A DNA stretch of 59,678 bases from Spirochaetota bacterium (GTDB taxonomy: Bacteria; Spirochaetota; Spirochaetia; JABEVK01). Location of the stretch: assembly GCA_020049045.1 (NCBI GenBank), contig JAIFLN010000017.1, positions 1-59,678 of the forward strand, written 5' to 3'. Shown piece by piece: positions 1 to 59,678 of this stretch; the stretch's first letter is position 1; each line of letters begins with the position of its first letter. The notes below the pieces were generated by a model. It saw only the letters and a list, made by a program, of their open reading frames with translations. It made no database searches and was not told the origin of the DNA. A program made the position numbers and the translations under genes.

Positions 1-90
1 GTGATTGTCGGTACCCCGACCCCGGTCACGGGGCGCAGTGGCATTCAAGTTCTCGGTTTGATGGAATTTTTGCTGGGAAGGCCTCAGTGA
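1..90 (+). CDS. 3' end of a gene entering from the left edge, possibly an AAA+/DUF4143-type ATPase
   Basis: Frame 1 reads VIVGTPTPVTGRSGIQVLGLMEFLLGRPQ-stop; the GIQVLGLMEFLL ending resembles DUF4143 ATPase C-termini. Only 29 codons visible. Confidence 0.3.
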   Translation: MIVGTPTPVTGRSGIQVLGLMEFLLGRPQ

Positions 91-117
91 GAACGGAACA
101 CCCTTGTCACCCCGTGC

Positions 118-1036
118 CTATAGCGTCCCCTGCCAGTAGACCCAGTCGTCGTTGTCAGAAAGGTCGCAGACACTGAGTTCCAGGTAAATCTCGGTACCAG
201 CTTCGAGGGGGTGATAATCGAGTTCGATGTCTTCCCAGGTTCGGCCGTCAAACCCCCAGTCTTCGGTGGCCGACAGGCTTAAGTAGCCTTAAGTCTCAAG
301 TTTTCCTTGGCGCAACTGCAGAACCTGCCCGTCCCAGGAACCTTCCACGAGACCCGATTCGACGTCTTTTCAGCTTGAACATCGGACTCACCCAAGTTTT
401 CGTCGACCAAAAAGACCGGACCGACGGGCTTGGCATTGGCTGCGGGCTTTGTAGCGGTTGTTGGTGTCCCGGTGCCATAATAGGAGGCAAGGAAATCCCG
501 CCACAGAGAGGCTTCGCCAATCCCAGCCATGGCTTCGTAGGAGGCCATCAGGCAGGCATCAAAACCGATAATGTCCAAGGCACCCAGTTTTGCGGCGCTC
601 AAGCCTCCGCTCACTCCCTTGCTGATAACCTCAAGGGACAGTCCCGAGTCCGCGGATTCATCGACGCCGAAGCCCGACCAACCGCCCCCATGGTCCCAGA
701 AAAACAAGCCGTCGTGTTCGGCGGGAAATTGGGTCGTAGACTCTTTGATGAAGCGGAGGTAAGGAGCTTGGGGGTTTTCCAGGACTTTATCCCTCCAACG
801 TTGGCTTGTGAATAATTGGAACCTCGATCGGCGAGTATGACGAGGTTGACGTTTTTCCCGGTGTCGGCGCTGAGCATTTCGTTGAGATCGTCTACTGCCG
901 ACTCTTCCAGGTCGTTGTCCCCCAGCATGTAAACCATGATGGTCCATGGTTTTGTCTCAAGGGCGCCAAGGAGGCACAGCGGGGTCAGAGCAAAAAACAA
1001 AAGGAAAGTGATGAGCTGTTTTGAAAACGATTTCAT
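118..1036 (-). pseudogene. Clostripain-family (C11) cysteine peptidase pseudogene
   Basis: ORF fragments 611-1036 and 279-947 match the 19410-21101 protein (MKSFSKQLITFLLFF..., FFWDHGGGW, FDACLMA); five internal deletions and frameshifts. Confidence 0.93.
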
Positions 1037-1190
1037 GACGGTTCTCCTAGGTTATTTGAACGATACTCTGCGGGGTGCACTACAGTGACGCCTCAGCATA
1101 AAGCAATTCTCGACGAGAAACTTGGACCGGCTGGACCTGGCCAGAGTGCGACATAAGTCCTGGTCTTCAAGGGCGAGATCTCCCACCACG
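1033..1190 (-). pseudogene. Remnant of PIN toxin and antitoxin genes
   Basis: Short blocks (gtgcactacagtgacgcc; gaaacttggaccggc; tggccagagtgcgac...tcccaccac) match 21098-21690; ~160 bp left of ~720 bp. Confidence 0.88.
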
Positions 1191-1217
1191 CAACCGTAGT
1201 CATTTCGACTACGGTTG
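1191..1217. promoter_or_regulatory. Perfect 11-bp inverted repeat; probable antitoxin operator of the dead TA copy
   Basis: CAACCGTAGTC-atttc-GACTACGGTTG; homologous to the promoter spacer at 21831-21852. Confidence 0.6.
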
Positions 1218-1300
1218 TCACGCTGAGGAACTATACCAGAGTAACCAATTGACGGGGCACATTTGTATTGGGAACAAAGACCGTTCGTCCTGCGACAACA

Positions 1301-1318
1301 TTTATACCTTCTTTATAC
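1301..1318 (+). promoter_or_regulatory. KdpE binding site
   Basis: TTTATAC direct repeat with 11-bp period (1301, 1312), resembling the E. coli KdpE box; followed by a possible -10 TAGCTT (1328-1333) and RBS AGGAGG (1341-1346). Confidence 0.75.
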
Positions 1319-1353
1319 GGCCTTCGATAGCTTGATCATCAGGAGGAATCCTT

Positions 1354-2982
1354 ATGAACGAGCTGATGACCGTGACCCTGTACCTCGGTGTCTTGGTCCT
1401 GGCCGCCTGGCCGCTCTCTCGTCCCCTGGCCGCCCTGATGAGCGGCACCGGGCTTTCAAAGCGAGGGAGTTCGATCGATCGGGTGGTCCTTTCGCTGTTT
1501 GGGCTGAAGAACGCCCCCGGTCAAACGGCACCGCAATGGGTCACAACGTTGCTCACCTTCTCGCTGCTGGAAATCCTGGTTCTGTTCCTTATCCTGGGTC
1601 TCGACGGAGTTCCTTGGGAACTGTCGCTCAACACGGCCGTCAGCTTCGTGACCAACACCAACTGGCAGAACTACGCCGGGGAATCGACCCTTAGTCCCTT
1701 CTCGCAAATGGTCGGCCTGGCGGTGCAGAACTTCCTTTCGGCGGCGTGCGGGTTCGCCGTCTTGGCGGCACTGGTTCGTGGTTTGGTTTGCAAGGAGTCC
1801 CAAGACCTGGGGAATTTTGCCGTCGATGTGGTCCGTTTCACCCTCTACGTTCTGCTTCCGATTTCCGTGGTCTACGCCCTGTTCCTGGTGTCCCAGGGTG
1901 TGGTCCAGACCTGGACTACCTCGGTAACCGTCCAGACGTTGGCGGGAACAACCCAGACCTTGGCGCTCGGACCGGTCGCCTCCCAGGAGGCCATCAAGAT
2001 GCTGGGCACCAACGGCGGCGGATACTTCAATGCCAACTCAGCCCATCCGTTTGAGAACCCCACGGGCCTTTCCAACTTCGTCCAGATGCTGTCGATGTTC
2101 CTGATTCCAGCGGCTTCGGTGTTTGCCTTCGGACGGGTGGTCCGCGACCGACGTCAGGGGATCTCGCTGGCCGTCGTGATGACCCTTCTCTTCGTTTTGG
2201 CCGTGGGCCTGGCCTGGTGGGCCGAGTCGTCGGTGGCGGGCTCCGCCACGGGCAACATGGAGGGAAAGGAGACCCGGTTTGGCATCTTCCCCTCAGTCCT
2301 GTTCAGCGCCATCACGACCTCCACTTCCACCGGTGCAGTCAATGCTATGCACGACAGCTACACGGCCCTCGGCGGGCTGGTTCCGTTGGCACTCATGCAC
2401 CTGGGCGAAGTTGTCTTCGGGGGCGTGGGTTCGGGACTGTACGGCATGCTTTTGATGGTTTTGCTGACGGTGTTTGTCGGTGGTCTATTGGTGGGACGCA
2501 CCCCCGAGTACCTGGGGAAGAAGATCGAGCCCCGGGAGATGACGCTGATCAGCATTGCCCTCTTGGTGACTCCGGTGGTCACGCTCTTAGGTACGGCGGC
2601 AGGGGTGTTGTGGCCCGACGCCGTGAAGTCACTGAACAACCCCGGTCCCCATGGCTTCACGGAGATTCTCTATGCGTATACGTCGGCGGCCAACAACAAC
2701 GGCAGCGCCTTCGGGGGGCTCAACGGCAACACTCCGTTCTTCAACCTCACCTTGGCTGCGGCCATGTTCGTGGGACGTTTCGGGGTGATGATTCCCGTCG
2801 TTCTTCTGGCCGGTTCCCTGGCCCAAAAGCGGTCTATGGCCACCACCAGCGGCACGTTGCCGACACACACGGTCACCTTTGCCGTCCTGCTCATCTTTTT
2901 TCTCTTCTTGTTGGCCGCCCTCAACTTCATCCCTGCCTGGTCGTTGGGTCCGGTGGCCGAGGCCCTCGGAGGTGCTTTTTGA
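1354..2982 (+). CDS. kdpA: K+-transporting ATPase subunit A
   Basis: Selectivity-filter motifs [23 protein letters not shown]; first gene of the operon. No kdpF upstream. Confidence 0.97.
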
Positions 2983-4955
2983 TGCGTGATACCCTTGTTC
3001 AGACCTTTGCCAAGCTCCATCCCCGGGAACAGCTGAGAAACCCGGTGATGTTCACCGTGTACCTGGGGGCCTTCCTGACCACCTTGTTGGGCTTCGGGGA
3101 ACCGACGCCCTTTGTGTGGTCGGTCACCCTGTGGCTGTGGGCCACGGTGCTCTTCTCCAATTTTGCCGAAGCTGTCGCCGAAGGACGGGGAAAGGCCCAG
3201 GCCGCAGCCCTCCGCAAGACCAGAAGCGAAGTTCAAGCCAAACGCCTGGCCTCACCTGACTGGGAGGCTCCCTTCACCGTCGTCGCCTCGACCAGCCTCA
3301 AGCAGGGTGACCTGGTGATCGTCGCAGCCTCCGAGACCATTCCCGCCGACGGGGAGGTTGTGCAGGGTGCGGCATCAGTCGACGAAAGCGCCGTCACCGG
3401 CGAGAGTGCCCCGGTGGTGCGGGAGTCCGGCGGTGACCGCAGTTCGGTGACCGGGGGAACCCGGGTCTTGTCGGACCGGTTGCTGATTCGCATCTCGGCG
3501 GCCCCCGGTCAGGGGTTTTTGGACCGGATGATTGCCCTGGTGGAAGGCGCCCAACGCCAGAAAACCCCGAACGAGATTGCCCTGACCATCCTGTTGGTCA
3601 CCCTGACGGCCATCTTTCTGGTGGTGACCGTGACCCTGTGGCCCTTCAGCCTGTTCGCCGTCCAGCAAGCGGGGAAGGGTACACCCCTCGGTTTGGTTTC
3701 TCTGGTGGCGCTGTTTGTCTGCCTGGCCCCCACCACCATCGGAGCCCTGCTCTCGGCCATCGGTATCGCCGGAATGAACCGCCTGTCCCGCGTGAATGTT
3801 CTGGCCACCTCGGGCCGGGCCGTGGAAGCCTCGGGCGATGTGGATACCTTGCTCCTCGACAAAACGGGGACCATCACCTATGGCAACCGGATGGCCGATC
3901 GGTTTGTTCCCCTCGAAGGCGTGAAACTCGCGGACCTGGCCCAGGCCGCTCTCAACGCCTCGTGGGCTGACCGGACGCCCGAGGGCCGCAGCATCCTGCC
4001 CCTGGCTCTGGCGGTACCGGGAGTCAAAGAACCGGACCTCAGCGGTCCTCATCGGGTCCACGAGTTCACGGCCCAAACCCGGATGAGCGGTCTCGATCTC
4101 GGGTCCATTCTGTATCGGAAAGGAGCACCTTCCTCCATGGCCGTTCCCGAGGCCGTGCAGAAGGAGGCGGACCAGGCCGCCCGGTTGGGGGCAACACCCT
4201 TGGCAGTGGGTGTGGACGGTCGGATCCTCGGTCTGGTGATTCTCAAGGACATCATCAAGGAGGGAATTCGCGACAAGTTCGCCCAGCTGAGGGCCATGGG
4301 AATCAAGACCATCATGATCACCGGTGACAACCCCTTGACCGCCGCCAGCATCGCCGCCGAGGCAGGGGTCGACGACTTTATCGCCGAGGCCAAGCCCGAG
4401 GACAAACTGGCACTGATCCGCCAGCTCCAGGCCGAAGGGCACCTGGTGGCCATGACTGGCGATGGGACCAACGACGCCCCTGCCCTGGCCCAGGCCGATG
4501 TGGCGGTGGCCATGAACTCCGGAACCCAGGCCTCCAAAGAGGCCGCCAATATGGTAGACCTGGACTCCAACCCCACCAAGCTCACCGAAGTGGTGTTGGT
4601 GGGCAAGCAGCTGTTGGTCACCCGGGGAGCCCTGACCACCTTCAGCATCGCCAACGACGTGGCCAAGTACTTCGCCATCCTGCCGGCGATGTTTTTGGCC
4701 CTCTACCCGGGTTTGGCGGTGTTGAACATCCTGCACCTGGCTACCGCCGAATCGTCCATTCTGTCCGCCGTCATCTTCAACGCCTTGATCATTCCGGCCC
4801 TGATTCCCTTGGCCCTACGCGGCGTCAAGGCGGCTTCCCAGTCTGCCGCAGCCCTTCTTCGGCGCAACCTCCTGATCTACGGCCTGGGTGGCCTCGTCTT
4901 GCCCTTCGTGGGCATCAAGCTCATCGACATCGTTCTCACCGGACATTTTTGGTGA
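2982..4955 (+). CDS. kdpB: K+-transporting P-type ATPase subunit B
   Basis: TGES, DKTGT, TGDN, GDGTND motifs; ATG overlaps the kdpA stop (TGATG). Confidence 0.97.
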
Positions 4956-4966
4956 AAGGAGCTTTC

Positions 4967-5551
4967 ATGAAAACCCTTGTTTCTTCCCTTCGCAGCCTGG
5001 TGCTTTTCACGGCCCTTCTGGGCCTCGGATACCCGTTGCTGGTTACCACCCTGGCGCAGCTGGCGTTTCCCCTGCAGGCCAACGGTTCTCTGGTGGGGGC
5101 GCCAGACAAGCCAGAAGGCTCGCTGCTCATCGGACAGGACTGGCCTTCACCCCCGTGGTTCCAGGGGCGGCCGTCGGCCACCGGGGGCCAGCCCTACAAC
5201 CCCCAAGCCAGCGGCGGTTCCAACCTCTCGCCCCATGGGCAGGCGCTGGCCGATCGAAGGTCGGCCGCCGAGGCTTCGTGGAAGGCCAGGGCCGCCGATG
5301 CAGGTCAGAGCGACGCTGTGCCCGAGGCACTGCTCAGTGCCTCGGGCAGCGGCCTGGACCCCGATCTGGACCTTCAAGCCACCCTGTGGCAGGTTCCTCT
5401 GGTGGCTCACGTCCTCCAAACTGATGCGGCACTGCTGGAGCAGTTGGTACGGTCCTTGGCCGTCCACCCTGCTTGGCCCTGGGACCCCGACTCCTTTGTG
5501 AACCTGCTCAAGCTCAACCGGGCCCTGGCCCAGATTCTGGCGAAGGCGTAA
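4967..5551 (+). CDS. kdpC: K+-transporting ATPase subunit C
   Basis: FPLQANGSL, FQGRPS, SGGSN, SGSGLDP motifs; RBS AAGGAG. Confidence 0.95.
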   Translation: MKTLVSSLRSLVLFTALLGLGYPLLVTTLAQLAFPLQANGSLVGAPDKPEGSLLIGQDWPSPPWFQGRPSATGGQPYNPQASGGSNLSPHGQALADRRSAAEASWKARAADAGQSDAVPEALLSASGSGLDPDLDLQATLWQVPLVAHVLQTDAALLEQLVRSLAVHPAWPWDPDSFVNLLKLNRALAQILAKA

Positions 5552-5560
5552 GGTAGGGGG

Positions 5561-8188
5561 ATGGAACTTCCGAGGCCGGACCCCGACGTTCTCCTCTCTC
5601 AAATCCAGGCTCAGGAGCAGGCCCCTCGAGGCTTGCTCAAAGTCTTTTTGGGGTACGCCGCCGGAGTGGGCAAGTCCTTCGCCATGCTCCAGGCTGCCCA
5701 GGTCGCCCAGCTCCAGGGACGAACGGTGGCGGTAGGGTGGGCGGAGCGCCACGACCGGCCCGATACGCTTGAGCTCTTGGCCGGGCTCCCCGAGGTGCCC
5801 CCCCGGGTGACCTCCGAAGGCTCCCTCACCCTGCGGGAACTGGATCTGGATGCTTGTTTGCAGCGCCATCCCGAAGTGTTGCTCGTCGATGAGCTTGCAC
5901 ACTCCAATGCGCCCGGCTCTCGTCACCAGAAGCGTTGGCAGGATGTGAAGGAGCTTCTGGATGCCGGCATCGAAGTTTGGACGACGGTCAACGTTCAGCA
6001 CCTCGAATCGATGAACGATGTGGTGGCCCGGATCACCGGTGTTCAGGTACAGGAGACGGTGCCGGACAGCCTCTTCGACCGAGCCCAGGAAGTAGAAATC
6101 GTCGATGTCGACCCTGAAGACCTTGTGGATAGGCTGAAGGCTGGCAAGGTGTACCGGCTGCCCCAGGCGCAGAAGGCCCTGGAGTCCTTTTTCCGAAAGG
6201 AAAACCTCCTGGCTCTCCGGGAGTTGACCTTTCGCCGGGCCGCCGAAAGGGTGGGGAAGGAAGTGGACCACGCCAGAACCCAAAAGAACGTCCAAGCCAT
6301 CTGGCCTGTGCGTGAGCGGCTGATGGTATCGGTGGGACCCAGTCCCCTCTCCGAGGACCTGCTCCGTCAGGCCGCCCGGATGGCGCGTTCTCTCGATGCC
6401 GAGTTGCTGGCGGTATCCATCGAGACTCCTTCGTCACGGTTGCTGGATTCGGCTTCCCAAGCTCGGTTGGCCCACAACCTCGGGGTGGCCGAAGCCCTCG
6501 GTGCCGAGACGGTCATCCTGCAGGGAGAGGACGTGGCCCGGGATCTGGTTGCCTTTGCCCGCAAGCGCAACGTCACCAAACTGGTGATTGGGAAGAACCG
6601 GGATACGGGTTGGAAGCGGTTTCTCCGCCGGACTATCGGGGACGAACTCCTGCGGCTGTCGGGGGATATCGATGTCTATGTCCTGACGGGCCGCAAGACC
6701 AATCCCTCCATCCCAGAGGTTCGGCGAACGCTTTGGCAGCTCCACTGGAAGAACTGGATCTGGGCGGTCCTTCTGGTGGCCGGGTTCGCCGCACTGGCGA
6801 TTCTTTTCCGCCAGTCGGGTATGGCCGAGGCAAACCTCATTCTGACCCTGTTGATGAGCGTGGTGCTTTCCGCGTCGCTTTTCGGCCTTTCGGCCAGCAT
6901 CGTCAGTTCGGTTTTGAGCGTTCTGGCCTTCAACTTCTTCTTCACCCAGCCCCAATACTCCTTGGCCGTCGATGACCCGCAGTACTATCTGGTGTTTGTT
7001 TTTCTTCTCATTGTCGGCCTGGTCATCGGTGCCCTGACTCATCGGCTTCGGACGGCTCTGGAAACCTCGCGGACCCGGGAGCAGAGGATCGAGACACTGA
7101 ACCGCATGCATCGTCAGCTGGCCGAACTGCTCTCCGCCGAGGCTGTCCAGTCCTGTGCTGAGGCTCTTGTCCAAGAGCTTCTGGGAAGCCGAGTGCAGAT
7201 CCTCCTTCGAGACCGTTCAGGTCAATGGCTGTCGACCGGTACGGTTCAGCCGGGAGATGTCGCCCTGTTCGACTGGAGTTGGGAGCACAACGAACGCGCT
7301 GGCTGGGGCACCGGAACTCTGTTTCGCCACCGGCTGTCGGTTTGGCCCCTCACGGGCACCCAGGGACCGGTGGGAATCCTCGCCCTCGAATCTCACAGCC
7401 ATCCGGCAGACTTGGTGGAGTCCCTGGCGGCCTTGATCACCTCGGCCCTCGAAAGGGTGGGGCTGATCGAGCAGACGCGAACACGGGACCGCCAGGTCGA
7501 AAACGAACGGACCCGCAACGCCATCCTCCACAGCCTGTCCCACGACCTTCGAACCCCTTTGGCCGTCCTGAGCGGCAGTCTGGAAGCCCTCGCCCTGTCC
7601 TCGGACACCCAGTGGGCACCACGGGATCTCGGGGTTGTCGACTTGCTGAAGAAGGAGGCCGATGGCTTGGCAAGGCAGGTCGAGAACCTGCTGGAACTCT
7701 CCCGGCTCTCGGACCAGGACTGGAGCCAGTCTCTGGTGGAGGTTCCCGTCGAGGAACCTGTCCAGGGTGCCCTCGAGCGATTTTCCAGGACTCACCCTCA
7801 GGCCGTTGTTCAGCAGGAAGTGCCCGCCGAGGTTCTTACGGCTCCCATGGAGCCCCGGCTTGTCCACCAGGCTCTGATCAACTTTCTGGAAAATGCCTGG
7901 GAGTATGCCGGTTCTGAAGGACTGGAGTGTGTCGTCACAGTGGACAGGAACCTCGTTCGCTACGAAGTCCGTGACCGGGGACCCGGGGTTTCCCAAGGTG
8001 AGCGGGGCAAGATCTTTCAAAAGTTCGTCCGAGGGAGTTCGATCACCGAGAGTACCCACCGGGGAACAGGTTTGGGCCTCGCCATCGTCACCGAGGTCGC
8101 CCGAGTCCATAACGGACGCACAGGAGTGGAGGATCGACCGGGTGGTGGATCGATCTTCTTTCTGGAGTTTCCCCGATGGCAGTCCTGA
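5561..8188 (+). CDS. kdpD: Sensor histidine kinase KdpD
   Basis: Walker A GYAAGVGKS, DELAHSN, Usp domain, four TM helices, SHDLRTPL H-box, GTGLGL G2 box. Confidence 0.96.
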   Translation: MELPRPDPDVLLSQIQAQEQAPRGLLKVFLGYAAGVGKSFAMLQAAQVAQLQGRTVAVGWAERHDRPDTLELLAGLPEVPPRVTSEGSLTLRELDLDACLQRHPEVLLVDELAHSNAPGSRHQKRWQDVKELLDAGIEVWTTVNVQHLESMNDVVARITGVQVQETVPDSLFDRAQEVEIVDVDPEDLVDRLKAGKVYRLPQAQKALESFFRKENLLALRELTFRRAAERVGKEVDHARTQKNVQAIWPVRERLMVSVGPSPLSEDLLRQAARMARSLDAELLAVSIETPSSRLLDSASQARLAHNLGVAEALGAETVILQGEDVARDLVAFARKRNVTKLVIGKNRDTGWKRFLRRTIGDELLRLSGDIDVYVLTGRKTNPSIPEVRRTLWQLHWKNWIWAVLLVAGFAALAILFRQSGMAEANLILTLLMSVVLSASLFGLSASIVSSVLSVLAFNFFFTQPQYSLAVDDPQYYLVFVFLLIVGLVIGALTHRLRTALETSRTREQRIETLNRMHRQLAELLSAEAVQSCAEALVQELLGSRVQILLRDRSGQWLSTGTVQPGDVALFDWSWEHNERAGWGTGTLFRHRLSVWPLTGTQGPVGILALESHSHPADLVESLAALITSALERVGLIEQTRTRDRQVENERTRNAILHSLSHDLRTPLAVLSGSLEALALSSDTQWAPRDLGVVDLLKKEADGLARQVENLLELSRLSDQDWSQSLVEVPVEEPVQGALERFSRTHPQAVVQQEVPAEVLTAPMEPRLVHQALINFLENAWEYAGSEGLECVVTVDRNLVRYEVRDRGPGVSQGERGKIFQKFVRGSSITESTHRGTGLGLAIVTEVARVHNGRTGVEDRPGGGSIFFLEFPRWQS

Positions 8189-8868
8189 ACTCAAAAGTCC
8201 TGATCGTCGACGATGAGGCCGCCCTCCGCCGGTTTCTCGTCGACACCCTGCATCACCAAGGGTACGCCGTCGAAGAAGCGGGAACCGCCGAAGGTGCCCT
8301 CCACTTGGTGGCAAGCTTGAATCCGGATCTCGTCCTTCTCGACCTAGGACTCCCTGACCTGGACGGGAAGGAGGTCGTCCGCCGAATTCGGGAGAGTCAT
8401 TCCATGCCCATCCTTATCCTTTCCGCCCGGGACCAGGAAAGTGAGAAAGTGGCGGCCCTGGAAGCGGGTGCCGACGACTACCTCACCAAACCCTTTGGGA
8501 GCGCCGAACTCGTGGCCCGAATCAAGGTAGCCCTGAGGCACCGGGCCAGAGAACGGGGCCCTATCACCAGGCAGAGTTTCGGCGATCTGGTCTGGCTGCC
8601 CGAGGTACAACAGGTTCTCCACCGGGGAAGCCCCCTCCACCTCACGCCCATGGAATACCGGCTCTTTGAGTTCCTGGCCTCGTCCCCCGGGCGAGTCCTC
8701 ACCTACGGGACGATACTCCACGAAGTGTGGGGACACTCCAGCTTGGAGCAGGCCCAGAACGTGAGGGTCACGGTGGCCGCGTTGCGCCGAAAGATCCATG
8801 ACGGCGAGGACGGTGCACGGTACATCGGGACGGAAGTGGGAACCGGCTATCGGTTCTTGGCACCGTAG
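8176..8868 (+). CDS. kdpE: OmpR-family response regulator KdpE
   Basis: LLDLGLPD, GADDYLTKPF, C-terminal TEVGTGYRF; follows kdpD. Confidence 0.95.
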   Translation: MAVLNSKVLIVDDEAALRRFLVDTLHHQGYAVEEAGTAEGALHLVASLNPDLVLLDLGLPDLDGKEVVRRIRESHSMPILILSARDQESEKVAALEAGADDYLTKPFGSAELVARIKVALRHRARERGPITRQSFGDLVWLPEVQQVLHRGSPLHLTPMEYRLFEFLASSPGRVLTYGTILHEVWGHSSLEQAQNVRVTVAALRRKIHDGEDGARYIGTEVGTGYRFLAP

Positions 8869-8996
8869 CAGAAAGACTGCTGGTTGGCGAGGGTGGTATC
8901 GAGGACGAAACCCTTGACGGCAAGGGTAGGCAGTCATGCCAGTCTGTTCCGCAACTGCCGTAATCAGGCCAACGAGTCGGTCACCACGCCGCCGGT

Positions 8997-9395
8997 TCAC
9001 GGCGTGACCAGTGCAACCGACGGATAGTAGGTTTTGTAGCGTCCTGAGTCACGGGTCAGCAGGGGGAACCCCGTTGCCTGAGCATGGGCGCCGATGAAAA
9101 AATCTGGTAATGGCGCGGTTTTTGAGCCGCCTTTGCGGCGATAGGCCAGAAAGGCCTTCGCCGCGAGAAACAATGCCGATTTTGGGAGTTCCTGCAAGGT
9201 CAATCCCAGTTTGGCGAGAAGCTCATCGACTTCCTGCACCGACTCGGCACCCGCACAAAGTTCCGAAAAGATCATGGGATTGATCACCAACCCCTGCGGA
9301 CGCTGAAGTTCCAGTTGACGCTCCGACCAGTCTGCCCAGGTCGCATCGTCGTGGGCGATGTCCAGAATTACGTTTGTATCAACGAGAATTGGCAC
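8997..9395 (-). CDS. vapC: PIN-domain toxin (VapC/FitB family)
   Basis: ILVDTNVILD N-terminus; LPDFFIGAHA...LLTRD motif; GTG start. Confidence 0.92.
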   Translation of the reverse strand: MPILVDTNVILDIAHDDATWADWSERQLELQRPQGLVINPMIFSELCAGAESVQEVDELLAKLGLTLQELPKSALFLAAKAFLAYRRKGGSKTAPLPDFFIGAHAQATGFPLLTRDSGRYKTYYPSVALVTP

Positions 9396-9399
9396 CTAG

Positions 9400-9699
9400 G
9401 AGCCTGTCGGACTTAGGGTTTCGGAGACAAAGGGAGGAGATTTCGAGGGAAAAAGTTGGGATGACTGAGCCTCGAATCGAGATTCGAGGCGAACGAAGCG
9501 CGACTTTTGCACCGAAAGATCCTCCTTTTGGACCGAAAGGCCCGCGGCCGTCGCATTTTGAGCGGGCTTCTGGGCGCCGGGCGAACTTTCTCAGTCACAC
9601 CATAACGGATTATGGCGTGCCTTCGAAAGCCAGGGGCATGTATGCCCCCGGCATCCCAGCCCCTCCGCTCAAAATGCGGCCCCTAAGTCCGACTGGCTC
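9400..9699. mobile_element. 300-bp non-autonomous MITE, probably IS5-family related
   Basis: TIRs GAGCCTGTCGGACTTAGGG (9400-9418) and CCCTAAGTCCGACTGGCTC (9681-9699), 18/19 match; flanking CTAG at 9396-9399 and 9700-9703; no transposase. Confidence 0.88.
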
Positions 9700-9927
9700 C
9701 TAGTCCTCTCCCCGAGTCATTTTCAGGATTTCATCGGTGGTTTGCCGCCCCTTCCAGAGACCTCGAGCAGAAGTCAGTGGAACTTTGGGAACAGGAGTAT
9801 CATCGACGGCTTGCGCTAGAATCGCCCTGACTTCTGCCTCCATCGACCGTTGGTGCTCTGCCGCTCGCATCCTAAGCTTCTGTTTGACAGGTTCGTCCAG
9901 ATTGCGGATGGTTAGGCTTGTACTCAT
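9700..9927 (-). CDS. FitA-like ribbon-helix-helix antitoxin
   Basis: SLTIRNLDEPVKQKLRMRAAEHQRSMEAEVRAIL is the FitA/StbC RHH signature; upstream of the PIN toxin. Confidence 0.9.
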   Translation of the reverse strand: MSTSLTIRNLDEPVKQKLRMRAAEHQRSMEAEVRAILAQAVDDTPVPKVPLTSARGLWKGRQTTDEILKMTRGED

Positions 9928-9933
9928 CTATGA

Positions 9934-9962
9934 AGTGTAGGCATTGCTAGCATTGATGTCAA
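9934..9962 (-). promoter_or_regulatory. Sigma70 promoter with antitoxin operator
   Basis: TTGACA-17-TACACT, -10 ending 6 nt before the ATG; TGCTAGCA palindrome (9945-9952) in the spacer. Confidence 0.8.
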
Positions 9963-9986
9963 GGCAGGAGCTCTTATCTCCCTCTT

Positions 9987-11666
9987 CTACTCTACGGGAA
10001 TCTCGAGTGTCACCCGGGTTCCACCTCCGGGCCGAGCCGACAGGAGGCAAACGGCACCAGAACCGTAGCGCAGCGCCAGCCGTTGTCTGACGTTCGACAC
10101 ACCGTAGCCGCGTGATGTAGCCTCTCCTTGGTTGAGCGAATCGATCAGACTGGGCGGAATTCCGATACCATCGTCTTCTACCTCAATCGTCAGTCGCTCG
10201 GAATCGAGACGGCATCGGATGATGATGGTGGCAGGCCTTCCCAATCCTTCCAGCCCGTGAAGAATGGCATTTTCGACAAAGGGCTGCAGGACGAGCTTGG
10301 GAACCATAATCCGCATTGCCGAAGGGACGGCTTCGATCTGGTACACGAAGCGCTCCGCCTTGAACCGGAACTGCTGGATCCGCAGGTAGGCACGCACCTG
10401 TTCCAATTCCTCCTCGACCGAGATCATCTCTTCTCCCCGGTTCAGGGAGTGACGGAAGAACACGATCAGTGAGTCGACCACCTCGGCAATCTCGTTGGCC
10501 TCGATATCCCGTGCCATCCATGAGACTGTGGCCAGAGTGTTGTAGAGCAGGTGCGGGTTGATTTGAGCTTGCAGTGCTTTCAACTCTGAAGACTTCTGGA
10601 GCATGCCCCGCTGAAAGTTCTCCCTGAGCAGTTCGTCAATTCTCACGGATAGGCCGTCGAGCCGGTGGGAGAGCTCGCCGATCTCGTCAGCGACGGGGTC
10701 ATCGATTTGCGAGGTGAAGTTGCCGGCCTCGATCTGTGCGGCATGGGCGACCTGGCGTTGCAGCCTTCGGGAAAAATTCCGTGCCATCCTCTGACTGGCT
10801 GCTGCCAGGGCGGCAAGGGAAGCAAGTGCCACAATAAGCAGGATGGGGCTGGCGTCAGGAAGTGACTCCAGCAGATTGGCCGCAGGAACCGCTGAGTTGA
10901 TGGTCCAGGGGGCTTCAGCCAGTGTGCGCGAGTAGGCTGACTTGGGGTATTCCTTGCTCTCATGAGCAAGGGTCCCGCGAATCAAACGATGGTTCTCGTC
11001 CTCGGCCCATAGTAGAATCCAAGGCTCGCCCAACGCCACGAGGCTCGAAAAGATCCTGTCCACACTGATTCTGAGGCGAAGAAGACCGATGGGCTGCGTC
11101 TCCACCTGAGCGCTGCCCAGGCGAAAATACAGGCGGTCGAAGACCACGGTCCGTGGCTCTTGGGAATCAAGCCAGATGTGGGTGGTGCTCCCTGTGTCCG
11201 CCAGCCTGGCGTAGTCAGGAATCTCGGCGAGGGTCCTGACCGGAATCACCAGATCGTCGTAGCGGGCCAAGGTCTGATTGGCAACGAAGTACGAAACGCT
11301 GGCGACCTCCGGATTCACCGACCGCAGTTGTCGAAGGTGATCGATAAAACCTCCGACAACGTACGCTTCCCAAATCTGAAGATCACTGGTGTATTGCCGG
11401 GAAAGGACCTCGTTCACCGAATTATCCGTATAAAAGATGTCCTCAATGCGGAGGCCGAGCCGCAGGTTGTAGGAGATGGCATCGGCAACCGCGTCTACTT
11501 GCCTTCGTCCTGTTTCCTGTAGGTAGCCATGTTGGCTGTTGCCCAGCAGGAGAAAGGCAGAAACGCCCATCGTCGCTATGCCCAGGAGCACAACCCAGAG
11601 GTAGTTCAGAAAGAGTTTGTTGGCGAGATTCAGCGAGCGGTACCACGCGCCTATTCGCTCTCTCAT
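9987..11666 (-). CDS. YesM/LytS-type sensor histidine kinase
   Basis: Two TMs, HAMP, LQAQINPHLLYNTL H-box, LQPFVENAILHG, DDGIG. Confidence 0.93.
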   Translation of the reverse strand: MRERIGAWYRSLNLANKLFLNYLWVVLLGIATMGVSAFLLLGNSQHGYLQETGRRQVDAVADAISYNLRLGLRIEDIFYTDNSVNEVLSRQYTSDLQIWEAYVVGGFIDHLRQLRSVNPEVASVSYFVANQTLARYDDLVIPVRTLAEIPDYARLADTGSTTHIWLDSQEPRTVVFDRLYFRLGSAQVETQPIGLLRLRISVDRIFSSLVALGEPWILLWAEDENHRLIRGTLAHESKEYPKSAYSRTLAEAPWTINSAVPAANLLESLPDASPILLIVALASLAALAAASQRMARNFSRRLQRQVAHAAQIEAGNFTSQIDDPVADEIGELSHRLDGLSVRIDELLRENFQRGMLQKSSELKALQAQINPHLLYNTLATVSWMARDIEANEIAEVVDSLIVFFRHSLNRGEEMISVEEELEQVRAYLRIQQFRFKAERFVYQIEAVPSAMRIMVPKLVLQPFVENAILHGLEGLGRPATIIIRCRLDSERLTIEVEDDGIGIPPSLIDSLNQGEATSRGYGVSNVRQRLALRYGSGAVCLLSARPGGGTRVTLEIPVE

Positions 11667-13270
11667 GTCTCTATCCGCGCGCTTGAATCGCGCAGCCGCG
11701 TCGGACTGACACCAAAATGATTTCGAAAAACCGAACAGAAGTAACTCACGTTGGAGAATCCAACCAAGGCGGCGATTTCTTGGGTCTTCATGCTGGTGGC
11801 AGCAACCAAGTCGCGGGCTTGGTTCATGCGGGTCCGCGTCAGAAAGTCTGAGAACGTCAGGCCAAACTCACGGCGGAACACGGTGCCGATGTAGTAGGGC
11901 GTCAGGTTCTCCAGGTCCGCAAACTCCGCAAGCGTCAGATTCTCCGCGTACCGTTCCTCAATGGCCAGTTTAATCCTTCTGGCCAGCGAACTGGTTCGGT
12001 TTTCGGCAGCGGCCGCAACGGCAAGAGCGAACTCCTGGCAACGCGATACAGCGTAGTGTACGAGGTCGTCACCGCTGTCGAGCGTGCTTACCGCCTGCCA
12101 AGTCAACGACAATGCCGGACCGCCCGGGAAGGATTCCCCCGCAAAACGGGCGGCCGTGCGCTGGGCTGCCAGGAGCAGGCTGGCAACCCAACTCTTCAAG
12201 ACGGTACCTTCCGGGGTTTGTCGGGACGCTGAAAAGTACCAACTCCGGATCAAGGTTGAACATTCCGGGGCGTTTCCAGTCTGTACCAACTTCACAAGCT
12301 CGCTTTCGGTCTCGTCGTAAAAAAGGGGATCCAGGGCGGCGGTGACCACGTCGGAGTGGCGGATCAGCTGTCCGGGCTCGACGGCCAGGTGAAGCGTCAC
12401 GGCTTCTTCTGCTTGAACAAAGGCCGCGCGCAGATTGTCCAGGGCAAGGACCTCCCGGCTGACACCGACAAGGGGATGAGCCAGACCCCGGCCCCGGTAT
12501 CGCCACATGGCATGCTGGGACAGCTCTTCCAATTCCTGCGGCTGCGTCGGCCGCTCTGGTGAAGCACTGCCAATGACAAGGGCCAATTCACTCTCACTGG
12601 TCCAGGCATGCATGAAACGACCTCGGAGGCTTTCGAGGGCGACCAGCGTCTGAACGAGGGCAACGCGATCGAGTTCCTGGTCCTCTGTGGACTGCTTGAC
12701 GGAGGGCAGCTTGATCAGCAAGACCTGCCAAGGCGGGAACCCGGGTTGAAGCTGAAGGTATTCCACCTTTTCGAGAAGCTGTGAGGTCGGCATCCGACCT
12801 GTCAGAGCATCGGCCACATACCGTTCCCTGAGCAGCGGAAAGCTGTCGGCAAGCCGTTGCCTCGCAAGGGTCTCGGTTTCGGCGGCGTGCAGTGCCTGCC
12901 ACCTTGAGCTGGCAGCGGAACGGACAGTGCTGATGAGGTTCTCTGCCGACACCGGCTTGAGCAGATAATCGTGGGCTGAGATTCGCAGCGCGCTGCGAAT
13001 ATACTCAAACTCGTCGTGGCCACTGAGGAAGATGACCTTGGTGTGAGGGCATTCCTTCCGGACGGCCTCGGCGAGTTCCAGCCCCGTCATCTGAGGCATG
13101 TGGATGTCGGCAATCAGGATGTCGGCTTGATGCCTGCGTACGGCGGCGAGCCCCTCCCTGCCGTCACTGGCTGTCGCCACCAGCTTGAGCCCTATGGACG
13201 GCCAGTCCACCAGGGACTTGATAGCACTGAGGTGGTCCATTTCATCGTCAACAATCACCAGAGAAAGCAT
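11663..13270 (-). CDS. YesN-type response regulator (REC + AraC HTH)
   Basis: MLSLVIVDDE, DIHMPQMTG, YLLKP; C-terminal VGFSNVSYFCSVFRNHFGVSP. Start reassigned to ATG 13270. Confidence 0.93.
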   Translation of the reverse strand: MLSLVIVDDEMDHLSAIKSLVDWPSIGLKLVATASDGREGLAAVRRHQADILIADIHMPQMTGLELAEAVRKECPHTKVIFLSGHDEFEYIRSALRISAHDYLLKPVSAENLISTVRSAASSRWQALHAAETETLARQRLADSFPLLRERYVADALTGRMPTSQLLEKVEYLQLQPGFPPWQVLLIKLPSVKQSTEDQELDRVALVQTLVALESLRGRFMHAWTSESELALVIGSASPERPTQPQELEELSQHAMWRYRGRGLAHPLVGVSREVLALDNLRAAFVQAEEAVTLHLAVEPGQLIRHSDVVTAALDPLFYDETESELVKLVQTGNAPECSTLIRSWYFSASRQTPEGTVLKSWVASLLLAAQRTAARFAGESFPGGPALSLTWQAVSTLDSGDDLVHYAVSRCQEFALAVAAAAENRTSSLARRIKLAIEERYAENLTLAEFADLENLTPYYIGTVFRREFGLTFSDFLTRTRMNQARDLVAATSMKTQEIAALVGFSNVSYFCSVFRNHFGVSPTRLRDSSARIET

Positions 13271-13387
13271 TCGTTCATGATAGACCCGGTGCCAAATTCG
13301 GGACAGCAAGAATCGAACACGAATTTTCACTAGGCCAGAACGAATCAACAAAAGCCTCAGACCCAAGCCCCCCTTTATCCCGCGAAG

Positions 13388-13424
13388 TTACGACGAAAAA
13401 CGACGAAACCTTTGGATTTACGAC
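13388..13424. promoter_or_regulatory. Direct repeats in the divergent promoter region, possible regulator site
   Basis: ACGACGAAA at 13390 and 13400; TTACGAC at 13388 and 13418. Confidence 0.35.
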
Positions 13425-13451
13425 CGGGAGAACCTGCCGCACACTGATCCC

Positions 13452-14366
13452 ATGAAGCAAGGCATCCGCGCAAAAATCGCAGGACAACGACAGCTGCTTG
13501 TCGTTGCTGCTCTCGGCACCATCTGGTTTCTGGTCTTCTGCTACTACCCGATGTGGGGCTCTGTGATCGCCTTCAAGAAGTTCGACTTTGCATCGGGAAT
13601 TTGGGGAAGCCCGTGGGTGGGATTCGACCACTTGGTTGAGTTCGTGCAAGACCCAGACTTTCTCAACATTCTGCGCAACACGATTGGGATCAGTGTGCTG
13701 AAGCTTGTGTTTGGATTCCCGGCCCCCATCCTCTTGGCTCTCCTCTTGAATGAACTGGGATCCACAACCTTCAAGCGTTGGGTTCAGACCTTCTCGTATC
13801 TGCCGCACTTTGTTTCTTGGGTCATCATTTCGGGCGTATGCTTCGAGCTCCTTTCGCCGACGAGTGGTCCCGTGATTCCCCTGCTGGCCCAATGGGGTTG
13901 GGTCGATCCGAATCTGGTCATCTTGGGAGAGCCGGACTTGTTTTGGGGGCTGGCTGTTGTCACGGAGGTTTGGAAAGAAATCGGATGGAACGCCATCATT
14001 TATCTGGCTGCCATCACCTCCATCGATCCGGGGCTCTACGAGGCTGCCAAGGTCGATGGCGCTGGAAAGTTCCGCCAGGTCTTTGCCATCACGCTGCCCT
14101 CGATTGCTCCCACCATTTTCATCATGCTGACCATCACGATTGCGTACCTGCTGACCACGAACTTCGATCAGCTGTGGCTCTTGCGCAACAGTGCCGTTGT
14201 TCCGGCGTCCGAAGTCATTGACACCCATGTATTTGTCCAGGGAATCCAGGTGGGCCGCTATGACTATGCCACCGCCGTGGGCTTGTTCCGGTCGGTGGTC
14301 AGCTTGGTACTCCTGATTGCCGCCAACAGGCTTTCAAAGAGAATCACAGGCACGTCGCTTTACTAA
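13452..14366 (+). CDS. Carbohydrate ABC permease (LplB-like)
   Basis: SPWVGFDH, YLPHFVSWVI, EAA loop LYEAAKVDGA. Confidence 0.94.
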   Translation: MKQGIRAKIAGQRQLLVVAALGTIWFLVFCYYPMWGSVIAFKKFDFASGIWGSPWVGFDHLVEFVQDPDFLNILRNTIGISVLKLVFGFPAPILLALLLNELGSTTFKRWVQTFSYLPHFVSWVIISGVCFELLSPTSGPVIPLLAQWGWVDPNLVILGEPDLFWGLAVVTEVWKEIGWNAIIYLAAITSIDPGLYEAAKVDGAGKFRQVFAITLPSIAPTIFIMLTITIAYLLTTNFDQLWLLRNSAVVPASEVIDTHVFVQGIQVGRYDYATAVGLFRSVVSLVLLIAANRLSKRITGTSLY

Positions 14367-14372
14367 AAGGAA

Positions 14373-15272
14373 ATGAGAATGGCTATCAAAAAAACTCCCG
14401 GTGAGCGTCTGTTCGCAGTTGTCAATTCCACACTGATGGTTCTGCTCGTTCTTGTGACCTTGTACCCGTTCTGGTACATCGTCATCTATTCCTTCAACGT
14501 CGGAACTGATGCCAGGTCAGGCGGCTTGACGTTCCTGGTTCGTCAGCCGACCTGGGAAAACTACTCGGTGATTCTTGGTGACAAACAGATCACGAACGGC
14601 TTCTTTATTTCAACGGCGAGAACCCTGATCGGCACGGTGACGTCGGTTTTCTGCACAGCGTTGTTCTCCTATGCGATCAGCCGGAAAAAACTCTTGGGCC
14701 GCAAGTTCATCACCGCACTGTTGACTTTTACGATGTTCTTCAGCGCGGGAATCATCCCTGTCTATCTGCTGATGCGTGATCTGCATCTGCTCAACAACTT
14801 TTTGGTGTATATCATCCCGGGCCTGCTTTCGGCGTTCATGGTCATCATCACGCGAACCTACTACGAGGCGAGCATTCCTCCGTCTGTGGAGGAATCGGCC
14901 ATGATGGACGGCGCCAGTGATCTCAAGATCTTCTTCGGGATCATCTTGCCGGTCTCGGCGCCCATCCTCGCCACCGTTGCGCTGTTCGTCGGCGTGGGAA
15001 ACTGGAATGACTGGTTCGCCGGCTACATCTACATGACCAAACCAGACCTTGTCCCCCTGCAGACCGTGATGGTTCAGATCATCAATCAGGCGGCAGCCAG
15101 CGCCATGATGGCCTCGGAGCGAGGCTTTTCGTCCGGCATCGTCACCGGTGTGACCATCGAGTCGGTCCGGGCTGCCACCATGGTGGTTGCCATCGTCCCC
15201 ATCGTTCTGGTGTACCCGTTCCTGCAGAGGTATTTCGTGAAGGGGATTTTGGTAGGGGCTATCAAAGAGTAA
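14373..15272 (+). CDS. Carbohydrate ABC permease (LplC-like)
   Basis: EESAMMDGAS; C-terminal YPFLQRYFVKGILVGAIKE. Confidence 0.94.
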   Translation: MRMAIKKTPGERLFAVVNSTLMVLLVLVTLYPFWYIVIYSFNVGTDARSGGLTFLVRQPTWENYSVILGDKQITNGFFISTARTLIGTVTSVFCTALFSYAISRKKLLGRKFITALLTFTMFFSAGIIPVYLLMRDLHLLNNFLVYIIPGLLSAFMVIITRTYYEASIPPSVEESAMMDGASDLKIFFGIILPVSAPILATVALFVGVGNWNDWFAGYIYMTKPDLVPLQTVMVQIINQAAASAMMASERGFSSGIVTGVTIESVRAATMVVAIVPIVLVYPFLQRYFVKGILVGAIKE

Positions 15273-15314
15273 TAAACGGAGCCTTGAGGCACCGAAAATG
15301 AGAAGGAGGATTTC

Positions 15315-16931
15315 ATGAAAAGGATACGATTGACTGCATTCGTGGTTTTGACATTGTTTGCGTGCATTCCGTTCGCCGCTGCCCAAACGGCACCGGCAAC
15401 GATCAAATGGTTTGTCGACGGTACCTGGTACAAGCCCGTTGCGCAGTCCAAGGACAGCGTGGTCACATCGTTTGTTCTGTCCGAGACGAATGTGAACGTC
15501 GCTGCGTCAAACCCCAGCGAAGACAAGGGTGAAAAGCTGAACCTGATGCTGGCGGCAGGCGATGACCTGCCTGACCTTATCACGGAACCTGACCAGATCC
15601 GCTGGAGCCGCCTGGTGCAGTCCGGAGCCCTGCTGGACCTGACTCCCTACCTGTCGAAGCTCACCAATCTGTCAGAGACCGTCCCCCCGACCATGGTCAA
15701 ACTGCTGCGAGAGTCGGATGGAAAATTGTACGGCCTGCCGTCGATCTTTGCCACCGAGGTGACGCGCGGCTACCGGGCCCTGATGTACAACCAGACCTAC
15801 TACGACCAGCTGGGCAAACCCAAGGTCGATACTTGGGCCGACTTTGAGAAGGCCCTCGCGAGCGTTAAGGCGCTCAAGTCGCCCCAAGGTGAGTCAATCA
15901 TTCCCCTCAGCTTCGGTGGCCAGAATGGCCTCGTCGGGTCGAACCTGCCGGCCAATGTGTCAGCAGGGTACGGGGTTCCCGTCGTGGCGCTTTCCGGTAA
16001 CGGGCTCATTGCCTATACCAAAGACGGGCCTGTGAGTTTCGTGGGAACCGAGGCGTTCAAAAAGACCGTGCTCCTGCTCAACCGCTGGTTCAACGCGGGC
16101 TACATCGACCGAGAAGCGTTCATCCAGTCGAACGAACAGTTCATGGCGAAAGTGGTCTCCAACCGGGTGGCCTTCACACTCGACAGTTATTGGGGCATGG
16201 ACTTCTACGGCACAGGCAAGGATGGCGACTCGAGCAACCGGCAGATCTCGAAGGAAAAGAACGCCTGGTGGGGCATGCGGCCGCCTGTCGATGCCTCGTT
16301 CAAGGGCACTTACAAGAACTGGGATACGGCTCCGTCGGCAGCCTGGCACCTGGGGGTCAGCGCCAAGACCAAGAATCTGGATGCCGTGCTCCGGTACCTG
16401 AACTGGTGCCTCAGCGCGCGCGGTCAGTTCATTCTGTGGACGGGCTACGATCCGGCCGGCAAGTTCACCGAGATGGAAGGCAAATTCTTCACCAAGGTGC
16501 CGGGGACAAACGTGCTCAAGCCGAATGCCGAGGCCGTGAAGGCGGAATCCGAGAAGCTGGGAGGGAACGAGAAGTACCAAGCGAAGTACGGTGTGTTCTG
16601 GAACAACCCCCTGCTGGCGCAGGACATCGAGGCGCAGACGACATTCCTTGGCGACCGGGGCCAACTCGACGCCATGACCAAGGAATGGGTGTGGGACGGT
16701 GTGCTCTATGCCAACATCGATGTTGACGCCGGGACGCCCGAACTGGCGATGTTCCAGAAAATCCGGACCCTAGCGAATTCCGAAACCACCAAGGCCATTT
16801 TGCAGAAGAGCCCTGCCGAAGCGGAAAAAATCATCAACGCCCTTCAGAAGAGCGTTAAGGATGCCGGCATCGATAAAGTCGAGAAGGTCTGGAAGGCGAA
16901 ATATGCCGCCAACCAGGTCAAACTGAAGTAA
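15315..16931 (+). CDS. Oligosaccharide ABC solute-binding protein
   Basis: Signal peptide; KLNLMLAAGDDLPDLI and DGKLYGLP motifs; operon context. Confidence 0.9.
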   Translation: MKRIRLTAFVVLTLFACIPFAAAQTAPATIKWFVDGTWYKPVAQSKDSVVTSFVLSETNVNVAASNPSEDKGEKLNLMLAAGDDLPDLITEPDQIRWSRLVQSGALLDLTPYLSKLTNLSETVPPTMVKLLRESDGKLYGLPSIFATEVTRGYRALMYNQTYYDQLGKPKVDTWADFEKALASVKALKSPQGESIIPLSFGGQNGLVGSNLPANVSAGYGVPVVALSGNGLIAYTKDGPVSFVGTEAFKKTVLLLNRWFNAGYIDREAFIQSNEQFMAKVVSNRVAFTLDSYWGMDFYGTGKDGDSSNRQISKEKNAWWGMRPPVDASFKGTYKNWDTAPSAAWHLGVSAKTKNLDAVLRYLNWCLSARGQFILWTGYDPAGKFTEMEGKFFTKVPGTNVLKPNAEAVKAESEKLGGNEKYQAKYGVFWNNPLLAQDIEAQTTFLGDRGQLDAMTKEWVWDGVLYANIDVDAGTPELAMFQKIRTLANSETTKAILQKSPAEAEKIINALQKSVKDAGIDKVEKVWKAKYAANQVKLK

Positions 16932-16969
16932 CGAACAAACAACCGAACTCCAACCGATTGAGGATATCC

Positions 16970-19210
16970 ATGAAGAGCACTGAGCTTTACTTTGACACGC
17001 CTGCATCCGAATGGCTCGAGGGTATCCCCATCGGCAATGGCACCTTGGGTGCCGTTCATTGGGGGCCGCCAAACCGGCAGGTCTTCACGCTGAACCACGA
17101 TCGCCTTTGGCGGAACAGCGTTTCGAAGCGGCTGGTTACGCATTCTCTCATTCCTGAGGTAAGGCGGATGATCCTGGAGGGGCGGGGAAAGGAGGTGGAA
17201 TCCTTCTTCCACGCAGCCATCCAGGATCAGCCGGACGCCATCAATGCCTACCAGGTGTTCTGTGACCTCTCTGTGGAGGCCGAGTCAACCAGCGAGACCC
17301 AGGACTTTCGTTCTACCCTGGATATGGCGACGGCGATTGCAAGTTGTCGTTTCACCCAGGGCAACGTCAGCCATGAGTACGAGTTCTTTGCCAGTCATGA
17401 ACTGAACCTGATCTTTGTCCGACTCGCCGGCACGGGTTCTGAGGTTCGCCAGTACCGGCTGGAACTGAGCCGAGTTGCGGATCCGGAGTGTGAGTGCTCA
17501 ACGACCTTGGTCCATGGCCAAATGGTCCTCACAGGACGCTTCGTTGAGGGAGTTTCGTTCGCGGCAGTGGTTGATGTTGAAGGACAGAACACTCAGGTTG
17601 CCTGGGAGAACGGCAGTTTGTCGGTCAAGGCCGTTGGTGAAGTCATTCTTCGTATCGCTCTGAGTACTTCGCTGGCGGCCCTGGACCCGTTGGAATCTTG
17701 CCACGACACCCTCAAGGGCGCCCGCGCGCTCTCGTACGAGGCCGCCAAAGCGCAGCACGTGGCATCCCATCGAAACCTGTTTGACCGCTGTCGGCTGCAA
17801 CTTGCCTCTGACTTCGACGGGACCAGCGAGCAGGTTTACGACGAAGCGACGTCAGGTCGGCAGGTCAGCAACTTCGTCCACGAGCAGCTGTTCCACATGG
17901 GACGCTACCTCATGCTGAGCAGTTCCCGACCGGGGTCCTGGCCTATGAACATTCAGGGTTTGTGGAATAACAAGATCGACCCCATGTGGGAAAGCTCGTA
18001 TACCACCGACATGAACATGCAGATGCATTACTGGTCGGCGTTGTCGTGCAACCTGTTTGAGTGTCTGACCCCCGTGTTCGATTGGCTGTGGTCCAACCTT
18101 CCCACCATGAAGCGCCACGCCAGCGACATCTTCGGCGCCAGCGGCATCTACCTGCCGCAGTACTCAGACTTCAAACTGTCACCCAGCAAAGGCTACTGTT
18201 CGTTTCAAGTTCTCTGGTCCGGCGGAGCGACCTGGCTGGCCCAGCATTTCTTTGATTATTGGAAGTACTCGGGGGACGATGCGTTCCTCAGAACGCGGGC
18301 TTTCCCCTATATGCTCCTCTGCGCGGACTTCTACAAGGACTTTCTTCAGAAGGACGAGAAGGGCCGGTATTTCAGCTGTCCCTCGGCATCACCCGAAAAC
18401 ACCACGGCGCAAGGGTCCTGGCTGGTCAACACCGCCACCATGGATATCTCGCTGGTTCGCGAGCTTATGACGCATCTGCTGGAAGCGGACGACCACCTTC
18501 GGGCGGGACATCCCGATAAGGCGCTTTGGCGCGAGATCATTGAAAATCTTGTGGACTACCCAATCTCCAAGAACGGAACCTTGGCCGAGTGGCTTGAGGC
18601 CAGCGCCCAGGGTGATCCGGGGCACCGGCATATCTCCCACATTTACGGTCTGTTTCCGGGCCGCGAGTTTTCCCCCCGTCACACACCCGAACTCCACGCT
18701 GCCGCCCTGAAAGCCATCGAACGACGACGCGAAAACGGCTTTGGAAGCGCCGCCACGTGGTCGCATGCGTGGTACGCCTGCTGTTTCTCCCGTTCGGGCG
18801 AAGGTGAGAAGTCGCTGGCGAGCGTCGACGATATCATCCGCTGCGGCATGCTCAGGAACTACTTCACCACCCACAACGACTGGCGGGAAAGCGGTCTGTC
18901 CTCCCTTATGATCGAGTCGCGGCTGTTCCAGATCGATGCGCTCTTGGGAGGCGTTTCAGCGATTGCGGAGATGCTGGTTCAATGCGACCAGGACGGAATC
19001 CGGCTGCTTCCGGCCTTGCCCCCGCGCTGGCCTGAGGGGCAGGCCCACGGTCTTCGCGTCTACGGCGGGTTTGAAATCGACCTCGCCTGGAAGAACGGCC
19101 TTTTGACCAAGGCGAGCATTCTCAGCCACCGCGGCGGTGACTGCCGGGTGACGGTGGGCCAGGACATCCATTCGTTTATGACGGAAGCCGGGAAGAGATA
19201 TGAGCTGTGA
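16970..19210 (+). CDS. GH95 alpha-L-fucosidase-like glycoside hydrolase
   Basis: PIGNGTLGA, GRYLMLSSSR, QGLWN, SPEN, HRHISHIYGLFPG, FQID, LLPALP motifs; no signal peptide. Confidence 0.92.
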   Translation: MKSTELYFDTPASEWLEGIPIGNGTLGAVHWGPPNRQVFTLNHDRLWRNSVSKRLVTHSLIPEVRRMILEGRGKEVESFFHAAIQDQPDAINAYQVFCDLSVEAESTSETQDFRSTLDMATAIASCRFTQGNVSHEYEFFASHELNLIFVRLAGTGSEVRQYRLELSRVADPECECSTTLVHGQMVLTGRFVEGVSFAAVVDVEGQNTQVAWENGSLSVKAVGEVILRIALSTSLAALDPLESCHDTLKGARALSYEAAKAQHVASHRNLFDRCRLQLASDFDGTSEQVYDEATSGRQVSNFVHEQLFHMGRYLMLSSSRPGSWPMNIQGLWNNKIDPMWESSYTTDMNMQMHYWSALSCNLFECLTPVFDWLWSNLPTMKRHASDIFGASGIYLPQYSDFKLSPSKGYCSFQVLWSGGATWLAQHFFDYWKYSGDDAFLRTRAFPYMLLCADFYKDFLQKDEKGRYFSCPSASPENTTAQGSWLVNTATMDISLVRELMTHLLEADDHLRAGHPDKALWREIIENLVDYPISKNGTLAEWLEASAQGDPGHRHISHIYGLFPGREFSPRHTPELHAAALKAIERRRENGFGSAATWSHAWYACCFSRSGEGEKSLASVDDIIRCGMLRNYFTTHNDWRESGLSSLMIESRLFQIDALLGGVSAIAEMLVQCDQDGIRLLPALPPRWPEGQAHGLRVYGGFEIDLAWKNGLLTKASILSHRGGDCRVTVGQDIHSFMTEAGKRYEL

Positions 19211-19237
19211 GGAGAGGCGAAGCTGGTCGCTGCAGGC

Positions 19238-21101
19238 CTATAGCGTCCCCTGCCAGTAGACCCAATCGTCGTTGTCAGAAAGGTCGTAGACACTGAGTTC
19301 CAGGTATATCTCGGTACCAGCTTCGAGGGGGTGATAATCGAGTTCAATGTCTTCCCAGGTTCGGCCGTCGAACCCCCAGTCTTCGGTCATCTGCATGGTG
19401 CTGGTACCCTCACGAACCTTTGACCGGTTTGAGTTCCGCCAACATGCCGTTGTCGCTTTCTTTGTACAGTGCCGAGGAAAGGACCTCACCCTCGTCGGAA
19501 AAGGTTATGTCCATATACACATAATCGTAGGTGTCGGGGTTGATTTTCCCAGTTTTGAAGTAGGCGAAGGGAATGGAGTAAAGATTGTCTCCTTCTTCGG
19601 TGCTCGACAGGCTCAAGTAGCCGTAGGTCTCAAGTTTTCCTTGGCGCAACTGCAGAACCTGCCCGTCCCAGGAACCTTCCACGAGACCCGAATCGATGTC
19701 GATAGAGGCGGGGGAATCGCCTAAGAAAACGGTGGAATCGTCGGACACAATCCCATAAGAAAACAGGCTGTCGACAACGTTTTTGGCACTCGCCACGTTG
19801 AGGCTGGCGCTGAGGGTAATCGTATCACCTTGAACATCGGACTCGCCTAAGTTTTCGTCGACCAAAAAAACCGGGCCTATTGGCTTGGCATTGGCTGCGG
19901 GCTTAGTGCTGGGTGGTGTCCCGGTGCCATAATAGGAGGCGAGGAAATCACGCCACAGAGAGGGGCCCGCCGTATCGTAGCCGGCGTCATAGAATTTCTT
20001 GCGGTTGGGAAAGTAGATCGAAATACCCGACGAGTTCTTCAAAGGTTTCCCGGCATCTTTGGCAACAACGACTTTACCCAGGGCGGCAATTACGGCGTCC
20101 CGCTGGGGACCGAGCTTGGGATTTTCAACGGCGGCAGCTTTGACAAAGGCGCCGAGGTCGAGCATGTTGGTGTCTTCCTCGGGCTTGCCTGCCTTGCCAT
20201 ACGCCAGGGTACTTCCGGCGCTGCGGCCGAGGGCTGGCGCAAAGTTCACAATTTCCTTTTTGGCACCATCGGTAAAGGCCCCGACGGCTTTTTCAAGGAT
20301 TCCGAAATTGGATAAATCGACGAGGCTGAGTGTGACTTCGTCTTGGTCCCCTTGAGCCGCTGCATGAGCCATGTACCCCTTGAGGATAGCATTGCCGAGG
20401 GCAGCTCCGTCACTGGACGGGTTCTTTTCAAGCGCGGAAAGGCTTCGCCAATCCCAGCCGTGGCCTGGTTCCAACTCCTCGCTGGCCAAGTACCAGGTGG
20501 CAAATTTCTGCAGCTTGGCCATGGCTTCATAGGAGGCCATCAGGCAGGCATCAAAACCGATAATATCCAAGGCACTTAGTTTTGCGGCGCTCAAGCCTCC
20601 ACTCACTCCCTTGCTGATAACCTCAAGGGACAGTCCCGAGTCCGCGGATTCGTCGACGCCGAAGCCCGACCAGCCGCCCCCATGGTCCCAGAAAAACAAG
20701 CCGTAGTGTTCGGCGGGAAATTGGGCTGTCGACTCTTTGATGAAGCGGGTGAGGGTGGCGGGATCACCCATATTGGCCTTACCCCAGTCGGCTAATTCCT
20801 TGTATTTTGTGGTACTGCCGGGGGTAAGAAGTTTGGGGGTTTTCCAGGACTTTATCCCTCCCACGTTGGCTTGGGAATAATTGGACCCACGGTCGGCGAG
20901 TATGACGAGGTTGACGTTTTTCCCGGTACCGGCGCTGAGCATTTCGTTGAGATCGTCTACTGCCGACTCTTCCAGGTCGTTGTCTCCCAGCATGTAAACC
21001 ATGATGGTCCATGGTTTTGTCTCAAGGGCACCAAGGAGGCACAGCGGGGTCAGAGCAAAAAACAACAGGAAAGTGATGAGCTGTTTTGAAAATGTTTTCA
21101 T
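19238..21101 (-). pseudogene. Secreted clostripain-family (C11) cysteine peptidase, frameshifted near the C-terminus (the 563-aa product may still be active)
   Basis: Signal peptide; WTIMVYMLGDNDLE, catalytic His in WDHGGGW, Cys in FDACLMA, ASEELEPG. ORF stops at 19410; the ~57-aa tail (EGTSTMQMTEDWGF...WQGTL) continues in another frame to 19238 and is largely conserved in the left copy. Confidence 0.8.
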
Positions 21102-21514
21102 GACTGTTCTCCTATGTTACTTGAAAGATACTGTACCGGGTGCACTACGGTGACGCCTTGCCGAATTCCGGCCGGATAATGGACTAGATTGCCCGTGACC
21201 AGCCAAGCGCCGGCACTCTGGGCCAGAGCGAGAAAGCGCAGGTCATCGGGGTCGGGACCCTTCAGGGGCCAAGGTCCCGGTTCGTTCAGCATAAGACTGT
21301 TCTCGATAAAATACTCCAGCCAGTAAGGTGGAAACCCGTGCGCCTGAAACTTGGACCGGCCGAAAACCTGACGATATTCCGCGGCCACCGAGGGACACAA
21401 GACCGGCTGGACCAAGCCTTCCAAAACCCAATCCATGACGATTTTTCCCGGCGGACCGTGAGGATTGATTCCGGCCGAGACCAAAACATTGGTATCAAGA
21501 ACCACCAGTCTCAT
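21098..21514 (-). CDS. PIN-family putative toxin
   Basis: MRLVVLDTNVLVSA, DPDDLRFLALA, LVTGN motifs. Confidence 0.9.
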   Translation of the reverse strand: MRLVVLDTNVLVSAGINPHGPPGKIVMDWVLEGLVQPVLCPSVAAEYRQVFGRSKFQAHGFPPYWLEYFIENSLMLNEPGPWPLKGPDPDDLRFLALAQSAGAWLVTGNLVHYPAGIRQGVTVVHPVQYLSSNIGEQS

Positions 21515-21807
21515 GAAGCAGAAGTGTTCCGAAGGCCGCTTCGGGCAAGTTGGATTTCCAGGTTGATCTGTTCGTCCGTCAGGGTATCCAGACCAGCTTC
21601 ACGGGCAAGCCGCCAACTCTCGCGAAGGCTGGCTTTGGCCAGAGTGCGACGCAAGTCCTGGTCCTCAAGGGCGAGATCTCCCACCACTGGCACCAAAAAG
21701 TAGGCCGGTCCATTTTGGCCAGAAAGGAGGATTGTCTCGTCCCTGGGAACAGAAGTCAGCGCCTTGGCACCACGGGTTCGGAATTCGCGTAAAGAAACTT
21801 GCCGCAT
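21511..21807 (-). CDS. Putative antitoxin (Phd/YefM-like N-terminus)
   Basis: MRQVSLREFR start; small gene overlapping the PIN start (ATGA); RBS AGAGGA. Confidence 0.75.
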   Translation of the reverse strand: MRQVSLREFRTRGAKALTSVPRDETILLSGQNGPAYFLVPVVGDLALEDQDLRRTLAKASLRESWRLAREAGLDTLTDEQINLEIQLARSGLRNTSAS

Positions 21808-21827
21808 GTTCATCCTCTTGAGCTGAA

Positions 21828-21856
21828 AGTGTAGTCACTTCGGCTACGGTTGTCAA
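21828..21856 (-). promoter_or_regulatory. Sigma70 promoter of the TA-peptidase operon
   Basis: TTGACA-17-TACACT with an imperfect GTAGYC...GRCTAC inverted repeat across the spacer and -10. Confidence 0.8.
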
Positions 21857-21862
21857 TTTGCT

Positions 21863-22988
21863 TCATTTTTCTTGGAACGAACGGTAGAGCAACAGGTCGT
21901 AGACAATCTTCAAGCCTCCCGCCAGGACCAAGGGAGCCGCCAGCATTCCCGGCACCGCGACAATGAGGCCGCACAACACCGGCGAAATCGCGCTTCCGGT
22001 TGTTCTGGCAATCCCCGTCCAGCCGGCGGCTGCCGAGCGTTCATCGGGGGCAACCACCGCCATGGTGTAGGCTTGTCGGGTGGGCACGTCCATCTGGCTG
22101 ATGCTGAAGCGTACCAGCAGCAGTCCCGACGCCCAGAACAGATCGGGCATAAACGGTACCAGGATCAGCAGAATATTCGACGGGATGTGCGTGAAGACCA
22201 TGGTGCGGATCAGGCCGATCCGCTTGGCAAGCCAGGCCGCCGAAAGAGCCGAAAGCCCTGCCAAAATGTTGGCGGCAAAGAACAGCGAACCCAGTACGAC
22301 CACATCGGCCCCGAAGCGGACATGAAGCCACCAGGCCAGAAGGCTCTGCATCACAAAGCCCCCGGCAAAAGAGTCCAGCGAGAACAAGGCCGACAGTTTC
22401 CAGACGATCTTCCGCGATTGGTGCAGACCGAACCGAGACTGTACCGGGATGGAAGTGGTCTCGACTTCACGGCCCAGGGCCAGGAAGAGGAGGGCTAGCA
22501 AGGCGCCAATGCCAGCGTAAAGTCCGATAAGCCACTGGTAGCTGGTCAGGGGCAAGAGAAATCCGGAAACCAAGGCCCCGGCGGCTTGTCCGATTCTCTT
22601 CGTGCACCAGCTGGGAAACGCTGGCCTGTTCAATGGCCAGAAAGGGGCCGACTTCATTGCCGCTGGGGCTGATGACCCCGATGGCCGCAGCCACCAGCAG
22701 AAGCCAGTAGTTGTCGGTGAGAGCAAAGACCACCCCGGCACCGGCCATCAAAAGGGCGCCCAGGATGAGCATTCTCCGCCGACCGATACGATCGGTGTTC
22801 ACGGTGATCCAGAGAGAAATCAACGTGTCGCCGATCAAGGTGAGGCTCAACAGCAAACCCACCTCACCGGCGCTGAAACCGAGGCTGGTGAGGTACAGAA
22901 CCAGGAACACCGAGATCAGCCCGAACGCGAAGAGGCGCAGAATTCGGGTCAGAAAGAGGAGGAAGACGCTTCGTTCAGCGGAAGGCAC
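21863..22988 (-). pseudogene. MFS transporter, frameshifted near 22588
   Basis: N-half (DRIGRR, SPSGNEVGPF) and C-half (LFSLDSFAGGF, SQMDVPTRQ) are in different frames; a short segment appears missing at the junction. Confidence 0.85.
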
Positions 22989-23436
22989 CGTCGTGCTTCC
23001 CTCGCCGGATCATTTCCTGGCAGTAGGCGTAGAGGGCATCGTAAACAACAGCCTCGGCCGCAATCTGTTCGTGGTCGTCCCGGTATCCCAGGTGGCGAAA
23101 GCCTTCGGCAACCGCATTGAGTCCGGCACTTTCCGGTTGGTTCCACAAGGCGTTGTCGGTGTCGGCCCCGTTCACGATCTTGGCGAGCAAGACCATCGCC
23201 GGATCGGCACCCAGGTTGAACTTCTTTACCATGGCGTCGAAGGAACACTCTAGTCCATGATGGCCCAATTCGACCTCGGGCACGTCGTAGGGTGTGGCAT
23301 TTTCAGCGGCAGCTTGTGGCATCACTTGATCGGCCTCAACGAACAGAAACTCGGCCTTGGTATCGATGAAGCGGCGGATGAGCCAAGGGCAGGCCACTCT
23401 GTCCACTTTGACGTTCTTGCGAGTGATCCATTTCAT
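22975..23436 (-). CDS. chrB: Chromate resistance ChrB-like domain protein
   Basis: MKWITRKNVKVDRVACPWLIRRFID, CSFDA, IVNGADT, YDALY motifs. Confidence 0.88.
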   Translation of the reverse strand: MKWITRKNVKVDRVACPWLIRRFIDTKAEFLFVEADQVMPQAAAENATPYDVPEVELGHHGLECSFDAMVKKFNLGADPAMVLLAKIVNGADTDNALWNQPESAGLNAVAEGFRHLGYRDDHEQIAAEAVVYDALYAYCQEMIRRGKHDGAFR

Positions 23437-23523
23437 ATTGTCCCCCCGCGCGAAGTATAATGCAGAAAGTCTTGCCGGCGGAGAAGTAGCAACGCGTCAG
23501 CCTGATTCCCTAGCCCACCCCTC

Positions 23524-23552
23524 TTGTCCACTCCTGGGAGCAGAGCTACAAT
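23524..23552 (+). promoter_or_regulatory. Sigma70 promoter, probably leaderless
   Basis: TTGTCC-17-TACAAT-6 nt-ATG; no SD sequence. Confidence 0.7.
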
Positions 23553-23558
23553 CACACC

Positions 23559-23999
23559 ATGAACGCCGTGGTCACCAGCAAAGAACAGTTGAGGGACCTT
23601 TGGGTGGATCTCTACGGCTCCGACGGTCGGCCCGACTGGTCGCGCCTGTTGCCCTACTATCATCCCCAGATCCGCTTTCGAGATACCGTCCAGGGGATCC
23701 GGGGAATTGGGAAGTTCACCGCCATGACCGAGCGGTTGTCCCGGCGCTCGGGCCACCTGAAGATGACGGTCCACCACGTTGCCCAGACCGACAATGTCTT
23801 TTTTCTCGAATGGACGCTCACCCTCCGCTTCAACAATCTTCCCGAGTCGGCGATCTGCGGCACAAGCCGGGTGGTCCTGGAACCCGGTGGCAAGATCGCC
23901 GAGCAGCGGGACTACTACGATCTGTGGGGCGATATTTTTGACCATATTCCCGGCTGGGGCCGCCTATACCGGCTTATCCTGTTCCGGCTGTTCGGCTAA
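23559..23999 (+). CDS. SnoaL/NTF2-like protein
   Basis: YYHPQIRFRD and KIAEQRDYYD motifs; 146 aa. Confidence 0.85.
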   Translation: MNAVVTSKEQLRDLWVDLYGSDGRPDWSRLLPYYHPQIRFRDTVQGIRGIGKFTAMTERLSRRSGHLKMTVHHVAQTDNVFFLEWTLTLRFNNLPESAICGTSRVVLEPGGKIAEQRDYYDLWGDIFDHIPGWGRLYRLILFRLFG

Positions 24000-24010
24000 A
24001 GGAGGGCACC

Positions 24011-25018
24011 ATGCCCAAAAAGATTATTGATGACGAGCCCTTCATCCGGACCGTCGAAGCCCTCATCGAACCGGCCGAAGTCAGCCAGCTCTACTTCTTT
24101 CAGAATTTCAAACGGATGTTACCGGCTTCGTGGTTCAAGGCCCTGTTGGCCCGCACCTCCCGCAAGACTCCCTACATGGGCTTCGTGATCGAGCCCTACA
24201 GCCTGTTCCTGTTCTTCAAGATCCAAGACCTTGAAAAGGCCCGTTCCTATCTGCCCGAACGCTACGAACTGAGCCAGGCCCGCATGTTCGAAGGGGATGA
24301 ACCGGATTACTACCTGGGGATGGGGGTCTTTCACGCCCGGGCGAGCGCCTTTTGGGGAACCCGCCACGAATCCTACCTGGTCGCCCGCGACAAAAAGACA
24401 GGGTTGCTTTCCTGGATCTTCATCGACATCTTGAGCGACACCCTGATTGCTGTACCGTCCAAGGGAGTGGCAGACCCAAACTGCACTTCTGCCCTGTTCA
24501 CCACCAACTCGAAGGGCAAGGTCTACCTCGACATCGAAGAGGCCGGGACGGGCCGGCGCTTGAAGCTGACGGCAGACCTCAAGCGGGCTGTGACCCGGAA
24601 GCCCGACGAGACCCTCTGGGTTATGGGGAACACCTCCATTGCCCACAGTAAAGCTCTGGCCGGTGGCCGGGAGGACCCCTTCGCGGTGATCTTTGACCCC
24701 GCCGAGGTCGAGAGTGCCCTGGATGTTCCCCCCGCGGACATCGTGGTGGAAGTGAACACGTTGTTCCCCGGTCTGGCTGGTGCCGAGGTGGTCAAATCCG
24801 CTTGTTTTCCCTTTGCCCAGCATTACATCGCCGACAGCCCCGGCTGCCGGACGGCGGTCAAAGACCCCGACGACATGGTTGAGGCCTACGGGCGCATCGC
24901 GGGGATGGGTCGTTTGACTCCCTTCTCGACAAAAAGCCTCCGGAAGGTCTTCTTTATTGGGATTACTTTCTTCCCGGTTCTGAGTATCATCTTGTTCACC
25001 TTACTTCTGACACGCTGA
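24011..25018 (+). CDS. Uncharacterised tail-anchored protein, paralogue A (possible acetoacetate-decarboxylase-like fold)
   Basis: RBS GGAGGG; full-length similarity to the next gene; hydrophobic C-terminal helix. Confidence 0.85.
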   Translation: MPKKIIDDEPFIRTVEALIEPAEVSQLYFFQNFKRMLPASWFKALLARTSRKTPYMGFVIEPYSLFLFFKIQDLEKARSYLPERYELSQARMFEGDEPDYYLGMGVFHARASAFWGTRHESYLVARDKKTGLLSWIFIDILSDTLIAVPSKGVADPNCTSALFTTNSKGKVYLDIEEAGTGRRLKLTADLKRAVTRKPDETLWVMGNTSIAHSKALAGGREDPFAVIFDPAEVESALDVPPADIVVEVNTLFPGLAGAEVVKSACFPFAQHYIADSPGCRTAVKDPDDMVEAYGRIAGMGRLTPFSTKSLRKVFFIGITFFPVLSIILFTLLLTR

Positions 25019-25030
25019 CACGGGGGCATC

Positions 25031-26047
25031 ATGGACCAGGACGAAAACAGGAACTTCATCGCTAGGACCGAAGCACTGGTGAAGCCTCAGGACGTCACTA
25101 CCATCAGCTTCCTGGGGGACTTCAACCGCTTTCTCCCCCTGAAGATCCAAGACAAGATCATGCGCAAGGGCAGCCTGACCATCCCCTACATGGGCTTCAT
25201 CGTCGATCCCTACTGTTTCTTTCTGGCCTATAGGATCACCGACCCGGACAAGGCCCAGGCGGCCCTGCCTCCTGGGTACGAGCTGGTCGACACCAGCCTT
25301 TTTGCTGGGGAGACGCCCTGTCCCCTGGTCATTGCCGGGGCCTTTTCGGTGAGGACCTCAGCCTTCATCGGAAACCGGATAGAGTTCTACCTCATCGCCC
25401 GGAACAAAGGTACTGGTATGGTCTCGTGGATCATCGTCGACTACGAAACCAATACCAACAACTACGAGCCCAAAAACGGTTTCGGCGGGTACACTGCCGA
25501 TCCGGCTGTGTTCACCACGACGCCCTATGGGGAACTTCTAGTTGACTTTGTGGGAAAGTCCCCCGACCGACGGCTGAGTTTCACGGCCAGGCTGGAGCCC
25601 GCCCCTTGGAGGGATTTGAACGCCGAGCTTTGGGTCGAGGGCAACCTTTCGATCGATTACGGTGGAGATCTCAGGGTGTCCTCATCCCAGCCCTTCAGTC
25701 TCATTTTCGATCCCGTCCTGATGCAGAAGGCCCAGGAAGTCCCCCTTCAAAACGTGGTGATTACCGGAAACACGTACCTGCCAGGGTTCTTCGACCCGGC
25801 ACAGCCTGTGTCGGCGGCCGTCTTCCCCTACAGCCAGCACTTCATCATCAAGCAGGATCTGGTGGCTGGCGCTGTCAGCGATCGTGATGGCCTCTTGCAT
25901 CTGGCTGGCGAGTTTCTTGGTCGCACGGGATTCAAAACCATGAGCGGGGACGACATCAAGAAGCCCCTGTTCCGGGGGATGTTGATCTCGTCGGCAGTGA
26001 CCTACACCCTCATCGTGATCCTGCTTCTCAAAGTGCTCTTCGGATAG
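25031..26047 (+). CDS. Uncharacterised tail-anchored protein, paralogue B
   Basis: Shares PYMGF..PY, SAF.G.R.E.YL.AR, LWV.GN.SI, IFDP, FP..QH with paralogue A; C-terminal TM helix. Confidence 0.85.
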   Translation: MDQDENRNFIARTEALVKPQDVTTISFLGDFNRFLPLKIQDKIMRKGSLTIPYMGFIVDPYCFFLAYRITDPDKAQAALPPGYELVDTSLFAGETPCPLVIAGAFSVRTSAFIGNRIEFYLIARNKGTGMVSWIIVDYETNTNNYEPKNGFGGYTADPAVFTTTPYGELLVDFVGKSPDRRLSFTARLEPAPWRDLNAELWVEGNLSIDYGGDLRVSSSQPFSLIFDPVLMQKAQEVPLQNVVITGNTYLPGFFDPAQPVSAAVFPYSQHFIIKQDLVAGAVSDRDGLLHLAGEFLGRTGFKTMSGDDIKKPLFRGMLISSAVTYTLIVILLLKVLFG

Positions 26048-27626
26048 CCTCGGCCGCCACTCGTCCGGTTAGCAGGGCAATGGGAACCCCGGCCGGGCTG
26101 TAGGTCCACTGGCCGGCCTGGTAAATTCCCTTCACATCTGTTCGGGGGGCATGGTGAAGGCTGGTCAGCTGCCGAGGCACGGGGATGGGGTGCTCCAAGC
26201 TCCATCCTGTGATGGCCCCTTGGCTGGTCCCGAACCGGCGTGACAGGGTTAGGGGAGTGGCGCTGTCGGCGAACAGCAAGCGCGACCGCAGGTCCGGGTA
26301 CAGGCTCGACTCCAGGGTATCAAGCATGGCGTCGGTCAGAGCCTGACGGAAGAGAGCCGACCAACCCGCCTGATCGACCTGTTCGAAGAGCTCGCCGTCG
26401 ATGAGCAGACTAACCACCAGGCCCGTCCGGCCCGAGGGAGCCAGACGGGGGTCCTTGAGCACCGGAAGAGAGATTTCGTAGGAGTTGTACCGACAGAAGT
26501 CCCCGACCCAGGCCAGGATCTCCTGTTGGCTCAACTTGTCGAAGCCGGCCTTGAGGCTCTCCAGGGTTCCCCGGTGAAGCTCTCCTAGACCTTTGGTTCG
26601 AGGGGTGTAGATCAAGTGCCCCCGGGAAAGGGCAGCGAAGGCTTCGGGGGGCTGGTCGACGCCCAGGAAGAGGGTGAACACCGATTCGCCCACCTTCAGC
26701 GGCAAAAGAGCTTCCCGCCTCCGGGCCAGCCTTCGCCCCGGGCCCGGAGCTAATCCCTGGGGATTGAGGCGGCGATAGAGGCTTTTCAGGTCGGCCGCCC
26801 ACAGCAAAGCATCGTAAGGGTAGGTGGCCCCGTGCTGATCGCGCAGGGTCTTGGCCGCCGGATCAACCTGGACGACCTCGATGCCGGTGCGGATTTGGCC
26901 ACCTGTCGCTGTGACCCGCTCAGCCAAAGCCCGGGGCAGTTGTCCCGTTCCTCCTAGGGGGTAGAGGTAGTCTTGAAAGTTTTCAAAATACCCGAAGGCG
27001 AAGGGTGCCGGAGTTCCTTTGAAGTAATGCTGGCTGACCAGGTCGTTCAGGGCTTGGTTCCTCGAAAAAGCAGCCAGATCGGCCTCAATGGACCGGTGGC
27101 TCAAAGCCATCCGCACGACGCCCGCCAGAAAGCGGGGCATCAGGGGGAGGAACCGGGTGAGAAAGAACCCCGGGTCTGCGAAGACATTCCGGAAAAAGGG
27201 ATTAGGTACCTGGTTAAGGGTTTGCGATACCCGCGACCAAGAGCGGATTCGGCGGGAGATCTTGCCGATCGCCCGGCCTTCCTCTGGAAAGAGCTTGTGC
27301 AGAGAGGCGATAAAGTCTTCAACCCCTGCAGGTGTGTCGTAGTGGACGATTTGATCCTTGATGCCCGTCGATACCAACCCCTTCACCATCGGCAACTCGA
27401 TGCCCAGGTCTTCCAGAAGGGGCTTGAGGATTCCGGCGTTGCCGATGGCCCGGGGCCCAGTATCAAAGACAAAGCCTTCTCGGTTGAAGGATTGCACCAG
27501 GCCCCCCACGCCCGGGGATTGCTCGAGGATCAGGACTTCCAGACCGGCGCGCAAAAGGTAAACCCCGGCGGTCAGCCCCGCCATACCCGCCCCGACGATA
27601 ATCACGCGCTTTTGACGGGGGGTCAT
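26028..27626 (-). CDS. FAD-dependent oxidoreductase, phytoene desaturase/RetSat superfamily
   Basis: IIVGAGMAGL, VGGLVQSFNREGFVFDTG, YPLGG, ATPLT, GAITGW, AGQW motifs; ATGA overlap with the SDR. Confidence 0.88.
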   Translation of the reverse strand: MTPRQKRVIIVGAGMAGLTAGVYLLRAGLEVLILEQSPGVGGLVQSFNREGFVFDTGPRAIGNAGILKPLLEDLGIELPMVKGLVSTGIKDQIVHYDTPAGVEDFIASLHKLFPEEGRAIGKISRRIRSWSRVSQTLNQVPNPFFRNVFADPGFFLTRFLPLMPRFLAGVVRMALSHRSIEADLAAFSRNQALNDLVSQHYFKGTPAPFAFGYFENFQDYLYPLGGTGQLPRALAERVTATGGQIRTGIEVVQVDPAAKTLRDQHGATYPYDALLWAADLKSLYRRLNPQGLAPGPGRRLARRREALLPLKVGESVFTLFLGVDQPPEAFAALSRGHLIYTPRTKGLGELHRGTLESLKAGFDKLSQQEILAWVGDFCRYNSYEISLPVLKDPRLAPSGRTGLVVSLLIDGELFEQVDQAGWSALFRQALTDAMLDTLESSLYPDLRSRLLFADSATPLTLSRRFGTSQGAITGWSLEHPIPVPRQLTSLHHAPRTDVKGIYQAGQWTYSPAGVPIALLTGRVAAEAIRRAL

Positions 27627-28570
27627 GGCAGGCCGCAGAGTTCCATACTCTTGTTCCAGACGGCGGCTACGGCGCCACGGTCCCGGGCGTGGGGGGCCGG
27701 ACGCTCCTGGGTCGTCAGGTTGAAGAACTGTCCCGAGACGGTGGCCAGCGACGGGTCGGCAGCCAGGTACAGGAGGGCCTGGGCGGAGATCCGAGGATCC
27801 TTGGCCGAAGAGAGGACCAGTTTCTTTTTCATATCGCGGTAGAGCTTCCCGTTGTTGTTCCCAATGTTGGTGGTGACGTTCCCCGGGTGCATGGCGTTGA
27901 TCGTCACCCCGGTGCCGGCGAACTGGTCCTGGAAGGCAAGCATGGTGAGCAGCTGGGCCGTCTTGGCCGCTCCATAGCTTTTTAGTCCCGTGTAGCGGTG
28001 CCAATGCCAGCGCAGGTCGCGGGTGTGGACCCCGGCCAGGGCAAACCGGTGCCCCTCGGAGTTGACGTAGAGGATCCGAGCCCGGTTTTCCTTGACCAGT
28101 CGAGGCAGCAGGAGCTGGGTGAGCAGGAACGAGCCAAGGTGGTTGACCTGGAAAACCATTTCAATGCCGTCGGAGGTGAAGGTTCTTTTGGTGTAGAAGA
28201 CCCCGGCGTTGTGAATGAGCACGTCAATCGGGGTTTCGAGGGCCAACAGCTGCCGGGCGCATTCCCGAACCTGCCCGAGGGACGAGAAGTCGACCAGGAT
28301 GGTCTGTACTTGGCAGCCGTAGTCCCGGGCGAGCTCGCGTTCCTGTTCGGCCGACTTGGCTGGATCGCGGTTGAGGCAGACCAACCGGGCCCCCCGTGAG
28401 GCAAAAAGCCGGGCGGTTTCCAGTCCGATCCCCGAGGTCGAACCTGAAAGCACTACCGTCTTTCCTTTTAGGTCCGCTTCGCAGTCCAAAGGATCCCGGC
28501 CTTCGTTTCGGATCAGTTCGGCCATGTCGCGGATCCGGTAATGGAACAGGTAGCCTAGCAGTCGAATCAT
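27623..28570 (-). CDS. Short-chain dehydrogenase, retinol-dehydrogenase/WWOX-like
   Basis: SGSTSGIG, HNAG, FQVNHLG, YGAAK, HPGNV motifs. Confidence 0.92.
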   Translation of the reverse strand: MIRLLGYLFHYRIRDMAELIRNEGRDPLDCEADLKGKTVVLSGSTSGIGLETARLFASRGARLVCLNRDPAKSAEQERELARDYGCQVQTILVDFSSLGQVRECARQLLALETPIDVLIHNAGVFYTKRTFTSDGIEMVFQVNHLGSFLLTQLLLPRLVKENRARILYVNSEGHRFALAGVHTRDLRWHWHRYTGLKSYGAAKTAQLLTMLAFQDQFAGTGVTINAMHPGNVTTNIGNNNGKLYRDMKKKLVLSSAKDPRISAQALLYLAADPSLATVSGQFFNLTTQERPAPHARDRGAVAAVWNKSMELCGLP

Positions 28571-28588
28571 GGTGCCTTCCTGTCGGTG

Positions 28589-28617
28589 AGGATAGGGGCG
28601 GGCTCCCCTGGTGTCAA
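28589..28617 (-). promoter_or_regulatory. Sigma70 promoter of the SDR-oxidoreductase operon
   Basis: TTGACA-17-TATCCT, then RBS AGGAAGG. Confidence 0.72.
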
Positions 28618-28624
28618 GTTTAGC

Positions 28625-29121
28625 CCGATTGCCTGCAAGAGCCCGAAGTCGCTAAAACGAGGGCCGACCCCGAGGAGTCCAGCCCCAAGGGCATGGTCAC
28701 GACCAGGTTCTCCGTCACAGCAAACAGTGTTGTGTAGCTCTGCGTCGCAACGCCTTAGGGGACCTTGGCTCCGTCGAAGAGCTCACGGGGCAGAGCCACA
28801 CGTCGAAACAGCACCGAAACTGGTTTTAAGCCCGTAGATGCCACAGTAAGCCGTGGGTATCCGCAGGGATCCAGCCAAATCACTCCCAAAAACCGGGTTG
28901 TCGGTCTGCATGTCCATCGCCAAAGGAGGGGTGTTGCCTTTTCCAATCACAATGGGCACCCCGTGCAGCGGCCCGAGAACCTCACCCCGGCGAACGGCTG
29001 CGTCAGCTTCGCGGGCTTGGTCGAGGGCGAGGGGGTGGAGTACCCCCGCGCTGAACGAGCCTCTTTGCAGGATGGGTCGAGACCCGGCACACCGCCAGAA
29101 GTGCCTTTGTCTCCGCAGCAT
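28625..29121 (-). pseudogene. Amidase-signature enzyme remnant
   Basis: EADAAVRRGEVLGPLHGVP, GKGNTP, GSDLAGSLRIP, GIYGLK fragments; GGSSGG motif missing; C-terminal piece SYTTLFAVTENLVVTMPLGLDSSG follows an in-frame stop. Confidence 0.85.
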
Positions 29122-29192
29122 TAAGGGGGCTCAGGTTCTCGAGGTGGGCAAGCAGTGAAATGACCATGGGTGATGCTAGCGCATTCTTCCAA

Positions 29193-29837
29193 TCAGGGAG
29201 ATCGGGAACTTGGAGTTTGAAACCTGATGGTCTTCACAAGAGCCAGGATTCCATAACAAATCATAAGGATCCCAACTATGACATTCAGCACGGTAATGGC
29301 TTCAGGAGGAATCATGCTTTTCGTTAGAGAAATGCCATAAGTCACGGTACCGAGGAATAACAGTGTCGCCAATCCTGCTCCGGAACCGAAAATCCATAAT
29401 TCTTGATTTGTGTACCCCTTCTCGAGGGCTTTCGCTGCAAAAATTCCACTCCAAAAAACGATGGTGAGGGGACTGGATAAGGTCAGTGCAAAGCTGCCCA
29501 TAAAGGCGCTAGCGAGTGACCAATCACTTCCCAGTATCACCTTGTTTTCCAGGACGAGGGCACTGTTCAAGGCAAGTGCTCCAAAGGCCAATAGGACCAA
29601 CGAACTGAGGATTCCCAGGGTTCGCCGAATTTTTTGGGTTTCGAGCAGCTTTCCAATGCCCAGGATGGAAAGCCCAATATAGAGGTAATCGACCATGGTG
29701 ACAGCCAAGACACCAAATAAACTAATGAGGAAATTGGAATCAATGGCAATTCCAAGAATATAGAAAAACACAGGTCCAATTGCCAGTTGCAAGAAAAGCC
29801 CGGTTAAGAGTCCATTCCCTAGTGGTTTCAATGTCAT
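29193..29837 (-). CDS. LysE/RhtB-family exporter
   Basis: LAIGPVFF and LTLSSPLTIVFW motifs; six hydrophobic segments; visibly more AT-rich than its neighbours. Confidence 0.88.
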   Translation of the reverse strand: MTLKPLGNGLLTGLFLQLAIGPVFFYILGIAIDSNFLISLFGVLAVTMVDYLYIGLSILGIGKLLETQKIRRTLGILSSLVLLAFGALALNSALVLENKVILGSDWSLASAFMGSFALTLSSPLTIVFWSGIFAAKALEKGYTNQELWIFGSGAGLATLLFLGTVTYGISLTKSMIPPEAITVLNVIVGILMICYGILALVKTIRFQTPSSRSP

Positions 29838-29870
29838 CTCCGAAGAACTGTACGAGATTGCCCGAGTCAG

Positions 29871-30536
29871 TTATCGGGAGTAACGGGGGTCCGTGGCAAA
29901 GGCCCAATTCAGCCAGCCTAGGCTTCCTGCCCAGAGAAGCCGCTGCCAGAGGCCGGTGTTTTCGGGCTGAAGGCCCGTCATTGCCGACGTGAGTGAGATA
30001 AACGTTAAGGCGGTTCCGTGAACCAGCTTTCGCTCGGGCTCCGGATCGGTGATAACCAAATTAAGGGCGGCTGCCGAGATACCGATGCCAGCCGTTGTCG
30101 CAAACAGGGAGTGCCATTGGGACTCCGTCGGATTGTAGGGAACACCCTCTACGAAGGGAGAAAGACTGGCAAAACCGGATGCCAGAATTCCCAGGCCCCA
30201 GGTGCCTAATCCTAGGCTTAGTGGCCAATCCTGACCTGTGCGAATCGAGTACGCGATGGTAGAACCAGCGACCATGCCCCCAAAGCCTATGAACCCGGCA
30301 TTCATGATCCAGGCTTTTTCATAACCCTGGGAACCCAGGTGGCTGATCGAGTGTACCCGAAGGTTGTAAGTGTCGGGAGCCGCCCCATGAGCAGAAAGCA
30401 GGGCAATTCCAAGATACCCGGTAGCGAACCCAATCTGGGTATCGAAATGATGGATATCGATCATTCCCTTGTCCTGGGAGTAGAGGAAAGTGCTCAAGAG
30501 GAGCAGGAGCAGCATTCCCGAAACCAGCACTTTCAT
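29871..30536 (-). CDS. DUF998-like membrane protein
   Basis: HSISHLGSQG, WHSLFA, GLWQR motifs; ATGA overlap with the ALDH. Confidence 0.7.
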   Translation of the reverse strand: MKVLVSGMLLLLLLSTFLYSQDKGMIDIHHFDTQIGFATGYLGIALLSAHGAAPDTYNLRVHSISHLGSQGYEKAWIMNAGFIGFGGMVAGSTIAYSIRTGQDWPLSLGLGTWGLGILASGFASLSPFVEGVPYNPTESQWHSLFATTAGIGISAAALNLVITDPEPERKLVHGTALTFISLTSAMTGLQPENTGLWQRLLWAGSLGWLNWAFATDPRYSR

Positions 30537-31906
30537 TTGAGGGATCCTTTCTGAATCATCCGCGTAACCGAGTCTCGATACGGAGGAAGCCTCAGGGGGA
30601 GTTCCCATTGGGGGCTTCGTTCCATCAGACTGCTGGGACGAGTGAAGGCCTTCCAGCCCTCACGGCCCCGATAGCTTCCGACTCCGCTGGCGCCCACTCC
30701 ACCAAAAGGGAGTTCTCTGTTCAAGATATGGGTGAAGACGTCGTTCAACACATAAGAACCGGCCGGGTAACTCAATCGTAGGCGGCGGAAAAAATCCTTG
30801 TCAAGGGAAAAAGCGTAGAGAGCCAGGGGCGACGGGAAGTTCTTCAAGAGAAGGCCAAGCTCGTGCTTGTCCTTGTAGGGAAGGATGGGGAGAACTGGTC
30901 CAAAGATTTCTTGAGTCAGCAGCGGTGAAGACTGATCACGGACCGTGACCAACGTCGGTGCGAAGTATCTTTCAGCGGGCTTGTTGTTCCCTCCTGACAG
31001 GATTTCTGAACCCTTGAGGAGTGCTTCGAGTCTTTGGAAGTGCGTGTCGTTGATGATCCGGCCGAAGGAAGGGGAAGAGCTGGGGTCAGCACCAAAGAAG
31101 TCCCCGATAACCCGCTTCAGTTCGTCGGTGAGTTCGGCAAAAAGGCTACTATGGACCAGCACGCTGTCGGGCGCCACACAGGTTTGACCGGCGTTGTAGA
31201 ATTTTCCAAAAGCGATGCGCTGCGCGACGAGCCGGAGGGGAAGCCCGGGCTCGACGACACAAGGATTCTTTCCTCCTAGTTCCAGGATGCAGGGAATGAG
31301 CCGCGGGGCCAGACTAGCGGCAATCTTCCTGCCGACCGCCGAGCTTCCTGTGAAGAAGACGAAACGGAAGTCCAGATCCAGCAACTCTTTCGCCGTGTCC
31401 GGCCCTCCCGTCACCACCCGCAGGACCTGTGGCCCGAAGGCGGCGTTGAGGGTTTTGGCCAGCACATCCGCAGTGTGAGGTGCCAATTCGGAGGGTTTCA
31501 GAACGACGGTGTTTCCGGCCGCCAACGCACCGATGACGGGCACCAAAGTCAAGTTGAGGGGATAGTTCCACGGACCCAGGATCAGCGTCGGGCCGTAGGG
31601 TTCTCGGGTCGCATAACTTCGGCCGGGCCACAAAAGGAAGGGCGTACCGCGCCGGGAGTTCTGAAAGACACGGCCCAACTGGGGGATTGTCGTATCGATT
31701 TCCTGCACACAGAATCCCAACTCGGCAGTGACAGCCTCCATTCGAGGTTTTCCGAGATCGCTGGCCAAGGCTTCGATGAACGCTTCCTGATTGTCCGTGA
31801 GGACACGACGCAAACGGAGAAGGGATTCTCGGCGAAAAGCCGGGGAACGGGTGCCTCCCGAAAGAAAGAACTCGAGTTGACCTGCCAACAATTGTTTCGC
31901 ATCCAT
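30533..31906 (-). CDS. Aldehyde dehydrogenase (ALDH3/fatty-aldehyde type)
   Basis: PWNYP, KPSE, FTGS, LELGGKNP, NAGQTCVAPD, EIFGP, PFGGVGASG. Confidence 0.95.
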   Translation of the reverse strand: MDAKQLLAGQLEFFLSGGTRSPAFRRESLLRLRRVLTDNQEAFIEALASDLGKPRMEAVTAELGFCVQEIDTTIPQLGRVFQNSRRGTPFLLWPGRSYATREPYGPTLILGPWNYPLNLTLVPVIGALAAGNTVVLKPSELAPHTADVLAKTLNAAFGPQVLRVVTGGPDTAKELLDLDFRFVFFTGSSAVGRKIAASLAPRLIPCILELGGKNPCVVEPGLPLRLVAQRIAFGKFYNAGQTCVAPDSVLVHSSLFAELTDELKRVIGDFFGADPSSSPSFGRIINDTHFQRLEALLKGSEILSGGNNKPAERYFAPTLVTVRDQSSPLLTQEIFGPVLPILPYKDKHELGLLLKNFPSPLALYAFSLDKDFFRRLRLSYPAGSYVLNDVFTHILNRELPFGGVGASGVGSYRGREGWKAFTRPSSLMERSPQWELPLRLPPYRDSVTRMIQKGSLK

Positions 31907-32051
31907 TTTCTCCCTCCATGTGTACAGCGCAAACATAGCGCGGTTAGTTTGCACTGTCATCCTGGCCGGGTATCGACCGGGAGACAGGGCACGTCGATCC
32001 GAAGTTGGCTGCCTTGGCGATCGCTTTGTGTGTCAGGGAGTCATTCTGAGT

Positions 32052-33122
32052 CTAGCGTTCGCCCGTCCCTAACCGGTAGAGCATCATCGGTGTTTCCTTG
32101 CCGCGAAGCGCCACGTTCTCAAGTCGCTCGGTCACAAGGCTTTTAGACAGCGATTCCGGCAGCGCGCGCAGGATGGTCTCACTCACGAGTATGCTGGTAT
32201 CGAAACGCTTGCAGGCATCCTGAATGCGCTGGGTGGTGTTGACGGTATCGCCCCAGTACCCGATTTCCTTGTGCTCAAATCCAATCTCGCCAATAACACA
32301 TGGTCCCAGGTGGAGGCCTGAGGTGTAGACCACGTCTCGGCCGTGGCGAGCGGCAATGCGCTGCCTAATCTGGTCGAACTCGCGGTTGAAGTTGAGCAGC
32401 ATGCGCAGCGCCTGATCGACCTGCTCGGGCGGCCACACCAGAATTTCTCCGTCTCCCATGTACTTGTAAATCGTACCCTGGAAGTAGCGGGCGTAGGTCT
32501 CGAGGGCGTGGTGAAACTCACTCGCCACATCAAAAAACGCCTCAGAACCCAAGTCCTCGGCCAACGTCGTCGAAGCTTTGATGTCAACAAACAACACTAC
32601 GCGGGTCTCGAGGCGGGGTCTGCGGTAGCGTCCTGAGTACACCTGCGCCACGACGGAGCGTCCGCTGAACTGCGAGAGCGTGGTCACCAAACTCACCAAA
32701 ATAGCGCAGAAACTGGCGATGGCAACGCCAAAGGTCATCATGCGTGGTGTAAAGAGATCCTCGGGAAAGAATAGCAATCCAAAGGGGAGGGTGACGACGA
32801 CGGTGGACAACAGCAGCAAACCGATGTTGGCCAGCACACTGGTCAAATACGCCGAACGCTGGCGGCGGAGCAACTCCTGGACCAGCGCATTGGCGGACAA
32901 ATACACTAACGTCAACACGGAACCGATGGCCAAGCCCGCTAGAAAGTTGCTGAACAACGAAATCCTGGCCGGTTGGAACAATGTCGTCGTCGCAGAGGTG
33001 AACAAGCCGACCACCACCGTTGCCTTGAGGATAAAGTGGAACTGCCGCCAGGCGAGTTCCCGTTCCAACTGAGGGCGGGAGAGGAACACCGTTTGCACAA
33101 AGAAAGGATATGGCAGGTCCAT
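32052..33122 (-). CDS. Membrane-bound class III adenylate/guanylate cyclase
   Basis: Four N-terminal TMs; LFVDIKASTT, KYMGD, GDTVNTTQRI motifs. Confidence 0.88.
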   Translation of the reverse strand: MDLPYPFFVQTVFLSRPQLERELAWRQFHFILKATVVVGLFTSATTTLFQPARISLFSNFLAGLAIGSVLTLVYLSANALVQELLRRQRSAYLTSVLANIGLLLLSTVVVTLPFGLLFFPEDLFTPRMMTFGVAIASFCAILVSLVTTLSQFSGRSVVAQVYSGRYRRPRLETRVVLFVDIKASTTLAEDLGSEAFFDVASEFHHALETYARYFQGTIYKYMGDGEILVWPPEQVDQALRMLLNFNREFDQIRQRIAARHGRDVVYTSGLHLGPCVIGEIGFEHKEIGYWGDTVNTTQRIQDACKRFDTSILVSETILRALPESLSKSLVTERLENVALRGKETPMMLYRLGTGER

Positions 33123-33129
33123 TGAGAGG

Positions 33130-33576
33130 TCAAGGCTCTTCCATCTCGGCAACCAGGGCCTTCAAGTTCAGGCGGAAGGCTTCCCGCTCTGACCCCAGGA
33201 TTTCGAGAAGGCTTTCGCTGGCTTGTGATAACAGCCCCGCCGTTCTCGCCAGGACTTCCCCTCCGGTGGCAGTGAGATACACCAAGGTCTGCCGCCGGTT
33301 TTCGGGCCGTTCTTCCTGCCTCACCAAACCTTTAACCTTGAGCGCTGTGATGCGTTGGCTGATCAGCGACTTGCTCTGGTCAAGGTAGCGGCATAGGTTT
33401 TCCTGTACCGGAACGGCGACATCGCCCACCGCCATCAGCACGAGGAACTCGGCATAGGTGATGCCTTCGTTGGCCAGAACACTGTCACGGGCGAACTGGT
33501 CAATCTGAATCACAAGCTTGTGCACAAGGTAGACTTCGGTTTCGCGGAAGGGGCGTTCGGAGCTTTTCGGATTCAT
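33130..33576 (-). CDS. MarR-family regulator
   Basis: GITYAEFLVL, L..KGLV, ENRRQTLVYLTATG wing motif. Confidence 0.9.
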   Translation of the reverse strand: MNPKSSERPFRETEVYLVHKLVIQIDQFARDSVLANEGITYAEFLVLMAVGDVAVPVQENLCRYLDQSKSLISQRITALKVKGLVRQEERPENRRQTLVYLTATGGEVLARTAGLLSQASESLLEILGSEREAFRLNLKALVAEMEEP

Positions 33577-33584
33577 GCTTTCTC

Positions 33585-35768
33585 TTACCATGTTTCCGTG
33601 AAAATCGCCGTTGACCCCCGGCTTTTTAGGAGAGCCGTGACATCGGTCACCATGGCCGGTGAGCCGCAAAGGTAGAACTCGGTTTGCGCCGGATCAAAGG
33701 GCAGGGTTTCCAGGAACGCTGTGACACGGCCCGCGAAACCAGTCCCGGCCGCACGCGAGGTGCAGACGACGGCACCGGCCACGCTTTCAGCGAGGTTGTC
33801 GGCAGGTGTCCGGCAACCAAACACCACGGTACCGGGTTCGCGCCGGTGCATTGCCAGCAGGGGTGCCAGACCGGTGCCGGTGCCCACGTACACCTTGCGG
33901 CGCGAAGTTCCGCTCAGAGCAAAAATGCCCATGGGACCCTCGATCCTCAGGCTGTCGCCAACTTGAGCGCGGCGGAACCACTGCGACCCGTCGCCTCCTG
34001 TTGCCACCGAAATCAGAAACTCCGCCTCGCACCCGCCGTCGGTCGGTCTCACGTCAACCAGGGAGTAGTCGCGCCATTCCAGCGGGGCCACCTCGAGGCG
34101 CGCATATTGACCCGGGCGGAACTCCCAGGAGCGGTCAACGGCAAAGCTCACGGCGACAACTTCGGTGCTTTTCCAAGACAGCGACCGCAGGGTCGCTCTG
34201 GCGCGGGGAGCCACACCGTTTGCCTTCGACGCGGCGAGCATCATGGGCATGCCCCGCGAGCCCAGCAGGGTCAGCGCACAGCCGGCGCCTCCCATCAGGG
34301 CTCCGGTGATTCCCAGGCTGGCGGCATCGGTTCCCGCAAGGTAGAGGCCGGGGATGGCGGTTTTGGGTGTGAGACCGCTGATGGCGTAGCGTTCGGGCCG
34401 GGCAGGCAGACCGTAAAATTGGCCCCGCTCCGACTGAAGGTATTGTTCCAAGGTCAGCGGTGTGGACAGCTCCTGATAGTCCACCAAGGCAGTCAGTCCC
34501 GGCAGGGCCCGTTCGGCCGTCGCCAGCAGCCCTGCCGCAATCCGGACCTTCGCCGCCTCATAACCGTCCGCGCGTGAAAAGTGGCTCCACAGTGCTGGGG
34601 CAATGATTTCGGCGGTGTGGAAACGTTCCTCTCCGTTTTTCAAGGAAGGAAAGGACACATAGACGTGCTCGGGGTGTCCGTCGAAGGCTGCCTTGGCTTG
34701 GGCCGCAAAGGAGCTTTGCTGGTCTTTGGCGTATACCCACCAATTCTCACCGTGAACGCCGAGCTCTTGGGCGCTGCGCTTGAGTTTCAGGTAGAGGGTG
34801 ACGGCGCTGTAACCAGGGGGTACGGTGTTGACCTGCTGTTGAAGGGCCGCCATTTCGGGCGGGAGGGCACCCTTGAGCAGGTGGTTGAGCGTTGGTTTCA
34901 CACCGATGGCCGAAATCACGATGGCGCTCTCGAAGGTCAGTTCGCGGCCGGTGCCATTGCCGACATCGACAGCCCTGACGCCACAGGCGGCTCCCTTGGT
35001 ATCGCGCAGGATTTCGACGGCCTTCCAGCCCGTCAGGACAAGACCGCCGCGAGCTTCGATGCCCTCGGCGGCGGCGCGGGCTATTCTCCCCGAACCACCC
35101 TCGGGAAAGTATGCTCCGTGGGTGTAGTGCCCCTGAACCAAGGCGTGGATGGCGAAGGCTGCCTCCTCGGGGGGCAACCCGTAGTCACCGTTGAAGGCGG
35201 TCAGAAGATTCCGCAAGGCTGGGTCGGACACACATTGGTCGAGCACCGACAGCGTTGTCCGCGCGGCTTTGCCTCGTCCCCCCTTCACCAGGGCTGTGAG
35301 CACTGAGCTGACCGGCGCGGGCACGAGGTTTGCCATGAAACCCAGGCGGACCCACCCCCGCATTTTGCGCAGTTCTCGGTACCAGCGACGGATGCCCTTC
35401 TTTTCGTGGGGAAAGGCCTCCTCGAGCCGGCGCTGCCACAGGGCAGGGTTGGACGGTTGCTTCAAATCGTAACCGGGCAGAGAGAAGTGCTCGAACTCGT
35501 CGGGCATAGGACGCCATTTGACTTCACCGCCGGTCACCAGATCCATAAGGGTGCGGGGCATGGTACCCTCGGACATCTCGCCCACATAATGCAGGCCCAC
35601 GTCCCAGCTGGCACCCTGGCGGCGGAAGACGTGTGTCAGACCCCCGGGTTGAACATGCTGTTCCAGCACCAGAACCTTTTTTCCTCCGACTTTGGCCAAA
35701 ATCGAAGCCGCTGTGAGGCCTCCGATTCCTGATCCGATCACAATCGCATCCCATCTTATGTTTAGCAT
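33585..35768 (-). CDS. RetSat/CrtI-like FAD oxidoreductase fused to an FNR-type FAD/NAD(P) reductase
   Basis: N-part GSGIGG, WDVGLHYVG, FPEGG, STPLT, GLYLAG; C-part FRPGQY, RDYSL, GTGTGLAP, FYLCGSPAMV. Confidence 0.88.
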   Translation of the reverse strand: MLNIRWDAIVIGSGIGGLTAASILAKVGGKKVLVLEQHVQPGGLTHVFRRQGASWDVGLHYVGEMSEGTMPRTLMDLVTGGEVKWRPMPDEFEHFSLPGYDLKQPSNPALWQRRLEEAFPHEKKGIRRWYRELRKMRGWVRLGFMANLVPAPVSSVLTALVKGGRGKAARTTLSVLDQCVSDPALRNLLTAFNGDYGLPPEEAAFAIHALVQGHYTHGAYFPEGGSGRIARAAAEGIEARGGLVLTGWKAVEILRDTKGAACGVRAVDVGNGTGRELTFESAIVISAIGVKPTLNHLLKGALPPEMAALQQQVNTVPPGYSAVTLYLKLKRSAQELGVHGENWWVYAKDQQSSFAAQAKAAFDGHPEHVYVSFPSLKNGEERFHTAEIIAPALWSHFSRADGYEAAKVRIAAGLLATAERALPGLTALVDYQELSTPLTLEQYLQSERGQFYGLPARPERYAISGLTPKTAIPGLYLAGTDAASLGITGALMGGAGCALTLLGSRGMPMMLAASKANGVAPRARATLRSLSWKSTEVVAVSFAVDRSWEFRPGQYARLEVAPLEWRDYSLVDVRPTDGGCEAEFLISVATGGDGSQWFRRAQVGDSLRIEGPMGIFALSGTSRRKVYVGTGTGLAPLLAMHRREPGTVVFGCRTPADNLAESVAGAVVCTSRAAGTGFAGRVTAFLETLPFDPAQTEFYLCGSPAMVTDVTALLKSRGSTAIFTETW

Positions 35769-35769
35769 A

Positions 35770-35802
35770 TAAACAGTTTAATAGATAAACTATCTTTGTC
35801 AA
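35770..35802 (-). promoter_or_regulatory. Sigma70 promoter overlapped by probable MarR operators
   Basis: TTGACA-16-TAAACT-6-ATG; palindromes TAAAC-A-GTTTA (35770-35780) and AGATA-AAC-TATCT (35783-35795). Confidence 0.7.
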
Positions 35803-35927
35803 GAGATTGACCTGAACCTTCTCGAAGCGGCCCGAAGGCCTTGTCGTCTGACTTTGTATATATTAGAAAAACTACATTGTTTTAATTAGAAAATAGCCAT
35901 ACCTTAACAATGAGAAGGGAGGACGCC

Positions 35928-36308
35928 ATGACAAATAAGAAACTACCATTTTTAGGCCGTGTCAAATTGGTCTGGAATTCGGCGATGAGAGAAGTGAAGA
36001 AACTGTTGGGCCAGGTTCAAGAAAAAGTTGATATCGACAGCCACTTTGCCCGTTTGGCACACAAATGGGACCGTATCAACAAGGGGATGGTGAAACTTGA
36101 TCCCACCTTTTTGGGGATTTTCGATAAGGATGCGAAGACCTTGACCATCCGTGAGGAGTGTTCGCTGGAAAAAGGCGACCTGATCGAATCGGAACACGTA
36201 CAGTATCGAGTTGAAGCCCTACAGCCGGGCCAGACTCAGATTTCTTTGGAGATTGAACAGGTGACTCACTTGGTCCCTTGCAAGGTTGCCGTTCTCGCCA
36301 AAATCTAG
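35928..36308 (+). CDS. Hypothetical protein
   Basis: Strong RBS GGGAGG; 126 aa; AT-rich upstream region with an ATTAGAAAA direct repeat; no family recognised. Confidence 0.75.
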   Translation: MTNKKLPFLGRVKLVWNSAMREVKKLLGQVQEKVDIDSHFARLAHKWDRINKGMVKLDPTFLGIFDKDAKTLTIREECSLEKGDLIESEHVQYRVEALQPGQTQISLEIEQVTHLVPCKVAVLAKI

Positions 36309-36399
36309 ACTGCGAAGTTCCCGCCTGCCGAGACAGCAGGTTTGAGGATTTTGCCTGACACTTCAGGACCGTGCTACACTGGCCCCGCGGAGGGACACC

Positions 36400-38010
36400 A
36401 TGAAAGCGGGAATGGCGTTGCTGTTGGTCTTGTTGACGGCCGGTTTGGCAGAAGGGCAGAGCACGGCCCGGACGGTGGTGCTGGGCACCAATCTCAGTTC
36501 GGTTGTGGATTATAGCTCTGAGCTTCCCTTTGTCGACCTGATGCATTCGGCTCGGGTGTGGTACACCAAGGACGCCGAAGATCCCGAGTGGGACGGACCC
36601 TGGAACACCGAAATGGCCACCCAGCTGGCCTACCGTACCGATGGTTACCCTACCTATTTACCGCAGAAAGTCGCCAGCCAGAAGTATGCCCAGCGCGTGG
36701 CCACCATCTGGGGCGAAACCTCTGCCTGGCCCGAGGGGACTTGGGTGGTTTTGTGGGAAGGTAAGGGAAAGCTTTCGATGGGAGGGCAGGTGCTCGACGT
36801 GACCAGCACGTCGCCCAACCGGCTGACTTTTCGCTACCAAAGGCCTGCCGAAGGGCAGAACGCGTCGGTGGAACTGGTGATCGAAACCTCGGACCTGGCG
36901 GATCCGGTACGGCGGGTCCGCGTGTTGATGCCGGGCACAGAAGCGACCTCAGAGGCCCAGCCGTTCAACCCGTTGTGGCTCAAGCAGCTCAGGCTCTTTT
37001 CGACGGTGCGTTTTATGGACTGGGGTGCTACCAACGGCTGGGGTCAACCCGATCCGTGGACCTGGGACGACAAAACACTGTTCTCGTGGAAACAGCGTGC
37101 CACCCTGGACCATTACACCTGGGCCGACGGCCGCGGGGTTCCCTACGAAATGATGATCCGCCTGATGAACGAGCAGCAGCTCGACGGATGGGTGTGCGTT
37201 CCCCACCGCGCTGACCCGGGGTACATCGCCGCCATGGCTGCCTTGTTCCACGCGCAGGTCGACCCCCGCCGCAAGCTCACCGTGGAATACAGCAACGAGC
37301 TGTGGAACTGGATGTTTGGTCAGGCCCAGTGGCTCAAGAAATACGGTCGTCCGGGCGTCACTTGGCCCGAAAACATCACCGGCAACATTCAGGACTGCTT
37401 GGACACGTGGACCAAGGAATACGGCAAGGACCTCGGGCGTCTGACCCGCGTTGTCGGGCTGCAGACGGGCTGGCTCGACGTGAGCCAGCGCATCGCCTTC
37501 AACCTGCGGCCGGGCAGTTTTGACGCGGTGGCACCGGCGTACTACTTCGGACTGAGTGAAGCCGCTGATGCCAGTCTGGACGCGCTGGGGGCCAAAGCCA
37601 CCGTCGCCGATGTGGCCAATGCGGTTCGCAAGGGCTGGGAAGTGAACGAAAAACCCTGGATGACGGCGATTCACACCCAGTTGGCCGCCAAACTCGGTCT
37701 GCCTATGGTGTACTACGAAGGCGGCCAGCATCTGACCCCGACGCCCTTCGGCCAGGAACCCACCTATGCCGCCGCCTTGCTGGCCATCCAGCGCGACCCG
37801 GTGATGGCGGTGCTGTACCGCGAATGGCTGGCTTTTGTGAAAACCCTCGGCCGTGTACAAGACCCGTTGGTGCTGATGAACTTTGCGTTTGTCGGCGGCC
37901 GCAGCGCACAGTACGGCAGCTGGGGTATTCTCGAGAGCCTGGACCAGGATTTTGACCGTATTCCGGCCCCCAAGTACCAGGTCCTGCGCGAGCTGATGGG
38001 AAAGCCCTGA
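36400..38010 (+). CDS. Secreted uncharacterised protein, GH-A-clan-like TIM barrel
   Basis: Signal peptide; RFMDW, VEYSNELWNW, YYEGGQH, YGSWG; Trp-rich. Confidence 0.7.
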   Translation: MKAGMALLLVLLTAGLAEGQSTARTVVLGTNLSSVVDYSSELPFVDLMHSARVWYTKDAEDPEWDGPWNTEMATQLAYRTDGYPTYLPQKVASQKYAQRVATIWGETSAWPEGTWVVLWEGKGKLSMGGQVLDVTSTSPNRLTFRYQRPAEGQNASVELVIETSDLADPVRRVRVLMPGTEATSEAQPFNPLWLKQLRLFSTVRFMDWGATNGWGQPDPWTWDDKTLFSWKQRATLDHYTWADGRGVPYEMMIRLMNEQQLDGWVCVPHRADPGYIAAMAALFHAQVDPRRKLTVEYSNELWNWMFGQAQWLKKYGRPGVTWPENITGNIQDCLDTWTKEYGKDLGRLTRVVGLQTGWLDVSQRIAFNLRPGSFDAVAPAYYFGLSEAADASLDALGAKATVADVANAVRKGWEVNEKPWMTAIHTQLAAKLGLPMVYYEGGQHLTPTPFGQEPTYAAALLAIQRDPVMAVLYREWLAFVKTLGRVQDPLVLMNFAFVGGRSAQYGSWGILESLDQDFDRIPAPKYQVLRELMGKP

Positions 38011-38012
38011 CG

Positions 38013-39029
38013 TTGCGGCCCGTGAAAACCACGATGAAGAGCCTTGCCGAGGAGCTTGGCCTCTCCCGTTCCACGGTGTCGTTTGTGCTCAACGGTGAAG
38101 CCGAAAAGCGCCGCATTCCCCCCGAGACGGCGCAGCGTATCCTCGACCGGGCGGCCGAGCTCGACTTCCGGCCGGATTTCTTCGCCAGGGCGCTCAATAC
38201 CCGCCGCACCGGCTCCATCGGCCTGGTGTTCCCCGATGTGCACGAGGCCTACATGTCGGAAATGGTGCGCGGTATTGATGAGGTGCTCGGCCAGCACAAT
38301 GCCCTGATGATGCTCACCTCGAGCCGCTTTGACCGCGCGGTGGAATTGCGCAACGTCCAAGCACTTCTGCATCGCGGCATCGACGGCTTGCTGGTGGTCC
38401 CTTGTGCTGATTTTCGGGGCGCGGCGAGTCCGGTTCCCCCGTTGGCCGAGACCCTGAGGCGCTCGAGTTTGCCTGTGGTGGCCATTGACCGTGTGCCGGC
38501 AGGCTGGGCGGCCGACGCGGTGGTGCAAGACGACCGGGTTTCCGCACGACGCATTGTGAGCCGTTTGCTGGCCGGCGGAGCGCGTCGTGTCGCTTCCGTG
38601 TCGTTCGACCTGGATGCCTCGAGCGTGCGCGACCGCCATGCGGGTTACCTCGAAGCGCTCACCGATGCAGGTCTGTCCCCCGAGGCGTGTTTGCAGGTTT
38701 GGCTGAACCAGGTCAACCCGCAGTCCGGTGATCTTTTAGCCGCTGTCACGAGGTTGATGGCGCTGCCACCCCAGGAACGTCCTGACGCCTGGTTTGTCAC
38801 CACGGCGGGCCTGGCCTACCGCACCCGCGAGGTGCTCGTGCCCCTGTTGGCCGGGGCACCCCTGCCACCCATGGCGCGCTTCGGAGCCGACCCGGCCTTC
38901 CACGACAGCGGCATGCTTGCGGTGGTCCAGCCGCACAAGGCTCTCGGTCGTGCGGCGGCCGAATTGCTGTTCGACCGCCTGGAGCAGCGTGCCGGGGCGC
39001 CTACCACGCTTGTCGTTCCGACGAGTTGA
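38013..39029 (+). CDS. LacI-family regulator
   Basis: TMKSLAEELGLSRSTVSFVLNG HTH; hinge PDFFARAL; start uncertain. Confidence 0.93.
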   Translation: MRPVKTTMKSLAEELGLSRSTVSFVLNGEAEKRRIPPETAQRILDRAAELDFRPDFFARALNTRRTGSIGLVFPDVHEAYMSEMVRGIDEVLGQHNALMMLTSSRFDRAVELRNVQALLHRGIDGLLVVPCADFRGAASPVPPLAETLRRSSLPVVAIDRVPAGWAADAVVQDDRVSARRIVSRLLAGGARRVASVSFDLDASSVRDRHAGYLEALTDAGLSPEACLQVWLNQVNPQSGDLLAAVTRLMALPPQERPDAWFVTTAGLAYRTREVLVPLLAGAPLPPMARFGADPAFHDSGMLAVVQPHKALGRAAAELLFDRLEQRAGAPTTLVVPTS

Positions 39030-39038
39030 AATTCCTGA

Positions 39039-39069
39039 TTGACGGCTATGCTAACCTAGGTTAGCATAG
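39039..39069 (+). promoter_or_regulatory. Sigma70 promoter covered by a perfect 24-bp palindromic operator
   Basis: TTGACG-17-TAGCAT; CTATGCTAACCTAGGTTAGCATAG at 39046-39069. Confidence 0.85.
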
Positions 39070-39087
39070 GGACAGGATGGAACTGCT

Positions 39088-39765
39088 ATGAAACGAAGTG
39101 AAATCAATGCCCTGTTGCGCCGGGGCCAGGCCTTTTTTGACAAACACCAGTTTGCCTTGCCGCCCTGGGCGGCGTGGGGCCCTTCTGCGTGGAAAGATCT
39201 CGGAGCCGAGGGCGACGAGATTCGCAACCATCAGCTGGGTTGGGACATCACCGACTTCGGTTCGGGCGATTTTTCCCGGCGCGGGCTGTTTCTGTTCACC
39301 GTACGGAATGGACGTCCGGGGCAGGGGCACAAGACCTATGCCGAAAAAATCATGATTGTCGAAGTGGGGCAGGAAACCCCCTGCCACTACCATTTTCACA
39401 AGGCAGAAGACATTATCAACCGAGGGGGCGGCGTGCTGGTGCTGCAGCTTTGGAACTCGGCACCCGACGGCAGCCTGGCCACTACCCCTGTGGAAGTCAG
39501 CGTCGACGGTATCAGGCGTCGACTCGATGCCGGGAGCCTGGTGCGCCTGTCGCCTGGCGAAAGCATCTGCCTGGAAACGGGGTTGTATCACCGGTTTTAC
39601 GGTGAGGGAAGCACCGTGCTTGTCGGTGAGGTCAGCCAGGTGAACGACGACCATTCTGACAACCGCTTTCTCGAACCCCTGGGCCGGTTCCCCGACCTTG
39701 TGGAAGATGAGGCCCCTTGGCGCTTGCTGGTCTCCGACTATGCAAAATGGGGTGCTGGTCGATGA
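39088..39765 (+). CDS. D-lyxose/D-mannose isomerase family cupin
   Basis: MKRSEIN, GWDITDFG, YAEK, PCHYHFHKAEDIINRGGG, GEVSQVNDD. Confidence 0.92.
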   Translation: MKRSEINALLRRGQAFFDKHQFALPPWAAWGPSAWKDLGAEGDEIRNHQLGWDITDFGSGDFSRRGLFLFTVRNGRPGQGHKTYAEKIMIVEVGQETPCHYHFHKAEDIINRGGGVLVLQLWNSAPDGSLATTPVEVSVDGIRRRLDAGSLVRLSPGESICLETGLYHRFYGEGSTVLVGEVSQVNDDHSDNRFLEPLGRFPDLVEDEAPWRLLVSDYAKWGAGR

Positions 39766-40961
39766 GCACGAAGTTCCGCCTGGCCGGTACCGGGTGTTGT
39801 CTGCTCGACATCATCCACGCCAAGGTCGACTTTTCGTCACCGCTGATGGAGCCTTTCCGCTCGCGTTCACCCGGTGACGGAGGGCTCGAACCAGGCAAGC
39901 TGGTGTTCAACGAAGACTTTGAGCGCTTTTCCGGTCAGGCATGCCTGCCCGCTCTCGCCAGGCTCACCGGGGGCAGCGAGCCCGACGCGCGCAATATCGG
40001 CGGTCCGGGCGTGGTCGCTCTGATCCACGCCGCCCAGCTGCTCGACCCCGCCCTTTTTGACGTGCAGTTTACGGGCACCCTGGGGCACGACAGAGTAGGC
40101 GACGAGCTGGCGCGGCTGTTGGAACGCACACCGGTCTCCCCTCGTCATTTTGTGACCATGCCGGGTGTCACGCCGTTCACCTACGTTCTTTCCGACCCCT
40201 CCTACGATGGGGGCCGCGGTGAACGCAGCTTTCTGAACAACATCGGCACGGCCGGTCTGCTGCGGCCCGAGAACCTTCCTGAAGATTTTCTGACGGCCGA
40301 TCTGGTGGTGTTTGGCGGCACCGGATTGGTGCCCCTCATTCACGACGCACTCGACGACCTGTTGCCCCGGGCCAAGGCCAACGGTGCCTTGACCGTGGTC
40401 AACACGGTCTATGATTTCCGCAACCAGCGGAAAAACCCGGGCGCGCGCTGGCCCTTGGGTTCCAGCGACCGTTCCTACGCGGCCACCGACCTGCTGATTG
40501 CCGACCACGAAGAGGCGCTGCGCCTCAGCGGCACCTCTTCGGTAGACGAAGCACTGGCGTTTTTTATCGCTCAAGGGGTAGGGGCTGCGGTGGTGACCAA
40601 CGGCGTGCGGAACATCGAGGTGGCCGTTGGTTCGCAGCGGTTCACGCCCCGGGGGCGCTGGTCGATGCCGGCCTCGCGTGCCATCGTGGACGAACTGGCC
40701 CGGCACCCCGAGCGCAAAGGCGACACCACCGGTGCGGGCGACAATTTTGCCGGTGGCGTGCTGGTGTCCGTCGCCAAGCAGCTGGCGGCCGGGAACTCTG
40801 ACCCCGTTGACTTGCAGGAAGCCATGGCCTGGGGGGCTGTCAGTGGTGGCGGTGCGTGCTTCCACATGGGCGGCGTGGAGTATGAGAAGCAGCGCGGCGA
40901 CAAGCTCGCCCGCCTGGAACCCTACCTCAAAGCGTACCGGCAGGACCGGAAAAGGACGTAG
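39762..40961 (+). CDS. PfkB-family carbohydrate kinase
   Basis: DTTGAGDNFAGG signature; VVTNG; ATGA overlap. Confidence 0.9.
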   Translation: MSTKFRLAGTGCCLLDIIHAKVDFSSPLMEPFRSRSPGDGGLEPGKLVFNEDFERFSGQACLPALARLTGGSEPDARNIGGPGVVALIHAAQLLDPALFDVQFTGTLGHDRVGDELARLLERTPVSPRHFVTMPGVTPFTYVLSDPSYDGGRGERSFLNNIGTAGLLRPENLPEDFLTADLVVFGGTGLVPLIHDALDDLLPRAKANGALTVVNTVYDFRNQRKNPGARWPLGSSDRSYAATDLLIADHEEALRLSGTSSVDEALAFFIAQGVGAAVVTNGVRNIEVAVGSQRFTPRGRWSMPASRAIVDELARHPERKGDTTGAGDNFAGGVLVSVAKQLAAGNSDPVDLQEAMAWGAVSGGGACFHMGGVEYEKQRGDKLARLEPYLKAYRQDRKRT

Positions 40962-40962
40962 C

Positions 40963-42132
40963 ATGCCCCGTTTTGTTCAGTTTGGTGCCGGCAATATCGG
41001 GCGTTCCTTTATTGGACGCTTGTTTGCTGAAGCCGGTTTCGAGGTGGTGTTTGTCGATGTCGACGCCAGCCTGGTCGAGCGCTTGAATGCGCGGCGCGGC
41101 TATCCCGTGGTGGTCAAACAGACCGGCCGGCACGACGAGGTGCGAGCGGTGCAGGGCGTACGCGCGGTGAACGGCCGCGATACAGACGCCGTGCTGGCCG
41201 AGGTGTTTGCCGCCGACTACGCTGCCACCTCGGTGGGCCAGCGCGCGCTGGCGTCGGTGTTGCCGGTACTGGCCCAGGGGCTGGCTTTGCGACGTGAGGC
41301 GGGCCGACCAGCGCTCGATGTCATCATTGCCGAGAACCTGCGAGGCGGCGCGGAGCTTTTCCGCCAGGCGCTGGGCGGGGTGGCTCAGGGTTCACCCCCG
41401 GCTGTTGGCCTTATCGAAACCAGCATCGGCAAAATGGTGCCCCTCATGCCCCGCGAGGCGCTGGAGCAAGACCCGTTGCAGCTGTTTGCCGAACCCTACG
41501 ATACGCTGATTGTCGACCGGAAGGGGTTTGTGAATCCCCTGCCACCTCTAGCCGGTCTGAAACCCGTCGCCGATGTGCTGGCCTATGTTGACCGCAAGCT
41601 GTTTATGCACAACATGAGCCATGCGGCTGCGGCGTACCTGGGCTGGCAGGCCGACCCGACGCTGGTCTGGTTGTGGCAGGTCATGGAGCTGCCGCAGGTG
41701 GTGGCTGGGGTGTCGAGGGCGCTGGCCCAAAGTGCGGCGGCCTTGCTGGCCGCCTACCCCCATGCCTTTACCGCCGCCGAACTCGACGAACACGCCCAGG
41801 ACCTGCTGGCTCGCTACCGCAACCAGGCGCTGGGCGACACCCTGCACCGGGTCGGCCGCGATGTGCCCCGTAAGCTCGCGCGAGAGGACCGCCTGATCGG
41901 GGCCTGCCTGCTGGCCGACCGGTTCGGCTTGCCCTGCGATGCCATTGCGCGCGCCGCTGGGGCCGCGCTGAGTTTTGCGGCTCCCGACGAAAACGACCGC
42001 CACTTGCCCGCAGACGAGGCCTTGCGGGCGACTTTGGCTGTTCAGGGTCGTCGGGCCGCTTTGGCCGCAGTCAGCGGGCTCAGCGAGTCGGAACCGCACG
42101 AGGCGGCGCTGCTTTCTGCTTGCCTGGCCTAG
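40963..42132 (+). CDS. mtlD: Mannitol-1-phosphate 5-dehydrogenase-like
   Basis: QFGAGNIGRSFIG, AEN, RKLFMHN..H, D...RVGRD..RKL motifs. Confidence 0.85.
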   Translation: MPRFVQFGAGNIGRSFIGRLFAEAGFEVVFVDVDASLVERLNARRGYPVVVKQTGRHDEVRAVQGVRAVNGRDTDAVLAEVFAADYAATSVGQRALASVLPVLAQGLALRREAGRPALDVIIAENLRGGAELFRQALGGVAQGSPPAVGLIETSIGKMVPLMPREALEQDPLQLFAEPYDTLIVDRKGFVNPLPPLAGLKPVADVLAYVDRKLFMHNMSHAAAAYLGWQADPTLVWLWQVMELPQVVAGVSRALAQSAAALLAAYPHAFTAAELDEHAQDLLARYRNQALGDTLHRVGRDVPRKLAREDRLIGACLLADRFGLPCDAIARAAGAALSFAAPDENDRHLPADEALRATLAVQGRRAALAAVSGLSESEPHEAALLSACLA

Positions 42133-42134
42133 TT

Positions 42135-43169
42135 TTACTGGAAAGTTCCGAAGTCGCGTGCGGCCGCCACAAGCGCCCGCAGATTTTCTGCGGGGGTATT
42201 GCCACCGAGAGCGCAGCCGGAGCTGAGAAAGAAGGGGCTGCCCGCGGCAGCAAGCAACGCTTTTTTGGCGGCCTGGCGCACCTGTTCAGGCGTTCCTGTG
42301 ACTAGGGGCTCCGAAGGATTGAGGTTGCCCATCAGTACCGCCCGGCCGGCTACGAGCTTGGCGGCGGCTTGCAGGTCTACCTTCCAGTCCAGCTCGAGGA
42401 TGTCGGCTCCTGTGGCTGCCAAGTCCGACAGAATCTCCGTTGTATCACCGCAGATATGAACGGAAAAGGGGATTTCCAAAGCGCGGGCCGCCAACGCCAG
42501 CTTCCGTTCCGGTTCAAAGGCAAAGTCGCGATACATCTGAGGTGATATCAGGTTCGGGCTGGCGTAGGCGTCGCCGATGGAGGTGGCATGAGCCCCCGCT
42601 TCCTTTTGAGCTGCGGCAAACCGCCTGACAGCTTCGGTGCACCACTCCAGCGCGCGGACAATCTCTTGGGGGTCTTCGGTCAGCAGGTCCACCATCATAT
42701 TCTGGGCTCCCCGGAGAAGGCAAAGCAGGTCGAACGGCCCTTGGTCTGCCCGACCCATAACAAAGACGTGGTCTCCAATGGAATCAACCAGGGTACGGGT
42801 CGCCTCGAGCCAAACCGGCAGTCTGCCGTCCTTCCAAGGGTCAGGGATTTTGAGGTCATGGATCTGGCGCAGATCGGTCAGCAGCGGCTGGCTCTCATCG
42901 ACGGCGGCAACTTCCTGTTCCCGAAAGTGCACTTTGGCACCGCAGGCTTCGGCGAGACTGGCGTCATCGACGTCGATGACGCAACCATCGTAACCGAACT
43001 CCTGCTGGCAGAGCCGATGCGACTCCGCCAGGAGTTTTCCACTGCGGTTGATCTGCCCGATCGAGTACCCTGCATACCGGCAAGCAAACAGAAACGCTTG
43101 GGGAATCACAGGTACCCGGTCAGGTTGACGGCGAGCCAGGACGGCCTGGCAACGCTCCAGCGAAGTCAT
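42135..43169 (-). CDS. UroD/MtaA-CmuA-family protein
   Basis: PDRVPV, GPF, HICG and SSGC (Zn-ligand pattern), MGNLNP; lacks the HemE RQAGR motif. Confidence 0.88.
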   Translation of the reverse strand: MTSLERCQAVLARRQPDRVPVIPQAFLFACRYAGYSIGQINRSGKLLAESHRLCQQEFGYDGCVIDVDDASLAEACGAKVHFREQEVAAVDESQPLLTDLRQIHDLKIPDPWKDGRLPVWLEATRTLVDSIGDHVFVMGRADQGPFDLLCLLRGAQNMMVDLLTEDPQEIVRALEWCTEAVRRFAAAQKEAGAHATSIGDAYASPNLISPQMYRDFAFEPERKLALAARALEIPFSVHICGDTTEILSDLAATGADILELDWKVDLQAAAKLVAGRAVLMGNLNPSEPLVTGTPEQVRQAAKKALLAAAGSPFFLSSGCALGGNTPAENLRALVAAARDFGTFQ

Positions 43170-44140
43170 GCGCGGGCCTGCCGACTGTCCCGTACTTGGT
43201 AAATCAAGACGGCACCGAGAATCAGCCCTGCCTTGGCCACGTACTGCCAGTACTCATCCATGTTCAGCAAGGTCATGCCGTTGAGCAGAACCTCCAAGAA
43301 CATGACACCGATAAAGGTACCCCAGATGCGCCCTTTCCCTCCCATCAAACTCACCCCGCCGATCACGCACGCTGAAATCACAGTAAATTCGAGACCCGCC
43401 CCCACAGTGGGGTTTCCGGCCTGAATCTGGGCTGAGGTGATCAACGCCGCAACCACTGTCAGTGCCGACGTGATGGCCATAATAGCCATGCGCTTGCCCT
43501 GGACGTTGATGCCCGAAAGCCGTGCCGATTCGGCATTGCCGCCTATGGCATAAACGGCCCGCCCGAAGCGGGTATATTTCGACAAGAAATAGGCGACTGC
43601 AAAGATGACCAGAAACACAATGGCCTGAAAAGGAATTCCATAGACGTAACCGCTTCCCAAAAAGAAGAACCATTCGGGAAAAGGGCTGATCGGAAAACTA
43701 CCCGTTACAAGGTTCGCTCCGCCCCGCAGTGCGGCCATCCAGGCCAGAGTGGTGATAAAGGTTGGCACCGAAAAGCGGTGGCGGATCCAGCCGGTAAACA
43801 TTCCGCTCAAAATCGCCAGCACAAAACAGGTGACGACGGCCACAATCATCACAGGCACCATCGGCCAACCGATCCCTGTTAAATTCTGAACCAAAACCGC
43901 GGCCACGCAGCCGAAAAAGGCAATGGCGGAACCGACACTGATGTCGATTTCCCCCGAAATGATGACCAGCGTCATACCAAAAGCAATAATTCCCGTTGTC
44001 GAGGCATTGCGCAATACATTCAGCAGATTGTCCCAACTGGCAAAGCCCTTGGCAGCGAAGCTCAAATACAGAACGATCAGGATGAGTATCCCTTCGAGCA
44101 TAAAGTCCTGGAGTTTCAGGCTCTTGGTTTTCACTGACAT
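43166..44140 (-). CDS. Monosaccharide ABC permease (RbsC-like)
   Basis: EIDISVGS, TRFGRAVYAIGGNAESARLSGI, IGGVSLMGG. Confidence 0.94.
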   Translation of the reverse strand: MSVKTKSLKLQDFMLEGILILIVLYLSFAAKGFASWDNLLNVLRNASTTGIIAFGMTLVIISGEIDISVGSAIAFFGCVAAVLVQNLTGIGWPMVPVMIVAVVTCFVLAILSGMFTGWIRHRFSVPTFITTLAWMAALRGGANLVTGSFPISPFPEWFFFLGSGYVYGIPFQAIVFLVIFAVAYFLSKYTRFGRAVYAIGGNAESARLSGINVQGKRMAIMAITSALTVVAALITSAQIQAGNPTVGAGLEFTVISACVIGGVSLMGGKGRIWGTFIGVMFLEVLLNGMTLLNMDEYWQYVAKAGLILGAVLIYQVRDSRQARA

Positions 44141-44144
44141 TTGA

Positions 44145-45638
44145 TCAGTCCTCCATACATTTGGTAAAAAGCTCTTCCAAGTCCAACGTGTCTGGAATAG
44201 CCTCGGATTCGATACGGCCGTGCTTCATGATCAAAATCCGGTGACAAACTTCCAACAGTTCTTCCAGCTCGGTGGAGACAAAGACCACGCTGAGCCCCCG
44301 GCGGCTCAGGTCCCACATAATTTGGAAGATCTGCTGCTTGGCCTGCACATCAATGCCCCGGGTCGGCTCATCAAAGAACATGATGGAAGGGCTGGTGTTC
44401 AGCCAGTTGCCCACCACGATCTTCTGCTGGTTTCCACCGCTGAGCGAAGAGACCGCATTTTCTGCATCTGCGATCTTGATTTGCAGTTCCTTGGTCCAGC
44501 GTTCCACAATGGGCTGCTGCATTTTGCGTGAAATCAAACCCTTGGGAGCAACCGAATCGAGACTGGCATAGCAGAGATTGTCGCGGATGCTCAGCATCTG
44601 CACCAAGCCTTCTTCCTTGCGGTTTTCGGGGGTCATGGCCAGACCAAGCTTTTTCATCGAAGGGATGGCCGGCCGTTTGACCAGCTTGCCAGCTACAACG
44701 ACTTCACCCGAATCGATGGGATCGGCGCCGAAAATGGCCCGCAGCAGCTCAGACCGGCCCGACCCGAGCATACCGGCGATGCCTAGGATTTCGCCCTTGT
44801 GGAGTTCAAAGCTGACATTGGTCAGTTTGGTTCCCTGGCTGAGGTTTCGGACTTCCAGGGTGACTTCAGGGGAAGGAACCAGGTTGGCCGGACGCTTGAG
44901 CAGCTGGGTTTCGCCAAACATCATATCGACAATGATTTTTGGCGTCGCTTCAGCTATTTGTTTGGTGCCGATGTATTTGCCGTCCCGAAGGACAATGACT
45001 TCGTCGGCGACCCGGCGCACTTCATTAAGCTTATGCGTGATAAAGACGACGATGACGCCCTTGGCTTTGGAGCTCTGTATGACCTGGAAAAGGCTCTCGG
45101 TTTCATGGCGAGCCAAGGCCGAGGTTGGTTCATCCAGAATCAAGACTTTGGGACTGCAAGACATGGCTTTGGCGATTTCGATCATTTGCCGCTGCCCGAC
45201 ACTGAGCTGGGCAACCTTGGTCGTCACCGGTATCTCGATGCCCAGCGACTTCAGGATCTCGGCAGCCTTCTCGTTTGTCGCCTTCCAGTCGATAATGGTG
45301 TTCCGTGGACCCTTCATGCAGTACCGTCCGTTCAGGATGTTTTCTGCAATGCTGAAATCCAAAATCAGGCTCAGTTCTTGATAAACAATGGCGATACCGG
45401 CGTCGAAGGCTTCGATGGGTGACTTGAAACTCACCGGCAGGCCATTGAGCCGAATCTCGCCCTTGGTCGGCAAGACGGCTCCAGAGAGACATTTGACCAG
45501 AGTGCTCTTTCCGGAACCGTTCTTGCCCAACAACGCATAGACCTTTCCGCCGTGCAACACGGCGGAAAGGTCGTCGAGAGCAAGGGTACCCGGATACTCT
45601 TTCGTCAGGTTGCGAACTTCCAGGGAAAAGTTATCCAT
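44145..45638 (-). CDS. Monosaccharide ABC ATPase (RbsA-like)
   Basis: GKNGSGKST, LDEPTS, LSGGNQQK, DEPTRGID; RBS GAGGA before ATG 45638. Confidence 0.95.
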   Translation of the reverse strand: MDNFSLEVRNLTKEYPGTLALDDLSAVLHGGKVYALLGKNGSGKSTLVKCLSGAVLPTKGEIRLNGLPVSFKSPIEAFDAGIAIVYQELSLILDFSIAENILNGRYCMKGPRNTIIDWKATNEKAAEILKSLGIEIPVTTKVAQLSVGQRQMIEIAKAMSCSPKVLILDEPTSALARHETESLFQVIQSSKAKGVIVVFITHKLNEVRRVADEVIVLRDGKYIGTKQIAEATPKIIVDMMFGETQLLKRPANLVPSPEVTLEVRNLSQGTKLTNVSFELHKGEILGIAGMLGSGRSELLRAIFGADPIDSGEVVVAGKLVKRPAIPSMKKLGLAMTPENRKEEGLVQMLSIRDNLCYASLDSVAPKGLISRKMQQPIVERWTKELQIKIADAENAVSSLSGGNQQKIVVGNWLNTSPSIMFFDEPTRGIDVQAKQQIFQIMWDLSRRGLSVVFVSTELEELLEVCHRILIMKHGRIESEAIPDTLDLEELFTKCMED

Positions 45639-45660
45639 AAGTATCCTCAACGGGTTCTCG

Positions 45661-46617
45661 TTATTTCAGGGTCTTGGCGACGGCCTCAATGGTCTTGGGG
45701 TCGGTGCGCGACAGAGTCTGACCTGGTACAATCGTCATTTTTTCGACGCTCTGACCATCCAGAACTTTGACAGCGGCTTCCACGCTGGAGTAGCCCATGG
45801 TGTAGGGATCCTGACCCGTGACGGCCTGCAGAATATTGTCCTTGGCCTGAAGGAAGCTCACCATCTGCTTGTCCACATCGAAGCCGAAAACGACAGCCTT
45901 TTTGTTGGCAGCCTTGGTTGCCAGAACAGCACCCTTGGTGCCTCCGTCGTTACAGCCAAAGAAGATGTCCAGGTCGGGGTTGGCAGTCAGAATATCGCCT
46001 GATTTCTTGGTCGAAGTTTCGACGGCCCATGCGGCGGCTTCTGCAACCAGGGTCACGCCGGGAAGGTCCTTGATCTCGTTCCAGAATCCATTCTGGCGGG
46101 AGTCGCTCTGGGCGGGCAGCAACGGCTGGAAGTTCACTATGGCAACCTTGATGGTCTTCTTGCCCTTCAGTTTGGTTTTGATGTATTCGGCAGCGGCGCG
46201 ACCGGTTGCGGCAGCCAGATTGGCATCGTCGGACTTGAACGTCGCCGAAGGAAAGTCTGCTCCCAGGGTGTTGTTGTACGAGATGATCTTGATGCCCTTG
46301 TCGTAGGCGGCCTGAAGAGCGGGAATCGATCCGGCGTTGGCATCGAGTGTGGTGATGCAAATGGCATCGACACCGCGGGCAGCGTAGGTGTTGACGGTGG
46401 AAACTTCCTTGGTCAGCTGATTGGCTGTGTTGGCAGTGACCAGGTCAACGTTGTATTTCTTGGCGGCGTCTTGCATTCCGGTAAGAATGGTCTTCATGAA
46501 CTGATCTTCCTGAAAGACGATGCCGGCAATGGTGTACTTTTTAGCCTGGGCTGAAAGAGAGGTCGAAAAGGTAAGGGTCAGAATCAGGGCGAGGGCGATC
46601 GTAAAAGTCTTCTTCAT
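45661..46617 (-). CDS. Monosaccharide ABC binding protein (RbsB-like)
   Basis: Signal peptide; CND, GFD, QDPYTMG. Confidence 0.92.
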   Translation of the reverse strand: MKKTFTIALALILTLTFSTSLSAQAKKYTIAGIVFQEDQFMKTILTGMQDAAKKYNVDLVTANTANQLTKEVSTVNTYAARGVDAICITTLDANAGSIPALQAAYDKGIKIISYNNTLGADFPSATFKSDDANLAAATGRAAAEYIKTKLKGKKTIKVAIVNFQPLLPAQSDSRQNGFWNEIKDLPGVTLVAEAAAWAVETSTKKSGDILTANPDLDIFFGCNDGGTKGAVLATKAANKKAVVFGFDVDKQMVSFLQAKDNILQAVTGQDPYTMGYSSVEAAVKVLDGQSVEKMTIVPGQTLSRTDPKTIEAVAKTLK

Positions 46618-46754
46618 TGTTCATTCCTTGTTTCTTGTATTCGAGGTTTTTCCATAAGGCATCCAGCGACGTGGATGCCGAGAGCGTTGCAGGCCTTCCT
46701 CCTTCGGTTTCAGGGTTCATCGCGCGGGCGAATCGAAATCCGCTGAACCTGCTT

Positions 46755-46770
46755 TGCAAGGAGCGTGCCA
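46755..46770 (-). promoter_or_regulatory. Sigma54 -24/-12 promoter
   Basis: TGGCACGCTCCTTGCA, matching the consensus TGGCACG-N4-TTGCW. Confidence 0.92.
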
Positions 46771-46811
46771 ACCTTTTTCTGGTCGAAAAAGGCGAATATG
46801 GAGAAAAAAGT

Positions 46812-46858
46812 TGCACTGTATCAGTGCAGATGGGTAAAGATAGCACAATTAATGTGCA
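46812..46858. promoter_or_regulatory. Two NtrC-type enhancer palindromes
   Basis: TGCACTGTATCAGTGCA (46812-46828) and AGCACAATTAATGTGCA (46842-46858), 30 bp apart. Confidence 0.82.
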
Positions 46859-46881
46859 TGAAGTTGAATGGTTTCGCCGGC

Positions 46882-48243
46882 TCAGACCATGAGGTCGGGA
46901 CCCAGGCCAAACCGGCGGATTTTCTCTCTCAAGGTGTTTCTGTGAAGGCCCAGCATCTCGCTGGCTTGGTTGCGGTTCCAGCGGCACTGTTTCAGGACAC
47001 CGAGAATGTGCTGAGCTTCCACCGCTTCCAGCCCCAGAGCTTCTGAGGGCGTGTCCGACAGGGACACGCCTGCGGCCAGTTCGAAAGGAAGGTGCTCCGG
47101 CATCAAGACTGGTCCGTCTCCGAGAAGGACGGCCTGCTCGATGCAGTGTTTAAGCTCCCGCACGTTTCCTGGCCAGTGGTAGGCACACAGGCGGGCCAGG
47201 GCCTCGGGCGCGACGGTTTCCACTGGACGTTGATAACGTAGGCCGAACTCGGCCAGGAACCGCGTGACAAGCAGGGGAATGTCTTCCCGGCGCTCTCGTA
47301 AGGGAGGAAGGAAGATGGCGACGACATTGAGGCGGTAGTAGAGATCTTCCCGGAACCGCCGGGCCGCCACTTCGGAGGGAAGATCCTTGTTGGTGGCGAC
47401 AACCAGACGGATGTCCGTGGCAATGGGGCGGTTTCCTCCCACCCTTTCGAACTCGCCTTCCTGCAGAACCCGCAGCAGCTTCGCCTGCATCAGGGCGCTC
47501 ATATCCCCCACCTCATCGAGGAACAGCGTTCCGCCTTTCGCCAGTTCGAAGCGTCCCAGACGCGTTCCGGTGGCCCCGGTGAACGAGCCCTTTTCATGGC
47601 CGAACAGCTCGGTTTCGAGCAGGGATTCTGAGAGAGCCGCGCAATTGACCGCAACAAAGGGACCTTCGGACCTTATGCCCTGCCGGTGCAGCGCCCGCGC
47701 GACCAGTTCTTTGCCCGTACCGCTTTCTCCGGTGAGCAGAACCGTCACATCGTGCTGGCTGACCCTCTTCATCAGACTGAAGACCTGTTGTATCCGGGGA
47801 CCCAGCCCCGTAATCTCTGGAAAATCCAGCGTTTGCTGCTTGAGAATGGTTCGCAGGGCCTGATTCTCCTGGCTCAGTTTTCTCAGGGTCAGGGCGTTGC
47901 TGATGGTGTTTTTGAGTTCTTCCAGATCAAAGGGTTTGGTCAAAAAGTCAAAGGCGCCCTGACGGATCGAATCGACCGCCGTCTTGATCGAACCGAAGGC
48001 GGTCATCATCACCACCGCAACCTCCGGCGTGGACGTCTTGATGCGGCGCAAAACCTCCAGCCCTTCAATGTCGGGCATCCGCAGGTCCAGCAGCACGAGT
48101 TCGGGGTGTTTTTCGGCAACCAGCCGCAGACCTTCGGTGCCGTCGGGTGCGACCAGCACCTCGTAGTCCTCGTCCAGGAGCACGGCTTCAAGCACTTCTC
48201 GAAAGGCTCGGTCGTCATCAATGATGACTAAACGCCCCCTCAT
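46882..48243 (-). CDS. Sigma54-dependent response regulator (NtrC/AtoC family)
   Basis: REC domain, GESGTGKE, ELFGHEKGSFTGA, FLDEVG, WPGNVREL, Fis HTH. Confidence 0.96.
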   Translation of the reverse strand: MRGRLVIIDDDRAFREVLEAVLLDEDYEVLVAPDGTEGLRLVAEKHPELVLLDLRMPDIEGLEVLRRIKTSTPEVAVVMMTAFGSIKTAVDSIRQGAFDFLTKPFDLEELKNTISNALTLRKLSQENQALRTILKQQTLDFPEITGLGPRIQQVFSLMKRVSQHDVTVLLTGESGTGKELVARALHRQGIRSEGPFVAVNCAALSESLLETELFGHEKGSFTGATGTRLGRFELAKGGTLFLDEVGDMSALMQAKLLRVLQEGEFERVGGNRPIATDIRLVVATNKDLPSEVAARRFREDLYYRLNVVAIFLPPLRERREDIPLLVTRFLAEFGLRYQRPVETVAPEALARLCAYHWPGNVRELKHCIEQAVLLGDGPVLMPEHLPFELAAGVSLSDTPSEALGLEAVEAQHILGVLKQCRWNRNQASEMLGLHRNTLREKIRRFGLGPDLMV

Positions 48244-49130
48244 CGGCGTACGGTCCCGACAGGAATAATGATCTTCGGCGGACTCCATTTTCCCGAAAGG
48301 TGGGTGGCTATCGCCTCCAAAGATTTTCGTGCCAATTCCCGGGGGTACTGCACGACATCGGCAAAAACGGTGCCGCGATCAATTTCCGCCTTAACCTCCG
48401 GGGTTCCATCAAAGCCGACAAGGAAGACTTGTTTGGTCTTGCCGACGGCCTGTATCGACCGAAGGGCTCCCATCAAAGAATCGTCGTTGATAGCAAAGAC
48501 ACCCCGGATGTCGGGCATCATAAGCATAAAATCGTCCATAATCGACTGGGCTCTGGCCCGTTGGCCCCAGGAGGGGATGTCGGCAACGATTTGAATCTGG
48601 GGCCAGGCGGAAAGGCCCTGGCGGAAGCCTTCGACGCGTTCCCGGCAAGAAGTGACGGTGGGGTGGTTGATGATGACGACCTTGCCTTGCCCCTTGAGGG
48701 CTTCAGCCAAAAGTGCCGCCGCCACGATTCCTCCCTGAAAATTGTTGCTGGCAATGTGGCTGACAACCTGTCCCTTGGGTCCCTCGTTGGCAATATCGAC
48801 GGTGAAGACCGGTATTCCCGACGCATTCAACCGCACAATCATGGGATCGACCTTGAGGTAATCCACCGGCGACAGCAGGACAGCATCGTACTTGCGTTCG
48901 ATGAACTGATTGATGCTTTTGGACTGCTTTTCGACATCGTATTCGGCATACTGGATATCGACGCTGAACCCATACTCGGCGCAGCGCAAGGTCAACTCAT
49001 CGACAATGTCCCTGGTAAACTGATGCCCCTTTGTCAAAAGGGACACTCCAATCACCTTTTCGTCGGCTGCCGCCCCGAGGGTGGTCAAAGTGAGCAGTGT
49101 GAAAAGAACAATCCTGAGGGCTGCATTCAT
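48240..49130 (-). CDS. Periplasmic sugar-binding protein, probable accessory sensor
   Basis: RbsB-like motifs (IPVFTVD, FAIND, VGFDG); between kinase and regulator, overlapping the regulator start. Confidence 0.85.
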   Translation of the reverse strand: MNAALRIVLFTLLTLTTLGAAADEKVIGVSLLTKGHQFTRDIVDELTLRCAEYGFSVDIQYAEYDVEKQSKSINQFIERKYDAVLLSPVDYLKVDPMIVRLNASGIPVFTVDIANEGPKGQVVSHIASNNFQGGIVAAALLAEALKGQGKVVIINHPTVTSCRERVEGFRQGLSAWPQIQIVADIPSWGQRARAQSIMDDFMLMMPDIRGVFAINDDSLMGALRSIQAVGKTKQVFLVGFDGTPEVKAEIDRGTVFADVVQYPRELARKSLEAIATHLSGKWSPPKIIIPVGTVRR

Positions 49131-49140
49131 GGTCTATCCT

Positions 49141-50943
49141 TTAGCACGCCGGAAAAGCGAGGCGTACCTTTGTCCCTTGTCCGGGTTTGCTTTCATAGGT
49201 CAGCTGAGCTTGGTGTTCTTCGGCAATCTGTTTGGCAATGGCGACCCCGAGGCCGGTACCAGTGGCCCTGGTGGTGAAAAAAGGTTCACCAATCCTGGCC
49301 AGCGTTTCGTCATCCATTCCGATGCCGGTATCTTCCACCGTTACAAGGGTTTGACTGGCTGAACTCTCGGTTCTCACGGTAATCACCCCCCGTTCGGGAA
49401 TGGATTCGATGGCGTTGAACAAAAGGTTGAGAAGAAGCTGCACCACCCGCCACGGGTCGGCCATCACCGGCCCGAGGTTGTCTGCAAAGTCGCGGACAAG
49501 ACAGATGCGGCTGGTGGGGACGCGCAGTTCGGCCAGCATCATGGCCTGGTCGACGCTCTCGTTGAGCAGGTGCGCCTCCAAACCGGGCTTTTCAGCCCGG
49601 GTGTATTGAAGCAGGCGGTTGACAAGGGTATTGAGCCTGTCGACTTCTTCAATGATCAGCTTGGTGAAGCGCTCCCGGGGTTCGCTTTGGTTCCATTTTC
49701 CATCGAGAAACTGGGCCGCATTGCGTATCGATCCGAGCGGATTGCGAACTTCGTGCGCCATCCCTGCTGCGAGCTCTCCCATGGCGGCCATCTTCTCGGC
49801 ATCGCGCATACGGGTTTCCAGCGAACGCAGAAACGTCAGGTCTTCCAAAACCAGAAGCTGTCCGATGACGGTGCGGTTTGCTTCGCGCAAACTGGTGGTA
49901 TGCAGCTTCAAGAGCCGACCGTTGAGCACAACCTCGCGTACCAAACCTTCTTCCAGAACGACGTCCGCAAAGGCCTGGGCGAGGTCGGGCCACGGCTGGA
50001 GCACCTCGGAAAGCAGCCCGCCCAGGGGCAACGAGGCCTCGAAACTGAGCATCTGGCGGGCGCTCCTGTTCATCCCCTGAACCCGTCCTTCCAGGTTCAA
50101 GCTCAGAATTCCCGACGTCAGACTGTCCAGGATGTTTTCCGAAGAACGGCGCAGTTCTTCCACTTCCGCAGTCCGGTCCCGCAGCTGCAGAAAACTGGAG
50201 GAAACCTCGAGACGCATCCGCTCCATCGCCTGTCCCAGCTTGCTGAACGCCGCTTCCACGGGGACTTCGATGGGGGTGTCCCAGGTGCCAGCCCGGATCT
50301 TGTCGGCGGCGATGGTGAGACCTTCCAGAGGCCTGGTGACCGAACGGCTGAAGGCCACGATAAAGGCGACACCGAACAGGAACGCTCCGACGGCGATGAA
50401 CAGCGAAGACTGGCTGGTACCGACGGCTGCCTGGCGGATCAGGTCGGTGCCCAAGCCGATCTCCAGGGCGCCCCGCACTTGGTCCAGAATCACCAGCGGG
50501 ACCACAACGACAAGAATTTCCTCGCCTGCCGCTGAAATTGTCGACGAGAGGAACGGGGTACGGCCCGAATCGACGGCACCGATGGAGGTGTTAAGGGCCA
50601 GGCTCAGTGTCGGGTCGTCCAGAAGCTCCCCGATGTGGTTGGGGTCGGAATGGGCCAGAACGCGGCGCTGGGTATCAACGATAATCACATACGAAATTTC
50701 GGGGATACGGCTGGCTTCACCGACAACCCGTGCCAGACCGGCGCCGTCCAGGATCAAGGCGTTTTCGGCCGAAAGGCCGTAGGCATGGGCCAGCGCCACC
50801 CCTTCGTCCCGGATCTGGCTGGTCAGCAGATCCTTTTCTCGTTGCGCTGACAAGACCGTCACAACAACCATGAGGACGAGGAGAAAGAGTCCCAGAAAAA
50901 GCGTCATGCGGCTTCGAAGGCCGAGTTGAGGAAGCAGGGTCAC
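49141..50943 (-). CDS. NtrB/AtoS-type sensor kinase (HAMP, PAS)
   Basis: Two TMs; AHEVRNPL, NAIE, DTGIG, PFFTT, GTGLG. Confidence 0.95.
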   Translation of the reverse strand: MTLLPQLGLRSRMTLFLGLFLLVLMVVVTVLSAQREKDLLTSQIRDEGVALAHAYGLSAENALILDGAGLARVVGEASRIPEISYVIIVDTQRRVLAHSDPNHIGELLDDPTLSLALNTSIGAVDSGRTPFLSSTISAAGEEILVVVVPLVILDQVRGALEIGLGTDLIRQAAVGTSQSSLFIAVGAFLFGVAFIVAFSRSVTRPLEGLTIAADKIRAGTWDTPIEVPVEAAFSKLGQAMERMRLEVSSSFLQLRDRTAEVEELRRSSENILDSLTSGILSLNLEGRVQGMNRSARQMLSFEASLPLGGLLSEVLQPWPDLAQAFADVVLEEGLVREVVLNGRLLKLHTTSLREANRTVIGQLLVLEDLTFLRSLETRMRDAEKMAAMGELAAGMAHEVRNPLGSIRNAAQFLDGKWNQSEPRERFTKLIIEEVDRLNTLVNRLLQYTRAEKPGLEAHLLNESVDQAMMLAELRVPTSRICLVRDFADNLGPVMADPWRVVQLLLNLLFNAIESIPERGVITVRTESSASQTLVTVEDTGIGMDDETLARIGEPFFTTRATGTGLGVAIAKQIAEEHQAQLTYESKPGQGTKVRLAFPAC

Positions 50944-50949
50944 GCCGGA

Positions 50950-50991
50950 ATGCTACACCCGATTTTCAGATTTGTGCACAAAATCTGTGCT
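50950..50991 (-). promoter_or_regulatory. Kinase promoter with a third enhancer-like palindrome (possible autoregulation)
   Basis: TAGCAT-6-GTG; TGCACAAAATCTGTGCT at 50975-50991. Confidence 0.65.
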
Positions 50992-51011
50992 CATGATGGA
51001 AAACAGGGCAC

Positions 51012-52073
51012 CTAGGCGGAGAAGTGCTCTCCTCGCCATTCCCTGACGGCCTCGGTCATGGCGATAAACAGCTCTGGTTTTGTGTAGGACGAGACTTGAT
51101 TTCCAGTGCCAATCGCAATTCCCCCGTTGCCGCGAGCAACCCTCTGCAGCAGATCGTGAACGTAGTGCTTGACCTCTGCGACAGTGCCGTTGGTCAGCAG
51201 GTTCATTTCCACTCCGCCAAAGTTGCCGATTTTATCGCCGTAACGGGTAACCCAGATATCGAAGGGGTCGATGGCATCTTCATTGGAGTGCTTGGCGTTG
51301 ATCCCTAGGGCAATCAGGTCGTCCATAACGTCGTAAATCCTGCCGCAAGAATGCAAAAGAAACGGTTTGTCCAAGGCGTGCACCTGGTCGATCACCCTTC
51401 GGTAATGCGGCAGGATGTGGGTGCGGATGTCTTGGGGGTTCAGCAGGGTAGAGGAGCGAAAGCCCAGGTCGTCGCCAAAACGGCATACGGCAAAGCAGTC
51501 GGAATAGTTTTCGAGAACCCATTGCCACAGCGAAGCATACAGGTCGCCGACCTTGATCCAAAGTTGTTCCCAGACTTGGGGCTCGTCCACCTGCAGCAGA
51601 GCAAGTTCCTGGTAAGGTACGAAATCCTGCAAGGTCTCGAACACACCGTAGCCAATGCCTCCAACGGCTTTCATTCCGGGTGGCAGCCCCCTGCGGAGGG
51701 CTTCGAAGTCCTCGCGGTAAAGGGCGATGTACTCGTCCCTTTTTTTGTCCCACGGGTAGTTTTGAAGCTCCTGCGGCGAGGTGATCAGTGATGTTCCGTG
51801 CCCCAGAACTCCCTGGCCGCCCTGGATGATGCCGACGGTACCCCGCTCAAAAGGAATGCAGTCATACCCATGGCGTATGGCAAACCGGCCAATTCTTCGA
51901 ATCGCTTCGGTTTTGTCTGCCAGGTTGCCCTGTTGAAGCGGTTGAACTTCCTCGCCAAGAATGGTCTCAACGACAGTCACGTCAAAGCCATGCTCGTACA
52001 GGGGGAGTCGTATGGCCTCCTGGTTCCAGGCCGCCTGGAGGATGTGCTCGTAGTCGGGTTCAAAAGTTGGCAT
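51012..52073 (-). CDS. Second UroD-family protein
   Basis: GDDLGFRSSTL, LHSCG, HSNED, FGG, GTGN; RBS AAGGAG. Confidence 0.86.
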   Translation of the reverse strand: MPTFEPDYEHILQAAWNQEAIRLPLYEHGFDVTVVETILGEEVQPLQQGNLADKTEAIRRIGRFAIRHGYDCIPFERGTVGIIQGGQGVLGHGTSLITSPQELQNYPWDKKRDEYIALYREDFEALRRGLPPGMKAVGGIGYGVFETLQDFVPYQELALLQVDEPQVWEQLWIKVGDLYASLWQWVLENYSDCFAVCRFGDDLGFRSSTLLNPQDIRTHILPHYRRVIDQVHALDKPFLLHSCGRIYDVMDDLIALGINAKHSNEDAIDPFDIWVTRYGDKIGNFGGVEMNLLTNGTVAEVKHYVHDLLQRVARGNGGIAIGTGNQVSSYTKPELFIAMTEAVREWRGEHFSA

Positions 52074-52179
52074 CAGTGCACTCCTTTTACCAACAGAATA
52101 TTGAACTTTCTATGAGTTGGTCGTTGTAAAAAGGCCGAATACTGTTGGCGGATTGACCTTTTTACTCTAATCTTTGGCT

Positions 52180-53046
52180 ATGCAGAACAGCCTTCCCCTG
52201 AAAGAGGATGAATCACGTTACACGGAGCAATGGCCCGTCGACTGCTTCGGGAAGAGCCTTGCCCGGCCTCATCGGGTATCCCTCCATTATCACCGGACCC
52301 TCGAGATCAACGTGTTTCAAAACTGTCGGGGAACTGTCCGGGTCGGAGCTCGGGAAGTAGACCTCGCGGGCCTGCGGGTTTTGGTCATACCGCCGCTTTT
52401 GCCTCACTCCTACGATATTCCCGGCATGGCGCAAACAATGCCGCGTGAGGTTCTCGTTCTGCACCTCTCTCTCGAAAACCTCGACCGGATGGTTCAGCTC
52501 GAAAAGGTTCTTGGTTGGAAGCCCTCAATCCTCACCCTGCCCGTCGTCCATCCTGCCTATGACCGCTTGGCGGAAGTCGTTCCGGGCTTTCTCAGCCTCA
52601 AGAAAAGCGACCGGCTTTCCCTGTTAGGGCAGGTTTTGGCTGTGTTTCAAGTGCTGGACGGCGCCAGAGGGACCCCCTCCGCTGCGACTCAACCGCCTCG
52701 GAGGGACTCTGCCCGCAGGAACAGTTCCCTGCTGGAGATCATTGCCTTCTCCGAAAAGTTTTATGCAAAAGACCTCGACCTTGCGGCGGTGGCCGACCAT
52801 CTGGGCTGGTCGCGGTCCTACTTCTGCCGGTTCTTCAAGCGGTGCACGGGCGAAAATTACCGGAACTACCTCCAACGGTTGAGGATCGACCGGGCTAAGA
52901 TCGAACTTGCCAAGGGTTCGTCGGTGACCGAAACCTGTTTTCGTTGCGGTTTTAGCAATCTTTCGCATTTTATCCAGGTCTTCCGTGCGTACGAAGGCAT
53001 GACCCCGGGGCAATTTCTAAGCCCGTCTTGCCTGTCGAACTGCTAG
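52180..53046 (+). CDS. AraC-family regulator (cupin + HTH)
   Basis: LHYHRTLEI, YFCRFFK, CGFSNLSHFIQVFR; divergent from the UroD-like gene. Confidence 0.92.
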   Translation: MQNSLPLKEDESRYTEQWPVDCFGKSLARPHRVSLHYHRTLEINVFQNCRGTVRVGAREVDLAGLRVLVIPPLLPHSYDIPGMAQTMPREVLVLHLSLENLDRMVQLEKVLGWKPSILTLPVVHPAYDRLAEVVPGFLSLKKSDRLSLLGQVLAVFQVLDGARGTPSAATQPPRRDSARRNSSLLEIIAFSEKFYAKDLDLAAVADHLGWSRSYFCRFFKRCTGENYRNYLQRLRIDRAKIELAKGSSVTETCFRCGFSNLSHFIQVFRAYEGMTPGQFLSPSCLSNC

Positions 53047-53067
53047 AAAATAGCGTATTCTTACTCA

Positions 53068-54570
53068 ATGACTTTCCACGGGGCTTTCTCGCCGGTTTAT
53101 TCGCGGGTTCTCGTTCCCACCGCCGTTGTGGGAGGATTTCTGGTTTTTCTGGTACCAGCCAACAGCGGTACCGTCGTGGTTGCGGGCGTGCTGGCCCTCG
53201 TTTCGGTCTTGGCCGGCGCGCACCTGCTGTCAAAAGAATCGGGTTTGCCGCCGTGGGCGTTTCTCGGCAGGGCGGCAAACCTGGTCACGCTGTCGCGCCT
53301 GGTGCTGCTGACGGCCAGCTTTGCGCTGGGTTTGGCGGGTCCGCAGCCATTGGGACTGTGGATGGCGGGCCTTCTGGGCGTCGTTGCCTGGCTGACCGAT
53401 CTGGTCGATGGAAAACTGGCCCGCCGCAGTGATGCCGCTGGATCGCCACCCCGGCTGCTGGGTGGATGGCTTGATGCGGAGACCGACAGCGCGGGCTTTT
53501 TGCTGGCTTCGTGGACCCTGGCGTCCTTTCCGGGGGTGCCCGGCTGGGTAATCCTCATCGGTCTGTACCGCTACGGTTTTGGGGTGCTCTTTCGCCTGAT
53601 CCCTTGGAATTTCCGCTTTCCACCCTGGTTTCAACAGGGTTCGAGAATTGTGGCTGCGGCTTCGCAGGTGGTGCTGGGGTTCTCGTGGCTGGTTGTGCTG
53701 GGGCTAGTCCCTTTGCCAGTGACAGCCCTCGTGCCTGCGCTCGGCACTACGGTGCTCTTGTTAGCCGCTTCGTTCCTCATCGAAACCGTGCTGAGGTTCC
53801 TTGACTTTCGTCGGGCCACAGGGCCTCAGGCCTGGCCTGGCCTGCTGCGGTCGTTGGTGCTGTACCACCATCAGCCCTTTCGGCAGACACGGTTGCGCCG
53901 CTTTTACCGGAGCCTGCTCAGCCCCGGGGATCTGGCCTTTGATGTAGGAGCCCACGTCGGCAACCGCGTGAGGGCATGGTGCGCTCTCGGCTGCCGGGTG
54001 GTTGCGTTTGAACCTCAAAGTTCTTGCCGGGTACTTTTGGACAGGTGGTTCGGCGAGGATCCGCAAGTGACCGTCGTCGGAGAGGGGCTGGGAAGCTCAG
54101 AGGGCCGTCTGCTGTTGCGCCGGCCGGCTGGCAACCCGACGCTGGCTTCGTTTTCAGGAACCTGGATTGCCGATCTTGCCGCCGTACCGGGTTTCCAGTC
54201 TACCCGCTGGAGCCAGCAGGAATGGGCCCCGGTGACCACCCTCGACGCTGCCTTTGTCCGTTTTGGAATTCCGGCCTTTATCAAAATTGATGTGGAAGGC
54301 TTTGAGGCAGAGGTTCTGGCGGGTCTCTCGGTACCGGTGCGAGCCCTCAGTGTTGAATTTGTGCCCGGTGCACTTGGCCCGGCACTGGCCTGCCTCGATA
54401 AGCTCGAAGCTCTGGGGCCTTATCAATTCAATGTGTCGTTGGGAGAGTCAATGCATTTGCTTTGGCCTTTGTGGCTCGACGGCCCCGCGTTGCGCGCCTA
54501 CCTGGAATCGCTGGCCGGTGGCGACCGTGGGGGAGATCTTTATGCCCGGCTTCGGACGTCGCAGAAATGA
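53068..54570 (+). CDS. CDP-alcohol phosphotransferase fused to an FkbM methyltransferase
   Basis: ANLVTLSRL and DLVDGKLARR...GGWLDAETD; then FDVGAHVG, VAFEPQ, FIKIDVEGFE in one ORF. Confidence 0.88.
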   Translation: MTFHGAFSPVYSRVLVPTAVVGGFLVFLVPANSGTVVVAGVLALVSVLAGAHLLSKESGLPPWAFLGRAANLVTLSRLVLLTASFALGLAGPQPLGLWMAGLLGVVAWLTDLVDGKLARRSDAAGSPPRLLGGWLDAETDSAGFLLASWTLASFPGVPGWVILIGLYRYGFGVLFRLIPWNFRFPPWFQQGSRIVAAASQVVLGFSWLVVLGLVPLPVTALVPALGTTVLLLAASFLIETVLRFLDFRRATGPQAWPGLLRSLVLYHHQPFRQTRLRRFYRSLLSPGDLAFDVGAHVGNRVRAWCALGCRVVAFEPQSSCRVLLDRWFGEDPQVTVVGEGLGSSEGRLLLRRPAGNPTLASFSGTWIADLAAVPGFQSTRWSQQEWAPVTTLDAAFVRFGIPAFIKIDVEGFEAEVLAGLSVPVRALSVEFVPGALGPALACLDKLEALGPYQFNVSLGESMHLLWPLWLDGPALRAYLESLAGGDRGGDLYARLRTSQK

Positions 54571-56111
54571 ACCGATGGGCCCTCGCTGTTGCTGCGTGGC
54601 TGGCTGTCGTGCTGGCAACCGGGGCCTTCCGGCTGGTTTCGTGGGTGCCCGGCTCGATGTCTGCGGCCTTTGTTCTCTTGCCTGTTCCCGAGGTTTTGCT
54701 GTTGCTGGCATTTCGTTTGGCTGCCTTGAGGCCGCATCGTCTGCCGGTGCGGGTGCTGGTGTGGCTTACTGCCGGGGTGCTTGTTGTGGGGAACCTCGGC
54801 GAGCTGTTTTACCGGTTTTTCTACCGTGATCATTTTGACCCTGCGACCGACTTGTTTTTACTGCCTGGTCTTCTGGACATGCTGCTGCAGACGGGGTTCT
54901 TCCGTTCGGGGCCAGGCCTCGCGGTAGTCGCCCTATTGGTAGCCGGTATCGTTTTGGCTGCGGGCTGGCTGGTCGAGAAGGGATTGGATGCCATTGGCGG
55001 GATATTCCCCACAACGCCTCGGCGGCGAACGGTGGTGGTGGTCATCCTGCTGGTGGCGGCAGTGTGCCAGTATGCCTGGGCGCTGACCTCCACGGTGCCT
55101 CCCGCAAACCCGCCGCCTGCCGCCGAAGCTGCCCCCAATGTGCCTGCAGAGCTGGTCCCTGTGGCCGGTAGTGTCTACCTGCTGGTGGTCGAGTCGTACG
55201 GGCACACGTTGTTCACACGCTCCGACTACAGGCAAGCCATGGTCCCTGTTTACGAACGCTTTCAGAAAACGGTAGAGGCTGGCGGGTGGTCGGCCCGCAG
55301 CGGTTTTTTACGTTCGCCGACCTTTGGCGGGCGTTCCTGGTTGGCCGATGCTACTTTGCTGACAGGTCAGCGCATCCGCAATCAGGAGCAGTACGATCAG
55401 GTAGTGAAGGCTGCGCAGCCCAACCTCACCCAGGAGTTTGGCCGACGGGGTGCCTTTAGACTCCTGGCCGCGCCGGGTACCCTGCAGGCCGACCAAGCGT
55501 GGAAGCGGACCTTCGCGTTTGACCGGTACCTGTTCGACGGCGGGCTGGGGTACCGAGGGCCGGCTATCGGCGGCCTGGGCCGGGTTTCCGATCAGTTTTT
55601 GCTGTACAGGGTAGGGGAAGAGGCCCGAGCAGCCGGCAAACCCGTGTTTGCCCAGGTGCTCCTGGTGAGCAGCCATACACCCTTCGAACGGCTTCCGGTG
55701 TATTTGGAACGCTGGGAAGACCTGGGAGATGGTTCGGTGTACCGACAGGATGGCGGAATTCTGACCCTGGGCGGCGGCGGAGAAGGCTATCTGGCGTCGA
55801 TCGAATACGTGTTCCGGTGTCTCGAGGGCTTTTTGGAGCGCTACCCTGGTCCTGACGATCTGGTCGTCATTGTGGGTGATCATCAGCCGCTGATTCCGGT
55901 GAGTGAACAGGACTCGACGTTTTCCGTGCCGGTGCACGTGTTAGCCCGCAACCCGGCGCGGCTGGAAGCCATGGCTGCCTGGGGGCTGGATGCCGGTTTG
56001 ATTCCCCGCGACCGCCCCCTCCCTCACCCCGGCCTGGAAGTCTTGCCGGCAATTGTCCTTTCGGCCTTACCCCCGAGTGAAGGTCAGCAGGCGGTAGGTC
56101 AGAGCCCCTGA
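54567..56111 (+). CDS. Membrane-anchored alkaline phosphatase/sulfatase-superfamily (LtaS-like) protein
   Basis: About five TMs, then VVESYG, SPTFGGRSWLA, SSHTPF, GDHQP; ATGA overlap. Confidence 0.8.
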   Translation: MNRWALAVAAWLAVVLATGAFRLVSWVPGSMSAAFVLLPVPEVLLLLAFRLAALRPHRLPVRVLVWLTAGVLVVGNLGELFYRFFYRDHFDPATDLFLLPGLLDMLLQTGFFRSGPGLAVVALLVAGIVLAAGWLVEKGLDAIGGIFPTTPRRRTVVVVILLVAAVCQYAWALTSTVPPANPPPAAEAAPNVPAELVPVAGSVYLLVVESYGHTLFTRSDYRQAMVPVYERFQKTVEAGGWSARSGFLRSPTFGGRSWLADATLLTGQRIRNQEQYDQVVKAAQPNLTQEFGRRGAFRLLAAPGTLQADQAWKRTFAFDRYLFDGGLGYRGPAIGGLGRVSDQFLLYRVGEEARAAGKPVFAQVLLVSSHTPFERLPVYLERWEDLGDGSVYRQDGGILTLGGGGEGYLASIEYVFRCLEGFLERYPGPDDLVVIVGDHQPLIPVSEQDSTFSVPVHVLARNPARLEAMAAWGLDAGLIPRDRPLPHPGLEVLPAIVLSALPPSEGQQAVGQSP

Positions 56112-56885
56112 GCGAAGCAGAGCGTTGAGCGCATTTCCACCGACGAGGTTCTGGGCTCCCGGGCTGCGCCGGGAGAACCATCGGGCCACCGGAGAAGCCA
56201 AGCGCACCAGCAAGTCCTGCGGCCGTTTGAGCCTCAACCAGGGGGTCAGGTTGGTGTTGTCGGTCAGGACCAGCCCCCGCTGAGCCGCCTCTTCGACCAA
56301 AATCTGCCACCGTCGAAGCCCCCCGGCATGCCAGCACCGGCGGAAATCCTCAAGGTGGCGTGAAGTCAGCTCTGCCTCGAGAAAGTCGTCGCACACCACC
56401 AGCCTGCCTCCCGGGACCAGTCTCGCCGCGACATGGTCCAGAACGGCCCCGAGCCCGGGCACGTGCAGCAGGGACTCGACGGCCACCACAACGTCGCAGG
56501 GTTGCTTCTCTTCCCAGGGAACCGTGAAATCTGCCTGTACCAAGTGGACTCGGTCGGCCAACCCTTTGGCTGAAAGCAAGCTGTTGCCGATAGCGACCTG
56601 GTCGCCGCTGATGGTCATTCCTGTTCCCCTCAACCCGGGCAAGCGCTCGGCGAGATGGACGAGGGTGCCCCCAACACCGCAGCCCAAGTCCACCAGCCGA
56701 GGGGAGGGTGGGCACAGAGCCCCGATGCGCTGGTTGATCCATCGGGCCGCCTCGTCCTCACTGGTTACGCCGGGTGCCCACACTCCCCGGTGAATGGCCA
56801 AGGCCGAGCCGCTTCTACCGAACTTCAAAAAAGACCGGGTGTTGCGGTCGTAGTAGGCGGCAACGGTAACGGGTGTGGTATTCAT
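56067..56885 (-). CDS. Class I SAM methyltransferase (tocopherol/sterol MT-like)
   Basis: VAAYYD, IHRGVW, VDLGCGVGG, TIS..Q, PGGRLVVCD. Confidence 0.9.
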   Translation of the reverse strand: MNTTPVTVAAYYDRNTRSFLKFGRSGSALAIHRGVWAPGVTSEDEAARWINQRIGALCPPSPRLVDLGCGVGGTLVHLAERLPGLRGTGMTISGDQVAIGNSLLSAKGLADRVHLVQADFTVPWEEKQPCDVVVAVESLLHVPGLGAVLDHVAARLVPGGRLVVCDDFLEAELTSRHLEDFRRCWHAGGLRRWQILVEEAAQRGLVLTDNTNLTPWLRLKRPQDLLVRLASPVARWFSRRSPGAQNLVGGNALNALLRSGALTYRLLTFTRG

Positions 56886-56959
56886 GGTTTCACCATCATA
56901 CGGCCAATTGGCTCCCTCTGGTAGTCTCCCGCTTCATTCGTTACTGTGGTGGGACGACC

Positions 56960-57988
56960 ATGAAGTTGTTGTCGCTGTCCGCCATCGCAACTTGCCTCCT
57001 TACCGTGTTCGGTTGTGCCAGCTTCCAGACGAACCTCGACCTGTCGGGCCTGCGCGACATCAACAAGCAATTGCTGGCTGACGACGGGGTGGGTACTCCC
57101 GAGGATTTGACCGGATTCCTAGAAGGCTTCGACCCCTTCGGTGTACCGGTCGTCGAACCGGCGGAGATTCACGAAGGTCCCCTTACGCGCTGGAACTTGA
57201 AAGAGGGCGCTTACCCGCAGTTGAAGCAGGCGCGTCTCAGCTTTCCTTCTCCGCTGGGAGATGAGGCGGTTTTCTACCTCTACTACGAGGGCAGCCTGGA
57301 GGGAAAGAAGGTCATCCTCTGGGTTCCCGGCTATGGAGTCTCGGATCTGGCCTTTGTTTTTCTCCCGAATTTCTTCCGGACAGAACTCGCCCAAGGGTAC
57401 GCAATTCTGTTTTACACCCTTCCTTTCCATCTCGAGAGGACAGTCCCGGGAAAGAGCCCGGGTGACGGACTGCTGACCTTGAACACGGTGAAGACTCTCA
57501 GAACCTTCTCCGGCGTCATCGCTGAGTTGCGTACGGGAGTCGAGTATCTCCGCTCCCAAGGGGTCACTTCTTTCTCCGGTTGGGGCGGCTCGGTTGGGGC
57601 CGCTTTGCTGTGGACCCTGTCGACCCGTGAGTCCTTGGAGCAGATGACCTTGATGATACCGGTGGTTGACTGGACGACACTTCTGTTCCATGCAGAGCTC
57701 GCCCCGACCCTGGGCTTGCTCCAAGACCGGGGCTTTTCCCGGGAGCTTTTAGCACGAGCCTATGCGCCTTTCTCTCCCCAAAACACGCACAGCCTCACCG
57801 ACCCAGGCCGTATCCAGGTCCTTTACGCGCGCCGGGACCAACTCACCCCCGAGGCGAGTACCCTCGCCTTCCTCGAGAGTCATGGCATTCTGCATTTTCG
57901 GGGGTACAACGAGAGCCACGGTACCATCCTGCTCAACTCGACTCTGTACCAGGACTATGCAGCTTTCCTGGCGGTCATTCCACAGTGA
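56960..57988 (+). CDS. Lipoprotein alpha/beta hydrolase
   Basis: Lipobox VFGC; LPFH, nucleophile elbow GGSVG, later D and H candidates. Confidence 0.75.
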   Translation: MKLLSLSAIATCLLTVFGCASFQTNLDLSGLRDINKQLLADDGVGTPEDLTGFLEGFDPFGVPVVEPAEIHEGPLTRWNLKEGAYPQLKQARLSFPSPLGDEAVFYLYYEGSLEGKKVILWVPGYGVSDLAFVFLPNFFRTELAQGYAILFYTLPFHLERTVPGKSPGDGLLTLNTVKTLRTFSGVIAELRTGVEYLRSQGVTSFSGWGGSVGAALLWTLSTRESLEQMTLMIPVVDWTTLLFHAELAPTLGLLQDRGFSRELLARAYAPFSPQNTHSLTDPGRIQVLYARRDQLTPEASTLAFLESHGILHFRGYNESHGTILLNSTLYQDYAAFLAVIPQ

Positions 57989-58307
57989 CGCGTTCGCCCT
58001 GAAGCCGTTTGAGCCGCTGTTGCACCACGGCCTGGTGGCCGCACCGGGCCATCTCGACCACACAGGGAGCCGCCAGAGTGTAGATAACTTGGGTTCCCTT
58101 TTTCTCCACTTCCAACAGGCCGACGTCGTAGAGTTGTGAGAGGTGCTTTGAGGCGATGGACTTGTTGAGACCCAGGTCAGCGGCCAGCTCACAGACACAC
58201 CAAGGCTCGGCCTGCAGTCGTTCCAGCATGGCCAGCCGCATGGGGTGGCCGATGGCCTTGAACACCTCGGCGCTGAGTTCCAACCTGGCTTTGTCTTTGT
58301 CGTCCAT
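57975..58307 (-). CDS. arsR: ArsR/SmtB-family repressor
   Basis: FKAIGHPMRL, CVCEL, SKHLSQL; additional C-terminal Cys pair. Confidence 0.9.
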   Translation of the reverse strand: MDDKDKARLELSAEVFKAIGHPMRLAMLERLQAEPWCVCELAADLGLNKSIASKHLSQLYDVGLLEVEKKGTQVIYTLAAPCVVEMARCGHQAVVQQRLKRLQGERVTVE

Positions 58308-58320
58308 GGTTTCATGGTTG

Positions 58321-58353
58321 CAATAAATGGAAACATTGTCAATAATGGGAACA
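58321..58353. promoter_or_regulatory. Possible ArsR operator in the divergent promoter
   Basis: Imperfect direct repeat CAATAAATGGAAACA / CAATAATGGGAACA overlapping a minus-strand TTGACA. Confidence 0.45.
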
Positions 58354-58365
58354 GAGGAGATCCTC

Positions 58366-58605
58366 ATGACTATTCAGATTCTGGGAAGCGGTTGTGCCAA
58401 GTGCAACCAACTCGAAAAAGAAACAAAGGCTGCCGTTGCCGAACTGGGGTTGCCCATTGCCATCGAGAAGATCACCGACTTCAACCGTATCGGTGACATG
58501 GGCGTCATGGTCACCCCAGCCATCGCCATCGACAACGTGGTCAAGTTCGCCGGCAAGGTGCTGACCAAAGACCGCATCAAGCAGCTCATTCAGGAAGGCA
58601 AATAA
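58366..58605 (+). CDS. Small thioredoxin-like protein (MTH895/TM0996 family)
   Basis: IQILGSGCAKC, GVMVTPA; RBS GAGGAG. Confidence 0.92.
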   Translation: MTIQILGSGCAKCNQLEKETKAAVAELGLPIAIEKITDFNRIGDMGVMVTPAIAIDNVVKFAGKVLTKDRIKQLIQEGK

Positions 58606-58611
58606 GCCGCC

Positions 58612-59559
58612 ATGTGGGAAAACGCCGTTGACTGGCTGGTCTACACCGCTTGGAACATGCCTCACGACCAGCTGGCCGGGGCTCTGAACTTTTTCCTTTA
58701 CGACACGGGTAAAATCCTTACCTTGCTGGTGACGATTGTTTTCGCCATTTCACTGCTGCGAACCTTTTTCTCCGTGGCAACGACCAAACGCATCATTGCC
58801 AAGCTGCCGCCGGTGGTGGGGAATATTCTGGCCGCCCTGTTGGGAATTGTCACACCCTTTTGCTCCTGTTCGGCCGTCCCGCTGTTCATCGGCTTTGTGC
58901 GTGGCGGAATTCCTCTGGGGGTGACCTTTTCGTTCTTGATCGCCTCGCCCATGATCAACGAAGTAGCCTTGGTGCTGCTGGCAGGTCTGTTCGGCTGGAA
59001 AATCGCCCTCATCTACATTGGAACCGGCTTGTTGATCGCCATCGTTGCCGGCCTTGTCATCGGCTGGCTCAAGTTGGAGTCCAGCGTGGAGGGGTTTGTG
59101 TTCGGCAAGGACGCAGAAGCCCTCGTCGAAGAGAAGCCCACCTGGAAAGAGCGGTTCTCAGGCGCCTGGAATGACACGACGGAGATTCTGTACAAGGTTT
59201 GGATTTACGTCCTTGTCGCGATCGCCATCGGTGCTTTCATCCACGGCTACGTTCCCGAAGATTTCTTTGTCGAATACCTGGGCAAGGGCCAGTGGTACTC
59301 GGTCCCGTTGGCAACTCTGCTCGGCATTCCGCTGTATTCCAATGCGGCAGGAATCATCCCCATCATCAGCGCCCTGTTTGAAAAGGGCGTTCCGCTGGGG
59401 ACGGCGCTGGCGTTTATGATGGCCGTCACCGCACTTTCGTTCCCCGAGTTCGTCATCTTGCGCCGGGTGCTCAAGCTGCGGCTGCTGGTGGTCTTTGCCA
59501 GCGTGGTCGGGGCAGGCATTATGATCACCGGGTTCCTTTTCAACGCTGTGCAGCTGTAA
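58612..59559 (+). CDS. arsP: ArsP/DUF318 permease
   Basis: TPFCSCS, FLIASP, IGAFIHG, GIPLY, ALSFPE; arsR-trx context. Confidence 0.88.
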   Translation: MWENAVDWLVYTAWNMPHDQLAGALNFFLYDTGKILTLLVTIVFAISLLRTFFSVATTKRIIAKLPPVVGNILAALLGIVTPFCSCSAVPLFIGFVRGGIPLGVTFSFLIASPMINEVALVLLAGLFGWKIALIYIGTGLLIAIVAGLVIGWLKLESSVEGFVFGKDAEALVEEKPTWKERFSGAWNDTTEILYKVWIYVLVAIAIGAFIHGYVPEDFFVEYLGKGQWYSVPLATLLGIPLYSNAAGIIPIISALFEKGVPLGTALAFMMAVTALSFPEFVILRRVLKLRLLVVFASVVGAGIMITGFLFNAVQL

Positions 59560-59563
59560 CGAA

Positions 59564-59580
59564 AAGGGCGGTTAGCCCTT
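59564..59580. terminator. Small hairpin between convergent genes
   Basis: AAGGGC-ggtta-GCCCTT; short A-tract on the left would give a U-tail for the minus strand. Confidence 0.35.
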
Positions 59581-59678
59581 CAGGGCACCCGCAGAAACGC
59601 CTTCGATGACCTTGTCCTGAATCGCCAGGAAGATCAGGGCGCTGGGCAGCATGGAAAGGACCACGCCACCCAATAAAT
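59572..59678 (-). CDS. C-terminus of a MalG-type carbohydrate ABC permease (partial)
   Basis: LLGGVVLSMLPSALIFLAIQDKVIEGVSAGALKG-stop. Confidence 0.85.
   Translation of the reverse strand, partial: LLGGVVLSMLPSALIFLAIQDKVIEGVSAGALKG

Follow-up and report, generated by a model that had tools for sequence, protein, structure and literature searches.

Whether a type II toxin-antitoxin (TA) module stays silent or becomes active depends on the ratio of antitoxin to toxin, and the short distance between the two genes is one of the factors that set this ratio. Repeats located inside operons are known to alter the expression of the genes that flank them, as exemplified by the Correia elements of Neisseria, the ERIC/IRU elements of Yersinia and the MIRUs of Mycobacterium tuberculosis, which are co-transcribed and which, through hairpins or small ORFs, affect coupling or the processing of the mRNA. 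In vapBC operons with overlapping or abutting genes, translational coupling sets the antitoxin:toxin ratio; such coupling requires overlaps or very short distances, and the -4 overlap matters in NgVapBC1, a haloarchaeal vapBC of Natrinema gari (PMC13488343). MITEPye1 is an IS1182-derived MITE with 18-bp terminal inverted repeats (TIRs) and 4-bp direct repeats (PMC11578231). The locus analysed here brings an element with IS1182-type ends into the junction of a VapC-type pair in a Spirochaetota bacterium. In the open-access literature, covered mainly through titles and the openings of abstracts, we found no description of a MITE between toxin and antitoxin genes. The window referred to below is the whole stretch of DNA that was analysed, 59,678 nucleotides long (contig JAIFLN010000017.1 of assembly GCA_020049045.1).

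Position of the element in the toxin-antitoxin pair

The features of the locus, in window coordinates, are the following.

8997-9395, minus strand: toxin gene, 132 aa, PIN/VapC, GTG start (PF01850, 2.2e-11)
9396-9399, no strand: left CTAG (target-site copy), with the minus-strand TAG directly before the toxin GTG
9396-9512, minus strand: internal 38-codon ORF, GTG at 9512, closed by the TAG next to the toxin GTG
9400-9699, no strand: MITE body, with ends of IS1182 type by sequence comparison, a TIR stem and two internal hairpins
9400-9418, plus strand: left terminal inverted repeat, 19 nt
9520-9527, minus strand: Shine-Dalgarno-like AAGGAGGA, 7 nt before GTG 9512, in a hairpin arm that is paired in the MFE fold
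9681-9699, minus strand: right TIR, 19 nt, agreeing with the left one at 18/19 positions
9700-9703, no strand: right CTAG (target-site copy), containing the antitoxin TAG stop (9702-9700, minus strand)
9700-9927, minus strand: antitoxin gene, 75 aa, FitA-like ribbon-helix-helix (PF22513, 3e-20)
9934-9962, minus strand: promoter-like site TTGACA-17-TACACT, 10/12, a consensus match only, with 0.4 expected in shuffles

The original prediction described a 300-bp MITE with 19-bp TIRs matching at 18/19 positions and a CTAG duplication, inserted exactly between an antitoxin stop and its toxin start. The sequence, the repeat search and the sister copies described below bear out this structure, and the ORF coordinates and Pfam assignments agree with the position. 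Window positions 9400-9699 form a non-coding body of 300 bp between the antitoxin stop and the toxin GTG. Written with a single W, the TIR 19-mer is expected 0.03 times in the window and found twice, a count of two or more being reached in 0/100 shuffles. An inverted-repeat search of the window found arms of 23 nt (9396-9418 / 9681-9703) that are 96% complementary and 262 nt apart, which corresponds to 18/19 for the TIRs proper plus the palindromic CTAG. Since CTAG is palindromic and the element ends in G...C, the duplication may be of only 2 nt (TA). The longest ORF inside the element, 109 aa on the plus strand, matches no Pfam family; no Rfam family or tRNA was matched in the element, and neither a sigma-70-like promoter nor a terminator-like site was found inside it. 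A single terminator-like match is located in the toxin ORF, where 1.3 are expected by chance. With its TIRs, CTAG on both sides, lack of coding capacity, sister copies and empty sites of sister copies, the feature is a MITE.

Both flanking ORFs are intact, as had been claimed. The antitoxin gene lies directly upstream of the toxin gene on the same strand, and the toxin GTG directly follows the left CTAG. The toxin keeps the acidic residues D6, E45, D98 and D116, all invariant across 10 aligned homologues, and scores 35.3 bits on the NCBIfam VapC model, whose cut-off is 80; a PDB sequence search with the toxin returned no match. The promoter-like site just upstream of the antitoxin ATG is a candidate operon promoter. 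On one side the pair is flanked by a response-regulator ORF of 230 aa (8176-8868, plus strand; label from reading the translation), and on the other by a 559-aa ORF that looks sensor-histidine-kinase-like in a reading of its translation (9987-11666, minus strand).

With 304 nt between stop and start, the window pair lies outside the close spacing of VapBC modules. In silico deletion of the element together with one CTAG makes the antitoxin stop abut the toxin GTG, as the original prediction had it, and the homologous pairs are in keeping with this arrangement. No close orthologue of the window pair was found, the best identity being 58-60%, and the congeners yielded no close copy either; the pre-insertion junction is therefore reconstructed from homologues and not observed. 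In contig C33 of congener G001, a FitA-like antitoxin is likewise paired with a VapC toxin (60% and 58% identity), and the antitoxin stop abuts the ATG of the toxin gene (gap 0). Homologues of the toxin were found at 80 metagenome loci, 74 of which have enough upstream DNA for the gap to be measured. In 71 of these 74 loci the nearest upstream ORF ends between -16 and +25 nt from the toxin start, the commonest gap being -4 (27 loci). This ORF belongs to an antitoxin family in 69 of the 74 (7 FitA-like and 62 of MazE/AbrB type), and in three it has no family match. Gaps of 358 and 372 nt in the two other loci were considered as similar spacers and rejected, as their upstream ORFs are not antitoxins and no TIR-bounded insert is present. 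Five uninterrupted homologues have antitoxin genes that end in GAC-TAG, like the window antitoxin. Because the gaps of homologous pairs fall between -16 and +25 nt in 71/74 loci, the 304-nt spacer is a derived state. As a separate observation, the metagenome contigs (L179-L258) associate one toxin clade with two antitoxin folds, that is, partner swapping.

Sister copies, a second insertion and the transposon family

The MAG (G000; 3.97 Mb, 211 contigs, 90.9% complete) holds four further copies of the element and one solo end, as listed here.

C7:9009-9313: copy, 83% identity
C114:163-453: copy, 75% identity
C155:7969-8182: copy, 93% identity, truncated, right end missing
C163:4366-4607 (locus L004 1445-1686): copy, 93% identity, about 68 nt deleted internally
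C111:6743-6765: solo end

CTAG is present at both ends of the window copy (C161) and of the C163 copy, and at the sole remaining end in C155 and C111; the outer base of the flanking word differs in three congener copies. Among the 60 other genomes searched, three of the four congeners carry copies (66-73% identity) and none of the 56 genomes outside the genus does. The congener copies number seven, six of them full-length and one partial (G004:C315). Solo TIRs of about 20 nt at C111:6743-6765 and at G001:C20:55091 (L045 ~1501-1520) are located between the ends of genes; they have neither an interior nor a second end and are probably remnants of deleted copies.

The C163 copy occupies the TAG stop of a gene of alanine-dehydrogenase-like type; the next gene, which is Lrp/AsnC-like, starts with a GTG 4 nt further on. 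Its empty site is found in G003:C114, where the same two genes are separated by the stop, 4 nt and the GTG; this contig is exactly colinear with G000 once the C163 element and one CTAG are removed, which fits the retention of one 4-nt word. An uninterrupted counterpart also exists for the C155 copy (see below), and insertion polymorphism relative to orthologous empty sites in congeners is thus shown for two sister copies. The empty site that precise excision would leave at the window locus was not seen: no joint across 9396-9703 occurs in the contigs of four runs, and contigs cannot show absence. The only joint seen at this locus, in contigs of run X1, is a 66-nt internal skip from 9581 to 9648, a variant with the same kind of internal deletion as the C163 copy. 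The original prediction was to be abandoned if the element had neither copies nor a cognate IS and if orthologous pairs all carried the spacer; copies do exist, and homologous pairs lack the spacer.

A truncated second copy splits an unrelated Phd-like antitoxin/PIN toxin pair of the same MAG, an observation that is new here. The C155 copy (G000:C155:7588-8418; locus L003 1120-1950) lies between an 84-aa Phd/YefM-like ORF and a 124-aa PIN toxin gene (PF01850, 5.5e-9) whose ATG follows 6 nt after the CTAG. The match of the antitoxin-like ORF to PF02604 is weak (E 0.006), the domain being present in 4 of the 10 database relatives that are left of 11 matches once its own record is set aside, and a PDB sequence search with this antitoxin gave no match. 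The ORF is complete to ...WKPGL, after which five codons are read from the truncated element. In G001:C55 the orthologues of both genes (84% and 82% identity) are uninterrupted, with the TAG followed by 9 nt and the ATG. The window and C155 modules share no detectable similarity; this excludes duplication of one TA-plus-MITE segment and indicates that the two insertions are independent. In the same genome, two adjacent pieces at G000:C65:23556-23778 are 88-89% identical to residues 1-38 and 84-124 of the C155 PIN toxin and look like a paralogue of this toxin whose middle part has been deleted.

Whether TA junctions are favoured can be judged from the supply of target sites. For the 3.97 Mb of the MAG, base composition predicts 15027 CTAG sites, and 2455 are present; of the 20 PIN genes, only 2 have a CTAG in the 20 nt before their start, and both carry the element. 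By a rough tally, the MAG offers up to 203 other stop-start junctions with CTAG. Because so many other junctions are on offer, placement of two of the five copies at TA junctions by chance is unlikely, the probability being about 1e-3 by our own post hoc estimate. The wider family gives no sign of such a preference: none of 48 sampled elements lies between toxin and antitoxin genes. This check covered 91 flanking ORFs, with a family scan of the 66 that are at most 200 aa long, and the single TA-related match was to a HicB-like gene located away from any TA junction. Likewise, none of the seven congener copies is flanked by a pair of small same-strand ORFs that would fit a TA junction, as assessed from ORF size and strand only.

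The family to which the element belongs was approached through its ends. The terminal 16 nt, followed by GG after two free bases, occur at at least 122 loci in species-representative genomes and, among the matches listed, in Pseudomonadota, Spirochaetota, Phycisphaerae and others. From the matches listed, 80 loci were taken (L055-L134), with 107 distinct ends, and CTA stands before 72 of these. Of the 72 ends that are paired, again among the matches listed, 54 bound elements of 160-179 bp. One of these loci, L104, is an internally deleted element of 1136 bp that has the same ends and encodes a truncated IS1182 transposase. This protein matches NF033551 (IS1182) with 1.2e-70 and 238.8 bits over model positions 2-293 of 488, matches PF05598 as well, and reaches 3.8e-05 and 23.2 bits on the IS5 model NF033581. 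The closest annotated plasmid relatives of L104 are IS1182-family elements including ISAzo2, whose ends have CTAG on both sides and are identical to the MITE at 13/15 terminal bases. Judged by these end and transposase matches, the ends of the MITE are of IS1182-family type and not of IS5 proper. The original prediction had related the CTAG target to some IS5-family elements; the target word stands, and the IS5 attribution was close and inexact, since both the L104 transposase and the ISAzo2 ends are of the IS1182 family.

The genome-wide check of the TIR that had been proposed yielded the sister MITEs and no autonomous IS. The only IS1182-family transposase of the MAG (C194:9464-10999; L260 ~1444-3055; 445 bits) is bounded by 18-nt inverted repeats about 1.6 kb apart that are unrelated to the MITE ends. 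No cognate transposase was found in the MAG, where PF13340 has no match and PF01609 and NF033551 both match the single C194 gene, and no partner IS was found in the congeners, where exact TIR matches pair at about 200-290 bp or are solo. Repeats often remain unassembled in MAGs. In the open-access literature, the terminal 15-nt end has a single occurrence, the Geobacter sulfurreducens primer OmcE_fwd, which begins with the MITE's end (PMC11077965). In all, the family attribution is corrected from IS5 to IS1182, and the MITEs that share the 16-nt end across many phyla gain a 300-bp structure-conserving branch. We have high confidence in the structural part of our explanation, which comprises the identity and family of the element, its precise location between two intact ORFs, the derived state of the spacer and the polymorphism of two sister copies.

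Predicted effect on the toxin and alternative readings

The transcribed strand of the element is predicted to fold with an MFE of -177.1 kcal/mol (z -8.9). In an alignment of seven full-length copies from three species, the TIR stem and the two internal hairpins are kept (108 pairs, 95.2% paired cells), and 31 pairs show compensatory changes, against 16.8 +/- 2.6 in shuffles (0/500 reach 31) and 2-7 in slid controls. As the sequences are few and related, this covariation shows that pairing is conserved and not what it is for. In 10 of 11 copies the antisense RNA is more stable than the sense RNA, so the fold evidence does not favour the transcribed strand. The toxin GTG adjoins the 23-bp terminal helix and has no Shine-Dalgarno (SD) sequence before it, and opening positions -18 to +12 around this GTG is predicted to cost 33.0 kcal/mol when the element is present and 12.0 kcal/mol when it is absent, figures that ignore co-transcriptional folding and the helicase activity of the ribosome. 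The 38-codon ORF inside the element is probably incidental. In RNA runs X9 and X10, 5-6% of the sampled words are present.

The best explanation runs as follows. A MITE with IS1182-type ends took as its target the CTAG that the antitoxin gene of FitA-like type has at its last codon and TAG stop, and duplicated this word, as a consequence of which the antitoxin gene keeps its stop and vapC still has a GTG immediately behind the second CTAG. As reconstructed, stop and start were in direct contact before the insertion, an arrangement that allows coupling by termination and reinitiation. Now 304 nt of strongly folding RNA separate the two genes, and the purine-rich 3' end of the antitoxin gene, the would-be SD of the toxin, is far from the toxin GTG. 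From this change in distance, from 0 to 304 nt, we infer that translational coupling was lost. Toxin synthesis is probably strongly reduced, because the GTG lies against the 23-bp helix, lacks an SD and carries the predicted opening cost of 33 versus 12 kcal/mol. The antitoxin would be made as before, which would leave an antitoxin-biased module. Taken as a whole, this reading of a MITE on the antitoxin stop and an uncoupled, antitoxin-biased module seems to us fairly probable, and its functional part, which draws on the distance, the lost SD and the predicted helix, is on balance what we would expect. The toxin ORF is intact despite the nearest sister copies being only 93% identical, which could mean that the gene is still in use. 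A mobile hairpin placed exactly on the junction would amount to a natural experiment in which two genes are uncoupled and neither is damaged, and the two cases in one genome suggest that CTAG-targeting MITEs may recurrently let bacteria disarm or tolerate chromosomal toxins. If the toxin is expressed as before, the locus is merely a tidy insertion site.

Other readings differ in how much of this they accept. One that goes further holds that the MITE is no random passenger in this lineage and has been retained repeatedly at antitoxin-toxin junctions as a safety catch that uncouples and mutes the toxin while both genes stay intact; the module would be a reserve that loss of the element could in principle re-arm. 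It draws on the two independent insertions in unrelated modules and on the presence of a junction CTAG in only 2/20 PIN genes, and we consider it improbable. One that stops short of any regulatory role regards the element as a neutral fossil: the TA module would be dispensable, a lowered toxin output harmless, and the hits in TA pairs a reflection of where CTAG happens to lie. The rarity of this word, its frequent coincidence with TAG stops, the frequent location of the family on stop codons in the congeners, the 0/48 result of the wider family and the immobility of the C155 copy, which lacks its right end, are all as this reading would have it, and it overlaps the best explanation in also accepting reduced toxin output. 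The confinement of junction CTAG words among PIN genes to the two that carry the element, and the low post hoc estimate for random retention of two of five insertions at TA junctions when up to 203 others were available, count against it; we regard it as unlikely, yet as a reading to be reckoned with. The toxin could also escape such a reduction if the SD-like motif at 9520-9527 and GTG 9512 drove translation of the 38-codon ORF and ribosomes were relayed to the toxin gene, which would then still be made, perhaps at a new level; a subfamily of this kind could settle in operon junctions without polar damage. The ORF and the motif are indeed present in the window element and are shared, free of indels, by four copies of the MAG's subfamily, the distance from the copy to the downstream start is 0, 6 and 4 nt for C161, C155 and C163, the downstream genes are intact, and 5/5 copies have the same orientation relative to the flanking genes. 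The two-sided p for this shared orientation is about 0.06, however, and an open frame of 38 codons arises by chance in about 1 of 6 cases by our own estimate. Moreover, the SD-like stretch is the arm of an internal hairpin, AAGGAGGA is found only in four copies of the MAG, and in the seven others (C114 and six congener copies) it is replaced together with a compensatory change in the opposite arm, which points to selection on pairing and not on an SD, and the antisense strand is the one that folds better. A relay of ribosomes thus appears improbable to us.

The remaining alternatives concern the reality and the origin of the spacer. A repeat can lead an assembler to join antitoxin-side and toxin-side contigs that are not adjacent, and no single public contig record spans the whole element; since each junction is bridged only by separate records, the evidence that the sequence runs on through the element comes from the assembly. 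In public contigs from the likely source samples, the depth is about 10 in the flanks and reaches 146 inside the element, as expected of a multi-copy repeat. Nevertheless, the flanks have equal depth on both sides (~9-10), both junctions are bridged at 99-100% identity in X1 (records 1 and 7) and the toxin-side junction also in X2 (record 11), and the joined genes are of cognate types, with the same FitA-like/VapC pairing recurring in G001:C33 and in 7/74 metagenome loci, so that an artefact is very improbable. That the spacer is a native intergenic region, or a derivative of an IS5-family element, is more improbable still. Targets of the CTAG/YTAR type and 4-bp duplications are typical of IS5 too, and an N-terminal DUF772 domain is common to the transposases of IS1182 and IS5; against this, the only transposase found between such ends among the matches listed, that of L104, is of IS1182 type, the homologous pairs have no such spacer, and the sequence is a dispersed repeat.

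Comparison with known systems

Among elements, MITEPye1 of Paracoccus yeei is similar to the window MITE in being non-coding and intergenic, in having IS1182-type TIRs and 4-bp direct repeats, in its long stem-loop fold and in being thought to be mobilised in trans (PMC11578231). The window MITE differs from it in sequence, in host phylum, in its length of 300 bp with two internal hairpins, in its location inside an operon on a stop codon, and in that no matching transposase was found in its genome. ISAzo2, located on plasmid 2 of Aromatoleum aromaticum EbN1 (NC_006824), is likewise flanked by CTAG and agrees with the terminal 15 nt at 13 positions; unlike the MITE, it is an autonomous element of 1545 bp with a 451-aa transposase and an unrelated interior. 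The MITEs of about 162 bp found in many phyla have the identical terminal 16-mer and are hairpin-shaped, whereas they are about half as long and none of the 48 examined lies between TA genes. The Correia, ERIC/IRU and MIRU repeats, whose in-operon arrangement the window MITE may have in common with them, have unrelated sequences and transposase families.

Among modules, the window pair resembles vapBC operons such as NgVapBC1 in having an antitoxin gene of ribbon-helix-helix or similar type followed by a PIN toxin gene, and in the weak GTG start of the toxin (PMC13488343). It is unlike NgVapBC1 in that its junction has been opened by 304 nt.
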